A DNA stretch of 42,821 nucleotides from positions 1 to 42,821 of the forward strand of contig MHTH01000015.1 of the NCBI GenBank assembly GCA_001823055.1. Reading direction: 5' to 3'. Both the position numbers and the translations under genes were made by a program. Shown in pieces: positions 1 to 42,821 of the stretch. The DNA comes from Candidatus Vogelbacteria bacterium RIFOXYB1_FULL_42_16. GTDB lineage: Bacteria > Patescibacteriota > Minisyncoccia > Phycocordibacterales > XYD1-FULL-46-19. Under the pieces are notes generated by a model. The model made no database searches, was not told where the DNA came from, and saw nothing but the letters and a program-made list of their open reading frames with translations. How positions within the stretch are numbered: position 1 is the stretch's first letter; each line of letters starts with the position of its first letter.

Positions 1-141
1 CTTCGGCATGTTTTTATTTATTGTGTATGGCATATCCTTGATGATATTTCATCAAGTGATGCGAAGCTATTGGGATATTACGTGCCTCTTGCTTTTTTCT
101 GTATGTATGGTATAATAGACAGAGAATAGAAAGGAGGAGAG

Positions 142-369
142 ATGAAAAATATCATTTTTCTCATGTTGACAGCTCTTTTGGCTGTTGGTTGTATCACCGC
201 TGAAAAGAGGTCGTTGCGGGGCGTTGTTGTCTCAAAACCGATTGTCATTCGGGACGGTGAGGAGGTTGAGTCAGCCGAAAAAAGAAAGCCTGCGGTAAGT
301 GATCAACAAAAGATAGAGGCTCGAGAAATTGTCCTAAAAGACATCCTTTATCTGTTTGTGATTAAGTAG
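142..369 (+). CDS. small putative lipoprotein (75 aa)
   Basis: A GGAGGAG Shine-Dalgarno sits just upstream of the ATG. The N-terminal hydrophobic signal ends in a lipobox-like LAVGC. A strong hairpin follows the stop. Confidence 0.5.
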   Translation: MKNIIFLMLTALLAVGCITAEKRSLRGVVVSKPIVIRDGEEVESAEKRKPAVSDQQKIEAREIVLKDILYLFVIK

Positions 370-380
370 TAGAAAATGGT

Positions 381-425
381 GGCCCAGGAGCGACGACTTG
401 TCGTCGCTCCTGGGCCTTTCTTTTG
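381..425 (+). terminator. rho-independent terminator
   Basis: ggcccaggagcgacgac / gtcgtcgctcctgggcc form a near-perfect 16-17 bp stem, followed by tttcttttg. Confidence 0.7.
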
Positions 426-590
426 ATTAAAATTTTTGATTCACCCTGTTTAGTAAGACTTTAATTTTAGTAAAAATTAAAGTCTAGATTTGACCAGTGT
501 ATGATGCTAGAATTAGGTTAGTTTTAGTGAAAGGTTGTTCAATAAAATCAGTTTTTTAAAATTAAGGTCAAATCTTACTTAACAGGGTAA

Positions 591-3500
591 ATGCAATTAA
601 AATCGCTGGAAATTGGCGGGTTTAAATCGTTCGGCAAGAAATCGTCGCTCTTTTTTGACGCGCCAATTACCGCCGTGGTGGGCCCGAACGGTTCTGGTAA
701 ATGTGTTGACGGGTCAACCTTAATTCAACTTGAAGACGGTTCTGTTATTTCAATCAAGGAGTTATTTTTAAAGGCCAATCGTGTCCCTAGCTTTGTTGAA
801 CAGTATGATGATGGTATGGCCATCAAAGGTAACGGGTCTATCAAAGTGGCATCATTGAATCTCGAGACCTTAAAAACAGAATGGCAACCGATATCAGCTT
901 TTATTCGTCGGACAGCGCCAACGTCGATGATTGATATCACCACTCGTTCGGGGCGAGTGATTAAGGCTACACCGTATCACCCTCTTTTTTCGTATGTTAA
1001 TGATCGAGTTGAAACCTTGCGTGCTGATGCCATAAAGATTGGGGAAAAAATTGCCGTGCCACGAATAATCACAACGGAAGGCCAATTACAACCTCTGTTG
1101 ATGTTTGAAATTGCCACCATGTTTGGTCCAGAAGAGGGTATTTATGTTCCATATAGTTCAGCTTTACTTGGAGTCTTGGATAGTCAGATGGAACTACTTG
1201 GAATAAAAACCACTACCGCTTTTGCCAGAGTTTGTGGAACCCCAGAGAAAGTTTTTGCTCGATTGCGTCAAACCCAAGCTCTGCCGGCCTGTTATTTGCC
1301 GAATCTTTATCGGGGGAATGTTTTTGAATCTGCTTTATCGCAAAGGGTTTTGAAATCGAGAGGTTCGGGGACGATGAAAGTGCCTGAATACCTTGATAAA
1401 GAATTTGCTCGATTTTTGGGTTATATAATCTCCGAAGGACGAGTCAGTCGATCGGCTCAAGTGTGGTTTGTTAATGAGGAGCCAGAAATAATTGATGATT
1501 TCATTGATTGTTCAAAGCATTGCTTCGATCTCGAGCCACATGTTTTTTCGTATAAAAAAGGAACAAAGGATGTCATTATTTTTTCCAAGATTCTTACTAA
1601 GTTACTAGATAGAATGTTTGGTTTGAAGATAGATGGTGGCTCTCGGGATAAAATTGTGCCACCGCAAATTTTTCAATCGCCTCAAAATGTGATTACGGCT
1701 TTCCTATCGGCTCTCTATTCCGGTGATGGGTATTTTCATTTGATTGAAAGACCTAAACGACAACAATATATCGAATATTCCACTGCTAGTGAAGATTTGG
1801 CGCGAGGGGTGGCTACATTATTATTACGTTTGGGGATTGTTGCCTTGATTAGAAAAAATAATAAATGCGCGACAAACACCAAAGCAAAAACCAAGAGAAT
1901 TTATTGGTCAGTCTTCGTGTATGGCAATGAGCAAATCAGTCGCTTTGTTGAAATAATCAAGCCATATGGGAGAAAACGCACGGTCGCCGAGAAAATGCAT
2001 TTGTTGAATATCGATAATTCAAATCCTAATCTTGATTTATTGCCAAAGAATATTTTAGAAGATGTCCGCTCCTTGGTGAAAGAAGCCCAAATCAATGTCA
2101 AATCAGCGCGCAAAATTTTACCGCTTTTAGGCGCCTACTGTGAACGGCGATGTCTGCCAAGTCGCCAAGGTGTCATTAAAATCTTAGAATTTGTTAAAAA
2201 AAATGGTCAGATAAATCCTCGGACCAGTTTGTATTTTAAGAGGCTCAAAACCATCGCCGAATCCGATATCTTATGGGATGAGATCATCGCTATAAAAACT
2301 GAAAACGGCAAAGATTATGTCTATGATTTAACTGTGGAAGGAAATCATAATTTTATTGCCAATAATTTTTTTGTTCACAATAGTAACATCGCCGAAGCTT
2401 TTCGTTGGGTGCTGGGCGAGCAATCACTCAAGTCTCTGCGTGGTAAGCGGGGCGAGGATTTAATTTTTTCTGGTCCGGTGGCTAATAGTCGACTCAATCG
2501 GGCGTCGGTGTCGGTGGTGTTTGATAACGCTGATCGGCATTTTGATTTAGATTTTGATGAAGTGAAAATTACGCGCGAAGTTTTTCGCGATGGACTAAAC
2601 GAATATTCGATCAACGGCACGGTTGTTCGTCTGCGTGATATTTTAGAATTACTATCCAAAATTTCTCTTGGCGCTTCCGGTCATCATATTATTTCTCAAG
2701 GCGAAGCCGATCGAGTCCTGACAGCTAGCCCGATCGAGCGCCGAACGATGATCGAAGAAGCTCTCGGATTAAAATTGTACCAATGGAAACTCGACGAAAG
2801 CGAGAAAAAGCTAGCCAAGACCGAAGACAACAAAAAACAGGTGGAATCTCTGCGTCGAGAAATTGCGCCCCATTTGAAATTTCTTAAAAAACAAGTAGAA
2901 AAAATCGAAAAGGCGGATGAGTTGCGTCGAGAGTTGAAAGTCTTGTATCGCGAATATTTAAAACGGGAAAAGGTCCATATCGATTTCTGGCAGAAAAAAT
3001 TGAGTGGCGAAAAACAATCATTGCTGGAAGAATTGCGATCGCTCGATGAGCGGATCAATCTTTTAAGCCAGAAACTACACGCCGACAATTCGGCGAGCGT
3101 TGAACAAAAAAAGATTATTGAAGCCGAACAAGCTTTGCGCGCTCTGCGATTGCGACGTGATGAGATTTCTCGTAGTCTGGGGCGCTTGGAGGGTTTGATC
3201 GAAGTCAAGACCGCGCGTCTGTCGGCTGGACCAGAGGACGAGACTGATCGGCCGATTTCTTTGTCGGCGGTGAGAAATTTGGCCGGTAAAATTACCGAAG
3301 ATTTAGCCAAAGCCGAACAAGCGCCGGATTTTTCTTTGGCCCGGCAAATTTTAGCGGAGATCCGTCGGCGCTTTGACGATTTTTTTGGTGCCTATAATCG
3401 ACCGAAAGAAGAGACCAATTTAGAAGCAGAAGTGGCTAAATTGCAGACCGAGAAAAAAACGTTGGAAAATGAAATTGAATCTAGTTCGACTGAAGAAAAA

Positions 3501-4517
3501 AATATTTTAGCTAAAATTGCCGAACTAAAACAGGCCATTAAAACCGAAGAAGATTCCACACGCGGAGCGGAACGAGAATTGTTTGAGTTAAAAACGCGTC
3601 GCGGTGAATTATCATCGAAGCGGGGCGAATGGCAAGCGCGAGAAGAAACGATTCGGCGGGAAGAAGAAGATTTCCAACGCGAAATCCAAGAAGGTTTAGT
3701 CTTGGTGGATCGGGAAATTTTAATGTTTGAAAATGAAGTGGTCTCGATCGATGAAGTCTTGGCTGAAGATCGGCGAGTGCAGGAAGAACGTCGGCGACAG
3801 GTGGAAAAAGTGAAAATCCGCTTGGAAGATATGGGGGCCGAACGTGGTGATGTGTTGGAAGAATTCAAAGAAGTGACCGAACGTGATACTCACTTAGAAA
3901 AAGAGCTAGGTGATTTAGAAGCGAGCGCTAATTCACTCAAACAAGTGATGCTGGAATTGCGGACCAAGATCGATGTCGAATTTAAAGAGGGAATTATTAA
4001 AATCAATTCGGCTTTTCAACAATTTTTTGCTGAGATGTTTGGTGGCGGTTCGGCTAAATTGGAAGTAGTAGCACCGGTGGTGCGGAAAAATCGCGAAGCG
4101 CGCTTGTTGTCCGATGATGAAGTGATGTTGGAGATGGATAAAGAGGAAGTGGTGGTGGGTAAAGAAGGGATTGATATTAATGTCACTTTGCCACGGAAAA
4201 AAATCAAAGGCTTGGCGATGTTGTCTGGCGGGGAGAGGGCGCTAACTTCGATTGCGCTTTTGTTTGCGATGTCACAAGTCAATCCGCCGCCATTTTTGAT
4301 TCTGGATGAAACTGATGCGGCCCTCGATGAAGCCAATTCACGCAAGTATGGCCAGATGGTGGTCAATTTATCTAAAAGTTCACAACTGATCGTCATTACT
4401 CATAACCGCGAAACCATGACTCATGCCGGTATTTTGTATGGCGTGACTATGGGCAGTGATGGCGTCTCGCGCCTGCTATCGATCAAGTTTGATGAAGCGA
4501 CGGCTTATGCAAAGTGA
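591..4517 (+). CDS. smc: chromosome partition protein SMC, interrupted by an intein (1308 aa precursor, about 748 aa after splicing)
   Basis: The N-terminal head is FKSFGKK...AVVGPNGSGK|intein|SNIAEAFRWVLGEQS. The middle is long and heptad/charged-rich. The C-terminal head carries the signature LSGGERALTSIALLFA and Walker B FLILDETDAALD. Confidence 0.92.
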   Translation: MQLKSLEIGGFKSFGKKSSLFFDAPITAVVGPNGSGKCVDGSTLIQLEDGSVISIKELFLKANRVPSFVEQYDDGMAIKGNGSIKVASLNLETLKTEWQPISAFIRRTAPTSMIDITTRSGRVIKATPYHPLFSYVNDRVETLRADAIKIGEKIAVPRIITTEGQLQPLLMFEIATMFGPEEGIYVPYSSALLGVLDSQMELLGIKTTTAFARVCGTPEKVFARLRQTQALPACYLPNLYRGNVFESALSQRVLKSRGSGTMKVPEYLDKEFARFLGYIISEGRVSRSAQVWFVNEEPEIIDDFIDCSKHCFDLEPHVFSYKKGTKDVIIFSKILTKLLDRMFGLKIDGGSRDKIVPPQIFQSPQNVITAFLSALYSGDGYFHLIERPKRQQYIEYSTASEDLARGVATLLLRLGIVALIRKNNKCATNTKAKTKRIYWSVFVYGNEQISRFVEIIKPYGRKRTVAEKMHLLNIDNSNPNLDLLPKNILEDVRSLVKEAQINVKSARKILPLLGAYCERRCLPSRQGVIKILEFVKKNGQINPRTSLYFKRLKTIAESDILWDEIIAIKTENGKDYVYDLTVEGNHNFIANNFFVHNSNIAEAFRWVLGEQSLKSLRGKRGEDLIFSGPVANSRLNRASVSVVFDNADRHFDLDFDEVKITREVFRDGLNEYSINGTVVRLRDILELLSKISLGASGHHIISQGEADRVLTASPIERRTMIEEALGLKLYQWKLDESEKKLAKTEDNKKQVESLRREIAPHLKFLKKQVEKIEKADELRRELKVLYREYLKREKVHIDFWQKKLSGEKQSLLEELRSLDERINLLSQKLHADNSASVEQKKIIEAEQALRALRLRRDEISRSLGRLEGLIEVKTARLSAGPEDETDRPISLSAVRNLAGKITEDLAKAEQAPDFSLARQILAEIRRRFDDFFGAYNRPKEETNLEAEVAKLQTEKKTLENEIESSSTEEKNILAKIAELKQAIKTEEDSTRGAERELFELKTRRGELSSKRGEWQAREETIRREEEDFQREIQEGLVLVDREILMFENEVVSIDEVLAEDRRVQEERRRQVEKVKIRLEDMGAERGDVLEEFKEVTERDTHLEKELGDLEASANSLKQVMLELRTKIDVEFKEGIIKINSAFQQFFAEMFGGGSAKLEVVAPVVRKNREARLLSDDEVMLEMDKEEVVVGKEGIDINVTLPRKKIKGLAMLSGGERALTSIALLFAMSQVNPPPFLILDETDAALDEANSRKYGQMVVNLSKSSQLIVITHNRETMTHAGILYGVTMGSDGVSRLLSIKFDEATAYAK
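702..2381 (+). mobile_element. intein (560 aa) with LAGLIDADG homing-endonuclease domain, inserted in the SMC Walker A motif
   Basis: It starts with Cys (CVDGSTLIQLEDGS, block A) and has TPYHPLF (block B, TxxH). The two dodecapeptide motifs are FLGYIISEGRV and FLSALYSGDGYF. Blocks F/G are VYDLTVEGNHNFIANNFFVHN, followed by the +1 Ser. Removing it restores GPNGSGK-SN exactly. Confidence 0.92.
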
Positions 4518-4525
4518 GGTATTAC

Positions 4526-4682
4526 GCATGTTAAATTTAAAAGCACAGAAACCCCTCCAGCGAGGGGTTTCTTCCGCTACGCGTGGCCATTTTGCCATTG
4601 TTCTCCGCTTCGCTACGAACGCTAACGCCAATGTCAAAAACCGGCTGGCCACCGCTTCGCGAGGCTTTTAAATTTAACATGC
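4526..4682. repeat. 157-bp element bounded by perfect 19-bp terminal inverted repeats (MITE-like element or structured RNA)
   Basis: gcatgttaaatttaaaagc (4526-4544) is the exact reverse complement of gcttttaaatttaacatgc (4664-4682). Internal hairpins include 4548-4571, and gtggcca/tggccac at 4583-4589/4646-4652. Confidence 0.5.
4548..4575 (+). terminator. probable smc terminator hairpin
   Basis: gaaacccctc-cagc-gaggggtttc forms a perfect 10-bp stem 31 nt after the smc stop. The T-tract (tttcttcc) is weak. Confidence 0.45.
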
Positions 4683-4707
4683 TCCATACCCGATTTAGTG
4701 GCCATCT

Positions 4708-4726
4708 TTCGATATCCAATCTCGAA
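4708..4726 (+). repeat. 19-bp direct repeat, copy 1 (ttcgatatccaatctcgaa)
   Basis: It is identical to 5873-5891. The two copies bracket the NYN gene and a divergent hypothetical gene. Confidence 0.8.
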
Positions 4727-4761
4727 TATTTTGCTTTGCTAAATAAGCGAATTTTGGACTC

Positions 4762-4790
4762 TTGACTCTGAGCGTTGATGGGTATATAAT
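4762..4790 (+). promoter_or_regulatory. near-consensus sigma-70 promoter (TTGACT-17-TATAAT)
   Basis: ttgact is at 4762-4767, followed by a 17-nt spacer and tataat at 4785-4790. It points into the 3' end of the minus-strand NYN gene. Confidence 0.55.
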
Positions 4791-4796
4791 AGCAAT

Positions 4797-4853
4797 GTAT
4801 CAATACGAAAAAGGAACCGAAAGGTGTAAGTGCCTAAGGTCCCTTTTTCTTTT
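4797..4853 (+). ncRNA. candidate short cis-antisense RNA (about 55 nt) overlapping the 3' end of the NYN gene
   Basis: The predicted TSS lies after the 4762-4790 promoter. The hairpin gaaaaaggaacc...ggtccctttttc (4807-4849) is followed by ttttgg. It overlaps the last codons and stop (4834-4836) of the NYN CDS. Confidence 0.3.
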
Positions 4854-5358
4854 GGTGCAAATATTTAATTTTTGCCACAATGTCGGGATTGTTTAGATAA
4901 TCATAAAAAGCCACAGTTAAATTTTTGTATAGAGATGAAGCAAATTTTTTGTTGGGAAAGAGTATTTTTCTAAACTTATCTTTTTTGATTAAATAATCAA
5001 CAACTTTTTTATAGTCGCCATCGCCGGAAACCAAAACTATTTTATCAAAATCTTGGTTGTCTACTAGGTTTTTCATTATCTCAAAAACAATATCCGTATC
5101 AACATTGCCTTTCTTGTTGCCCTTAAGGGTTGGGATATGTTCTTTGAAAACAATAATAAAACCAGATTTTTGCAGATTGTTATATAAATCTTGTTCAGTT
5201 TCAGAAATATAACCCAAGAAATAATAAGCTTCACCGACATGATATTTGTCTTTAAGATAAATTCTAAATTTTCGTAAATCTACCAGCCAATCATCTTGTT
5301 TGGTGCCAAGGTGCAGGTTTTGTCCATCAATAAAAGCTAGGTTATTTTCTCGCGACAT
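4834..5358 (-). CDS. NYN/LabA-like (PIN-like) domain protein
   Basis: Motifs are AFIDGQNL, KGNVDTDIV and LVSGDGDY, typical of NYN (DUF88) ribonuclease-like domains. It is a paralog of 30764-31249. Confidence 0.8.
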   Translation of the reverse strand: MSRENNLAFIDGQNLHLGTKQDDWLVDLRKFRIYLKDKYHVGEAYYFLGYISETEQDLYNNLQKSGFIIVFKEHIPTLKGNKKGNVDTDIVFEIMKNLVDNQDFDKIVLVSGDGDYKKVVDYLIKKDKFRKILFPNKKFASSLYKNLTVAFYDYLNNPDIVAKIKYLHQKKKGP

Positions 5359-5456
5359 TATTTTATTATAACAAAATTTTTACTATTGTCCGAAATAAGG
5401 GAATATGTTAGTAATTATTTGGGTTTGAACAATTTTTATGAAAGGAGGTGGTAAGT

Positions 5457-5804
5457 ATGACAGAGACAAAGGTGCCGTCTCTCAAAGAGGTCGAGGATTC
5501 GATCCTATCTTTTCTTGATGGGATTGAAGTATCTTCTGAACGAACGGAAGCGATAGATGATTTACTTCATCGTCTCAATTTCGAGCGTCGTGTGACCATT
5601 CTTACCGATGAAGAAAGGGAGCGTATGATGAAAGAAGGTCTTTCTCCAACTGAAAGAGAGAGTCTCAACTGCGTATCGTCTGATCCAAAGGCTTTTGAGG
5701 AACGTCTACAATCGTATGCTAGATCAATATATTTCAGGCGATGTGCCTGGGAAAATTATCTGAATGGCCTTACCGATCAAAAACCATTCTCCTCTAAAGT
5801 CTAA
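5457..5804 (+). CDS. hypothetical protein (115 aa)
   Basis: An AAAGGAGGTG SD lies 6-9 nt upstream of the ATG at 5457; the ORF-track GTG at 5448 sits inside the SD. A terminator follows the gene. Confidence 0.55.
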   Translation: MTETKVPSLKEVEDSILSFLDGIEVSSERTEAIDDLLHRLNFERRVTILTDEERERMMKEGLSPTERESLNCVSSDPKAFEERLQSYARSIYFRRCAWENYLNGLTDQKPFSSKV

Positions 5805-5820
5805 GGTAGTCTCGGTTTAT

Positions 5821-5862
5821 ATCCCGCTTAACAGTGATTTTACTGTCGAGCGGGATTTTGTA
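5821..5862 (+). terminator. rho-independent terminator
   Basis: atcccgct..acagt / actgt..agcgggat form the stem, followed by tttgt. Confidence 0.6.
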
Positions 5863-5872
5863 TATAAAATTA

Positions 5873-5891
5873 TTCGATATCCAATCTCGAA
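5873..5891 (+). repeat. 19-bp direct repeat, copy 2 (ttcgatatccaatctcgaa)
   Basis: It is identical to 4708-4726. Confidence 0.8.
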
Positions 5892-5915
5892 CAACTTGAA
5901 TGGTCTGGATATTTT

Positions 5916-5944
5916 TTGAGCGAGTGCTATGCTTGAATTAGAAT
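5916..5944 (+). promoter_or_regulatory. sigma-70-like promoter (TTGAGC-17-TAGAAT) in leaderless configuration
   Basis: The -10 element ends 6 nt before the ATG at 5951. Confidence 0.45.
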
Positions 5945-5950
5945 GTTCTC

Positions 5951-6241
5951 ATGTGGTACAAAACAAATGGCCATTGGCCTAGAAAGGGATTTGGTATGTG
6001 CTTGGCAAAGAACCCAAAGAAGGGGCAGACTTCCAAAGATGCTCCAGACAGTATCAGTGCGCAACAAGACCAATCAACACCTGTTCTGCGTGGCCTCGAC
6101 ATATTCAAGGTGTGTCCGAGTGCTAAACGATACGCTGATGAGATGGATGCTTGGGCTCAGCGCTCGAGAGATGCCCCTCGTTTGGTTGGAGGGTGTTCGC
6201 CTCGTCCCGGGTTTGAACACACCAACTGTACTCTTGAGTGA
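5951..6241 (+). CDS. hypothetical protein (96 aa), possibly leaderless
   Basis: The ATG lies 6 nt after a TAGAAT -10. The local GC is higher than the flanks. I recognise no family, and an overlapping ORF in another frame adds uncertainty. Confidence 0.35.
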   Translation: MWYKTNGHWPRKGFGMCLAKNPKKGQTSKDAPDSISAQQDQSTPVLRGLDIFKVCPSAKRYADEMDAWAQRSRDAPRLVGGCSPRPGFEHTNCTLE

Positions 6242-6258
6242 AAAGCAAGGAGAACCTT

Positions 6259-6444
6259 ATGGACAGGCATGGCGAAGAGAACGGCATCTCAAAAGGAGAT
6301 GATCCGCACCACGGAAAGGTCTATGGCGTGAATGTCCTTCCATTTATGCCGGCGGTGGAGGCCTACCTTAAGGAGATGGCAGAAGCCAGAAGGCAATCAG
6401 CCTTTTCTCAACGGGTGATCGGCCCTTGTAAGCCAGCATGGTGA
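6259..6444 (+). CDS. hypothetical protein (61 aa)
   Basis: AAGGAG (6247-6252) lies 6 nt upstream of the ATG at 6259. A terminator follows the gene. Confidence 0.4.
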   Translation: MDRHGEENGISKGDDPHHGKVYGVNVLPFMPAVEAYLKEMAEARRQSAFSQRVIGPCKPAW

Positions 6445-6468
6445 TGCTCTGTTCACCTCGTGGCAACA

Positions 6469-6512
6469 AGCCTTGACCTTGCGGTTTCCGCAGAGTTGAG
6501 GCTTTTCTTTTT
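6469..6512 (+). terminator. rho-independent terminator
   Basis: The stem agccttgaccttgcgg / ccgcagagttgaggct includes G-U pairs and is followed by tttcttttt. Confidence 0.55.
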
Positions 6513-6526
6513 AAAAAATATTCTAG

Positions 6527-6576
6527 TCAATCCTTACGCTTTTTCTCACGACCGTGAGAAAAAGCGTAAGGATTGA
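6527..6576. terminator. long perfect hairpin between convergent genes
   Basis: tcaatccttacgctttttctcacg / cgtgagaaaaagcgtaaggattga form a roughly 23-bp perfect stem. It lies 48 nt downstream of the minus-strand rnr stop. Confidence 0.6.
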
Positions 6577-6623
6577 TACTCTCTAAAATCTAATAGCTAA
6601 AAGCGATAACCTAACAGCTGTTT

Positions 6624-8198
6624 TTAAATCAACTCAAAATCGATCCAGCCACGATCGGGATTGACTTTTTTGATGCGGGCATGGACTTTGTCGCCGAGAC
6701 GGTATTGTTTTTTGTGACGGCGACCGATCAAGGCGAATTTTTTTGGTTTTAATTCGTAAAAATCATCGCCGAGATCACGAATACGGACTAGGCCCTCGCC
6801 ACCCGTGGCGCTGTCTTCCACAAAAATGCCGAACTCGGTGACACCAGCGATGACGCCATCTATTTCTTCGCCCACATGCTGGGCAAAATATTCGGCAATC
6901 TTGGTTTTCTTGGATTCGCGTTCGGCTTCGGCGGCCGAGCGTTCCATCAGCGAAGCATGAATAACTAGTTCGGCGCACTGTTGTAATTGCGCTTCAGTTG
7001 GTCTTTTGCCGGCTAAATACAAAGCAAGCAGGCGATGAACTAAGAGGTCGGGATAACGCCGAATGGGCGAAGTGAAGTGAGTATAGTGGGGAAAAGCCAA
7101 ACCATAGTGACCGATATTATCGAGAGAATAAATCGCTCGGCTCATGGATTGAATAGTGGCGCGGTTGATAATAGCTTCTTCGGGCTGACCAGAGGCGGAA
7201 GCCAGTAATTTTTTCAAAGCGGCGGTGCTGACTTTTTTATTTTTAATTTCCAGATCGTAACCGAGGGGTTTGAGAAAGAGTGCTAGGTCGCGCAATTTGT
7301 CTTGATCGGGCGCGTCGTGAATACGATAGACAAAATACCCCATTTTATTTTTGTTGTATTTGGAAGCAAATTCGGCTACGCGTCGATTAGCCAAGAGCAT
7401 CAAGTCTTCGACTAATTTGTGAGAACGAGTCAACTCGACGCGATAGATTTGTTGCGGTTGGCCGTGATCATCTAAAACAAATTCGGTTTCTCGATCGACA
7501 AAAGCCAGAGCGCCGGCAATTTGTTTTTGTTCGTCGAGTTTTTTGGTTAGACTATCGAGAATTTTTAATTCCACCAGATAATCACCTCGGCCGTGTTCGA
7601 AAATTTCGTCGACTTCTTCGTAAGTAAAACGACGATCAGATTTGATAACCGTGCGACCAAACCACTCGCTTTCGATTTCGGCTTCGGGCGTTAAAACAAA
7701 CACGGCAGAAAAAGCCAAACGTTCTTGCTGGGGCTGAAGACTACACAGATCGTTTGATAGAATTTCCGGCAACATCGGTACCACTCGATCGACATAATAA
7801 ACTGAAGTGGCGCGTTTACGGGCCTCTTTGTCGACGACTGAACCTTCCGGCAGATAGTAGCTAACATCAGCAATATGCACACCGACTTCATAACGATTGT
7901 TTGGCAATTGACGCAGAGAGATCGCGTCGTCAAAATCTTGAGCGCGTGGTGGATCGATCGTGAGGGTGGTGACATTACGAAAATCACGGCGTTGGCGGAT
8001 TTCTTGTTCCCAATTTTGGCGAGCTTTTTCGGCGATTTTTTGGCTTTCTAGTAAAACTTTTTCCGGAAAGGCTGGTTTAGGGAGAGGGGGCAAGGGAGTT
8101 TTAATGATCGGTTTATCGACTATGTTTGGCTTATTAAAAAACTTCTCTGGCTGTTTGTGGCCATAGTATGGTCTGGAGGCGGGATGGGATTTAGTCAT
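6624..8198 (-). CDS. rnr: RNase II/R family 3'-5' exoribonuclease (short form: RNB domain + C-terminal S1)
   Basis: RNB motifs are DPPRAQDFDDAISL, VHIADVSYY, YVDRVVPMLP and HYGLAFPHYTHFTSPIRRYPDLLVHR. The C-terminal S1-like stretch is GVIAGVTEFGIFVE. Confidence 0.85.
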   Translation of the reverse strand: MTKSHPASRPYYGHKQPEKFFNKPNIVDKPIIKTPLPPLPKPAFPEKVLLESQKIAEKARQNWEQEIRQRRDFRNVTTLTIDPPRAQDFDDAISLRQLPNNRYEVGVHIADVSYYLPEGSVVDKEARKRATSVYYVDRVVPMLPEILSNDLCSLQPQQERLAFSAVFVLTPEAEIESEWFGRTVIKSDRRFTYEEVDEIFEHGRGDYLVELKILDSLTKKLDEQKQIAGALAFVDRETEFVLDDHGQPQQIYRVELTRSHKLVEDLMLLANRRVAEFASKYNKNKMGYFVYRIHDAPDQDKLRDLALFLKPLGYDLEIKNKKVSTAALKKLLASASGQPEEAIINRATIQSMSRAIYSLDNIGHYGLAFPHYTHFTSPIRRYPDLLVHRLLALYLAGKRPTEAQLQQCAELVIHASLMERSAAEAERESKKTKIAEYFAQHVGEEIDGVIAGVTEFGIFVEDSATGGEGLVRIRDLGDDFYELKPKKFALIGRRHKKQYRLGDKVHARIKKVNPDRGWIDFELI

Positions 8199-8260
8199 AA
8201 TTGTCGGTCAGTATAACAGTAATTTGACCTTTTGTCCTTTTTTTGTTAGGATTGCCCAGT

Positions 8261-8833
8261 ATGTTAATCATTCGTCTCCAGAGAGTCGGCCGAAAAAATG
8301 ACCCCGCTTTTCGCGTGGTTGTTACCCAATCGGAAAATGCGGCCAAGAGTGGCAAATTCTTAGAAATTCTCGGTTCTTACAATCCTCGCAAAACAGCCAG
8401 CAAAATTATCTTGAATGTCGAGCGGATCCAATATTGGATTTCCAAAGGGGCCAAAACTTCTGATACCGTCAATAATATCTTGGTCTCCAAGAAAATCATT
8501 GAGGGCAAAAAGATTAATGTGTCTTCCAAAAAATTAGGTAAAAAACTAAAAACGATGGTCGAGGCCAAGGCGTCAGCTGAAGCCAAGAAAAAAGCGGACG
8601 AAGCCAAAGCGGAGGCTGAAGCAGAAGCGGAAAAGGCTAAAGCCGAACCTACCTCCACTGAAAGTTCTGACGAGACAAAGTCTGCCTCTGTCGAAGACTC
8701 CGGTGAGACACAGGAAGCTCCAGTTGAAGTTGCCCCAGAGTCTGTTATTGAAGAACCGGTGGTCACCGAAGAAACGCCTATTGTTGAAACTCCTACTGAA
8801 ACTGTCACTGAAGAAGTAGCCGAGACGGTTTAA
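8261..8833 (+). CDS. rpsP: 30S ribosomal protein S16 with long K/A/E- and acidic-rich C-terminal extension
   Basis: MLIIRLQRVGRKNDPAFRVVV...LGSYNPR is the canonical S16 N-terminus. The ATG at 8261 is preferred over the upstream TTG. Confidence 0.9.
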   Translation: MLIIRLQRVGRKNDPAFRVVVTQSENAAKSGKFLEILGSYNPRKTASKIILNVERIQYWISKGAKTSDTVNNILVSKKIIEGKKINVSSKKLGKKLKTMVEAKASAEAKKKADEAKAEAEAEAEKAKAEPTSTESSDETKSASVEDSGETQEAPVEVAPESVIEEPVVTEETPIVETPTETVTEEVAETV

Positions 8834-8871
8834 ATCTAAAAAAGCTTGTCGGCTTAACGAGTTCTATATAA

Positions 8872-8904
8872 AAAATGTGCAACACTTTGTGTTGCACATT
8901 TTAG
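8872..8904 (+). terminator. rho-independent terminator
   Basis: atgtgcaacac-ttt-gtgttgcacat is followed by ttt. Confidence 0.55.
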
Positions 8905-8914
8905 GTTTCTGAGT

Positions 8915-8943
8915 TTGCTTCAAATTTCCGGCTAAACTATAAT
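8915..8943 (+). promoter_or_regulatory. promoter (TTGCTT-17-TATAAT), leaderless configuration
   Basis: The -10 element at 8938-8943 lies 8 nt before the ATG at 8952. No SD is present. Confidence 0.45.
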
Positions 8944-8951
8944 TGATTCTA

Positions 8952-10016
8952 ATGTTTACTGTTAAAAGTGATTTGGCTTGGGTTGGTCTAGTGATGGCTG
9001 GGCTTTTTCTTTTGTGGCTAGTGACTGGTGGTCCAACGCGAATTCAAAATGGGCCATTTATTAAACCCTTAACACCGGTGGGGACAGGCGAAAGTTACGG
9101 TCGTCTGCCCGGTTTTTCTGGTTTGATTCCAAAAGTTAGCACTACTTCCACCAGAACTTCTTTCATCAGTCGACCAACGGTTTCTTCCGGTTCGAATCGA
9201 CCATCAACCGCAATCAAAGCCGATGAAATTGAAACCAGTCGTTATCACGGTTTGGTGACTATTAATCGGGGCAATTCGTCATCAGAAAAAAACTCTTCCC
9301 GTGAATATATTACTTTGCAAGGTTCTTCCCAGATTAAAGAGTCGATCAATATTTCCAGTTGGACTTTACGTAACGGTAGTAGTGAACGATATTATAATAT
9401 CTCAGGACAAACAGTGCAGGGGCAATCAGCTTTGGTAAAAATTCCCCGTGCCGTTTTAGTCTGGCAAAAAAACCAGCCGATGACAGTCGTACCGGTCAAA
9501 ATCGGTGCCGGTTACAAAGTGCAGGTGATTTCCGGTTCTTTTCCGCCGGTTGGCGCCTACCAGATTCGTGACAGTTTTCGCGTTAATAAATGTATGGGTT
9601 ATATTGCCAATCAGGCTGGTTATAATAGTAGGATTTTCTATCCCTCGATGAGTGGTCGTTGTCCACGTCCGGCTGATGAGCCGGGTGTCAGCACTCTCTA
9701 CAACGAATGCTATGACTACGTGCGTTCGTTGAACACTTGTCACACACCGGATTTTCGTGAAGATTGGTGCCGAGCCCATGCCGAAGATCAGGCCCGCAAT
9801 GTCGCGGTTTGCAAATTGCCGACTTCTTGCAAGGATTTTGTTCGGGCCCGTTACAACTATGAAGCTTGTTTAGCTCTCCATCGTCAAGATGAAGATTTTT
9901 TGTTGCCGGAATGGCGAGTCTATCTCGGTTCGATTTGGGAATTGTGGGCTGATCGACGCGAATCGATCACTCTCTATGATCAATTTGGTGAAATTGTTGA
10001 TCAGGTCAAATACTAG
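8952..10016 (+). CDS. secreted/membrane-anchored protein with lamin-tail-like (LTD) segment and Cys-rich C-terminal domain
   Basis: There is an N-terminal TM/signal. REYITLQGSSQIKESINISSWTLRNG resembles the LTD signature. The C-terminal roughly 120 aa holds 10+ Cys. Confidence 0.6.
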   Translation: MFTVKSDLAWVGLVMAGLFLLWLVTGGPTRIQNGPFIKPLTPVGTGESYGRLPGFSGLIPKVSTTSTRTSFISRPTVSSGSNRPSTAIKADEIETSRYHGLVTINRGNSSSEKNSSREYITLQGSSQIKESINISSWTLRNGSSERYYNISGQTVQGQSALVKIPRAVLVWQKNQPMTVVPVKIGAGYKVQVISGSFPPVGAYQIRDSFRVNKCMGYIANQAGYNSRIFYPSMSGRCPRPADEPGVSTLYNECYDYVRSLNTCHTPDFREDWCRAHAEDQARNVAVCKLPTSCKDFVRARYNYEACLALHRQDEDFLLPEWRVYLGSIWELWADRRESITLYDQFGEIVDQVKY

Positions 10017-10043
10017 ATTTAGGTATTAAATTAATTAGAAAAT

Positions 10044-11333
10044 ATGTTTGGTAAAATTTTTAACACTACGGTTTTTAGAAAAAAATCAGTGGTGATTTTT
10101 GGTTTGGGGTTGGTTTTGCTGGGGTGGCCGATTTTGACTTTGGCAACAGTAGAAAAAATTGTTTTTACTACTAATCCGCAAACTGTCAGTCCCGGTCAAA
10201 TGTCCAGCGAAATCACTATTCAGGCACAAAATAATGAGGGGGTGAGTGAAAAGGTTACCGAAACCATGGATTTGGTTTTTACTTCCAGCTCGGCGACCGG
10301 TGAATTTTTAAATAGTACCGGTGATCCTGTGCAAAAGTATATGAGTAAAAATTCAACTAATAGAAATTTCTATTTTAGAGATTCGGTACTAGGTGAGCAG
10401 ACGATTACTGTTACAGCGACTGGTCGCGATAGCGGTCAAACCTTTTTGGCTAGTCAAAAAATAATTATCGGTGAGACGGTCAACGAAGAAAGCAAAGCCA
10501 CTTCCACTGATGATTCTTCATCGACCACTCCGACCACTTCAAATTCCGGCGGAGGTTTGGGCAGTGTCTCGGCTCATTCCGCTCAGACCGACTTGAGCGA
10601 CAGCGAAGAGTCAATGCCAGCGATTGGGGCTGGTCGCAAACGGTTGGCCAGTACTGGCGCGCCGATGGCTTTTCGAGTCGAAAAAAGTAAAAGTGCGCAA
10701 AACAGTGCCGGTCGTTTTGTCTGGTCTTTTGGCGATGGGTCCTCGGCCGAAGGCGAGAAAATAGAACACACTTATCAATTTGCTGGTGAATACAATGTCG
10801 TCGTCAATGGTTATTTTGGCGCCAACCAGTCGGTGGCGCGCACCAAAGTTATCGTCGAGGATGCTAAGGTGACGATTTCTGAAGTTAATCTGTCGTTAGG
10901 TTTCGTCGCCTTGCAAAATGATAACAAAAAAGAGATTAATTTAGGTGGTTGGAATTTGAAAGGAAGTGTTGATTATGTTTTGCCGGCCGATACGATTATT
11001 GATGCCGGAAAAAATATTAAAATTCCTCTAAATTTAATTGCTGGCACTAGCACCGTTTCGGGTTTGGTTTTATCGACACCCGACGATCGTCTGGTCGATA
11101 GTTGGGGAGTGGCTGTCGGTTTAAATGGTGATATTACGGTGGAGGAAGTAGAAAATAAATTAGCTATTTTAAAATCACAATTGGCACTGTTGCGAGTTTC
11201 GTCTGGACAAAATTTGGCACCACAATTTTTAGCGGAAAATATTGCCCCTGACCATCAAACTACAACGGCCGATCGAATTATCCTCAAATCAAAATTGTCT
11301 TGGTGGCAAAAATTGATTAAAATAGGCCGATGA
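10044..11333 (+). CDS. secreted protein with PKD-like and lamin-tail-like domains
   Basis: There is an N-terminal TM/signal. FVWSFGDGSSAEGEKIEHTYQFAGEYNVVVNGY matches the PKD motif. GFVALQNDNKKEINLGGWNLKG is LTD-like. Confidence 0.7.
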   Translation: MFGKIFNTTVFRKKSVVIFGLGLVLLGWPILTLATVEKIVFTTNPQTVSPGQMSSEITIQAQNNEGVSEKVTETMDLVFTSSSATGEFLNSTGDPVQKYMSKNSTNRNFYFRDSVLGEQTITVTATGRDSGQTFLASQKIIIGETVNEESKATSTDDSSSTTPTTSNSGGGLGSVSAHSAQTDLSDSEESMPAIGAGRKRLASTGAPMAFRVEKSKSAQNSAGRFVWSFGDGSSAEGEKIEHTYQFAGEYNVVVNGYFGANQSVARTKVIVEDAKVTISEVNLSLGFVALQNDNKKEINLGGWNLKGSVDYVLPADTIIDAGKNIKIPLNLIAGTSTVSGLVLSTPDDRLVDSWGVAVGLNGDITVEEVENKLAILKSQLALLRVSSGQNLAPQFLAENIAPDHQTTTADRIILKSKLSWWQKLIKIGR

Positions 11334-11482
11334 ACGACTCTTGTCTCAATCGCAATTTTTGGCTGATGACCGGCATCTTTATTTTGATTGTTCTGCTGGC
11401 TTTAGTTTGTCTTTATTTCATCATCCAACGCGCCGATTTCCCCGGGGTAGTTTTGTCTAGACTTTTGGTAGGCTTTGTGTAA
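11330..11482 (+). CDS. small membrane protein (50 aa), translationally coupled (ATGA overlap)
   Basis: The ATG overlaps the upstream TGA stop (gATGAac). The product is MNDSCLNRNFWLMTGIFILIVLLALVCLYFIIQR..., with one clear TM helix. It falls below the ORF-track length cutoff. Confidence 0.35.
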   Translation: MNDSCLNRNFWLMTGIFILIVLLALVCLYFIIQRADFPGVVLSRLLVGFV

Positions 11483-11672
11483 TAATAGTCATTGAGCCGG
11501 AGACGATAGGTAGCCCACCAAGTGGCAGAAATCCTATCTAGGGTCGATACTCTAACGGCTTTTAGTCGTTATTTTTTGTTTCTGGCAATTACCTAGCAGA
11601 GTGTCAGAGACAAACCACACTCGGTAATGGTTCGCAAAAATCGAATGTGGGTTAAGAACAATTATAAATAAA

Positions 11673-12170
11673 ATGGCTATTTCTAAACAAAAAAAGGAGG
11701 AAATCGTCGCGAAAGTGAAAGAGGCCGCAACCAAAGCCAAAACTTTGGTCTTTGTGAATTTTCACGGGTTGCCAGTGGCGACTGCGACCGAAATGCGCAA
11801 GTCTTTGCGCGAACGAGGGATTGGTTATGTGGTGGCGAAGAAAACTTTGATTCGTCGAGCTTTGGCCAATCTGTCTTATGGTGGAGAAATGCCGGAATTG
11901 CCTGGTGAAATTGCTTTGGCTTATGCCGAAGATCAATTAGCGCCGATTCAGGAGGTCTACGCCTATCAAAAGAAAAATTCCGATGCCTTAAAAATGGTGG
12001 GTGGAGTGTTCGAGGGTAATTATGTCGATGCTGCCTATGTTTCGCTTTTGGCGACGATTCCATCACGAGAAGTTTTGTTGGGCCAGTTTGTGAATATTAT
12101 CAATTCACCGATTGCTGGTCTGGTGATGTCGTTAGACCAAATAAGACAGAAGAAAGAGCAATCAGCCTAA
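11673..12170 (+). CDS. rplJ: 50S ribosomal protein L10
   Basis: The size and sequence are typical of L10 (KEEIV..VKE....A...VFV.F.GL.VA....MR..LRE.G....V.KKTL). It lies immediately upstream of rplL. Confidence 0.9.
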   Translation: MAISKQKKEEIVAKVKEAATKAKTLVFVNFHGLPVATATEMRKSLRERGIGYVVAKKTLIRRALANLSYGGEMPELPGEIALAYAEDQLAPIQEVYAYQKKNSDALKMVGGVFEGNYVDAAYVSLLATIPSREVLLGQFVNIINSPIAGLVMSLDQIRQKKEQSA

Positions 12171-12204
12171 AGTTGAAAATTAAAAGTTATTAAAATTAAT
12201 CATT

Positions 12205-12639
12205 ATGGAAGAAAACAAAGTTGTAGACCCGCAATCATCTGCTGGTGCAGATGAAGGGGTAAAAGTTCCTGCCAAATTCAAAGCTTTGGTTGACCAGATT
12301 GAGTCAATGAGTGTTTTGGAATTGCATGAATTGGTTAAATTACTCGAAGAGAAGTTTGGTGTTTCGGCTCAGGCCGTAGTGGTAGCGGGTGGGGCCGGCG
12401 CTGGTGCTGGTGAGGTGGCCGAAGAAAAAGATTCTTTCACGGCGATTATTACCTCGGCCGGTGAACAAAAAGTGCAAGTGATCAAAGCGATCAAAGAAGC
12501 TTTGGGTCTCGGTTTGAAAGAGGCTAAAGATTTGACCGATGCCGCTCCGGCGACTTTGAAGGAGGGCTTGAAGAAAGATGAAGCCGAAGCTTTGAAAAAA
12601 GCAATCGAAGATGCTGGTGGAAAGGTTGAGTTAAAATAA
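12205..12639 (+). CDS. rplL: 50S ribosomal protein L7/L12
   Basis: It contains [28 protein letters not shown], a Gly/Ala hinge, and a C-terminal domain [19 protein letters not shown]...[27 protein letters not shown]. Confidence 0.93.
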
Positions 12640-12640
12640 T

Positions 12641-12670
12641 AAAAAAGCCCCATTCGGGGCTTTTTTATTA
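12641..12670 (+). terminator. rho-independent terminator
   Basis: aaaaaagcccc-attc-ggggctttttt forms a perfect stem with a T-tract. Confidence 0.85.
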
Positions 12671-12680
12671 TTTTAACGAA

Positions 12681-12770
12681 ATCCCGCCCTATTTCGGCCT
12701 TGGGCGAGTGCGAATAGCACATCCTGTTTTGGGCGAAGACCAAGGCCTGTTTTAGAAATAGGGCTGGGAT
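12681..12770. other. 90-nt extended stem-loop (candidate small RNA or REP-like element)
   Basis: atcccgccctatttc (12681-12695) pairs with gaaatagggctgggat (12755-12770, one bulge). ggccttgg (12696-12703) pairs with ccaaggcc (12740-12747). The apical hairpin is gtgc-gaata-gcac. Confidence 0.35.
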
Positions 12771-12790
12771 TGAGCTCAATTAATCGAGCG

Positions 12791-12819
12791 TTGACCCCGC
12801 TAGGGCAAATTGCTATGAT
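12791..12819 (+). promoter_or_regulatory. promoter TTGACC-17-TGcTATGAT (extended -10), leaderless configuration
   Basis: The -10 element ends 8 nt before the ATG at 12828. No SD is present. Confidence 0.55.
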
Positions 12820-12827
12820 TTAGCCAC

Positions 12828-13418
12828 ATGGAAATTTTGAGCAAACTTTTTGGATCTAATGGCAAGGTAAAAATTATTCGCCTCTTTCTCTATAATCCGG
12901 AAAAAGTCTTTTCTCTCGAGGAGGTGGCCAAAAAAGCCAAAGTGGGAAAAGCGGAAGTTCGACGGGAAATAAATATCTTGGTGGCCGGCCGGTTTCTAAA
13001 AGAAAGAAGGGCTTGGACTAAACGAGGAAAAGTTTCTTCCCGAAAAAATCATATTCTATCTGAAGATTATCCCTATCTTGAAGCTCTGCGCTTGCTTTTC
13101 AACTCTGATTTTTTCAGCAATCGCCGTCTAATTGCTAATCGTTTTAAAAAATGCGGTCGTCTGAAGTTGTTGGTGATTTCCGGCGCTTTTGTTCAAAGAT
13201 TGGATGGACCGGCCGATATTGTTATTGTCGGTGATGATCTAAAGCGACCGGTGGTGGATAATGTGGTAAAAAATATCGAAGCGGAAACCGGTCGGGAATT
13301 GACCTATGCTGTCTTTGATACCAGCGATTGGCTTTATCGTTTTCATTCCAGTGATCGTTTTGTTCGTGACTTGTTGGAATTTGATCATGAATATCTGGTC
13401 AATAAGATCGGTTTTTAA
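12828..13418 (+). CDS. hypothetical protein with N-terminal winged-helix-like segment
   Basis: It is a clean 196-aa ORF. The N-terminus FSLEEVAKKAKVGKAEVRREINILVAGRFL looks like wHTH. I recognise no confident family. Confidence 0.6.
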   Translation: MEILSKLFGSNGKVKIIRLFLYNPEKVFSLEEVAKKAKVGKAEVRREINILVAGRFLKERRAWTKRGKVSSRKNHILSEDYPYLEALRLLFNSDFFSNRRLIANRFKKCGRLKLLVISGAFVQRLDGPADIVIVGDDLKRPVVDNVVKNIEAETGRELTYAVFDTSDWLYRFHSSDRFVRDLLEFDHEYLVNKIGF

Positions 13419-13558
13419 TATCCACAGATTGGCGCTAGACTCTACCCAAAATTCTCAAGAAGTGGTATCATCTTAGCAAGGGGTAATATTAAGTGGTCGA
13501 AAGCCAAAAAGACCCATTTATTAAAAGCTTTTAAAAGTTTATTTATTAACTAAAATAT

Positions 13559-14245
13559 ATGTTATTGCAAACTTGGAGTCAGGTTCTCACTGCTTCTTTT
13601 CAAGGATTGTGGTTGGGATTGATAAAGTTTTTACCCAATATCTTGATTTCAGTAGTCCTCTTTGTTATCGGTTGGGTATTTGGAGAGACCGTTGGTCACT
13701 GGGTGGCCAAATTGGTCAATGCTCTCAAAATTGATCGAGTGCTGGAAAGCATTGGTCTGCGGGAGTTGATGGAGAAAGCTGGTTATCGCTTGAATTCCGG
13801 TAAATTTATCGGTTTCTTAATCAAGTGGTTTGTGATCGTTGCTTTCTTGATGGCAGCTTTGGAAGTGCTTGGTCTCAATCAGATCAATATCTTCTTGCAG
13901 ACGGTGGTTTTGTCCTACATCCTAAATGTCGTCGTTTCGATCTTGATTTTTATGGTTGGTGCGGTTTTGGCTGGCGCCTTGCAGAGAATCGTTGAAGCTT
14001 CGGCAAAAGCGGCCGATATTAAAGCGGCGGCGGCTTTTGGTGTCATTACCAAATGGGCGGTGATTATTTTCACTTTCGTTGTCGTCATTGGTCAATTGGG
14101 CATCAAAGATAATTACTTCCAGATTCTCTTTACTGGGGTAGTGGCGGCGATGGCGATTGCGGTTGGTTTGGCTTTTGGTTTGGGTGGCAAAGATGCCGCT
14201 GGCCGTTTGGTCAACAAACTGGAAGACGAAATGAAGAGCCGTTAA
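13559..14245 (+). CDS. integral membrane protein with repeated conserved TM-helix units (mechanosensitive-channel-like N-terminal type)
   Basis: There are about 6 TM segments. Repeated ...IG/ VIGQLGI... units resemble the 'conserved TM helix' repeat family. Confidence 0.65.
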   Translation: MLLQTWSQVLTASFQGLWLGLIKFLPNILISVVLFVIGWVFGETVGHWVAKLVNALKIDRVLESIGLRELMEKAGYRLNSGKFIGFLIKWFVIVAFLMAALEVLGLNQINIFLQTVVLSYILNVVVSILIFMVGAVLAGALQRIVEASAKAADIKAAAAFGVITKWAVIIFTFVVVIGQLGIKDNYFQILFTGVVAAMAIAVGLAFGLGGKDAAGRLVNKLEDEMKSR

Positions 14246-14267
14246 AATACTTTTTGTTTTGTTTTTT

Positions 14268-14309
14268 CACCGGCCGATGGCGTTTGCCATCGGCCGGTGA
14301 ATTGTTTTT
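14268..14309 (+). terminator. rho-independent terminator
   Basis: caccggccgatggc-gttt-gccatcggccggtg forms a perfect 14-bp stem, followed by aattgttttt. Confidence 0.8.
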
Positions 14310-14328
14310 GGGAATCCACTTTTTCTTT

Positions 14329-14357
14329 TTGACAGCGGGCTTCGATTTGGGTAAGAT
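14329..14357 (+). promoter_or_regulatory. promoter TTGACA-17-TAAGAT
   Basis: ttgaca is at 14329-14334 and taagat at 14352-14357. It lies upstream of the KH-protein gene. Confidence 0.5.
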
Positions 14358-14405
14358 ACTCGAAAGTCAAGGTCGACTGTCTTTAGTAGTTTGTATGTTA
14401 TTACC

Positions 14406-14735
14406 ATGTCTGACAAGCAAATGGACCAGGAATTTCTGGAATCTGTTGTGAAGGCTTTGGTGGATAATCCGCAGGATGTCAAAGTTGATCGTAAGGTCGA
14501 CGAAATGGGAGTGTTGATCACTCTCGATGTCAATCCTGCCGATATGGGCAAAATTATCGGTCGTCAGGGCAATACTGCCAAGGCGATCCGCACCTTGCTC
14601 CGCGTCGTGGGTATGAAGAATAATGCCCGGGTTAACCTGAAGATCAATGAACCGGAGGGTGGGATGCGACAGCCGTCGTCATCCAACAGCGCTTCGGCCA
14701 GCGTTGACCAAGCCATGGCTGACTTAAAGTTTTAG
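14406..14735 (+). CDS. KH-domain RNA-binding protein (YlqC/UPF0109-like)
   Basis: It contains LVDNPQDVKV....DEMGVLITLDVNPADMGKIIGRQGNTAKAIRTLLRVV (GxxG KH motif). Its position next to trmD is classic. Confidence 0.8.
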   Translation: MSDKQMDQEFLESVVKALVDNPQDVKVDRKVDEMGVLITLDVNPADMGKIIGRQGNTAKAIRTLLRVVGMKNNARVNLKINEPEGGMRQPSSSNSASASVDQAMADLKF

Positions 14736-14744
14736 TTTGAAAAG

Positions 14745-14780
14745 AAATGCCACACCTTGCGAGGTGTGGCATTTTGTGTT
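14745..14780 (+). terminator. rho-independent terminator
   Basis: aaatgccacacc-ttgcga-ggtgtggcattt is followed by tgtgtt. Confidence 0.7.
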
Positions 14781-14800
14781 ATATTTAAGAAGTTAAATTT

Positions 14801-15493
14801 ATGATTACTTTTCATATCATTACTTTGTTTCCGGAAGCCACTCGCTCTTATCTCGACGAGTCGATTCTTGGCCGAGCCCAACGAGAGAAAAAAATCGCGA
14901 TTAAATATTACAATCCCCGCGATTTTACTTTGAATAAATTTCGCAATGTCGATGGTCGACCCTATGGCGGTGGCCCGGGTATGGTCTTGGCGATTGAACC
15001 GATTTTAAGTACCGTCAAAAAAATTAAATTAAAAAAAACTAGTAAGGCTAAGACAATTATTTTTACGCCCGGCGGTAAACAATTTGATAATAAAATAGCG
15101 AAAAACTATAGCCAAAAAATTACCGACCTAATTTTGATCTGTGGGCGCTATGAGGGGATTGATGCCCGAGTAAAAAAGATTTTGAAACTCGCCTTCGCTA
15201 CAGGCTCCGGCGAAGCGAGGGCCGAAGTAGAAGAAATATCGATTGGGCCGTTTGTGCTTTCTGGTGGGGAAGTGCCGGCCATGGTGGTGGTGGATGCGGT
15301 GGCGCGTCAGATCCCAGGTGTCCTTGGCAACGAAGCCTCGCCAGAAGAAAATCGGGTCTCTAGCCACGAAATGTATACTCGGCCGGAAACATTTGAACAT
15401 AACGGCAAAAAATACAAAGTGCCAAAAATTTTGATCTCTGGTCATCATGCCGAAATTGAGAAGTGGAAACTTAAAAAAAGTCCTAAAAAATAG
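14801..15493 (+). CDS. trmD: tRNA (guanine37-N1)-methyltransferase
   Basis: Motifs are ITLFPE, DGRPYGGGPGMVL, CGRYEGIDARV, SIGPFVLSGGEVPAMVVVDAVARQIPGVLGN and YTRP. Confidence 0.9.
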   Translation: MITFHIITLFPEATRSYLDESILGRAQREKKIAIKYYNPRDFTLNKFRNVDGRPYGGGPGMVLAIEPILSTVKKIKLKKTSKAKTIIFTPGGKQFDNKIAKNYSQKITDLILICGRYEGIDARVKKILKLAFATGSGEARAEVEEISIGPFVLSGGEVPAMVVVDAVARQIPGVLGNEASPEENRVSSHEMYTRPETFEHNGKKYKVPKILISGHHAEIEKWKLKKSPKK

Positions 15494-15531
15494 AGATACC
15501 AGACTTCATATTCAGGCAAGTGGATAAATAT

Positions 15532-15560
15532 TTGACATTACAAAAGCTTTAATATATATT
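15532..15560 (+). promoter_or_regulatory. promoter TTGACA-17-TATATT upstream of rpoB
   Basis: ttgaca is at 15532-15537 and tatatt at 15555-15560. The predicted 5' UTR of about 135 nt carries hairpins, including tcccgtaggggacgggggatttggttttt. Confidence 0.55.
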
Positions 15561-15702
15561 GTCTAAGCAAACAGGCAAGATTGAGTTACGGCAGATTATC
15601 TTGCTACTTCCATCTTTATTCAACATCTCCCGTAGGGGACGGGGGATTTGGTTTTTGTGCCCATTATTAAAAGGGGTATTTTATATATTAGGGGAAAAAT
15701 TA

Positions 15703-18700
15703 ATGCAACAAAAAACTTTTTCACGGCATCGGGAGCCGTTGGCCAAGTTGCCAAACTTGGTTCAGGTGCAGACAGATTCGTATCGGTGGTTGGTCGAAGA
15801 AGGTTTGAAAGAATTATTTAAAGAATTTTCTCCCATTCGTGATTATTCGGAGAAAAAGTTTGAGCTCGAGTTCACCAGTTTTCAACTCGATGAACCGAAG
15901 TTTGATGAGATTTATGTTAAGGACAATAAACTGACTTACGATGCCCCTTTGCGGGTGCGAGTGAAGTTAAAAAACAAGACTCTTAATTCTGAAAAAGAAC
16001 AAGAGTTATTTTTGGCGGATTTTCCGTTGATGACCTCGCACGGTACTTTTATCATCAATGGTATTGAACGAGTAGTGGTACCCCAACTGGCTCGGTCTTT
16101 TGGTGTGTTTTTCACCGCCAATGAATTGCGCGGACGTAAGTTTTTTGGCGCGAAAATTATGCCGGCGCGAGGCGCTTGGGTAGAATTGGAAACCGAAATC
16201 GACAATGTCATTTATGTTCGCATTGATCGCAAGCGTAAATTCCCCGTTACCGCCTTATTGCGGGTTTTTGCCAGTCAGGCTGGTAAAAATTTGAGCGAAG
16301 AAGAAATCATCTCTTTATTTGAAAAAAAGGGAATTGATTCTTCATTTATCAAAAAATCTTTAGCCAAAGATCACGCCAAAACTGTCGATGAAGCCTATCT
16401 AGAAATCTACAAACGTCTGCGCGATAGCGATTTGGCAACGGTGGCCAATGCTAAAGAATATATTGACGGTCTCTTTAGCCGAGAAAAATACGATTTGTCG
16501 GTCGTTGGCCGTTTCCGTTTCAATCAACGTTTTGGTTTTCCAATCAACGATCAGGAAAAAGAAAAACGCACTGCCAGTTTTGATGATTTGATTTTGATTA
16601 TCAACAATATCATCGCTCTCAACACCACCAAAAATGCCAAAGAAGATGATATTGACCACCTTGGTTTTCGCCGTGTCCGTTGTGTCGGTGAAATGTTACA
16701 GACCAAATTGAAAGTGGGTATGACTCAAATGAAGCGCAATATCCAAGATCGGATGTCGACGATTGATGTGGCGACGACTCTTCCAATTCAAATTATTAGT
16801 CCGCGACCGCTTCAAGCCCGCTTGAAAGAATTTTTTACCACCAACCAGCTGTCGCAGTTTATGAGCCAAGAAAATGTTTTGGCCGAAATCGAACACTTGC
16901 GCACTTTGTCGGCGCTTGGTCCGGGCGGGCTCACTCGTGAACGCGCCGGTTTGGAAGTGCGTGATGTGCACTCTAGTCACTATGGTCGGGTCTGTCCGAT
17001 TCACACTCCAGAAGGTCCAAACATCGGTTTGATTTTGCACTTGGCGGCTTATGCTCGGGTCAACGAATTTGGCGTGATCGAAGCGCCTTATCGTAAAGTG
17101 GAGAAAGGCCGAATTACTGACGAGCTGGTTTTTCTCAACGCTTTGGAAGAAGAAAATTTTATTATTGCTCACTCGGGTATTGAGTATGATGCCAAGGGTC
17201 AGATTGCTGATGAATATGTTGAAGTTCGTCGTCATACCCAACCGGGTTTAGCTCATCGTCATGAAGTCCAATATATCGATGTCGCTCCCAACGAAGCTTT
17301 CTCGATTGCCACTGCCATGATTCCGTTTTTGGAACACGACGATGCCAACCGCGCTTTGATGGGTTCCAACATGCAAAAACAGGCGGTACCTTGTGTTTTA
17401 CCAGAAGTGCCATTGGTCGCAACTGGAATGGAACACCAAGCGGCCCTAAGTTCCGGCCGTCTGATCTTGGCTCGCTCGGCGGGTACGGTTTCGGCGGTTG
17501 ATGGTCAATTTATTAAAATCAAAAAAGAGGATGGTAAAGAAGACGCTTACGAATTGTCGACTTTCAAAATGAGTAATGACTACACTTGTTTTCATCAACG
17601 ACCAGTAGTGATGATTGGTCAAAAAGTGAAGAAAGGTGATTTGTTGGCCGATGCCTCCTCGAGTGTTGATGGTCAAGTCGCTCTCGGTCAAAACGCCTTG
17701 GTCGCTTTTATGTCTTGGGGTGGTGCCAACTACGAAGACGCGATTATTTTGTCGGAACGATTGGTCAAAAACAGTAAGTTCACCAGTATTTATATTGAAG
17801 AATTTGAAATCAATGTTCGCGACACCAAACTTGGTCCGGAAGTAACCACTCATGATATTCCCAATGTCGGTGAAGCAAAACTGCGCAACTTGGACGAAGA
17901 CGGCATTATCCGCATTGGCGCCGAAGTCGAACCCAACGACATTTTGGTCGGAAAAATCACACCAAAAGGCGAAACCGAATTGACGCCGGAAGAACGCTTG
18001 CTCCGCTCGATCTTTGGCGAAAAAGCGCGCGATGTCAAAGATTCTTCTTTGCGGGTTCCTCATGGCAAAAAAGGCCGAGTGATTGGTGTCAAGATTTTTT
18101 CGCGCGAACATGGCGACAAATTAGAGTCCGGTATTTTGAAACGAGTTCATGTTCAAGTAGCGCAATTGCGTAATGTGTCAGTCGGTGACAAATTGGCTGG
18201 CCGTCACGGTAACAAAGGTGTTATTTCTCGAGTTCTGCCAGAAGAAGATATGCCCTATATGGCTGATGGCACGCCAGTGGATGTGATCTTGACTCCGTTG
18301 GGAGTGCCTAGTCGTATGAACTTGGGCCAAATTTTTGAAATGCACCTCGGTTTGGCGGCCCACACTTTGGGTTACCAAGCTATCACCCCGACTTTCATGG
18401 GAGTCACGGACAAAGAAATCAAAGCGGAATTAAAACAAGCCGGTTTCAATGAAAATGGCAAAGTCACATTGTACGATGGTCAAACCGGCGAAAAATTCTC
18501 CGATCAAATCGCTATCGGTTACATGTATATTCTCAAATTGGCGCACATGGTGGAAGACAAGGTCCACATGCGTTCTATCGGACCCTACTCGCTTATCACC
18601 CAACAACCACTTGGCGGTCGTTCTCAAGGTGGTGGTCAGCGCTTTGGAGAAATGGAAGTCTGGGCGCTCGAAGGTTACGGCGCGGCCTATTCTTTGCGTG

Positions 18701-18864
18701 AAATGTTGACTATCAAATCCGATGATATTTTGGGTCGCTCGCAAGCGTTTGATTCGATTGTCAAAGGCGAAGCCATCAAGGCACCAAATATCCCAGCTTC
18801 GTTCTCGGTCGCTTTGAACGAATTGCGCGGTTTAGGTTTGGATGTCGAACTTAAAAATATCTAA
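15703..18864 (+). CDS. rpoB: DNA-directed RNA polymerase subunit beta
   Basis: The ATG at 15703 gives MQQKTFSRHREPLAKLPNLVQVQTDSYRWL, a canonical RpoB N-terminus. Conserved blocks include GPGGLTRERAG, MGSNMQKQAVP, NYEDAI, GRHGNKGV and RFGEMEVWALEGYGAAY. Confidence 0.96.
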   Translation: MQQKTFSRHREPLAKLPNLVQVQTDSYRWLVEEGLKELFKEFSPIRDYSEKKFELEFTSFQLDEPKFDEIYVKDNKLTYDAPLRVRVKLKNKTLNSEKEQELFLADFPLMTSHGTFIINGIERVVVPQLARSFGVFFTANELRGRKFFGAKIMPARGAWVELETEIDNVIYVRIDRKRKFPVTALLRVFASQAGKNLSEEEIISLFEKKGIDSSFIKKSLAKDHAKTVDEAYLEIYKRLRDSDLATVANAKEYIDGLFSREKYDLSVVGRFRFNQRFGFPINDQEKEKRTASFDDLILIINNIIALNTTKNAKEDDIDHLGFRRVRCVGEMLQTKLKVGMTQMKRNIQDRMSTIDVATTLPIQIISPRPLQARLKEFFTTNQLSQFMSQENVLAEIEHLRTLSALGPGGLTRERAGLEVRDVHSSHYGRVCPIHTPEGPNIGLILHLAAYARVNEFGVIEAPYRKVEKGRITDELVFLNALEEENFIIAHSGIEYDAKGQIADEYVEVRRHTQPGLAHRHEVQYIDVAPNEAFSIATAMIPFLEHDDANRALMGSNMQKQAVPCVLPEVPLVATGMEHQAALSSGRLILARSAGTVSAVDGQFIKIKKEDGKEDAYELSTFKMSNDYTCFHQRPVVMIGQKVKKGDLLADASSSVDGQVALGQNALVAFMSWGGANYEDAIILSERLVKNSKFTSIYIEEFEINVRDTKLGPEVTTHDIPNVGEAKLRNLDEDGIIRIGAEVEPNDILVGKITPKGETELTPEERLLRSIFGEKARDVKDSSLRVPHGKKGRVIGVKIFSREHGDKLESGILKRVHVQVAQLRNVSVGDKLAGRHGNKGVISRVLPEEDMPYMADGTPVDVILTPLGVPSRMNLGQIFEMHLGLAAHTLGYQAITPTFMGVTDKEIKAELKQAGFNENGKVTLYDGQTGEKFSDQIAIGYMYILKLAHMVEDKVHMRSIGPYSLITQQPLGGRSQGGGQRFGEMEVWALEGYGAAYSLREMLTIKSDDILGRSQAFDSIVKGEAIKAPNIPASFSVALNELRGLGLDVELKNI

Positions 18865-18882
18865 TTAACGAGCATTAAAATC

Positions 18883-21800
18883 ATGGAAAACTCAAATAAA
18901 ACTTTTTTCTCGAATCAGGCTGGCGATGGGCAAGCTGATTTCAATGCCGTGACTTTGAAATTGGCTTCACCGGAAAGAATTGTCAGTTGGTCTTATGGTG
19001 AAGTCACCAAACCAGAAACGATCAATTATCGGAGTGGTCGTAGTGAACGAGGTGGTCTGTTCGATGAACGAATCTTTGGTCCGGAAAAGGATTATGAATG
19101 TTATTGTGGTAAATATAAGCGCATTCGTTATAAAGATATTATTTGCGAAAAATGTGGCGTCGAAGTCACTCGCAGTATTGTTCGTCGCGACCGCATGGGT
19201 CATATCGAATTGGCCAGTCCGGTCGCTCATATTTGGTTTTTGCGCAATATCCCGTCGCGGATGAGTCTATTGCTCGATTTACCGATGGGGGAACTGGAGC
19301 GAGTAATTTATTTTGCTGGCTATATCATCACCCATGTCAACGAGCAGGAAAAAGCCAAAGTCTTGCGCGATTTGGACGGTGAATACAAAACAAAATACAA
19401 AGTTTTGCCGGACGAGGAGAGTCGCGAGAAATTGAAAAATTCTCTCATGGAAGCCAAGCGCCAAATCGAAGGTCTGCGTGAATGGCAAGTTTTGGATGAA
19501 GTGACTTATCATCGTTTGTCTCTAAAATACAGCACCGTGTTCGAGGCTAGTATTGGCGCCGAAGCGGTCTATGATATTTTTCGTAAAATCAATCTGGAAG
19601 AATTGTTGGCGGAAATTTCCAATCGTTTAGACAAAGCCGGTTCTCTCGATCGAGTCAAATTACAAAAACGTTTCAATTTGGTCAAATCGATGATGCGTTC
19701 GACCGTGCGTCCGGAATGGATGTTTATGAAAATGATTCCGGTTATTCCGCCGGCTCTGCGACCGATGGTGGCACTCGATGGTGGTCGTCATGCCACTTCG
19801 GATGTCAACGATTTATATCGTCGGATTATCAATCGCAACAATCGATTAAAAAAACTGATCGAGCTCAACGCGCCGGAAGTTATTTTGCGTAATGAAAAGC
19901 GGATCTTGCAAGAAGCCGTTGATGCCTTGATCGACAACTCGATCCGTTCGGGTGGTGCTGGCGAAGGAGCGATGAATCAATCGCAACGTCGACCACTCAA
20001 ATCTCTGGCCGATTCTCTCCGAGGCAAGCAAGGTCGTTTTCGCCAAAACTTGCTCGGTAAGCGGGTTGACTACTCTGGACGATCGGTAATTGTCGTTGGT
20101 CCGGAATTGAAGATTAGCCAATGTGGTTTGCCTAAACATATGGCGTTGGAACTTTTCCGACCGTTTGTGATTTCTAAAATTTTGGAACGCGAATTGGCTT
20201 TCAATATTCGGGGTGCCGGTCGTCTGATCGATGAGGGCACGACCGAAGTTTGGGCGATCTTGGAAGAAGTGATCAAGGGTAAGTATGTTTTCTTGAACCG
20301 CGCGCCGTCTCTACACCGATTGAGCGTCCAAGCTTTTCAACCGGTGTTGATTGAAGGCAATGCGATTCAGCTTCATCCGTTGGTTTGCGCGCCGTTCAAT
20401 GCCGACTTCGATGGTGACCAAATGGCGGTGCACGTCCCTCTATCTGATATGGCTCAATGGGAAGCGAAAGAATTGATCGCTTCCAGTAAAAACCTACTGA
20501 AACCGGCTTCGGGCGATATTGTCGCCAACATGCGTATGGATATTGTGCTCGGCGCTTACTGGACCACGCAAATTGCCGAAGGTGAAAAAGGCGAAGGTAG
20601 TTTTTACTCTACGCCCAATGCCGCGATTATGGCTCATGATTTTGGCGAACTGTCTCTACGCGCCAAAATTACCGTGCTGGGTGGCAAGCCGGAAAAATAT
20701 GGTGAGTTTTCCGGTCAACGTTTTGAGACTTCAGTTGGTCGGATTCTTTTCAATATCAATTTGCCGTCTGATTTTTCTTTTGTGAACAAAGAAATTTCCG
20801 GCAAAGTGATGACCAAATTGATCGAAGATCTTACTGCTCGTTATGGCTTGTCTCGTCTGCCGGATATTTTGGACAACTTAAAAAAATTCGGTTTCAAATA
20901 TGCCACCAAATCTGGTATTACTTGGGGAATGGATGACGTCAATGTGCCGATTGAAAAAGAAGGCATTATTGTTTCGGCGCGACAAGAAGTGGCTCAAGTG
21001 GAAGATAAATTTCAAGATGGTTTGTTGTCAGAAAATGAACGTTATCGTTTGACCATTGAAATTTGGAATCGCGCCAAAAGCAAAATTGAAAAATTAATTC
21101 CCGGCACTCTTGATCCCAAAGGTCCGGTCGCGGTGATGTTAAATTCCAATGCTCGTGGTTCGATTAGTCAGATTTCTCAAATGGCCGGCATGAAAGGTTT
21201 AATTATCAACACGGCGGGGATGCTGGTGGACTATCCGGTGATTCCTTCTTATAAAGAAGGTTTGTCACCGATCGAATACTTTATTACGACTCACGGTTCA
21301 CGCAAAACTTTGGCGGATACGGCTTTGAATACCGCCAAGGCTGGTTATTTGACCAGAAAATTAGTGGATGTGTCGCAAGATGTGGTCATTCGCGAAGAAG
21401 ATTGTGGCGACAAAGAAGGCAAGACGATCAATTTGTCTTCGGTTACCGGCTTTAATACCGGTCTGGCAAATATCATCAAAGGACGTATCATTCTCAAAGA
21501 TATTATCGGGGCCGACGGCCAAGTCTTGTTTAAAAAAGGCCATTTGTTGACCTTGGCCGATGCTCGAGCGGTGGATACTGCCGGTGTCGGTTCGGTTGTT
21601 GTTCGCACGCCGTTGACTTGCAAGACGATCAAGGGTCTCTGTCAGAAATGTTATGGTCAAGATTTGGGCCGAGGTGATCTCGTTAAAATCGGCGAGCCGA
21701 TCGGGGTGGTCGCAGCTCAGGCTATCGGCGAGCCGGGCACGCAGTTGACGATGCGGACCAAACACTCGGGTGGTATCGGTACTGGTGGCGTTGACATTGT

Positions 21801-22557
21801 CGGTGGTCTACCGCGAGTCGAAGAAATTTTTGAGCGCCGTCAGCCTAAAAATCCGGCCTTGATTTCGGAAATCGATGGTGAAGTGTCGGAAATTAAAAAT
21901 GATGGCAAAGAACATCTCATCACTATTTTGGTTGATTTGGAAAGTCGCAAAAAATCCAGTAAATCAAATACCGTGGAATATTCCGTGCCTCAAAATCGCA
22001 CCCTCTATACTAAAAAAGGCGAACGGGTGACCAAGGGTCAAGTTTTGACTGATGGTGCGGTGGAGCTAACCTCACTCTTTAAATTGGCCGGTCGCAATGC
22101 CACCGAAGATTATGTCATGAAAGAAATTAACGCTATCTATGAGTTGCAGGGTGTCAATATTGCTCGCAAGCACGTGGAAATTATTGTTCGTCAGATGTTT
22201 TCTCGTCGGAAAATCAAGACGGCAGGTGATACCAAGTTTTCGGTCGGCGAAGTGGTAGAAGAAATCGAATTGTTTGAAGAAAATAATTTGATTCGAAGTC
22301 AAAGTCAAGAAGAAGCCATTGCCGATTCAGTTCTTCTCGGTATTTCCGATGTGGCTCTGTCGACCAGTAGTTTCTTGTCTGCGGTTTCTTTCCAGCACAC
22401 CAACAAGGTGTTGGTAGAGACAGCGCTCAAGGGTGGTTTGGATCGTTTGCGTGGTTTGAAAGAAAATGTCATCATTGGCCGTTTGATTCCGGCTGGTACT
22501 GGTTTGACGCCAAAGGCGGAGATGGAGGATAATGTGGCTGAAGCGCAAGAAGAATAA
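18883..22557 (+). CDS. rpoC: DNA-directed RNA polymerase subunit beta'
   Basis: It has the zinc-binding [23 protein letters not shown], the catalytic [12 protein letters not shown], and [24 protein letters not shown]. Confidence 0.96.
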
Positions 22558-22563
22558 CAATTA

Positions 22564-24312
22564 ATGTCTTCGACGGTAGAACAAATCAAGGCCCGACTCT
22601 CAATAGATGACGTGGTCGGGTCTTACCTGAAGTTGGAAAAGGCGGGTCTCAATTTTCGAGCTCGATGTCCTTTTCATAACGAAAAAACCCCATCATTTTT
22701 TGTTTCGCCCAGTCGCCAAAGCTATCATTGCTTTGGTTGCAATAAAGGCGGTGATATTTTTACTTTCGTGCAAGATATCGAAGGAGTGGATTTTTTGGGC
22801 GCTTTAAAAATTTTAGCCGAACGGGCCGGTGTGGAAATTGTTAATGACCATCGTGATGGACCGCGACCGAATGAACGTTTGTTTCAGTTGATGGCTTTGG
22901 CCACCAAATTCTATCAAGAAGCTCTCGGCAAAAATCAGCCGGTGCTAGCCTACCTCGCTGATCGAGGAATTAAAACCGAAACACAAAAACATTTTCAGAT
23001 CGGTTTTGCTCCAGATGGTTGGCGTCAACTTCACGATTTTCTTCTTGGTCAGGGTTTTATTCTCAACGAAATGCTGGAGACGGGGATGGTGATCAAAGCT
23101 GAACGGACAACTGGCGTCAGGGGTGAAGTTTATTATGACCGTTTTCGTAGTCGAATTATGTTTCCGCTTAGCGATTCGGCGGGACGGATTGTCGGTTTTT
23201 CCGGTCGGATTTTTCCGGCTGGTCGGTCGGCTGAAGCGTCAGCTGGTCCGGAGGTAGCCAAATATGTTAACTCGCCCCAGACATTTTTGTTTGATAAATC
23301 CCGACTCTTGTTTGGTTACGATAAAGCCAAAGTAGAAATGCGTCGTCACGATTTTGCTATTTTAGTCGAAGGACAAGTAGATTTGATTATGTCTCATCAG
23401 GCCGGATTAGCCAATACCATTGCCGGATCGGGGACCGCTTTATCACCGGAACAAATTACTTTGATCGGACGGATGACTAAAAATTTGATTATGGCTTATG
23501 ATTACGATTTAGCTGGTCTCAAGGCCTCGCGTCGGGCGATTACTCTTGCCCAAGGGGCCGGTTTAAATGTGAAAATTGCCAAATTGCCGGCTGGTCAAGA
23601 TCCGGCCGAAGTTATCAAAAAAGATCCGCAAGACTGGCTGTCAGCGATCAAAAATTCTAAACATCATATCGATTTTTTGATCGACGCTCTGTTGGCCGAA
23701 GGCAAGACTGGTTTGGAATTATCGCGTCTGGTCAATGAAAATGTTTTACCGATTATCAAAGCTTTGGGTAAAAAAATGGAACAAGCCCACTTTGTCGCCA
23801 AGTTGTCGCAATTGTTGGGGATTGGCGAGGAAGCGATTTGGTCTGATTTGGCCAACTTGCGTTTAGAACCAGATTCGATCGTGACCAATCGTCCGCCCAC
23901 CGACCAAACTCTAGTTTCCGATACTCGTTCTAGTGCTATTTTGAACAAGATTTTTGGTTTGATTTTTTGGTTGGAATCTCTGCCGGAAAGAGCGGTTGAT
24001 CCCAACCAATTGATTGACCGGTTGAAAGAAATCATTGGCCCAGATTCGTATCAAGCCGAGAGGGAAGTGCGGATCAAAAAAGAAGGGGCGTTAGTAATGG
24101 AAGCCGAATTCTTTTTTCAGGGATCGGAAAAATTGCAAACCGAAATCCTCGAACTCTTTAATAATTTACATTTAGAAAATTTGCGCGAACAATTGCGAGA
24201 AGCGATGCAGGCGCTGAAAAAAGCCGAGGCGGTCGGTGACCAACTCGAGCTTGATAAATGGTTGAAAAAGTGCCAAGCTATAACTTTGGAATTAAATCAA
24301 TATAGAAAGTAA
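22564..24312 (+). CDS. dnaG: DNA primase
   Basis: It has the zinc ribbon [30 protein letters not shown] and TOPRIM elements ([18 protein letters not shown]). Confidence 0.92.
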
Positions 24313-24323
24313 TTTTAAATAAC

Positions 24324-25622
24324 ATGATCAAGAAAAAAACTAGCAAAAAAGGTGGAAAAAAGACGGTGAAGGTTGTTAAAAAAATTGTTAAGAAAAAAGT
24401 GGTTAAAAAGTTATCGTTGAAAAAAACTAGCAAAAAAGTGGTGACGAAAAAAACCAAAAAATTGACCGCCAAAAAAGGGTTGGTTCGAGCTGGTAAAAAA
24501 ACATTGAAAAAAAGCGGTGGAATGCCGACAAAAATTTTTGGTCCAAAAAATAAAATGGAAATGGAGGAACGAGCCAAGATTTTGGTGATGCGTGGTCGGC
24601 AACGTGGTTTTATCACTTATTCCGAATTGTTGAAAGAGTTTCCCAGTGTGGAATCGGATCTGATTTTTTTAGAGGAACTCTATAATCGTTTTGATGAAGC
24701 TGGTGTTGATGTGTTGGAGGAAAGCAATTTGTTGGATGATTCTCTGGCGATTCCGGAAAAAGTTAAATTGGGTCGGGGTGAGACTGGTTCATCGCTCGAT
24801 TCAGTCCAAATGTATTTGAAGGAAATTGGTCGTCACAAATTGCTCAATGCGATGGAAGAGAAAGAATTGGCGCGGCGGATTTTGGCTGGTGATGAGGAGG
24901 CGCGTAAAGGTCTAGCCAATGCCAACTTGCGTTTGGTGGTGTCGATTGCTAAAAAATATGTTGGTCGCAGTTCCGAATTGACCCTCCTCGATCTGATTCA
25001 AGAGGGGAATATTGGTTTGTTTAAAGCGGTGGAAAAATTTGATTGGCGCAAGGGCTACAAGTTTTCCACTTACGCTACTTGGTGGATTCGTCAAGCGGTG
25101 ACGCGGGCTTTGGCCGACCAGTCGCGCACCATTCGGATCCCGGTTCACATGGTGGAAACGATTGCCAAATACAAACAAATCTATCGGCGCTTGTCACAAG
25201 ACTTGGGTCGTGAACCTCTGCCCCAAGAAATGGCAACGGAAATGGGGGTAGATTTAGAAAAAATTCACACCATTGAAAAAATCGATCAGAGCACGGCCAG
25301 TCTCGACAAACCCACCGATGACGATGATGACAAATCAACTCTCGGCGAATTTATTGCGGATGATAAAATTGCTCCGCCCGACCAGGAAGTGTCCCGCCGA
25401 ATTTTGCGGGATCAGATCGAAGAAATTTTGTCCGATCTGTCGGCTAAGGAACGGAAAATTTTAGAAATGCGTCATGGTTTGACCGATGGTGTTTTGCGGA
25501 CACTGGAAGAAGTCGGCAAGGAATTTGGTGTCACGCGTGAACGTATTCGCCAGATCGAAGCCAAAGCTCACGAGAAAATTCGCCAACATGACAAGGCGCG
25601 GAGATTGTTGGGGTACCAATAA
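24324..25622 (+). CDS. rpoD: RNA polymerase sigma-70 factor with lysine-rich N-terminal extension
   Basis: Region 2 is [39 protein letters not shown]. Region 4 is [23 protein letters not shown]. The N-terminal roughly 70 aa are K-rich repeats. Confidence 0.93.
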
Positions 25623-25647
25623 TAAGTAGTAAGTAAAAAATCAAAAC

Positions 25648-25692
25648 TAAAAATCCCCCCAGCGCGTCTTCGGGCGCGCTGGGGGGATTTTT
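25648..25692. terminator. bidirectional rho-independent terminator
   Basis: aaaatccccccagcgcg ... cgcgctggggggatttt has A/T tracts on both sides. It sits between convergent rpoD and the dsbA-like gene. Confidence 0.85.
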
Positions 25693-25700
25693 ACTACTTA

Positions 25701-26411
25701 TTACTTCAATGCTTCGCTAACCACTTGCTTCAAATTTTCATAAGGCAGGGCACCTTTGAGGGCCGTGACTTTACCTTTGGTGTCAATGATGACTGGATAA
25801 GGCGTGCCTTGAGCGCCAGCCGAAATGGCTTCTTGAACCGCTTGTTCGATCTTGTCGGCATATTTGTTGCTGGCCAAACAAGCCTTGAAAGTTTTAGCAT
25901 CCAAACCGATTTGAGAAGCAAATTGAGGCAGGAGTGCTAGATCCAAACCGTTATTGGAAGGAGTTTCGGCGTAAACTTTATCCAAGTATTGCCAGAATTT
26001 TTCACTGCCACCCATTTCGGCGGCACATTCGGTGGCCATCGCTTCAGCGCGAGCTTTACTGTGGAGATTGTCGAGCGGGAAATGGCGATAAATGATCGCG
26101 ACTTTTTCTGGTCCGAAATCTTTAGCGACTTTCAACAGATCAAAATGAAAGCGTTTACAGAAAGGGCATTCCAAATCGGAATAGACAATAATTTTGACCG
26201 GCGCCTTGGCGCTACCCAAAATGTGATCTTGCTCCGATACTGGTCGGACATTGATCGCGCCACCTTGACTATTGTTTCCACCTAAACCCAAATTGACTTG
26301 ATTGATCGGCTGGTCGGAATTTTTATCAGCGAACAAAACCCCCGAACCAATCAACAGGACGACCGCGCCAATCACAATCCCGCCCCAAATTAATTGTTTA
26401 TTATTTTCCAT
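25701..26411 (-). CDS. DsbA-family thiol:disulfide oxidoreductase (membrane-anchored)
   Basis: It has an N-terminal TM helix, the CPFC active site within YSDLECPFCKRFH, and a thioredoxin-fold length. Confidence 0.8.
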   Translation of the reverse strand: MENNKQLIWGGIVIGAVVLLIGSGVLFADKNSDQPINQVNLGLGGNNSQGGAINVRPVSEQDHILGSAKAPVKIIVYSDLECPFCKRFHFDLLKVAKDFGPEKVAIIYRHFPLDNLHSKARAEAMATECAAEMGGSEKFWQYLDKVYAETPSNNGLDLALLPQFASQIGLDAKTFKACLASNKYADKIEQAVQEAISAGAQGTPYPVIIDTKGKVTALKGALPYENLKQVVSEALK

Positions 26412-26518
26412 GGTTTTTTAAAAAACTTTTAAACTTATGACTTGATAATTTTGCTATTATAAACCAAAAAAGACTTTTTTTCTTAAAAAAATCGTGTTGT
26501 AATTTAGATCGGTTGGCG

Positions 26519-27157
26519 TTAATTGTTGTGGCTGGAAGTGGCTTCTTCGCTACCGCTGTCGGTCGAAGTCGCAGTGGTCGCTGGTGAGACTTTTTTTGTC
26601 ACGTTTATCTTTTCAATCGAGTCGTTCATTTTTTGGAAAAAGATGGGTAGACGAATTTCTTGATCCTGACTTTTTAGGCCGGAGGGATTGTCTTTAATTA
26701 AAATCAATTCGCCTTTTTTAGCTTCGGGATTTTTAAAATTCAAAGTGGCGGAAAAGGTGACAAATTCGGTGGTCATCCATTCACCCTTGGCTTTGGCGGT
26801 GGCGGTGGCAACAACATTGTTTTTATCGTCAATCAATTTGATTGGAAACTGTCCTTCAAAAAACCAAAAACCGCGCGCTTCGCCGGCTAGGTTGAGGGGA
26901 CTGACCAAGGGTCGCGACAGGTCTGGTGCGAGAATGATCGGGTCGGTATCAAGATCGCGATTGTCGGTTTTTTCGACATACATTTTTCCACTTGGTCCCT
27001 GACATTGTCGAGGATAGGACTCCATGATCGGCCGGCCGGCTTTTTCACAGCTGGCAAAATCGGTAATTTTTGGCGCTTTTTTAAGATTGGAAAATAGATA
27101 AGTGCTACCGAAATAGGTGAGAACGGCGATGATAATTAAAAAAAGTATTTTGCGCAT
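26519..27157 (-). CDS. secreted protein with Gmad2-like immunoglobulin-like domain
   Basis: It has a signal/TM. GEARGFWFFEGQFPIKLIDDKNNVVATATAKAKGEWMTTEFVTFSATLNF resembles the Gmad2 Ig-like domain. Confidence 0.55.
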   Translation of the reverse strand: MRKILFLIIIAVLTYFGSTYLFSNLKKAPKITDFASCEKAGRPIMESYPRQCQGPSGKMYVEKTDNRDLDTDPIILAPDLSRPLVSPLNLAGEARGFWFFEGQFPIKLIDDKNNVVATATAKAKGEWMTTEFVTFSATLNFKNPEAKKGELILIKDNPSGLKSQDQEIRLPIFFQKMNDSIEKINVTKKVSPATTATSTDSGSEEATSSHNN

Positions 27158-27271
27158 CCCGTTAGAGACCGCGATCGCGGCGATATATTAGTGTTAATAA
27201 TGTAAAATTGGCCATAAGATTCAATATAATTCTCTGATATTAATGTAGATCGCGATCTGTCTCTAATGGGA

Positions 27272-27601
27272 TTAGCTTATTTCCGATCCAACTGGCACCT
27301 CTTTGTCTGGCGACAACAAAACCGCCTCGCCATTTTCGCCGTGAGCAGCTAGAATCATCCCTTGGCTTTCTAATCCCATCAGTGAGCGTGGCTCCAGATT
27401 AGCCACGATGACAATTTGCCGACCGACTAAAGTGGCCGGTTCATAAGCTTTACCAATACCGGCAATGATTTGACGCTCCGAATCACCGAGCGCCACTTTG
27501 AGGCGCAACAACTTGTCCGAATCTTCAACTCTCTCGGCCTCTAAAATTTTCACTACTTTTAATTCGGTTTGTTTAAATTGGTCGTAATTTATCGTGGCCA
27601 T
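27272..27601 (-). CDS. tRNA-binding domain protein (CsaA/EMAP-like)
   Basis: LKVVKILEAERVEDSDKLLRLKVALGD..RQIIAGI......LVGRQIVIVANLEPRSLMGLESQGMILAA is a typical OB-fold tRNA-binding domain. Confidence 0.8.
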   Translation of the reverse strand: MATINYDQFKQTELKVVKILEAERVEDSDKLLRLKVALGDSERQIIAGIGKAYEPATLVGRQIVIVANLEPRSLMGLESQGMILAAHGENGEAVLLSPDKEVPVGSEIS

Positions 27602-27606
27602 CTTGG

Positions 27607-28242
27607 TTATTTTCTTATTACCTCTATCCTACCATTTTTGTCGATTTTGACTAATGTGGATGGTTTGGTTTTAGTTCGGCCGGCCAAGTAAAAATTTACC
27701 TTGTCGCCAAAGTATTTTTTGGCTTCGGTGATATTTTTGGCGGTCGGTAGACCTTCTGGATTGGCGCTGGGGGCCACTAGAGGCCCTGTGGACGCGAGCA
27801 TTTTTAGGAGTGGTTGACTAGACGGCTTGTCCGCATGATTGTGCGAAGCGTTATCGGCGGGCAGACGAAAGGCCAGAGCCTTGGTGCCTCGATGCAGGTA
27901 TTTAAATTTAACCCAATTGGCTTTTGGCAGGGGGAGAATGATGCTGACCGGCCCGGGTCCGCCTCTGCCTTGCTCTGGCGAGATAAACCAATTTTTAGCC
28001 AAAAAATTTTTTTGCTCAGGGCTTAATTCAATCCCGAATTTTTTTAAATCAGCGATTTTACTGATCAAAATAATCAGCGGTTTGGTCGGAGTCCGTCGGC
28101 GGACTTTATAAATTCTGGTTACTGTTTCTGGCAACAGAGCCAAACCGACCAGACCGTAAACCGTGTCGGTTGGTAGGACTCCGATCCCACCAGTTTTTAA
28201 GATTTTTACGAAATCAGCTTTTTTGACCATCTTTTTTGCCAT
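27607..28242 (-). CDS. tsaC: L-threonylcarbamoyladenylate synthase (YrdC/Sua5/TsaC family)
   Basis: It contains GGIGVLPTDTVYGLVG, KPLIILI, and PLVAPSANPEGLPTAKNITEA. Confidence 0.8.
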   Translation of the reverse strand: MAKKMVKKADFVKILKTGGIGVLPTDTVYGLVGLALLPETVTRIYKVRRRTPTKPLIILISKIADLKKFGIELSPEQKNFLAKNWFISPEQGRGGPGPVSIILPLPKANWVKFKYLHRGTKALAFRLPADNASHNHADKPSSQPLLKMLASTGPLVAPSANPEGLPTAKNITEAKKYFGDKVNFYLAGRTKTKPSTLVKIDKNGRIEVIRK

Positions 28243-28293
28243 TATTATAAAACTAGCAAAAATAGACGATTTTTACTATAATCGGTCAATTAA

Positions 28294-28364
28294 GGGCCTA
28301 TAGTCTAGTGGTACGACGCGTCATTCGCATTGACGAGGCGCCGGTCCGATTCCGGCTAGGTCCA
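28294..28364 (+). tRNA. tRNA-Ala(CGC), CCA not encoded
   Basis: I folded the cloverleaf by hand. The acceptor is GGGCCTA/TAGGTCC with G3:U70 and A73. The anticodon arm is CGTCA-TTCGCAT-TGACG, and the T arm is GCCGG-TCCGATT-CCGGC. The T-loop reads TCC instead of the canonical TTC. Confidence 0.8.
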
Positions 28365-28372
28365 CAATTATG

Positions 28373-28406
28373 ATAACATCCGTTCACGATCGTGAACGGA
28401 TGTTAT
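28373..28406. terminator. perfect 16-bp hairpin between tRNA-Ala and convergent pepF
   Basis: ataacatccgttcacg / cgtgaacggatgttat. Confidence 0.65.
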
Positions 28407-28410
28407 AAGA

Positions 28411-30192
28411 TTAAATTTTGCCTAGTTTTTTGGCCAGGGCGACGGCAGTGGCGAGATCACGACTAGTTTCCGCTAAACCTTTTTGCCAAAAATCCGGTTG
28501 GCCAATGTCTAAACCAGCGTGAGCAAAAATATCTTTCGGTGCCAGCGAAGAACCGGCCGATAAAATTTCAATGATTTTGTCGATAAAATTTTTGTCTTCT
28601 CGCAATTTGTTGCGTAGAGCTTTGGCGATGAGTAAGCCGGAAGCATAGGAATAAACATAAAAATAACGCCGGAAATGGCTCCAATAAATCCACCATTTTT
28701 CGTGTTGGGTTTCGAAGGACACGGCTGGTCCCAAATAGTCTGTCATTTTTTGTTTGAAAAGTTGGCCAATATTTTGGGCAGACAGGAAACCGGTTTGACG
28801 AAAATCTTCATGCAGACTTTGTTCAAAATGATAAGCGGAGACTTGGCGAAAAATCGTGGCAATATCATCATCGAGACGTGATACCAGCAGGGCCAACTTG
28901 GTTTCTTCATCTACCCCCGCTTCCAATTCTTCGGCCACCAGCAATTCCACTAAAGTGCTGGCGACTTCAGCCGTGCTGATCGGTCCGCCAAAATCTAGGG
29001 CGTTTAATTTTTCGCGCATTAGTTCGTTGTTGAGAGCATGACCCATTTCATGAGCTAGAGTCAGCACATCTTTAAATTCACCGGTATGATTGAGAAAAAC
29101 ATAAGTCGGCGCCGAGAGTAAATCGTGAGCGCAAAAAGCGCCACCGTTTTTGCCGGTTTTAGGCAAGGCGTCAACTTGGCCATTAGTCAATAAATTTTTA
29201 AATTTTTCAGCTAATTTTGGCGAAACAGCCAACAGTGTTTTTTCGACGATTGCTACCGCTTCGGTAAATTCATAATGTCGGCCGATTTGACCGTAGGGGA
29301 TGGTTCGTTCGTGATAAGCCAGCTTGGTTTGACCGAGCAATTTGGCTTTGAGTTGGTAAAAATCATGAGCTAATTGAAAGTGGTCGGTAACCAAAGCCAA
29401 CATCGTGTCAACAGTGATTGTTTCCAGATCGTCTTCAAGATGGCGCAATTGATCGGGTCGAGTCGTGCCCCGCAATTCATCATCAATTTTTTTGTATTCC
29501 AAAACCGAATTGATTTCGGCTTCGGCCATGTCGATTTTTTTAGCCAAAAATTCATCAAAAGCTTTGACGGCCTCTTGATGAATTTTTTTATCTTGACTAC
29601 TGATCAAACCGGTGATTTCAGCGAAGCCTCTTTTTTGGCCGGCGATCTCCCGTTCTTCTTTGGAGAGAGAACTTTCAGTCATTTGGATCCAGTTGCCATA
29701 AGCGACGCCGGAATTAAGATTGAGAATTTTTTCTTCGGCTTCGGATAGGAGATAGGGAGCGGTGGCAAAAACGTTAGCTAAAAAATGTTGGTAGTTTTTT
29801 AGCTCTGGATGTTGTAAAAATTCGGTTTGAATTTTGGTTGAGACTCGGGCTAGGCGCAAACCAAAAAATTGGGTTTTGTTGGTTAAATTTTGAGCTAGGT
29901 GTCGAGCTTGATTCAATTTGGCACGGATTTGGGTATCGCCTTGGTTTAGCTCTGATGATAGCCATAGATAATACATCGCCAAACTATTGTGGCCTTGGTC
30001 GTGCATCAGACGTTCGTATTCATCCAGCACTTCTTTGAGGATAGTGGGGTTCACGAGCCAGTCGTCGCGGTCCTGCCATTTGCGAGCAAAAGCCTCGACA
30101 GTCATGGTTGAGGCTTTGGCCACTTCGGCTAGTTTTGGATCGTCCAGACCGGAGAAAAGAGGACTTAGGTTCCAAGCGGTTTTGATGGTCAT
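28411..30192 (-). CDS. pepF: oligoendopeptidase F (M3B metallopeptidase)
   Basis: It has the HEMGH zinc motif in TLAHEMGHALNNEL. Length (593 aa) and overall architecture are typical of PepF. Confidence 0.9.
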   Translation of the reverse strand: MTIKTAWNLSPLFSGLDDPKLAEVAKASTMTVEAFARKWQDRDDWLVNPTILKEVLDEYERLMHDQGHNSLAMYYLWLSSELNQGDTQIRAKLNQARHLAQNLTNKTQFFGLRLARVSTKIQTEFLQHPELKNYQHFLANVFATAPYLLSEAEEKILNLNSGVAYGNWIQMTESSLSKEEREIAGQKRGFAEITGLISSQDKKIHQEAVKAFDEFLAKKIDMAEAEINSVLEYKKIDDELRGTTRPDQLRHLEDDLETITVDTMLALVTDHFQLAHDFYQLKAKLLGQTKLAYHERTIPYGQIGRHYEFTEAVAIVEKTLLAVSPKLAEKFKNLLTNGQVDALPKTGKNGGAFCAHDLLSAPTYVFLNHTGEFKDVLTLAHEMGHALNNELMREKLNALDFGGPISTAEVASTLVELLVAEELEAGVDEETKLALLVSRLDDDIATIFRQVSAYHFEQSLHEDFRQTGFLSAQNIGQLFKQKMTDYLGPAVSFETQHEKWWIYWSHFRRYFYVYSYASGLLIAKALRNKLREDKNFIDKIIEILSAGSSLAPKDIFAHAGLDIGQPDFWQKGLAETSRDLATAVALAKKLGKI

Positions 30193-30299
30193 AGTGCCAG
30201 CATTGTAGCAGAAATACGTTGTTGATTAAAGTGATTTCCTTTATTGCCTTTTTGATGGTTTTTGCTATTATAATCTCGTTAGTTCGTTAAAAAATTAAT

Positions 30300-30647
30300 T
30301 CCGCGGTAGCTCAGTGGTAGAGCGGTCGCCTGTGAAGTGACGCAGCTTCCTAAAGAAATTTAGGAATGAATAACGAGGTGAATTGTCTGGAAGCCCTAAT
30401 CCGCCCAAGGCGGAAGGGTAATCAGCAGCCAATCCTTGGTTGAATTTTGGAAGGCATTGCCTTGCCGAAGCTTCAGCGAAGGCAGGTTCAGAGACTATCC
30501 CTAACGGGAGTAGTTCGCCAGCTGGCGAACGAAGCGCCTCGCGTCTAAGTCCTTTTTATGGATATGATGGTGATATAGTCCACCCCTAGAAGTAATTTTA
30601 GGATCAGTGTAAGCGATTGGTCGTAGGTTCGAATCCTACCCGCGGAG
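30300..30647 (+). tRNA. tRNA-Asn(GUU) interrupted by a group I intron (exons 30300-30333 and 30610-30647)
   Basis: The joined exons give TCCGCGGTAGCTCAGTGGTAGAGCGGTCGCCTGT|TAAGCGATTGGTCGTAGGTTCGAATCCTACCCGCGGAG. This is a perfect cloverleaf with U1-A72, G73 and anticodon GTT. From memory it is close to the Bacillus tRNA-Asn sequence. Confidence 0.85.
30334..30609 (+). mobile_element. group I intron (276 nt, no ORF) in the anticodon loop between U35 and U36
   Basis: The conserved J6/7-P7 element GTTCAGAGACTA (30486-30497) pairs with ATAGTC (30575-30580). P1 is CTGTg/cGCAG, with a U-G wobble at the 5' splice site (T30333-G30342). A GAAA-capped P2 hairpin lies at 30347-30366. The terminal G is at 30609. 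Confidence 0.82.
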
Positions 30648-30661
30648 CTAGATAGTAATGG

Positions 30662-30689
30662 TTGACAATTTGAGCCAAAAGCATAAAAT
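30662..30689 (+). promoter_or_regulatory. promoter TTGACA-16-TAAAAT convergent on the second NYN gene
   Basis: ttgaca is at 30662-30667 and taaaat at 30684-30689. Only a roughly 55-60 nt transcript is possible before the terminator at 30705-30752. Confidence 0.45.
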
Positions 30690-30704
30690 ATCGATATAAC
30701 CATG

Positions 30705-30752
30705 AAAAAGACCCTTATGTAGATACGTCTGCATTGGGGGCTTTTTCTTTTT
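30705..30752. terminator. bidirectional terminator hairpin
   Basis: aaaaagacccttatgtaga-tacg-tctgcattgggggcttttt is followed by cttttt. On the minus strand it lies just downstream of the NYN stop (30764). Confidence 0.65.
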
Positions 30753-30763
30753 AGAACATATTG

Positions 30764-31249
30764 TTAGGGAGATTTTTTAGAAAATTTATGATAATGATCA
30801 TTGAGAAAAGTGATTTCAATATTTTTGTTTCTTAACAAAATCGAGCACTTATTCTCATTAGGGGAAATGACTCGATCAAGCACAGAATTATTTTGCAGAA
30901 ATTCTACCAGACAACCAAAATCACCATCGCCAGAAACAAGGATGCATCTATTAAACGCTTTAGTGTAAAAATCAGAAACAGTTTTTAAAACCAGCTCGGC
31001 ATCACAATTACCCTTAACCACGCCGCCAACCGAAACAGTTTGCTTAAAAACTAAAATAAAACCACATTCTTGTAGGTGTTCATAAAATTTAGTTCGAGCC
31101 GGAACCAAACCGATAAAAAGATAGACGTTAGTTGTGTCATATTTTTGTCGAAGCCAGCCATAAAACTTTTTGTAATCAATTTCATGTCCAAGCTCTTTGG
31201 CTCCACGATATAGATTATTACCATCGATATAAATATTAGTTTTATTCAC
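30764..31249 (-). CDS. NYN/LabA-like (PIN-like) domain protein, second paralog
   Basis: Motifs are IYIDGNNLY, KGNCDAELV and LVSGDGDF, arranged as in 4834-5358. Confidence 0.8.
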   Translation of the reverse strand: MNKTNIYIDGNNLYRGAKELGHEIDYKKFYGWLRQKYDTTNVYLFIGLVPARTKFYEHLQECGFILVFKQTVSVGGVVKGNCDAELVLKTVSDFYTKAFNRCILVSGDGDFGCLVEFLQNNSVLDRVISPNENKCSILLRNKNIEITFLNDHYHKFSKKSP

Positions 31250-31425
31250 AAAATTATTTTAACACATATCTGTTCTAATCAAACAAGTTCTAACTCTCTT
31301 CATCCAACGGAGCCAAACTTTTTAGCTTTATTTCTCAACGTGTTTTAGTGTACCCCTCGTCGGACGTAGAATCGCTGGGGGATTTTTGGTATACTTGTTT
31401 GAGTTATTATTAATATTTATAAATT

Positions 31426-32121
31426 ATGAAAAAGTATCTAATTGGAGTTATTTTGCTAGTTTTGGTTGCTGGGGGCGCATATTATTGGGGATTAAATAAA
31501 AAAGAAAATAATATTAACCAAGAATCAGCGGTAACCCAAGAACAAGAAGTAGTAATTCCTGTTTCTGAAAATCGGGTAAATAATTCTGGTTGGAAGAAGT
31601 ACTCTGATAATTCTATTGAATTTGAGTATCCCGATAATATTATTTCTGTAATGAAAAGTGGTGATAAAGTTAGTCTCAATCATTTTTTGAATTATAGACA
31701 TAACGATTTTTGTGATATGAAGGGGACTGGAACCGTCTTAGAGAAGTTTACTGATTTTAATGTTTCTTTCAGAATAATTAGTAAGGATATAAAAGGAGCT
31801 TTAGATGAAACTCAGGAATGGTTAGCTAAAGATTATTTTGCTAACGGCACTTTTAAACTATCTCCTGGTTTTGTTGATTCTTTTATGGCGGGCACCCTAA
31901 AAGGCCATCAGATAACATCGGGTACAGAGGGATGTGGGAATTACACTTATTATTTTTCAATTAGCTCGACAAAAACTCTCGTGGTTGTTCGCACCTTTGT
32001 CCCAGAACTTAATTCAATTAACGCTGATAATAAAACCTATCTTAATTTACCTGGGGTAATTATTCCTGATAAGGAAAGAGAGCTTTTCACAAAAATCCTG
32101 TCTTCTTTGAAGGTTAAGTAA
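31426..32121 (+). CDS. hypothetical secreted/membrane-anchored protein
   Basis: It is a 231-aa ORF with an N-terminal TM/signal (LIGVILLVLVAGGAYYWG). I recognise no family. Confidence 0.6.
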   Translation: MKKYLIGVILLVLVAGGAYYWGLNKKENNINQESAVTQEQEVVIPVSENRVNNSGWKKYSDNSIEFEYPDNIISVMKSGDKVSLNHFLNYRHNDFCDMKGTGTVLEKFTDFNVSFRIISKDIKGALDETQEWLAKDYFANGTFKLSPGFVDSFMAGTLKGHQITSGTEGCGNYTYYFSISSTKTLVVVRTFVPELNSINADNKTYLNLPGVIIPDKERELFTKILSSLKVK

Positions 32122-32170
32122 TCCCAACAAGTTCTAACCTTATGCACCCATTGGAGTCAAGAAGTAAAAT

Positions 32171-32199
32171 AAAAACGCCCAATCTGGGCGTTTTTATTT
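32171..32199 (+). terminator. rho-independent terminator
   Basis: aaaaacgccca-atc-tgggcgttttt with a T-tract. Confidence 0.8.
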
Positions 32200-32256
32200 G
32201 TGTGGAGTTGAGGACTCATGATTTACGGGATCTGTTTCTATTGCTATACTAAAATC

Positions 32257-32469
32257 ATGCAAAAAATAGCAACGCGAATTTTCATTTATTCATCGATTGC
32301 TTTTGGTATTGTCGGGATTTTATTAATCCTGACCGGATTTGGACCGGGTAATGACGATAAATCGCCATTAAACCAAATGATGTTTAAACTTCTATTTACC
32401 ACTATTTTTATTATCTTACCTTCATTTGCCTTGAGTGTGGCCGGTAAGTATCTAAACGACAAAACTTAA
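32257..32469 (+). CDS. small membrane protein (70 aa), leaderless configuration
   Basis: A TGcTATACT extended -10 (32242-32250) ends 6 nt before the ATG at 32257. The product has two predicted TM helices. Confidence 0.5.
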   Translation: MQKIATRIFIYSSIAFGIVGILLILTGFGPGNDDKSPLNQMMFKLLFTTIFIILPSFALSVAGKYLNDKT

Positions 32470-32660
32470 TTTTCACTAAAATAAGGGTTTTTTGCGTCAC
32501 AAATAGGATGTTCAAACCCTTGAGGTGGTCCCAAGCTATTGAACCATTACGGGGTATTGACATATTCAATATATTTTGTTTTATTGTATGCAGAGTATTG
32601 GTTCTTGTTCGTCAACAGATCATTACCGATTATGGTATTTGATCGAGGAGGAGGTTTAAG

Positions 32661-32765
32661 ATGTATGCAGAGGAGTCTGGAATGAAAGGTGTCCTTAGTT
32701 TCTTCATGTTTCTTCTTTCGGCTTTTCTCTCGTTGTTTGGGATCTCGTTCAGTATTACGTGGTAG
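32661..32765 (+). CDS. 34-aa hydrophobic peptide (MYAEESGMKGVLSFFMFLLSAFLSLFGISFSITW)
   Basis: A strong SD GAGGAGGAGG lies 6 nt upstream of the ATG. The peptide has a single TM helix. A 21-bp perfect terminator hairpin follows directly. It falls below the ORF-track cutoff. Confidence 0.45.
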   Translation: MYAEESGMKGVLSFFMFLLSAFLSLFGISFSITW

Positions 32766-32775
32766 ATGGGACCCC

Positions 32776-32828
32776 AAAAGTGCCGATGGCGATTTTTTGA
32801 AAAATCGCCATCGGCACTTTTATTTTTA
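32776..32828. terminator. long perfect hairpin terminator
   Basis: aaaagtgccgatggcgattttt / aaaaatcgccatcggcactttt is followed by tattttt. Confidence 0.8.
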
Positions 32829-32958
32829 AACAATAATTAGAGATCAGTCTCTTTAAGGTATTTTTTCTTTATTATGTTAAACTGTCGGAGTAAGGATTAA
32901 TCAACTAATTAATCTCGTAAAATCCGAAACCGGATCACGGGACAAGTAATATATACAT

Positions 32959-33084
32959 ATGGGAAAAAGAGACACCGGGGTAGGGAAGCCGAGAAAATCG
33001 CATTCGCCAAAAACCAAGAAGCGCTTGGCGATCAAGAAATTGATGTTGGAAGCAAAAGCGAAAAAGAGACGGAAGAAAAAATAA
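32959..33084 (+). CDS. possible 41-aa highly basic peptide (MGKRDTGVGKPRKSHSPKTKKRLAIKKLMLEAKAKKRRKKK)
   Basis: It is an open frame in an otherwise unassigned gap. A TAATAT lies about 6 nt upstream of the ATG (leaderless-like). There is no SD and I recognise no family. Confidence 0.25.
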   Translation: MGKRDTGVGKPRKSHSPKTKKRLAIKKLMLEAKAKKRRKKK

Positions 33085-33099
33085 TTTCTAGGTAAAAAA

Positions 33100-33384
33100 T
33101 TATTTGTCTGGATTTATTGTCAAGCTCATCTGATCGAGCACGCTTTTAATATGTTTTCTGGTGGAATGCTCCAAATTTTTACTGTTTGATTTTATTGATC
33201 TAACGAAATCGTTCGCGGCTTTTTTGCGAGCATTTTCTGGCAAGTCCTTTTTCAATCCAGACAGATATTTTTCAACTTTCTCTCTGGTTAGATCGACTAA
33301 ACCTAAGCCGATCAAAAGCGATTGTTTTAGAGCGCTATCGTTTTTGATTGCCTTGTGGCGCTTTATTCTAGTGATAGTGTTCAT
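33100..33384 (-). CDS. hypothetical protein (94 aa, basic, helical)
   Basis: It is a clean ORF. I recognise no family. Confidence 0.5.
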   Translation of the reverse strand: MNTITRIKRHKAIKNDSALKQSLLIGLGLVDLTREKVEKYLSGLKKDLPENARKKAANDFVRSIKSNSKNLEHSTRKHIKSVLDQMSLTINPDK

Positions 33385-33406
33385 GAATATTTTTTATCTT
33401 AATTAA

Positions 33407-33658
33407 TTATGTTCGGGTTAAAGCTTTGACGATAAAAATCAAAATAATCGCACCGAGGATTGCGACCACAAAACTGTACAAATTGAAACCGTCGACGCCA
33501 CTACTGCCGAGAAAGTTCATTATCCAACCTCCAACTACGGCGCCGACCACACCGACTACCACATTGAGCACCAAGCCCTGTTGGGAGTTGGTTCCCATCA
33601 ACATAGAAGCAATCCAACCAACTAAAGCCCCAAAAATAATCCATAGTATGATTCCCAT
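33407..33658 (-). CDS. GlsB/YeaQ/YmgE family (transglycosylase-associated) small membrane protein
   Basis: It contains WIIFGALVGWIASMLMG...QGLVLNVVVGVVGAVVGGWI and has three Gly-rich TM helices. Confidence 0.8.
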   Translation of the reverse strand: MGIILWIIFGALVGWIASMLMGTNSQQGLVLNVVVGVVGAVVGGWIMNFLGSSGVDGFNLYSFVVAILGAIILIFIVKALTRT

Positions 33659-33771
33659 ATATTTAAATTAATTAATCTTGCTAATATTCAGACCTTGTTA
33701 TAAAGGAGCCGTTAAAGAATCTAGATTATTACAGCGTTTTGGTTTAGGTTTTTTATGCTACAATAGCTGGC

Positions 33772-34632
33772 ATGGATATGAGTAAAATTCCAGTCGTTGG
33801 ACATCTGATCTTGACGACCATGTTGCTGGTGGCGTTGGGATTAGGTGGCTTTTTTTATAAACAATTGAATGAAAAAAATTTCGGTCTGAAAGCGCAAAAT
33901 CAAGAACTTCAGAATTTATTGAAAATTGCTCAGGGTGATCTGGCCAGCACTTCTCGTCGTCTACAAGAACAAACCAACCGCACCAACGCTCTCGCTGACC
34001 AAGTCCAAAACATTGCTTCAACGGTGGGCACACTCGACAAGTTGAGTAAAACCGACAAAGAATTGTTGCAAAAGTATTCCAAGGTTTATTTTTTAAATGA
34101 ACATTATGTGCCGGACAGTTTAGCGACGATTACGCCGGAATTTTTAGCCAATCATGAAGCACAGAAAATTCACGCCAAAGTCTGGCCCTTTTTAGAAAAA
34201 CTTTTACTCGAGGCTTCTTCGACCGCCGTGACTTTGCGTATCAATTCAGCCTATCGCTCTTTTGGGACACAGGCTAAAATCAAAGCTGGTTATAAAATTA
34301 CTTATGGGGCCGGAACGGCCAACAAATTCTCTGCCGATCAGGGTTATTCTGAACATCAACTGGGGACAACTGTCGACTTTGACACGCCGAGTATTAAGGG
34401 CGATTTTTCCAGATTTGGTTCGACCGAGGCTTTTACTTGGTTGACGAATAATGCCTATCGTTATGGTTTTATTTTATCTTATCCCAAAAACAACAATTAT
34501 TATCAATACGAGCCATGGCATTGGCGTTTTGTCGGTGTTCAGCTGGCTACCAAACTGCAAGAGGAAGATAAATATTTTTACAATTATCCGCAACGATTGA
34601 TCGATCTCTACTTGGTCAATATCTTTGATTAA
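33772..34632 (+). CDS. D-alanyl-D-alanine carboxypeptidase, VanY/M15B family, membrane-anchored
   Basis: Motifs are SAYRSFGTQ, SEHQLGTTVDF and EPWHWRFVG, with an N-terminal TM. A TGcTACAAT extended -10 ends 7 nt before the ATG (leaderless configuration). Confidence 0.8.
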   Translation: MDMSKIPVVGHLILTTMLLVALGLGGFFYKQLNEKNFGLKAQNQELQNLLKIAQGDLASTSRRLQEQTNRTNALADQVQNIASTVGTLDKLSKTDKELLQKYSKVYFLNEHYVPDSLATITPEFLANHEAQKIHAKVWPFLEKLLLEASSTAVTLRINSAYRSFGTQAKIKAGYKITYGAGTANKFSADQGYSEHQLGTTVDFDTPSIKGDFSRFGSTEAFTWLTNNAYRYGFILSYPKNNNYYQYEPWHWRFVGVQLATKLQEEDKYFYNYPQRLIDLYLVNIFD

Positions 34633-34661
34633 AAGCGAGTTTTTAATTAGTCATTAAAAAT

Positions 34662-35213
34662 ATGTCAGATGAAGCCAATCAAAACACAGATTTAAAAACC
34701 GTTGTGTCGGAAGAAGTGTCAGCCCAAACTTTACCAGAACCAATTCAGACTGAAATGAAAAACGATGATTCAACCAGCCCCGCTGATTTTGTGCTGGCAA
34801 AATCGGACAGGGAAGTGGTGAGTGAAGAAATTAAATTTAATACCGCCAACAGTTCTCCGGCGACTCTTATTAAAAATGATCCGGTCGTTAATTCTAACGA
34901 AACGGAGCCCGCCTCGGCCGAAGCCAAGACGATCGACGAGCTGGCTGTTTTAGGTTTTACCAAACCAGCCAATACTTTCATGCGTTGGTTATGGAAAAAA
35001 GCGCTAAAGGCGAAGCGGGCGCGTCAACGCAAAAAACTGGATCGGATCATGACTTTATTTGCTAAGCATCCGAAAATTACCAACGATCTGGTAGAAAAAC
35101 TTCTTCATGTCTCGCATTCGACGGCGACCAAATATCTCAAGATTTTGCTGACCGAGAAAAAAATTAGCCGAACAGCTCAAGCTGGCTCGGCCACGACCTA
35201 TATCAAGCTTTGA
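34662..35213 (+). CDS. hypothetical protein with C-terminal HTH/winged-helix-like segment
   Basis: It is a 183-aa ORF. The C-terminus ITNDLVEKLLHVSHSTATKYLKILLTEKKI looks like an HTH. Confidence 0.55.
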   Translation: MSDEANQNTDLKTVVSEEVSAQTLPEPIQTEMKNDDSTSPADFVLAKSDREVVSEEIKFNTANSSPATLIKNDPVVNSNETEPASAEAKTIDELAVLGFTKPANTFMRWLWKKALKAKRARQRKKLDRIMTLFAKHPKITNDLVEKLLHVSHSTATKYLKILLTEKKISRTAQAGSATTYIKL

Positions 35214-35324
35214 TTAGGGGGCGCTGTTTTTCCTAGGTATATCCAATCAAGTGTGTTAGACTGCATTGGTGCGCTAGGCACAGAAACAAAGTCGAAGGTT
35301 TCAGATAAATAATTTTTAAATTGT

Positions 35325-35525
35325 ATGACCGAAGGAACAATTAAAACCCTGACAGATAAAGGATACGGCTTCATCGCTCGCGAAGGCGAAGCGAAGGATC
35401 TTTTCTTTCATTCCAAGGAGTTGGTTGGTGTTACTTTCGAAGAGCTCAAAGAAGGCGACAAAGTGTCTTTTGAGATCGTCGATGGTGAAAAGGGTCCCGC
35501 TGCGACTCAAGTGTCTAAAGTTTAA
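35325..35525 (+). CDS. cold-shock protein (CspA family)
   Basis: GTIKTLTDKGYGFI (RNP1-like KGYGFI) and DLFFH (RNP2-like) are present. It is 66 aa. Confidence 0.9.
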   Translation: MTEGTIKTLTDKGYGFIAREGEAKDLFFHSKELVGVTFEELKEGDKVSFEIVDGEKGPAATQVSKV

Positions 35526-35533
35526 TACCCACA

Positions 35534-35571
35534 AAAACACCCGCCCTTTTTGAAAAAGGGCGGGTGTTTTT
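35534..35571 (+). terminator. rho-independent terminator
   Basis: aaaaacacccgcccttttt-ga-aaaaagggcgggtgttttt. Confidence 0.85.
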
Positions 35572-35633
35572 AGGTTGTTATGCTATGATTTAGCCCAACT
35601 TCTTTTTTTAAGAGATTGTTATATAATGATAAA

Positions 35634-37820
35634 ATGTTTAAAGAAAGGATAAAATCAGATGTGTTAGAAGTCATCTTTGATCAAGATAAACATAGAGAAG
35701 AAAGAATTTTAGAGCAATTTACGTCGGAGCAGGTTGAAATCATAAGATCAAAACAAAAAGTTCTTTCGTCTCTAGCCTATTTTATTGGTCGAGATTTTTC
35801 TATTCCAGTCGAGCTAAACGAACCTGGGGCTGGTTGGCATTGGAATTTTAAAGCGAATATCATCAGAATTGATCCGATAGATCTGCTGGAAAAACCGATG
35901 GATTTTCTACGCTTCGTCATTAGTCACGAAGGTGGGCATCGGCGAATTTCTCGCACGGAATTTATACCAATAAAAGAATGGGAAGAGGAAGGTTTTTCTT
36001 TTTTAATGAATTCGATCGAAGATCCACGCGACAATAATTTTGTAGCTGATAATTACCCAGTTTTTGCCGAACAAATGGGTGTGGCTTATGAACCGCAATT
36101 TGATCTGGAAGAAAAGTCAAAAGACAGAGCCTTTGATCAGCTGGGCTACACGCCTCGCTTTATGCAGGCCGGTTTTGAGTATATCAAGCAATGGTATCGT
36201 CAAAGACAGAATAAACCTCAAGAACTATCTGCCGATTTACCGGCAGAAGTCAGGGAAGTGGTGGAAAAGACATTGGAATCCGCTAGTCGTTCGTGGTGGC
36301 TTTATCCGTCAAAATCCGAAGCCGATGAAGATGAGCAAAACATCAAAAATTATGCCCAAGCTTCTTATCACTTGAATCGTGAGAAAATTTGGCCGGAATT
36401 TAAAAAACTGGTCGAACAAGATCTGGCTGATCAAAAAATGGAAGAGTTTATTAAGGATATGCAGAAAGATCAGGCCAAGGGTGGTGAGAGGGGGGAATCA
36501 GGCGATTCCATTCCACAGAAATTAAAGGATAAATTAAAGCCGGAAGAAGTGGAGGCTTTAGAGAAAGCCATAGACCAGATGACTAAACATGGTGAAGAAG
36601 ATGTTTCTAGCCATGAAAGGTCCGAGGGGGGAGATCAGACGGAACAAACAGGGGGTGAAATTAAAGAAAGTGATGAACAAGGCGGAAACGGAAAAGCCAT
36701 ATCGTTGGATTCTTTATCGTCAGAATTAAAACAAAAAATAAAAGATTTTATTGATGCTCTGCCAGATGAACAAAAGAAAAAGCTAGCTGAAAAAGCGGTC
36801 AAAGCCTTGGCTGATTTTGAAAAAGAACTTAACGAAGAATTGGCCGGTAAATTAGCGGATAATCCGGATAAAAAAGAAGCTAGAGAGCAAGAAGAGAAGA
36901 CGACTGAAGGGGGAGAGGAACGTGAGGAGATGGCCGATCAAGACCGAGATGATGGTGAATCAGAAAAAGAAAAAGAGCGCAGACAGAGCCTGTCTAAACT
37001 GAAAAAAGAATTAAAACGCATCATCGAAAAAGACCAAGGAGCCTATGAAAAAGCACGGCGCGAAGTGGCGCCGATCATCAGCAAATTAACCGATGAGCTT
37101 AGGGATATTTTTCGAGAACGTCGGAAGGTCAAACATGAAGCTGGACACAAATCTGGTCTTAGAATCAATATCACCAAAAGAATAGGAGAAATAGCTAGAG
37201 GTATCTTGCCTATGGAAAGTCGGGCTTGGGAAAAAAGGGAGGCGCCAGGAGAAAAAGATTATGCCATTACTCTCTTGATAGATTTGTCTGGTTCAATGAG
37301 GGGCAAGAAAATAGAAGAAACTTTCAAGGCAACAATAGTTTTGGCCGAGGTCTTGAATAAGTTGTCGATTATGACCGAAATTCTGGGTTTTAATGATCGT
37401 ATCCATGAATATCAGAGATTCAAAGAACGTCTGTCTCCGGAAATTAGATCGAAAATGGGAACTATGCCGGCAGAGGTAGGTTCAGAGCGGGCCCAATGGA
37501 ATGATGATGGCTGGGCGGTCAGTGAAGCTTCGACTCGTTTAGCTAAGAGGAGGGAATTGGAAAAATTTCTGGTGGTTTTGTCTGATGGTTTACCTGAGCC
37601 ATCATCGGCTCATGGTGGTTTAGCCTATGAATTATCCAAGGTAATTAAGGGGATAGAAAAAGACGAAGATCAAAAGATTGTCGGCTTAGGTATTGGTCCC
37701 GATACGAACCATGTGGCCAACTATTATCGCCACCACTTGGCCAATGTTGGCTTGACTGAGATGGCTAGCCGGCTAGCCGATTTGCTCAAAGAGATGATTG
37801 TCGATTACAATAAGTTTTGA
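35634..37820 (+). CDS. HExxH metallopeptidase-like + acidic coiled region + C-terminal vWA (MIDAS) domain protein
   Basis: HEGGH is at 35925-35939 within FLRFVISHEGGHRRI. A roughly 200-aa E/K/D-rich region follows. The vWA MIDAS DLSGS is at 37281-37295, then LVVLSDGLPE. The ATG at 35634 lies 6 nt after TATAAT (35622-35627). There is no signal peptide. Confidence 0.8.
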   Translation: MFKERIKSDVLEVIFDQDKHREERILEQFTSEQVEIIRSKQKVLSSLAYFIGRDFSIPVELNEPGAGWHWNFKANIIRIDPIDLLEKPMDFLRFVISHEGGHRRISRTEFIPIKEWEEEGFSFLMNSIEDPRDNNFVADNYPVFAEQMGVAYEPQFDLEEKSKDRAFDQLGYTPRFMQAGFEYIKQWYRQRQNKPQELSADLPAEVREVVEKTLESASRSWWLYPSKSEADEDEQNIKNYAQASYHLNREKIWPEFKKLVEQDLADQKMEEFIKDMQKDQAKGGERGESGDSIPQKLKDKLKPEEVEALEKAIDQMTKHGEEDVSSHERSEGGDQTEQTGGEIKESDEQGGNGKAISLDSLSSELKQKIKDFIDALPDEQKKKLAEKAVKALADFEKELNEELAGKLADNPDKKEAREQEEKTTEGGEEREEMADQDRDDGESEKEKERRQSLSKLKKELKRIIEKDQGAYEKARREVAPIISKLTDELRDIFRERRKVKHEAGHKSGLRINITKRIGEIARGILPMESRAWEKREAPGEKDYAITLLIDLSGSMRGKKIEETFKATIVLAEVLNKLSIMTEILGFNDRIHEYQRFKERLSPEIRSKMGTMPAEVGSERAQWNDDGWAVSEASTRLAKRRELEKFLVVLSDGLPEPSSAHGGLAYELSKVIKGIEKDEDQKIVGLGIGPDTNHVANYYRHHLANVGLTEMASRLADLLKEMIVDYNKF

Positions 37821-37834
37821 TATTATTAAAAAAT

Positions 37835-38260
37835 ATGGATAAAACTAACACTGTAAAAGTCGAAGAATTCATGGGTTTTTTCAAAGCCCAGTCGGAGATT
37901 GGTTTGCTGGTTTTTAATACCAAAGAAGAACTTGAAAAGACCGAGCAGTTTTTAACTGACAATGGTTTTGTGCTATCTTTTAATTGTTTCCAAATTATGA
38001 ATTATCTGAAAAACAAACAATCAGTTATCTTATCTCTAAGTGAAAAAATTACGCCAGAAATTTATAGTCTGATTACTCAATACTCCGATCGAGCGGGTGA
38101 AATCCAGATGATGAATCCGGCGACAATGGTTTTGGAACAAGTTGAGTTTGATCCCAAGGAATCTCATTTATTGCTTCTAGCCACGGAGACTATCTGGGGA
38201 AAAATTGACGAGGAATTTGACCTAAAAAACAAAGTCGGACTAATGGAAAGAATAAAATAA
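37835..38260 (+). CDS. hypothetical protein (141 aa), middle gene of the vWA/AAA+ operon
   Basis: The ATG at 37835 lies 14 nt after the upstream stop. Its own stop is 1 nt before the next ATG. I recognise no family. Confidence 0.55.
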   Translation: MDKTNTVKVEEFMGFFKAQSEIGLLVFNTKEELEKTEQFLTDNGFVLSFNCFQIMNYLKNKQSVILSLSEKITPEIYSLITQYSDRAGEIQMMNPATMVLEQVEFDPKESHLLLLATETIWGKIDEEFDLKNKVGLMERIK

Positions 38261-38261
38261 T

Positions 38262-40229
38262 ATGGCCGGAGTGGAAAAACAATTTAATATGATGCCTTCG
38301 GCCGAAGAAGGTTCTAAGTCAAAGAGGAAATCAAAAGCTATGCCAGTGTTGGATAGTTTGGAATTGCCGAGCGAAGATAGAGAGGTTTTATTGCCAGTAA
38401 AAGAGAGTGAGGGAAGCGTTTATTTTTTGGGTGTCGAGGTGCCAAAAGGCAGAGGTGGAGACCGGGTGCCAAATCCAGAGCGTTTTTCCGCTGATGTTTT
38501 GACCGACTTTGATTTTCGATTAATGAGAGATATCGCTGTCGCTTTGAAACTCAATCAGCCGGTTTTGATTGAGGGAGGTTCTGGTATTGGCAAATCTCGG
38601 ACTATTGATCGGATGTGTTCTCAATTGGACCGCGAATCATATTATGCCAATTGTCATGAATTTGACGCTGATGTTTTAATTGGCAAAATGACCACGACCG
38701 AAGAAGCCAAGAGCGGTTTTGGCTGGCGTGACGGCTTGGTGGTTGGCGCTATCAGGAATGGCGGGGTTTTGTTTCTGGATGAGTATAATTTTATGAAAGG
38801 CGGGACTCGAGCTGCTCTGCACGAAATAATTGACGCTATTCTACAAGGTAAAGATGAAATTACTTTAGTCGATAACCACGGCGAGAGAGTGCCGGTGCAT
38901 CCCGATTTTAGAATTATTGCCGCTCAAAATCCACCAGGTGGAAAGCATGGCGATCGAGAAGTGCTTGATCCGGCTCAATATACCAGATTCAGCCATGTAA
39001 AACTGCCGGAAAATTTGCCTAAAGACAGCAAAAGGGCTAGAGCTCTGGGTTTTTTGGGTAAGGATAATAAAATTACTATTGATCAGACAGAATACTTATT
39101 TTCCGGTGGCCTGTCGCTGGAAGCGCTCAAAGAAATTCCAGGTATAGAGGAATTGGTAGATAAATATATTGAATTTACCGAGACGGTGGAAGCGATGGCA
39201 GAAAAAGGGGAATTGGGCGCTGATCAGTCTCAACCGGCTTATTTTTCCTTTCAGCGCGATTATGATCGTGTGATAAATTTTGTTCAATCTTTTTATCGAG
39301 GTGATGTCAACGACACTTTTCAAAGAGCCTTGAGATATTATTTTGCCAATCGATTTGAAAGCATTTCTGATCGGGCCAAAGTAGAAGAGATGATCGCTCA
39401 CATTAAATATGTCGCTCCGACTAATAGCCGTCGCCTAGCTTTAGACGAAATCTCTTTTGAAAAATCAAAAACCGAGGAAGGGATAGATTATCTAGTTAAG
39501 TCGTTTGGCAAGGGCAAGGAAAAAATTATGCCGGGTCAACTACTCAAAGGTCCAGACGGTAAAATCAGTGTTTTTGTCGGCGTATCCAAAACAGACGGCT
39601 CACCAGTTCTTCTCCCACATAAAAGTGTGGAAAGTGATATGGCGGAGATTCCAGCTGATATCCTAGAGAAGCAAACTGACTTTCTTAAAGAGGTTTTTAG
39701 TTCATGGGGTGTTAGTGATGAAAAAATAACCAAAGCAGACATCACTCCAGCTTGGCAAGATCCTAAAAGCCTTAAACCTGAAGATTGGGAAAAACTAAAG
39801 AGCAATGTAGATGAAGAAAAGTTTGGCGAGTACACACTAAATCCGGAAATGGGTGGATTTAGTGACGCTGATTTTGAAAGTTTGTCCAAGTCTGAAAAAT
39901 TCAAAAGATTCAAAACAGAAAAATTACCCGATGATTGGAATGGCAAGCCATTGGCGGAAGTGGCCACTTATATTATGGAAACTTACGGCGATAGATATTA
40001 TCTGCCGGGTATAGAATACTGGCAATGGCTGTCCGCCAATCCCGACAAATCACCAGCTGAACTCAAAGACGGTGATTACCAGTTTTTGTTTGGTTCTACC
40101 CTTCGCCACTCCCGTGGCCACTGGAGCGTGCCGTGTGTGAGCTGGAATGGCTCCAAGTGGAACCGGAGCGCGGACTGGCTCGACAATAGCTGGTACTCGC
40201 ACTCTCGGGTTGTTCTCCTCGAGCGATGA
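38262..40229 (+). CDS. MoxR-like AAA+ ATPase (AAA_5-type) with C-terminal DGR-diversified ligand-binding (C-type-lectin-like) domain
   Basis: Walker A is GGSGIGKS (38574-38597), Walker B is VLFLDEYNF, and sensor-1 is FRIIAAQNPPG. The C-terminal ...YLPGIEYWQWL...GHWSVPCVSWNGSKWNRSADWLDNSWYSHSRVVLLER contains the VR. There is no signal peptide or TM. Confidence 0.85.
   Translation: MAGVEKQFNMMPSAEEGSKSKRKSKAMPVLDSLELPSEDREVLLPVKESEGSVYFLGVEVPKGRGGDRVPNPERFSADVLTDFDFRLMRDIAVALKLNQPVLIEGGSGIGKSRTIDRMCSQLDRESYYANCHEFDADVLIGKMTTTEEAKSGFGWRDGLVVGAIRNGGVLFLDEYNFMKGGTRAALHEIIDAILQGKDEITLVDNHGERVPVHPDFRIIAAQNPPGGKHGDREVLDPAQYTRFSHVKLPENLPKDSKRARALGFLGKDNKITIDQTEYLFSGGLSLEALKEIPGIEELVDKYIEFTETVEAMAEKGELGADQSQPAYFSFQRDYDRVINFVQSFYRGDVNDTFQRALRYYFANRFESISDRAKVEEMIAHIKYVAPTNSRRLALDEISFEKSKTEEGIDYLVKSFGKGKEKIMPGQLLKGPDGKISVFVGVSKTDGSPVLLPHKSVESDMAEIPADILEKQTDFLKEVFSSWGVSDEKITKADITPAWQDPKSLKPEDWEKLKSNVDEEKFGEYTLNPEMGGFSDADFESLSKSEKFKRFKTEKLPDDWNGKPLAEVATYIMETYGDRYYLPGIEYWQWLSANPDKSPAELKDGDYQFLFGSTLRHSRGHWSVPCVSWNGSKWNRSADWLDNSWYSHSRVVLLER
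40101..40221 (+). repeat. DGR variable repeat (VR), last 40 codons of the AAA+ ATPase gene
   Basis: It aligns without gaps to TR (40596-40716) over 121 nt. The 11 differences are all at TR adenines. All 92 non-A positions are identical. Confidence 0.9.
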
Positions 40230-40284
40230 TTATCGTTTTTACCTTTTGCTCTTGATCCCTTGCAATTCTTTTGATTCTTGATTT

Positions 40285-40326
40285 ACCCGCCCCAGTTTTT
40301 TTTAAAACTGGGGCGGGTTGTCTTTT
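40285..40326 (+). terminator. hairpin/terminator downstream of VR
   Basis: acccgccccagtttt-tttt-aaaactggggcgggt is followed by tgtctttt, 64 nt after the VR end. Confidence 0.7.
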
Positions 40327-40595
40327 GCTCTTGAATTTTAAAATGCTAATATATATTCGAGTGGTGAGTATGTTTGCGAGTACGCTTGCGAGCTACCGCT
40401 CCAGTCTGACAATACCGAGAATTTCTTTAGACCAAGGTTTGGGAAAGAGTGGGTTGTCGAGATGGTAAAAAACGATAAAGAATCAGCGTAAAATACCAAG
40501 GCATTTTAGATGTCGAATAATATTCAACTGCTCGTTGAAACTTGTCTTAAACAAGATCTCGAGTGGTGGTGACCAAGACGATATTTTACGATATG

Positions 40596-40716
40596 CTTCG
40601 CAACTCCAATGGCCACTGGAACGTGCCGTATGTGAACTGGAATGGCTCCAAGTGGAACCGGAACGCGAACTGGCTCGACAATAGCTGGAACTCGAACTAT
40701 CGGGTTGTTCTCCTCG
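40596..40716 (+). repeat. DGR template repeat (TR)
   Basis: It is rich in AAC/AAT codons (29 adenines) and in the same orientation as VR. The ORF-track peptide 40563-40748 simply mirrors the VR frame. Confidence 0.9.
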
Positions 40717-40732
40717 TTACTCTTTTTCGTTT

Positions 40733-40772
40733 CCCCACTAAAAACTAATTGGTTTTTAGTGGGGTTTTGTTT
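40733..40772. terminator. hairpin immediately 3' of TR (overlaps avd stop on the opposite strand)
   Basis: ccccactaaaaac-taattg-gtttttagtgggg is followed by ttttgtttc. Confidence 0.65.
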
Positions 40773-41172
40773 CTATTGCTACAGCTGGTTTCGGAATAGG
40801 AATTTTTGGGCATTGATTTTTCCAACCATAAAGCATTCGGCCAACTTCCTCGATCTTGATTGATAAAGAGAGAAATTTTTTGCTGTTAATTCCCTTTAAT
40901 TCAAAGAGAACATAGAGCATAAATTTTAAAGTGTCATTTTTGATAATTGCTTGGCTGACTGGGATTATTCGCATTTCTTTAGGCGAAAATTGAGCTTCGG
41001 CGGTTAAACCGATAATGTCGGCAAAAAGTTTATCAATTCCAATACCTAATGAATGTCGTAGGGTTTTAGGGAGACCGTGGATATATTGTTGCCATTCAAC
41101 ATAAATTGTCAATAATTTACTGGCAATGCCAGAAAGCTTCGGGGGGGGGGTAACTTCTTGGTTTGTGTTCAT
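40756..41172 (-). CDS. avd: DGR accessory variability determinant-like four-helix-bundle protein
   Basis: It is a 138-aa helical protein lying between TR and RT. LPKTLRHSLGIGIDKLFADIIGL...FLSLSIKIEEVGRMLYGW resembles the four-helix-bundle ('23S rRNA intervening sequence protein') family to which Avd belongs. Confidence 0.7.
   Translation of the reverse strand: MNTNQEVTPPPKLSGIASKLLTIYVEWQQYIHGLPKTLRHSLGIGIDKLFADIIGLTAEAQFSPKEMRIIPVSQAIIKNDTLKFMLYVLFELKGINSKKFLSLSIKIEEVGRMLYGWKNQCPKIPIPKPAVAIETKPH
41141..41150. repeat. G10/C10 homopolymeric tract inside avd codons 8-11 (TPPPK)
   Basis: gggggggggg is read directly at 41141-41150. On the coding strand it reads acc ccc ccc ccg. Confidence 0.95.
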
Positions 41173-41216
41173 GATATATTGAATCTTGATGGTAATTCAA
41201 ATTATCATACAATTTT

Positions 41217-42221
41217 ATGCCTAAATATGAAATACCATTTTTTGCTGAAATTATCTCTTTAGATAATCTTTTTGCTAGTTGGAATGAATTTAGGCAAGAT
41301 AAAAAAACTAAAACCGATGTAGTTCTTTTTTCCGCTAACTTAATTGCTAATCTGCTAAAATTAGAGCAAGAATTAAAAACTGGTCTCTATCGGCACGGAC
41401 AATATTATCATTTTAAAATCAGCGACCCTAAACCACGCGATATTCATAAGGCGTTGGTCAAAGATCGAGTTGTTCATCATGCTCTTTATCGCGCTTTGTA
41501 CCCATATTTTGAACGGTTGTTTATTTTTGATTCTTATTCTTGCCGACTTAAAAAGGGGACTCATCGAGCAATTGGGCGATTGGCTAAATTTGCCGGTCAA
41601 TGTAGCCAAAACCAAACTTTAGCAATCTCGGTTTTGAAAGGAGATATAAAAAAATGCTTTGCCTCCATTGATCACCAAACACTCAAAGCTATTCTTGCCA
41701 GACAAGTTAAGGATCCCGAGACGATGAATCTTTTGAGTATGGTCATTGATAGTTTTTCACCCAATGAAGAAAAAGTGGGGTTACCGCTCGGTAATCTGAC
41801 CAGTCAGCTTTTTGTTAATGTTTATCTCAATGAACTTGATCGATTTGTTAAGCACCAGCTTAAAGAAAAATATTATCTTCGTTATACCGATGATTTTGTG
41901 ATTCTAAGTAGTGACCAAGAAAGATTGAAAAATTTAATTCCTCAAATTAATTTATTTTTGGCTAACAACTTAAAACTTACTCTTCATCCCACTAAAGTTC
42001 TAGTAAAAACTTTTTCGTCAGGTATCGATTTTCTGGGTTGGGTTCATTTTTTTAATCACCGCGTCTTGCGGACAGTCACTAAAAAAAGAATGTTTGCTAA
42101 GATTAAAGAACAACCAACCCCGGCCATCATCAATTCTTATCTTGGGCTTTTGAAACATGGCCACGCTTTTAAATTACAGGAAAGAATTAGAAAGCTAAAA
42201 AATGTTGACGCCAGCCCTTAA
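41217..42221 (+). CDS. DGR reverse transcriptase
   Basis: RT motifs are present, including YTDD (YLRYTDDFVILS) and the DGR-typical LGNLTSQ (GLPLGNLTSQLFVNVYLNELD). At 334 aa it is adjacent to TR and avd. Confidence 0.9.
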   Translation: MPKYEIPFFAEIISLDNLFASWNEFRQDKKTKTDVVLFSANLIANLLKLEQELKTGLYRHGQYYHFKISDPKPRDIHKALVKDRVVHHALYRALYPYFERLFIFDSYSCRLKKGTHRAIGRLAKFAGQCSQNQTLAISVLKGDIKKCFASIDHQTLKAILARQVKDPETMNLLSMVIDSFSPNEEKVGLPLGNLTSQLFVNVYLNELDRFVKHQLKEKYYLRYTDDFVILSSDQERLKNLIPQINLFLANNLKLTLHPTKVLVKTFSSGIDFLGWVHFFNHRVLRTVTKKRMFAKIKEQPTPAIINSYLGLLKHGHAFKLQERIRKLKNVDASP

Positions 42222-42256
42222 TTTAAAAACACAAATATGTTATCATTTGATCGTCT

Positions 42257-42649
42257 ATGGCAAAAGATTACTCTGATTGGCACAACAGAAAAACAAGTAT
42301 TGATAACACTGCTCTCGAGCGAGTCTTTTTTCATGAGCGTGAGGTTTGGTGGTGTGCCATTGGGCTCAATGTGGGTTTTGAACAAGATGGTAAGGGTGAA
42401 GAATTTGTTAGGCCAGTAGTGGTCTTCAAAAAATTTAATAAAGAGGTCTTTTGGGCTATACCATTAACAACCAGAAACAAAACTGGTCGTTACTATGTTC
42501 CCATTGATCTTGGTGATGGCGTTGAACGTTCCGCCATTATTTCACAGCTTCGATTGATTGATGCTAAGAGATTGAAGGACAAGTTTAATGTTGTTAAAGA
42601 AGCTGATTTTGCTGAAATTGAAAAAGCGGTTATCGCTCTATGCCGATAG
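42257..42649 (+). CDS. PemK/MazF-family toxin-like endoribonuclease
   Basis: REVWWCAIGLNVGFEQDGKGEEFVRPVVVF...IPLTT...SAIISQLRLIDAKRL matches the MazF/PemK pattern (G.EQ.G..RP, P.T, Q.R.ID..RL). Confidence 0.8.
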   Translation: MAKDYSDWHNRKTSIDNTALERVFFHEREVWWCAIGLNVGFEQDGKGEEFVRPVVVFKKFNKEVFWAIPLTTRNKTGRYYVPIDLGDGVERSAIISQLRLIDAKRLKDKFNVVKEADFAEIEKAVIALCR

Positions 42650-42750
42650 CCACTTTCTCTGAAGTTTTTCTGGCGAGGTAACCTCGCCGAGGCCGAAGCC
42701 GTTTATATCTTTATACTAGTCTATACTGGCTCAAAAGTCAAGTTATTCGA

Positions 42751-42779
42751 TTGAAATTTATCAACCACTATCATATAAT
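42751..42779 (+). promoter_or_regulatory. promoter TTGAAA-17-TATAAT, leaderless configuration
   Basis: The -10 element ends 6 nt before the ATG at 42786. Confidence 0.5.
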
Positions 42780-42785
42780 ATCCCC

Positions 42786-42821
42786 ATGTCCCCCGAAAAC
42801 CCCACTAACCCCAACGACAAC
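42786..42821 (+). CDS. 5' end of an unknown gene (truncated by window edge)
   Basis: The ATG at 42786 directly follows a consensus promoter. Only 12 codons (MSPENPTNPNDN) are visible. Confidence 0.3.
   Translation, partial: MSPENPTNPNDN

Follow-up and report, generated by a model that had tools for sequence, protein, structure and literature searches.

The Split Gene and Its Surroundings

The sequence examined here, referred to as the window, is one 42.8-kb stretch of the genome. On its plus strand, positions 30300-30647 hold a split tRNA-Asn(GUU) gene whose interruption falls between U35 (30333) and U36 (30610). At the level of sequence, our analysis confirms that a group I intron interrupts the anticodon of this tRNA-Asn gene. 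An earlier note on the same DNA had proposed just this, with splicing between positions 35 and 36, and a covariance model, helix covariation, the P9.0 pairing and identical genes without an intron all agree with it. The gene and its candidate promoter are made up of the following features:

30244..30271, plus strand: candidate sigma-70-like promoter (TTGCCT, 16-nt spacer, TG, TATTAT), about 29 nt upstream of the tRNA
30300..30333, plus strand: 5' exon of tRNA-Asn, 34 nt, comprising acceptor strand, D arm, 5' strand of the anticodon stem and C32 U33 G34 U35
30334..30609, plus strand: group I intron without an ORF, 276 nt, identified by an Rfam RF00028 match and covariation
30610..30647, plus strand: 3' exon of tRNA-Asn, comprising U36 A37 A38, 3' strand of the anticodon stem, variable loop, T arm, acceptor strand and G73 (30647)

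The 5' exon is spelled TCCGCGG TA GCTC AGTGGTA GAGC G GTCGC CTGT. The 3' exon reads UAAGCGAU...CCGCGGAG, in full TAA GCGAT TGGTC GTAGG TTCGAAT CCTAC CCGCGGA G, and no CCA is encoded at the 3' end of the gene. Ligation of the two exons gives a cloverleaf of 72 nt that shows the U1-A72 pair, G73 and the anticodon loop CUGUUAA, with a G27·U43 wobble in the anticodon stem. The sound tRNA-Asn cloverleaf of the earlier note thus holds at these coordinates, and ARAGORN names the equivalent ligated products tRNA-Asn(gtt).

The promoter candidate matches 9 of 12 consensus positions and is a weak signal, because the consensus scan found 2 sites where 1.0 was expected from shuffles. A search for an intrinsic terminator of the tRNA-Asn gene found none. 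The chromosomal context of the split gene comprises DnaG, RpoD, Sua5, a tRNA-binding protein, PepF and an NYN-domain protein, with PepF (peptidase M3) as a neighbour at 28411-30192 on the minus strand. This PepF neighbour was found on 23 metagenome contigs (ENA, JGI and Rifle 'ANAN16' scaffolds), and in all six of those loci that were fetched, from six metagenome assemblies, the split gene was 100% identical. The source samples are ENA ERZ27254746, the Rifle 'ANAN16' samples SAMN03202998 and SAMN03842442, and JGI 3300025030.

A Complete Group I Core under Structural Selection

That the 276-nt insertion carries a group I core is borne out by the Rfam covariance model, which scores above its gathering threshold. 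RF00028 (Intron_gpI) matches 30317-30602 over the full model (positions 1-253) and scores 64.5 bits, where the gathering threshold is 50, at E = 3.9e-16 on a 551-nt stretch (30200-30750) and E = 3.1e-14 over the whole window with permissive filters. The minimum free energy fold of 30326-30609 reaches -107.6 kcal/mol (z = -5.8 relative to shuffles) and already displays P1, P2, P3, P5, P6, P7.1, P8 and P9. The core is complete: it comprises the P4-P6 and P3-P8 domains and the P3/P7 pseudoknot with its bulged A and G-C pair, the core element GTTCAGAGACTA occupying 30486-30497 and ATAGTC 30575-30580. No open reading frame that overlaps the intron exceeds 52 aa, which agrees with its earlier description as lacking an ORF.

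Seventeen full-length relatives were aligned with MAFFT (about 337 columns) and folded by unguided RNAalifold, which recovers P1, P2, P3, P4, P5, P6, P6a, P7.1, P7.2, P8 and P9 and reports two-sided changes at 32 of 53 predicted pairs. The P7 pseudoknot and P9.0 were then added and the pairs counted explicitly. Standard pairs occupy 94.6% of 1017 cells, whereas sliding the partners by 1-3 columns leaves 36-44%. Compensatory changes occur at 33 of the 61 pairs, and the covariation score (0.41, against 0.14 in shuffles) was reached by 0 of 500 shuffles. The resulting map of the intron is as follows:

30330..30345, plus strand: P1, CUGUg (30330-30334, splice site between U and g) with cGCAG (30341-30345); loop AAGUGA; wobble U35(30333)·G30342
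30347..30366, plus strand: P2 hairpin, UUCCUAAA, GAAA loop, UUUAGGAA; 8 pairs in the window, 30347-30354 with 30359-30366
30374..30380, plus strand: P3 5' strand, CGAGGUG, pairs with 30535-30541; 99% of cells paired; CG to UA and GC to AU exchanges
30384..30427, plus strand: P4 enclosing P5 and P5a; P4 UG[u]CUGG with UCAGCA; CCCU..UCCGCC-CAA-GGCGGA..AGGG; found by Rfam, RNAalifold, pair counts and the minimum free energy fold
30428..30487, plus strand: P6, P6a and a variable distal extension; GCC with GGU, CCUU with AAGG
30491..30497, plus strand: P7 5' strand, G-[A bulge]-GACUA, pairs with 30576-30581
30498..30509, plus strand: P7.1 hairpin, UCCC, UAAC loop, GGGA; 96.8% of cells paired; CG to UA changes
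30513..30530, plus strand: P7.2 hairpin, GUUCGCC, AGCU loop, GGCGAAC; 93% of cells paired; 7 pairs in the window
30535..30541, plus strand: P3 3' strand, CGCCUCG; covariation of P3
30542..30569, plus strand: P8, CGUC..GUCC, loop UUUUUAU, GGAU..GAUG; 95% of cells paired; 3 of 5 pairs compensatory
30576..30581, plus strand: P7 3' strand, UAGUCC
30582..30608, plus strand: P9.0 enclosing P9; A30582 C30583 with G30607 U30608; P9 at 30585-30602, CCUAGAA, GUAA loop, UUUUAGG; P9 covaries
30609, plus strand: terminal guanosine (omega G) at the 3' splice site, immediately 3' of the covarying P9.0

The GAAA-capped P2 seen in the earlier note is therefore present. P2, P6a, P7.2 and P9 vary at every pair, with compensatory changes at all 7 pairs of P2 and all 6 pairs of P7.2 tested by covariation and at all 5 pairs of P6a; covariation is seen in P3, P5, P6a and P8. 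None of the six P7 pairs (G[A]GACUA with UAGUCC) varies among the 17 sequences, and the same holds for the U·G, G-C, U-A and C-G pairs of P1, the fifth pair of which covaries (GC, CG, GU, UA). Judged by this alignment, all RNA elements required for the two transesterifications are present, under structural selection and in register with the exons.

A Widespread and Already Catalogued Class

One genome per GTDB species was scanned with a pattern that began with the P7 3' strand and, after a gap, required the terminal G, then U36 A37 A38, and the T arm. This returned at least 120 loci, and among the matches listed 108 were recognised as split tRNAs by ARAGORN in intron mode. The labels given to these 108 were Asn (53), Thr(tgt) (35) and, for the rest, Asp, His, Tyr, Ser, Lys and other Thr anticodons. 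When the same genes were re-ligated with a fixed terminal G and a U before the 5' splice site, 107 of the 108 listed became a clean tRNA-Asn(GUU); U1-A72 together with G73 recurs in 95 of the 108 listed. As read from these ligations, the combination of intron and tRNA-Asn is present in at least 107 further species-representative genomes, and thus in well over a hundred species. The loci listed come from about 50 Patescibacteria/CPR, 12 Cyanobacteria (including cultured Microcoleus, Tychonema and Floridaenema strains), 9 Omnitrophota and 8 Nitrospirota, as well as from Deltaproteobacteria, Planctomycetes, Elusimicrobia, Margulisiibacteriota, Limnocylindria, Rokubacteria and others.

Thirteen relatives score between 65.9 and 103.9 bits with Rfam Intron_gpI. 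The nearest among the matches listed, L123, lies in the Candidatus Paceibacterota MAG SO_2016_GW1_87 (JBAYKU010000011.1). Over its full length the intron of L123 shares 78% identity with that of the window; the mature tRNAs do not differ, and the PepF-tRNA regions are syntenic, with 70% nucleotide identity across 2.3 kb. Between L123 and the window the helices are kept although hairpin sequences have been replaced. On the strength of this relative, the window is assigned to a Paceibacterota bacterium.

A 2025 preprint reportedly has the group I introns of Patescibacteria tRNA genes as its subject. In a screen of 80,413 bacterial genomes, the number of intron-split tRNA gene classes was raised from 4 to 21 (Williams, bioRxiv 2020, doi 10.1101/2020.01.27.920355), and that preprint lists a class Asn.4Ug, with Pam37.Asn.4Ug in the seed alignment. 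The intron of the window belongs to this catalogued class. Because the class is listed there and public genomes carry many copies, tRNA-Asn is not a new host, and the suggestion of the earlier note that it had gone undescribed has to be withdrawn. A literature search for tRNA-Asn together with group I introns returned only organelle or unrelated papers, the class Asn.4Ug appearing in one preprint; the 22-49-nt 'group I introns' described in cyanobacterial tRNAs (Mohanta, 2017, PMC5733544) are not relevant here. Judged from the seed alignment, Pam37 and the window intron share the host (Asn, GUU) and the site after anticodon-loop nucleotide 4 (U35). They are also alike in U-1, the terminal G, an ..AGUG end, an AGCGCC motif in P3' and an extra pairing between P7 and P3'. 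The Pam37 seed intron measures 276 nt including 4 exon bases, the window intron 276 nt. They differ in that a single long hairpin fills the space from P7 to P3' in Pam37, where the window has two short ones, and their identity of about 69% (global alignment) is not above that to seeds from other tRNAs.

Splice Sites and a Proposed Splicing Pathway

Within P1, C32-G30345, U33-A30344 and G34-C30343 are Watson-Crick pairs, and the sole wobble is U35·G30342. The 5-bp helix CUGUg/cGCAG with a U-G wobble at the 5' splice site, as described in the earlier note, is thereby upheld, the wobble being invariant in 17 of 17 sequences. The 5' exon ends in CUGU, and so in U-1, in 108 of 108 homologous genes listed. 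The internal guide sequence GCAG was found in 64 of the 108 homologues listed, a rough count only, obtained with a simple P1 finder that is unreliable on ORF-containing introns. Both P9.0 pairs form in 103 of the 108, in no fewer than 8 combinations: AC/GU (52), AA/UU (13), AU/AU (12), GA/UC (7), GC/GU (6), AG/CU (4), GU/AC (2) and others among the homologues listed. Because this covarying pairing stands directly before G30609, it fixes the terminal G at that position, where it had been placed before, and joining there yields a 7-nt anticodon loop, CUGUUAA.

What does the product look like in a gene that lacks the intron? A scan of metagenomes for the ligated tRNA, with the anticodon stem left free, returned at least 120 loci, all of them uninterrupted among the matches listed. 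At least five uninterrupted tRNA-Asn genes on metagenome contigs (L131, L148, L164, L189 and L220) are 100% identical to the joined exons. Of these, L189 lies next to a PepF-like gene arranged as in the window, and its tRNA gene reaches 75 bits with the Rfam tRNA model. These identical intron-less genes imply that the predicted product is a real tRNA-Asn and that the intron is optional among relatives.

The steps proposed for splicing follow established group I chemistry. We envision that the primary transcript folds into P1-P9 and that P1 displays the 5' splice site as the U35·G30342 wobble. An exogenous guanosine, held at G30493-C30580 of P7, would attack after U35; this pair occupies the position of the guanosine-binding pair, a role that we ascribe to it by homology to other group I introns. 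P9.0 (A30582 C30583 with G30607 U30608) would position G30609, which would take the pocket of that guanosine, and the freed 3'-OH of U35 would attack after G30609 to give a 72-nt tRNA with the loop CUGUUAA. Self-splicing catalysis, its dependence on GTP and the ligated product are what we infer for the intron of the window. P10 is weak, with U36-A30340 alone evident, so that the exons are probably aligned via the anticodon stem. Exon alignment in the Anabaena intron likewise relies on the anticodon stem (Zaug et al., 1993, as cited in PMC3984707).

Competing Readings of the Locus

We consider it highly probable that the locus is a functional split tRNA-Asn(GUU) gene of Paceibacterota (Patescibacteria/CPR), in which an ORF-less 276-nt group I ribozyme lies between U35 and U36 and would act by the pathway proposed above. 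A shift of the intron by two bases (30332-30607, with splicing after U33) would instead produce a tRNA-Thr(UGU), and this is what ARAGORN gives in intron mode, as tRNA-Thr(tgt) i(33,276). The origin of that call can be traced to P9.0, because its pairing makes many such introns finish in ..GUG, and such an ending leaves ARAGORN with an ambiguity: given the real ..GUG end, the shifted intron is likewise preceded by U and terminated by G. In P1, however, U33 forms a Watson-Crick U-A pair and a U·G wobble exists only at U35, whereas the covariation of P9.0 puts the terminal G at 30609 rather than at 30607, and the Thr splice would break P9.0. The Thr junction is possible in the 62 of 108 homologues listed that end in ..GUG and impossible in the other 46, but the Asn junction works in all. 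The tRNA body, with U1-A72 and G73, argues against Thr as well, and the identical uninterrupted genes carry ...CUGUUAA.... For practical purposes the P1 wobble, P9.0 and these intron-less genes thus rule out the junction after U33, which the earlier note had named as an example of what would refute its reading, and we give it next to no credence.

Even with the Asn junction, the gene might be a relic, that is, a pseudogene with an intron that no longer splices, while another gene supplies tRNA-Asn. This would fit with the absence of a homing endonuclease ORF and with a bit score of 64.5, the lowest of the 14 Rfam-scored Asn.4Ug loci. We nonetheless regard it as improbable, since all core helices are preserved, as is each invariant nucleotide of the core, the differences from L123 are confined to loops or are replacements of whole hairpins that keep the pairing, and the sequence of the split gene is identical across six independent assemblies. 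CPR genomes, moreover, are small and usually hold one gene per tRNA species. A more serious contender, though in our view still unlikely, accepts the intron as genuine but has its splicing in the cell depend on a protein cofactor or chaperone, so that 'self-splicing' would apply in a formal sense only. Many group I introns require proteins in vivo. Here P10 is weak, and protein-binding sites might be offered by the P7.1/P7.2 periphery and the long extension of P6. Against this stand the lack of a maturase-type ORF in the intron, the complete core, the GNRA loops of P2 and P9 that are available for tertiary contacts, and the literature on classical bacterial tRNA introns (Anabaena, Azoarcus), which self-splice in vitro.

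An IA-like Architecture in a tRNA Gene

To which subgroup does the intron of this split tRNA-Asn gene belong? Global identity was rejected as a guide to class, as it amounts to 63-69% for all of Williams' seed introns and does not discriminate among them; the architecture between P7 and P3' was used instead. The classical bacterial tRNA introns are placed in subgroup IC3 (Williams, 2020), which is represented by Azoarcus tRNA-Ile(CAU), Anabaena and Synechococcus tRNA-Leu(UAA), cyanobacterial tRNA-fMet and Agrobacterium tRNA-Arg(CCU). With these the window intron shares the nature of a small group I ribozyme in the anticodon loop, the P1 U·G, the terminal G and the J3/4-P4 and P7 core, and the Rfam model aligns both alike. 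It differs in host tRNA and in insertion position, which is 34/35, 33/34 or 36/37 in the IC3 introns and 35/36 in the window. Self-splicing has been shown experimentally for the classical IC3 introns and is predicted for the window intron. The distance from P7 to P3' also sets them apart, being about 3 nt (GAC) in the Azoarcus and Synechococcus IC3 seeds and 37 nt (30498-30534) in the window. Among the matches listed, about 70 of 90 evaluable Asn introns have a 28-48-nt insert between P7 and P3' and about 8 a short IC3-like junction. Subgroup IC3, which had been suggested before, does not fit with the 37-nt segment, in which P7.1 and P7.2 form two covarying hairpins.

In the scheme of Michel and Westhof, P7.1 and P7.2 between P7 and P3' reportedly define subgroup IA. 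A summary of the classification likewise has these two hairpins mark IA (PMC3984707). We describe the window intron as IA-like, a term that here refers to its P7.1/P7.2 architecture alone. The T-loop intron of Clostridium botulinum tmRNA is, we assume, of subgroup IA3. Along with the phage T4 td and Twort (IA2) introns, this intron (Cbo40.tmRNA in the seed alignment of Williams, 2020) exemplifies IA introns with P7.1/P7.2. In these introns and in the window alike, the stretch from P7 to P3' contains a pair of additional hairpins, at positions marked in the consensus structure line of that alignment, and in the window they covary. The introns named here sit in protein-coding genes or tmRNA, however, whereas the window intron sits in tRNA-Asn, lacks an ORF and is far smaller than most IA introns.

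Mobility, HNH-Bearing Relatives and Archaeal Copies

The P1 loop of the window intron measures 6 nt, and a homing endonuclease ORF is absent. Among the matches listed, 24 of 29 long relatives (423-630 nt) have an ORF of 100-135 aa in the P1 loop. These ORFs contain a CxxC...HH...CxNCH motif and give sub-threshold matches to Pfam HNH of 17-20 bits; one relative with such an ORF, of roughly 105 aa, is L046 (CP174360.1). As it has no endonuclease gene, the window intron is probably immobile now; most likely it is a copy that lost mobility and came down by vertical inheritance from an element that once could move.

The 35/36 site of tRNA-Asn is also occupied on contigs that appear to be of DPANN archaea, as they encode MCM and TBP; the archaeal loci include JAGVXA010000008.1, JAFCDH010000004.1 and CAYIBB010000024.1. 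To our knowledge, published surveys report archaeal group I introns in rRNA genes only. The two evaluable archaeal copies, L010 and L017, are without the P7.1/P7.2 insert, and L017 has no Intron_gpI match at the Rfam gathering threshold. The archaeal copies may represent a separate colonisation of the tRNA-Asn site rather than members of the IA-like lineage. A composite picture would be that of an IA-like tRNA intron lineage, distinct from IC3 and undescribed in the papers searched here, that spreads by a mini-HNH in the P1 loop, with the site being occupied in DPANN as well; we put this forward tentatively, judging it somewhat more doubtful than probable. The HNH-bearing relatives, the IA-like architecture and the copies on archaeal contigs may merit a separate study.

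Consequences for Annotation

As biology, the window intron is one more case in a widespread and catalogued class, and it leaves current understanding unchanged. The main value of the finding is practical. In its default mode ARAGORN reports no gene at 30300-30647, and in intron mode it reports Thr(tgt); we reject both the miss and the call as annotation artefacts. Run at default settings with gathering thresholds over all 42.8 kb of the window, Rfam reports a tRNA-Ala (28294-28364) alone and misses the intron. Narrower scans and scans with permissive filters recover it, so that the default miss amounts to a loss at the speed filters. With the tRNA gene missed or misnamed and the Rfam intron dropped, such genomes will seem to lack tRNA-Asn or to possess a spurious tRNA-Thr. 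For Patescibacteria and other uncultured groups, this affects both the estimation of completeness and claims that codons have been reassigned. The tRNAs of CPR bacteria have been described as often containing group I introns that hamper their detection (Lui et al., 2021), and tRNAscan-SE 2.0, according to its own paper, was not built for finding such introns.

The earlier note had warned of mis-annotation, more precisely of a pseudo anticodon arm, formed by the 5' exon and the first intron bases, that mimics tRNA-His. Its warning is justified insofar as the gene is missed or miscalled and the pseudo-arm GUCGC/GUGAC exists, but the miscall by ARAGORN is Thr(UGU) and not His. A functional tRNA-His mimic was considered and rejected: the closest relative listed, L123, reads GUAAC, and an arm that is not conserved there has no functional meaning. 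The Rfam tRNA model gives a partial match of 21.4 bits at 30309-30341.

At Least Two Intron Architectures at the tRNA-Asn 35/36 Site

How uniform are the group I introns that split tRNA-Asn between U35 and U36? Among the matches listed from our pattern scan (L007-L126, at least 120 loci with one genome per GTDB species), a rough heuristic assigned a window-like P7.1/P7.2 insert of 28-48 nt to about 70 of the 90 evaluable introns, and a compact, IC3-like junction of 3 nt to about 8 of them (L010, L017, L043 and about five others). By this rough measure, the 35/36 site appears to host at least two intron architectures, which suggests that it was colonised independently more than once.

Small ORFs in Long Relatives of the Intron

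Of the 29 long tRNA-Asn introns among the matches listed, 24 contain an ORF on the plus strand that encodes about 100-135 aa (introns of 511-630 nt; L014, L018, L021, L029, L034, L046, L049, L051, L066, L069-L071, L098, L115, L116, L124, L126 and others). In most copies, the ORF starts within the P1 loop, 7-68 nt into the intron, and it often extends into the 3' strand of P1 and into P2. The products share the motif CxxCGY...HH...CANCHRE(V/I)H and match Pfam HNH (PF01844) at 17-20 bits, slightly below the cut-off. The ORF probably encodes a very small homing endonuclease with tRNA-Asn genes as its target. In contrast to these long relatives, the window's intron has a P1 loop of 6 nt and shows no trace of the ORF.

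Split tRNA-Asn Genes in Apparently Archaeal Contigs

Three loci labelled Woesearchaeota or Pacearchaeota, among the matches listed, also have a group I intron at position 35/36 of tRNA-Asn:

L080: contig CAYIBB010000024.1, 108-326; Rfam 97.2 bits
L010: contig JAGVXA010000008.1, 1943-2170; Rfam 83.1 bits
L017: contig JAFCDH010000004.1

Judged by flanking genes and tRNA bodies, these contigs look genuinely archaeal. L080 is neighboured by genes for an MCM protein with an archaeal winged helix, TBP and a Pno1/Dim2-type KH protein, L017 by TYW3 and a KH_PNO1 protein, and L010 by a KH_KRR1/PNO1 protein and DUF424; all three tRNA bodies have G1-C72, not U1-A72. A fourth locus labelled as archaeal, L097, carries a bacterial-type tRNA on a contig of 1.9 kb and is probably mis-binned. 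In the study of Nawrocki et al. (2018, PMC6125680), all 39 archaeal group I introns resided in rRNA genes, and the sole archaeal tRNA match in a survey of intron-split bacterial tRNA genes was set aside there as mis-binning (Williams, 2020, doi 10.1101/2020.01.27.920355).

Annotation of Split tRNA-Asn Genes

Run in intron mode on L007-L126, ARAGORN assigned the wrong amino acid to 55 of the 108 intron-split tRNA-Asn genes that it recognised among the matches listed (Thr 42, Asp 7, His 3, Tyr 1, Ser 1, Lys 1), and it returned no gene at 12 other loci of this set. Thr(UGU) is called so often because many of these introns, owing to P9.0, end in ..GUG and thereby imitate G34 U35 followed by the first base of the intron. 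Rfam cmscan at the gathering threshold did not report the window's intron (30317-30602) when given the whole 42.8-kb window, although the intron, at 64.5 bits, exceeds the gathering score of 50. It was recovered at the same threshold on a stretch of 551 nt, and on the whole window with permissive filters; the loss is thus due to size-dependent speed filters.

Besides the split tRNA-Asn, a single RNA gene was detected in the window, 2 kb upstream:

28294-28365, same strand as tRNA-Asn: ordinary, uninterrupted tRNA-Ala(CGC); Rfam tRNA model 60.3 bits

A Serine Recombinase beside tRNA-Asn in Strain Variants

Two of the six assemblies with an identical tRNA-Asn gene (L004 and L005, variants of the window from 30647 onward) have the NYN-gene side replaced:

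L004 variant region, 953-2557: large serine recombinase gene, 534 aa
L005 variant region, 3-1460: large serine recombinase gene, 485 aa, truncated by the contig edge

The L004 product matches Pfam Resolvase and Recombinase. In both variants, the recombinase gene is convergent with tRNA-Asn, its stop overlapping the final 12 nt of the latter, and homology to the window ends one base past G73+C (..CCGCGGAGC, then T against C). The adjoining recombinase and the position of this break suggest an integrated mobile element whose attachment site would be the 3' end of tRNA-Asn.

Follow-up and report, generated by a model that had tools for sequence, protein, structure and literature searches.

Why should a DGR rewrite the end of an apparently cytoplasmic ATPase that is encoded together with a vWA protein and a small partner? 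This question is raised by an operon of Candidatus Vogelbacteria bacterium RIFOXYB1_FULL_42_16, which lies in the 42,821-nt stretch of DNA analysed here (the window). In this study, a chromosomal DGR cassette of the CPR type was shown to target the ATPase of a conserved AAA_5/vWA machine made up of three proteins, and to be active in natural populations; we regard this as practically certain.

A three-gene operon and its DGR cassette

The operon consists of three co-directional genes (g1, g2 and g3) packed with gaps of 14 nt (g1/g2) and 1 nt (g2/g3), which reproduces the coordinates and spacing claimed in the original prediction. Its features are as follows:

35533-35571, + strand: strong intrinsic terminator with an 18-bp stem; terminates the cold-shock gene that precedes the operon and sets the operon's 5' limit
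35634-37820, + strand: g1, 728 aa, ATG start; an N-domain resembling zincins, an acidic linker and a CobT_C-like MIDAS vWA domain at the C-terminus
35634-36443, + strand: g1 N-terminal domain, residues 1-270 (AF2 pLDDT 88)
35925-35939, + strand: HEGGH motif (H98, E99, H102)
36015-36041, + strand: IEDPRDNNF motif, on the helix after the HEGGH helix
36444-37043, + strand: acidic linker of g1, residues 271-470, of low conservation
37251-37817, + strand: vWA/MIDAS domain of g1 (CobT_C 1e-19; PDB CobT 8e-11)
37835-38260, + strand: g2, 141 aa, small subunit with no family match
38262-40229, + strand: g3, 655 aa, AAA_5 ATPase whose C-terminal domain is diversified by the DGR
38559-38990, + strand: AAA_5 module with Walker A, Walker B and sensor-1/Arg region
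38574-38597, + strand: Walker A of g3, GGSGIGKS
38769-38786, + strand: Walker B of g3, LFLDEY
38907-38939, + strand: FRIIAAQNPPG of g3, in the sensor-1/Arg region (38907-38990)
39624-40226, + strand: C-terminal domain of g3, residues 455-655, about 200 aa (AF2 pLDDT 94.6)
40285-40318, + strand: GC-rich 15-bp inverted repeat, 56 nt past the g3 stop codon

An in-frame TTG lies at 35616, ahead of the g1 ATG. The only terminators around the operon are the two strong ones at 35533-35571 and 40285-40318, the latter being an operon terminator and/or a DGR cruciform element downstream of the IMH. The DGR cassette comprises the following:

40101-40221, + strand: VR, the last 40 codons of g3, with 17 adenine-templated codons (residues 616-648)
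40205-40221, + strand: VR 3' end, IMH-like and rich in GC, TCGGGTTGTTCTCCTCG, invariant and repeated in the TR at 40700-40716
40596-40716, + strand: TR, containing 29 adenines and 11 AAY codons; unchanged between independent assemblies with different VRs
40756-41172, - strand: avd, with bAvd and DivGenRetAVD matches below the curated cut-offs; opposite to TR and RT
41217-42221, + strand: DGR reverse transcriptase (RVT_1 2e-20) with GNLTSQ and YTDD motifs

This order of target, TR, reverse-strand avd and RT is that of the usual CPR DGR, and the IMH role of the VR 3' end is assigned after Wu et al. 2018 (PMC5758913). That the last 40 codons of g3 form the VR of this DGR, as originally proposed, was confirmed by comparison with the TR: 11 of 121 nt are mismatched, and 11/11 mismatches fall on TR adenines, all at codon position 1 or 2 (chance about 1.5e-7). 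The adenine-templated codons mostly alternate along the final strands of the protein.

Natural populations vary in the predicted way. An independent groundwater assembly (L098) matches the window at all but 11 bases of 5,690 nt, and 11/11 of these lie in the VR at TR-adenine positions while the TR is unchanged. Because the two assemblies differ only at these positions, the DGR is active in nature. Variation of the VR that is not adenine-templated is contradicted by the same comparison. Homologues of g3 give a similar picture: one (P0001) has 8 residue differences from g3, each within an A-templated codon, and in another (P0122) the 17 such codons hold 13 of the 30 differences (Fisher p = 4e-16). 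In a second lineage, variable positions make up 18/42 at the C-terminal end vs 34/609 elsewhere.

The target class is already known in CPR bacteria, and the original prediction overstated the novelty of the combination. A passage of Dore et al. 2024 (PMC10907252), citing Paul et al., states that DGR targets in these bacteria are most often AAA-ATPase fusions; the VR classes of Wu et al. 2018 include a CPR class carried by Midasin-like AAA targets; and DGR-diversified MoxR-vWA conflict systems have been proposed by Kaur et al. 2020 (PMC7159879) and Dore et al. 2024. The source genome itself belongs to the data set mined by CPR DGR surveys. In the literature searched, no description was found of the zincin-vWA and small-protein partners or of an ancestral module without VR.

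The ATPase, its variable domain and its partners

The AAA_5 assignment and motifs of g3 stood up to profile analysis (9e-14 for residues 100-243), and 17 homologues share its catalytic residues without exception. The label "MoxR-like" fits less well, as MoxR proper is less close than ATPases of the Midasin/CobS/NorQ/CbbQ type (Midasin 4e-46, NorQ 7e-12, CbbQ 4e-11, CobS 2e-7). Judged from its motifs, g3 is a presumably competent ATPase and kin to vWA-dependent remodellers, with the Walker A and B, sensor-1 and arginine residues all in place.

The C-terminal domain of g3 is probably C-type-lectin-like. In the AF2 model, which is a confident one, its second half runs beta-alpha-alpha-beta-beta-beta-beta, the order found in C-type-lectin-like domains (CTLDs), and most of the top Foldseek neighbours in the PDB are CTLDs. 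The lectin fold that had been anticipated is thus weakly supported: element order and neighbours agree with it, and no neighbour reached significance (best E = 0.34). A BFVD search returned no result. The domain belongs to a family of 397 representative clusters without a Pfam model, and recurs on other scaffolds as a mobile module.

In g1, the HEGGH zinc-peptidase-like motif was verified at its predicted position, and H98, E99 and H102 do not vary among 11 full-length and 35 N-domain homologues. The modelled N-domain has a three-stranded sheet, an active-site helix and a further helix after it. Zincins rank first in the fold search, with a selecase/jannalysin probability of up to 0.91; among Foldseek neighbours none was significant (best E = 0.13). 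E129, within IEDPRDNNF, is invariant or nearly so among homologues, and is a candidate third zinc ligand. The acidic region expected after this domain is borne out by its composition (D/E 57 vs K/R 39 over residues 271-470). The C-terminal vWA domain with an intact MIDAS is likewise upheld by the CobT_C match and a VWA match at 2e-5; its DLSGS (37281-37295) is invariant in g1 homologues. In profile and PDB sequence comparison g1 resembles CobT and the Midasin MIDAS, and the MIDAS site with its long acidic linker is reminiscent of CobT and the Midasin tail. The DUF2201-type architecture suggested earlier was not recovered: 11 g1 homologues gave no DUF2201 or DUF2201_N match at E<=1.

For g2, the absence of a recognisable family extended to Pfam, NCBIfam, PADLOC, PHROGs and PDB sequences. 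Its gene lies between the vWA and ATPase genes at 15/15 orthologous loci (the L019 contig does not extend far enough to reveal the vWA gene). Any role for g2 is a guess, because 14 homologues share no invariant residue.

Orthologous loci and the weighing of functions

The predicted co-conservation of the three genes was found at 15/15 orthologous loci, which keep the vWA-small protein-ATPase order, often with the same spacing, while ATPase identity falls from 87% to 33-38%. They are spread over Paceibacterota, Berkelbacteria, Staskawiczbacteria and Dadabacteria, plus one MAG of Bdellovibrionales and one of an archaeon. At 9/15 there is an RT and/or A-biased TR. Besides the window, four loci have an A-biased TR/VR pair at the ATPase 3' end (19/19, 18/19, 17/17 and 18/20). 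The VR-domain classes on orthologous ATPases are mutually unrelated, profile comparison gave no similarity between them and the g3 variable domain, and the L006/L008 variant carries a non-variable helical C-domain instead. The ATPase C-terminus is therefore, in our reading, the exchangeable specificity module. At one Dadabacteria locus the core order is present with a 393-aa ATPase that lacks the VR domain, suggesting that the vWA-small-ATPase core is older than its link to the DGR.

Since the core exists without a DGR, it may at base serve in housekeeping remodelling or maturation. On the model of CobST, NorQD and CbbQO, the present operon could likewise be a physiological machine with adjustable clients and no defence role: a CobS/CobT-like pair would mature, assemble or insert a cofactor into cellular proteins, with the variable domain widening or shifting the set of clients or of scavenged host-derived proteins. 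The closest relatives of known function all act in maturation or remodelling, the Dadabacteria module and the helical variant fit this role, the locus is surrounded by housekeeping genes (rpoB/C, dnaG, rpoD, SMC) with no obvious defence island, and PADLOC defence-system models matched neither g1, g2 nor the g3 C-terminus. However, about 1e17 potential VR protein variants and rapid turnover between populations ill suit a fixed cellular client, and a zincin domain that looks intact speaks for proteolysis, not for the insertion of a cofactor. NCBIfam scores are far under the equivalog cut-offs (CobS 25 vs 558 bits, CobT 42 vs 759 bits), and a non-systematic look noticed no CobN-like partner beside the operon. 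We regard this role as unlikely.

Non-classical export is possible in CPR bacteria, and the variable domain or the whole complex might reach the surface by such a route to bind changing receptors on the host cell of this episymbiont. vWA domains are often adhesive, and adhesion is the classical role of DGR targets, most characterised ones being surface or secreted binders. Roux et al. tied DGR targets mainly to cell-particle and virus-cell interactions, and the host dependence of CPR bacteria also suits this view, for which Paul 2017 is cited in a passage of Dore et al. 2024. Against it, CPR targets typically lack transmembrane domains (Roux et al.), an AAA+ ATPase requires cytoplasmic ATP, and no secretion genes occur within the operon at the 15 loci. 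The predicted lack of signal peptides and TM helices in g1, g2 and g3 was upheld by a crude hydropathy scan, without a dedicated predictor, that found no hydrophobic segment (maximum Kyte-Doolittle 19-residue means 1.44, 0.84 and 0.99); on this sole basis, the g3 ATPase is apparently cytoplasmic. We regard a host-adhesion device as very unlikely.

A pure signal-transducing sensor is quite unlikely. Here the ligand would not be degraded; its binding would be relayed by the ATPase to a zincin effector acting on the cell's own proteins, leading to growth arrest or abortive infection. This matches the sensor-to-effector logic proposed for DGR-linked MoxR systems by Dore et al. 2024, and conflict-type neighbours occur, namely a MazF-family toxin gene directly 3' of the RT here and an AbiEii gene in that position in one relative. 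These toxin neighbours are not kept across loci, and none of the effectors by which the published systems are defined (VMAP, caspase, trypsin or TIR) is present. The peptidase target is the sole difference from our preferred explanation.

That explanation, to which we give a probability of about 0.5, joins the active DGR and its conserved target to a mechanism that we hold more tentatively, at slightly under even odds: an ATP-driven vWA/peptidase machine bearing a recognition domain that can be retargeted. We infer the ligand, the assembly state, and the ATPase and peptidase activities. g3 would probably form a ring like its relatives CobS, NorQ, CbbQ and Midasin, with a variable domain on every protomer whose last strands would be the retargetable binding surface. 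g1 would be the vWA co-factor usual for such ATPases, with a putative HExxH...E zincin as its N-domain, and g2 may be a small structural adaptor. Binding of a cytoplasmic ligand to the variable domain would be coupled, via the vWA partner, to ATP-driven remodelling, and the zincin would then either cut the ligand so captured or be activated against a different target. The least secure step is what the ligand is, and the anti-phage reading of the operon is not directly supported. The most plausible ligands would be proteins of phages or other invaders, and the operon may then serve in conflict or surveillance, along the lines put forward for MoxR-vWA-DGR loci by Kaur 2020 and Dore 2024.

Operon layout and protein families

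The operon consists of three co-directional genes, separated by 14 nt between g1 and g2 and by 1 nt between g2 and g3. ORF listing and translation confirmed the gene packing and the motif coordinates of the original prediction. The genes are listed below with the two repeats of the adjacent diversity-generating retroelement (DGR).

Genes of the operon and repeats of the DGR in the window
35634-37820, + strand: g1, zincin-like HExxH protein with acidic linker and vWA/MIDAS domain, 728 aa; start ATG, in-frame TTG at 35616 (ORF listing and translation)
37835-38260, + strand: g2, small protein of 141 aa (ORF listing and translation)
38262-40229, + strand: g3, AAA_5 ATPase of 655 aa (ORF listing and translation)
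40101-40221, + strand: VR, the last codons of g3, ending 8 nt before the stop codon
40596-40716, + strand: TR, the repeat partner of VR

The three genes look like a single transcription unit, since strong intrinsic terminators occur in this region only before g1 (35533-35571) and after g3 (40285-40318). The start codon of g1 is uncertain, because its first ~25 residues are unconserved and the best promoter-like site upstream (35608-35635) has a -10 hexamer that ends on the ATG at 35634. A hydropathy scan found no membrane-like segment in g1, g2 or g3, in agreement with the earlier reading that the proteins have neither a signal peptide nor a TM helix. The window is core chromosome of a Parcubacteria (GW2011-type) genome, carrying genes for an SMC protein with an intein, RNase R, rpoB/C, dnaG and rpoD; the SMC gene (591-4517) is split by the intein, which has a LAGLIDADG homing-endonuclease domain. 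A MazF/PemK-family toxin gene (42257-42649) lies directly downstream of the reverse transcriptase (RT) gene, and an AbiEii gene occupies the matching position in the relative L003 (6049-6660); toxin-type neighbours after the RT were not conserved in the other loci compared. In an Rfam search, tRNA was the sole match. A known defence system was rejected, as the PADLOC matches were to generic AAA and RT models only.

The C-terminus of g1 matched CobT_C (1e-19) and VWA (2e-5). In 11 full-length homologues the HE[GA]xH motif, E129/D130 (IEDPR.NNF) and the MIDAS motif DLSGS were invariant (E129 invariant or nearly so), and the 200-residue acidic linker was unconserved. An acidic stretch precedes the MIDAS domain in CobT and Midasin as it does in g1. 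The model of the N-domain (pLDDT 88) contains a small sheet, the HExxH helix and a next helix bearing E129. Foldseek ranked zincins first, with a best E of 0.13 and none significant; the top neighbours were LTA4H, selecase, jannalysin, IrrE and M1 aminopeptidases, and the minigluzincins selecase and jannalysin reached probabilities of up to 0.91. No Pfam peptidase family matched g1 or its homologues. The DUF2201-type architecture named in the original prediction was not recovered: DUF2201_N/DUF2201 (PF13203/PF09967) gave zero matches in the 11 homologues at E<=1, and membership of g1 in that type was rejected. Genuine CobS/CobT (aerobic cobaltochelatase) was also rejected, both proteins staying far under the NCBIfam equivalog cut-offs, with TIGR01650 scoring 25 bits against a cut-off of 558 and TIGR01651 scoring 42 against 759. 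The protein further matched phrog_1576, a 729-position phage family of unknown function, at 9e-25, as well as phage CobT. A phage origin of g1 was rejected because tblastn against 50,697 phage records matched residues ~476-722 (the vWA part) only and never the zincin domain, and because the window is core chromosome. In the Berkelbacteria locus L014 (479-2688), g1 is present as two ORFs, one for zincin and linker (491 aa) and one for vWA (249 aa), and many database homologues of the N-domain are 250-470 aa long; such forms may be genuinely split genes or may reflect frameshifts within the linker.

No family match for g2 was found in Pfam, NCBIfam, PADLOC, PHROGs or PDB sequences, or by a PDB profile search, and 14 g2 homologues had no match in Pfam or PADLOC. 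A word-indexed homologue search returned three close matches, and the small proteins align across all lineages without an invariant residue. Residues 100-243 of g3 matched AAA_5 at 9e-14, with 52 bits where the cut-off is 22. Among proteins of solved structure, g3 is closest to the AAA modules of Midasin (the best PDB match), NorQ, CbbQ and CobS, and its residues at the Walker A, Walker B, sensor-1 and arginine positions do not vary among 17 homologues. Profile and motif matches place g3 among the predicted AAA+ ATPases of AAA_5, in the helix-2-insert/MoxR-CobS-Midasin group.

Activity of the retroelement in groundwater populations

The original prediction took the last 40 codons of g3 as the VR of the DGR, and comparison of the repeats bears this out. 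VR differs from TR at 11 of 121 positions, all 11 at TR adenines and at codon positions 1 or 2 (P ~1.5e-7 for 11/11 by chance). The TR has 17 adenine-bearing codons, 11 of them AAY, and allows ~1e17 protein variants. A search for a second VR within the window found none, the 3' end of g3 being the sole VR. The RT (41217-42221) matched RVT_1 at 2e-20 and carries GNLTSQ and YTDD motifs; the GxxxSQ motif is diagnostic of DGR-type RTs. An Avd homologue is encoded on the opposite strand between TR and RT and matched bAvd (1e-7) and DivGenRetAVD (6e-9), both under the curated cut-offs. An identical 17-nt GC-rich segment closes both VR and TR, and a 15-bp GC-rich inverted repeat (40285-40318) lies downstream of VR; by their sequence, these putative elements match the IMH and cruciform features described in DGRs by Wu et al. 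2018 (PMC5758913). A 14-bp hairpin at 40733-40764, just after TR, extends into the 3' end of avd, which is convergent, and is probably a bidirectional terminator that sets the 3' end of the TR RNA.

Adenine-templated polymorphism of the VR, anticipated by the original prediction, is present across populations. The locus L098, from another groundwater sample, departs from the window at just 11 bases in 5,690 nt; every one of them falls in VR at a TR-adenine position, and its TR is identical. L099 shows the same pattern, with 11 VR bases changed at TR-adenine positions and an unchanged TR, and the two loci carry 0-1 further differences over 4.6-5.7 kb. At the protein level, the homologue P0001 differs from g3 at eight residues, all in adenine-templated codons; for P0122, 13 of 30 differences fall within the 17 templated codons (Fisher p = 4e-16). 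In a second lineage, 18 of the last 42 residues are variable, against 34 of 609 elsewhere. The DGR is thus demonstrably active in groundwater populations, and a relic, inactive DGR is rejected by natural VR variants at TR adenines with a constant TR. The alignments show that the C-terminal tip of an AAA_5 ATPase that appears to be catalytically intact is being rewritten by an active DGR.

The avd gene contains a 10-base C homopolymer (41141-41150, minus strand), which encodes PPP near the N-terminus. Three same-species assemblies all have 10 C; the 79% identical relative L001 (~10900) has 9 C, which breaks the avd frame and therefore leaves just an 86-aa ORF. The tract could be a slipped-strand on/off switch of DGR activity, or the result of an assembly error. 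Some relatives also carry a second short target gene or VR-like copy near the DGR.

Second targets or VR-like copies with the same variable domain
L001, 11981-12697
L014, 6959-7174
L012, 63-210

Conservation of the three genes and the variable domain

The order CobT_C-vWA protein (690-750 aa), small protein (131-148 aa) and ATPase is kept in 15 of 15 orthologous loci, including L019, whose short contig stops before the vWA gene would be visible, and the three-gene co-conservation proposed originally was thereby upheld. ATPase identity across these loci falls from 87% to 33-38%. The contig scan yielded ~10 true orthologues among 80 loci, the remainder being distant AAA_5 proteins that were left out. 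The shared gene order shows that the predicted ATPase is co-inherited with the small protein and with a MIDAS-vWA protein that bears a conserved HExxH domain. An RT and/or an A-biased TR follows the ATPase in nine of the 15 loci (L001, L004, L011, L014, L015, L091-L093 and the fragmentary L003), six of which have a reverse-strand Avd. Four more loci have A-biased TR/VR pairs at the ATPase 3' end (19/19, 18/19, 17/17 and 18/20). In L092, a phage major-capsid-like gene (SU10_MCP; 12721-13890) lies ~3 kb downstream of the DGR and may belong to an adjacent prophage.

Orthologous operons were also seen in MAGs assigned to taxa outside CPR, namely L013 (Gammaproteobacteria), L017 (Bdellovibrionales) and L019 (archaeon); L013, L018 and L019 yielded no TR. 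Such operons could be mis-binned CPR contigs, products of horizontal transfer or cases with remote TRs. The three genes recur in a Dadabacteria locus, where the ATPase is 393 aa long and lacks any variable domain. A variant operon on two non-CPR-looking contigs comprises a short AAA_5 protein, a zincin-vWA protein and a long AAA_5 protein with a non-variable C-terminal region; g2 and the DGR are absent from it. That C-terminal region looks helical, and a C-terminus of this type is also found in other homologues, which are 640-720 aa long.

Variant operons (AAA_5 373-374 aa; zincin-vWA 715-718 aa; long AAA_5 1,043-1,049 aa)
L006, 7001-13448
L008, 4724-11132

In total, 117 relatives of the g3 ATPase were detectable. 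Their first ~380 residues are conserved, and their C-termini belong to several unrelated VR-like classes or to a helical-repeat class, or are absent (forms of 373-400 aa). Because the ATPase occurs in a VR-less form, in a helical-domain form and with unrelated VR classes, its C-terminus may be an exchangeable specificity module. An hhalign comparison of the variable domain with two other VR classes on orthologous ATPases detected no similarity (probability <=0.12), which suggests that these classes were either swapped or have diverged past detection.

A search with g3 residues 441-655 against 1.84 billion representative proteins returned 397 clusters, most of them stand-alone proteins of 220-290 aa. 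The same ~190-aa domain (examples are P0146, P0152, P0168, P0165 and P0188) is C-terminal in an AAA_16-like protein and in another AAA_5 family, whose members are longer (736-800 aa), and lies mid-protein in a transglutaminase-like protein. As judged from this distribution, the domain appears to be a mobile DGR-target module without a Pfam model. AF2 modelled it with a pLDDT of 94.6 from a 63-member alignment, the second half being beta-alpha-alpha-beta-beta-beta-beta. The 17 templated residues fall at positions 162-194 of the model, for the most part at every other residue of the last strands, which implies that the domain would present a single variable face. Its top Foldseek neighbours in the PDB are mostly C-type-lectin-like domains (E>=0.34, probability <=0.23, target-normalised TM <=0.49). 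A link at the sequence level to known CLec families was rejected: no Pfam FGE-sulfatase or Lectin_C match was found in the 63 members, a PDB profile search gave nothing relevant and BFVD gave nothing. A C-type-lectin (CLec) fold is therefore plausible for the model and unestablished, given insignificant neighbours and negative profile searches.

Relation to known systems and possible function

CPR DGR targets that combine an AAA ATPase with a C-terminal variable domain were reported by Paul et al. 2017, according to the account in Dore et al. 2024 (PMC10907252). Wu et al. 2018 (PMC5758913) described a CPR VR class on Midasin-like AAA proteins (their category g1/UVR4) and left its fold open. 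The catalogued AAA-fused targets come from the same phylum-level host as g3, whose identical-protein cluster has Parcubacteria GW2011 MAGs as its named members. In layout they agree with g3, having a Midasin-like AAA_5 module at the N-terminus and the VR at the very C-terminal end; they likewise lack transmembrane or signal sequences, and related CPR loci also have a reverse-strand avd between TR and RT. The present cassette presumably belongs to the CPR-typical B3 class of Wu. Most likely, the g3 locus is already among the catalogued CPR AAA-ATPase-fused targets, and at the target level probably nothing distinguishes it from that class. The original interpretation was supported in part: its sequence observation stood, and its novelty gave way to a known CPR DGR target class. 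The zincin-vWA and small-protein partners of CPR AAA targets were undescribed in the open literature searched (which covered Paul et al. 2017 through its citation by Dore et al. 2024), as were, within the same scope, the VR-less module, the exchange of unrelated VR classes and a confident model of the VR domain.

Roux et al. noted an absence of transmembrane domains from CPR targets and did not decide whether these proteins truly act away from the membrane. One rival explanation of the present operon is a host-adhesion device. Dore et al. 2024 (PMC10907252) speculated that the ATPase transduces a signal, and a pure sensor is another rival. Kaur et al. 2020 (PMC7159879) and Dore et al. 2024 (PMC10907252) described DGR-linked MoxR-vWA ternary conflict systems, whose vWA protein carries an FGS/CLec domain as the target of diversification. 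These VMAP/iSTAND systems likewise comprise a MoxR-class AAA+ ATPase, a vWA partner, a third protein and a peptidase, with a DGR-diversified C-terminal ligand-binding domain and predicted cytoplasmic action. Their proposed logic is equal, a variable binder being coupled to an NTPase and an effector. At the operon level, the present system is a variant of these DGR-linked AAA+/vWA systems, and by analogy a conflict or surveillance role is tentatively favoured for it.

Unlike in the VMAP-ternary systems (Kaur et al. 2020), the variable domain here is on the ATPase instead of the vWA protein; the vWA domain of g1 is C-terminal after the zincin, whereas theirs is N-terminal with effectors after it; and g2, at 141 aa, has no VMAP, trypsin, caspase or EAD as judged by Pfam and PADLOC. 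VMAP-ternary membership was not supported, given the C-terminal vWA of g1, the position of the variable domain and the lack of a Pfam or PADLOC match for g2. The present ATPase also differs from those of VMAP/iSTAND systems in grouping with CobS and Midasin, and the host is an ultra-small CPR bacterium, whereas theirs are multicellular; most CPR RTs were placed in a separate clade by Dore et al. 2024 (PMC10907252). Iyer et al. 2021 (PMC7824862) reported a two-gene MoxR and metallopeptidase-vWA pair of group 2.2 jumbo phages, for which a role in virion assembly was proposed. Its vWA co-chaperone has an N-terminal metallopeptidase domain, and the pair was suggested to link remodelling to processing by proteolysis. 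Unlike in the present operon, a DGR, a variable domain and a counterpart of g2 are all absent from that pair.

Among solved structures, CobS/CobT, Midasin (Rea1), CbbQ/CbbO and NorQ/NorD are nearest to the ATPase and MIDAS domain. In general, these systems use an AAA+ ring together with a MIDAS adaptor to grip and remodel a target. They lack a zincin domain, a hypervariable domain and a g2-like subunit, and the CobN, Rubisco or NOR context of CobST, CbbQO and NorQD was not seen here. A housekeeping remodeller with adjustable clients is a further rival. By comparison with CobST, NorQD, CbbQO and Midasin, the g3 ATPase would form a ring, the vWA protein would serve as adaptor, and ATP hydrolysis would remodel the bound target. 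The variable domain may pick this target, and the zincin may cleave it or become activated by it.

The boldest reading of the favoured conflict role is a retargetable, protein-level capture-and-cleave immune machine of ultra-small bacteria, composed of a hexameric ring, six lectin-like binders and a zincin; it is considered unlikely, with a probability of roughly 0.15. The six DGR-rewritten binders on the AAA+ hexamer would seize invader proteins in the cytoplasm, and the MIDAS/vWA arm and the small adaptor would pass these proteins to the zincin or switch it on. Reverse transcription would then reprogramme an 'antibody fused to an unfoldase-protease', and the VR-less version in other phyla would represent a fixed-specificity ancestor.

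Cytoplasmic-looking CPR DGR targets have been catalogued since 2017. In this study, the commonest of these targets was found to be a subunit of a strictly conserved ATPase, small-protein and zincin-vWA operon, a non-diversified version of which exists outside CPR. This turns a list entry into a defined three-protein system open to experiment. If the proposed capture-and-cleave or sensor function is untrue, the locus is simply one more member of an already known DGR class. If it is true, the DGR-linked NTPase immunity proposed for multicellular bacteria would extend to the smallest known cells, and the operon would be a natural source of a programmable binder joined to a protease.
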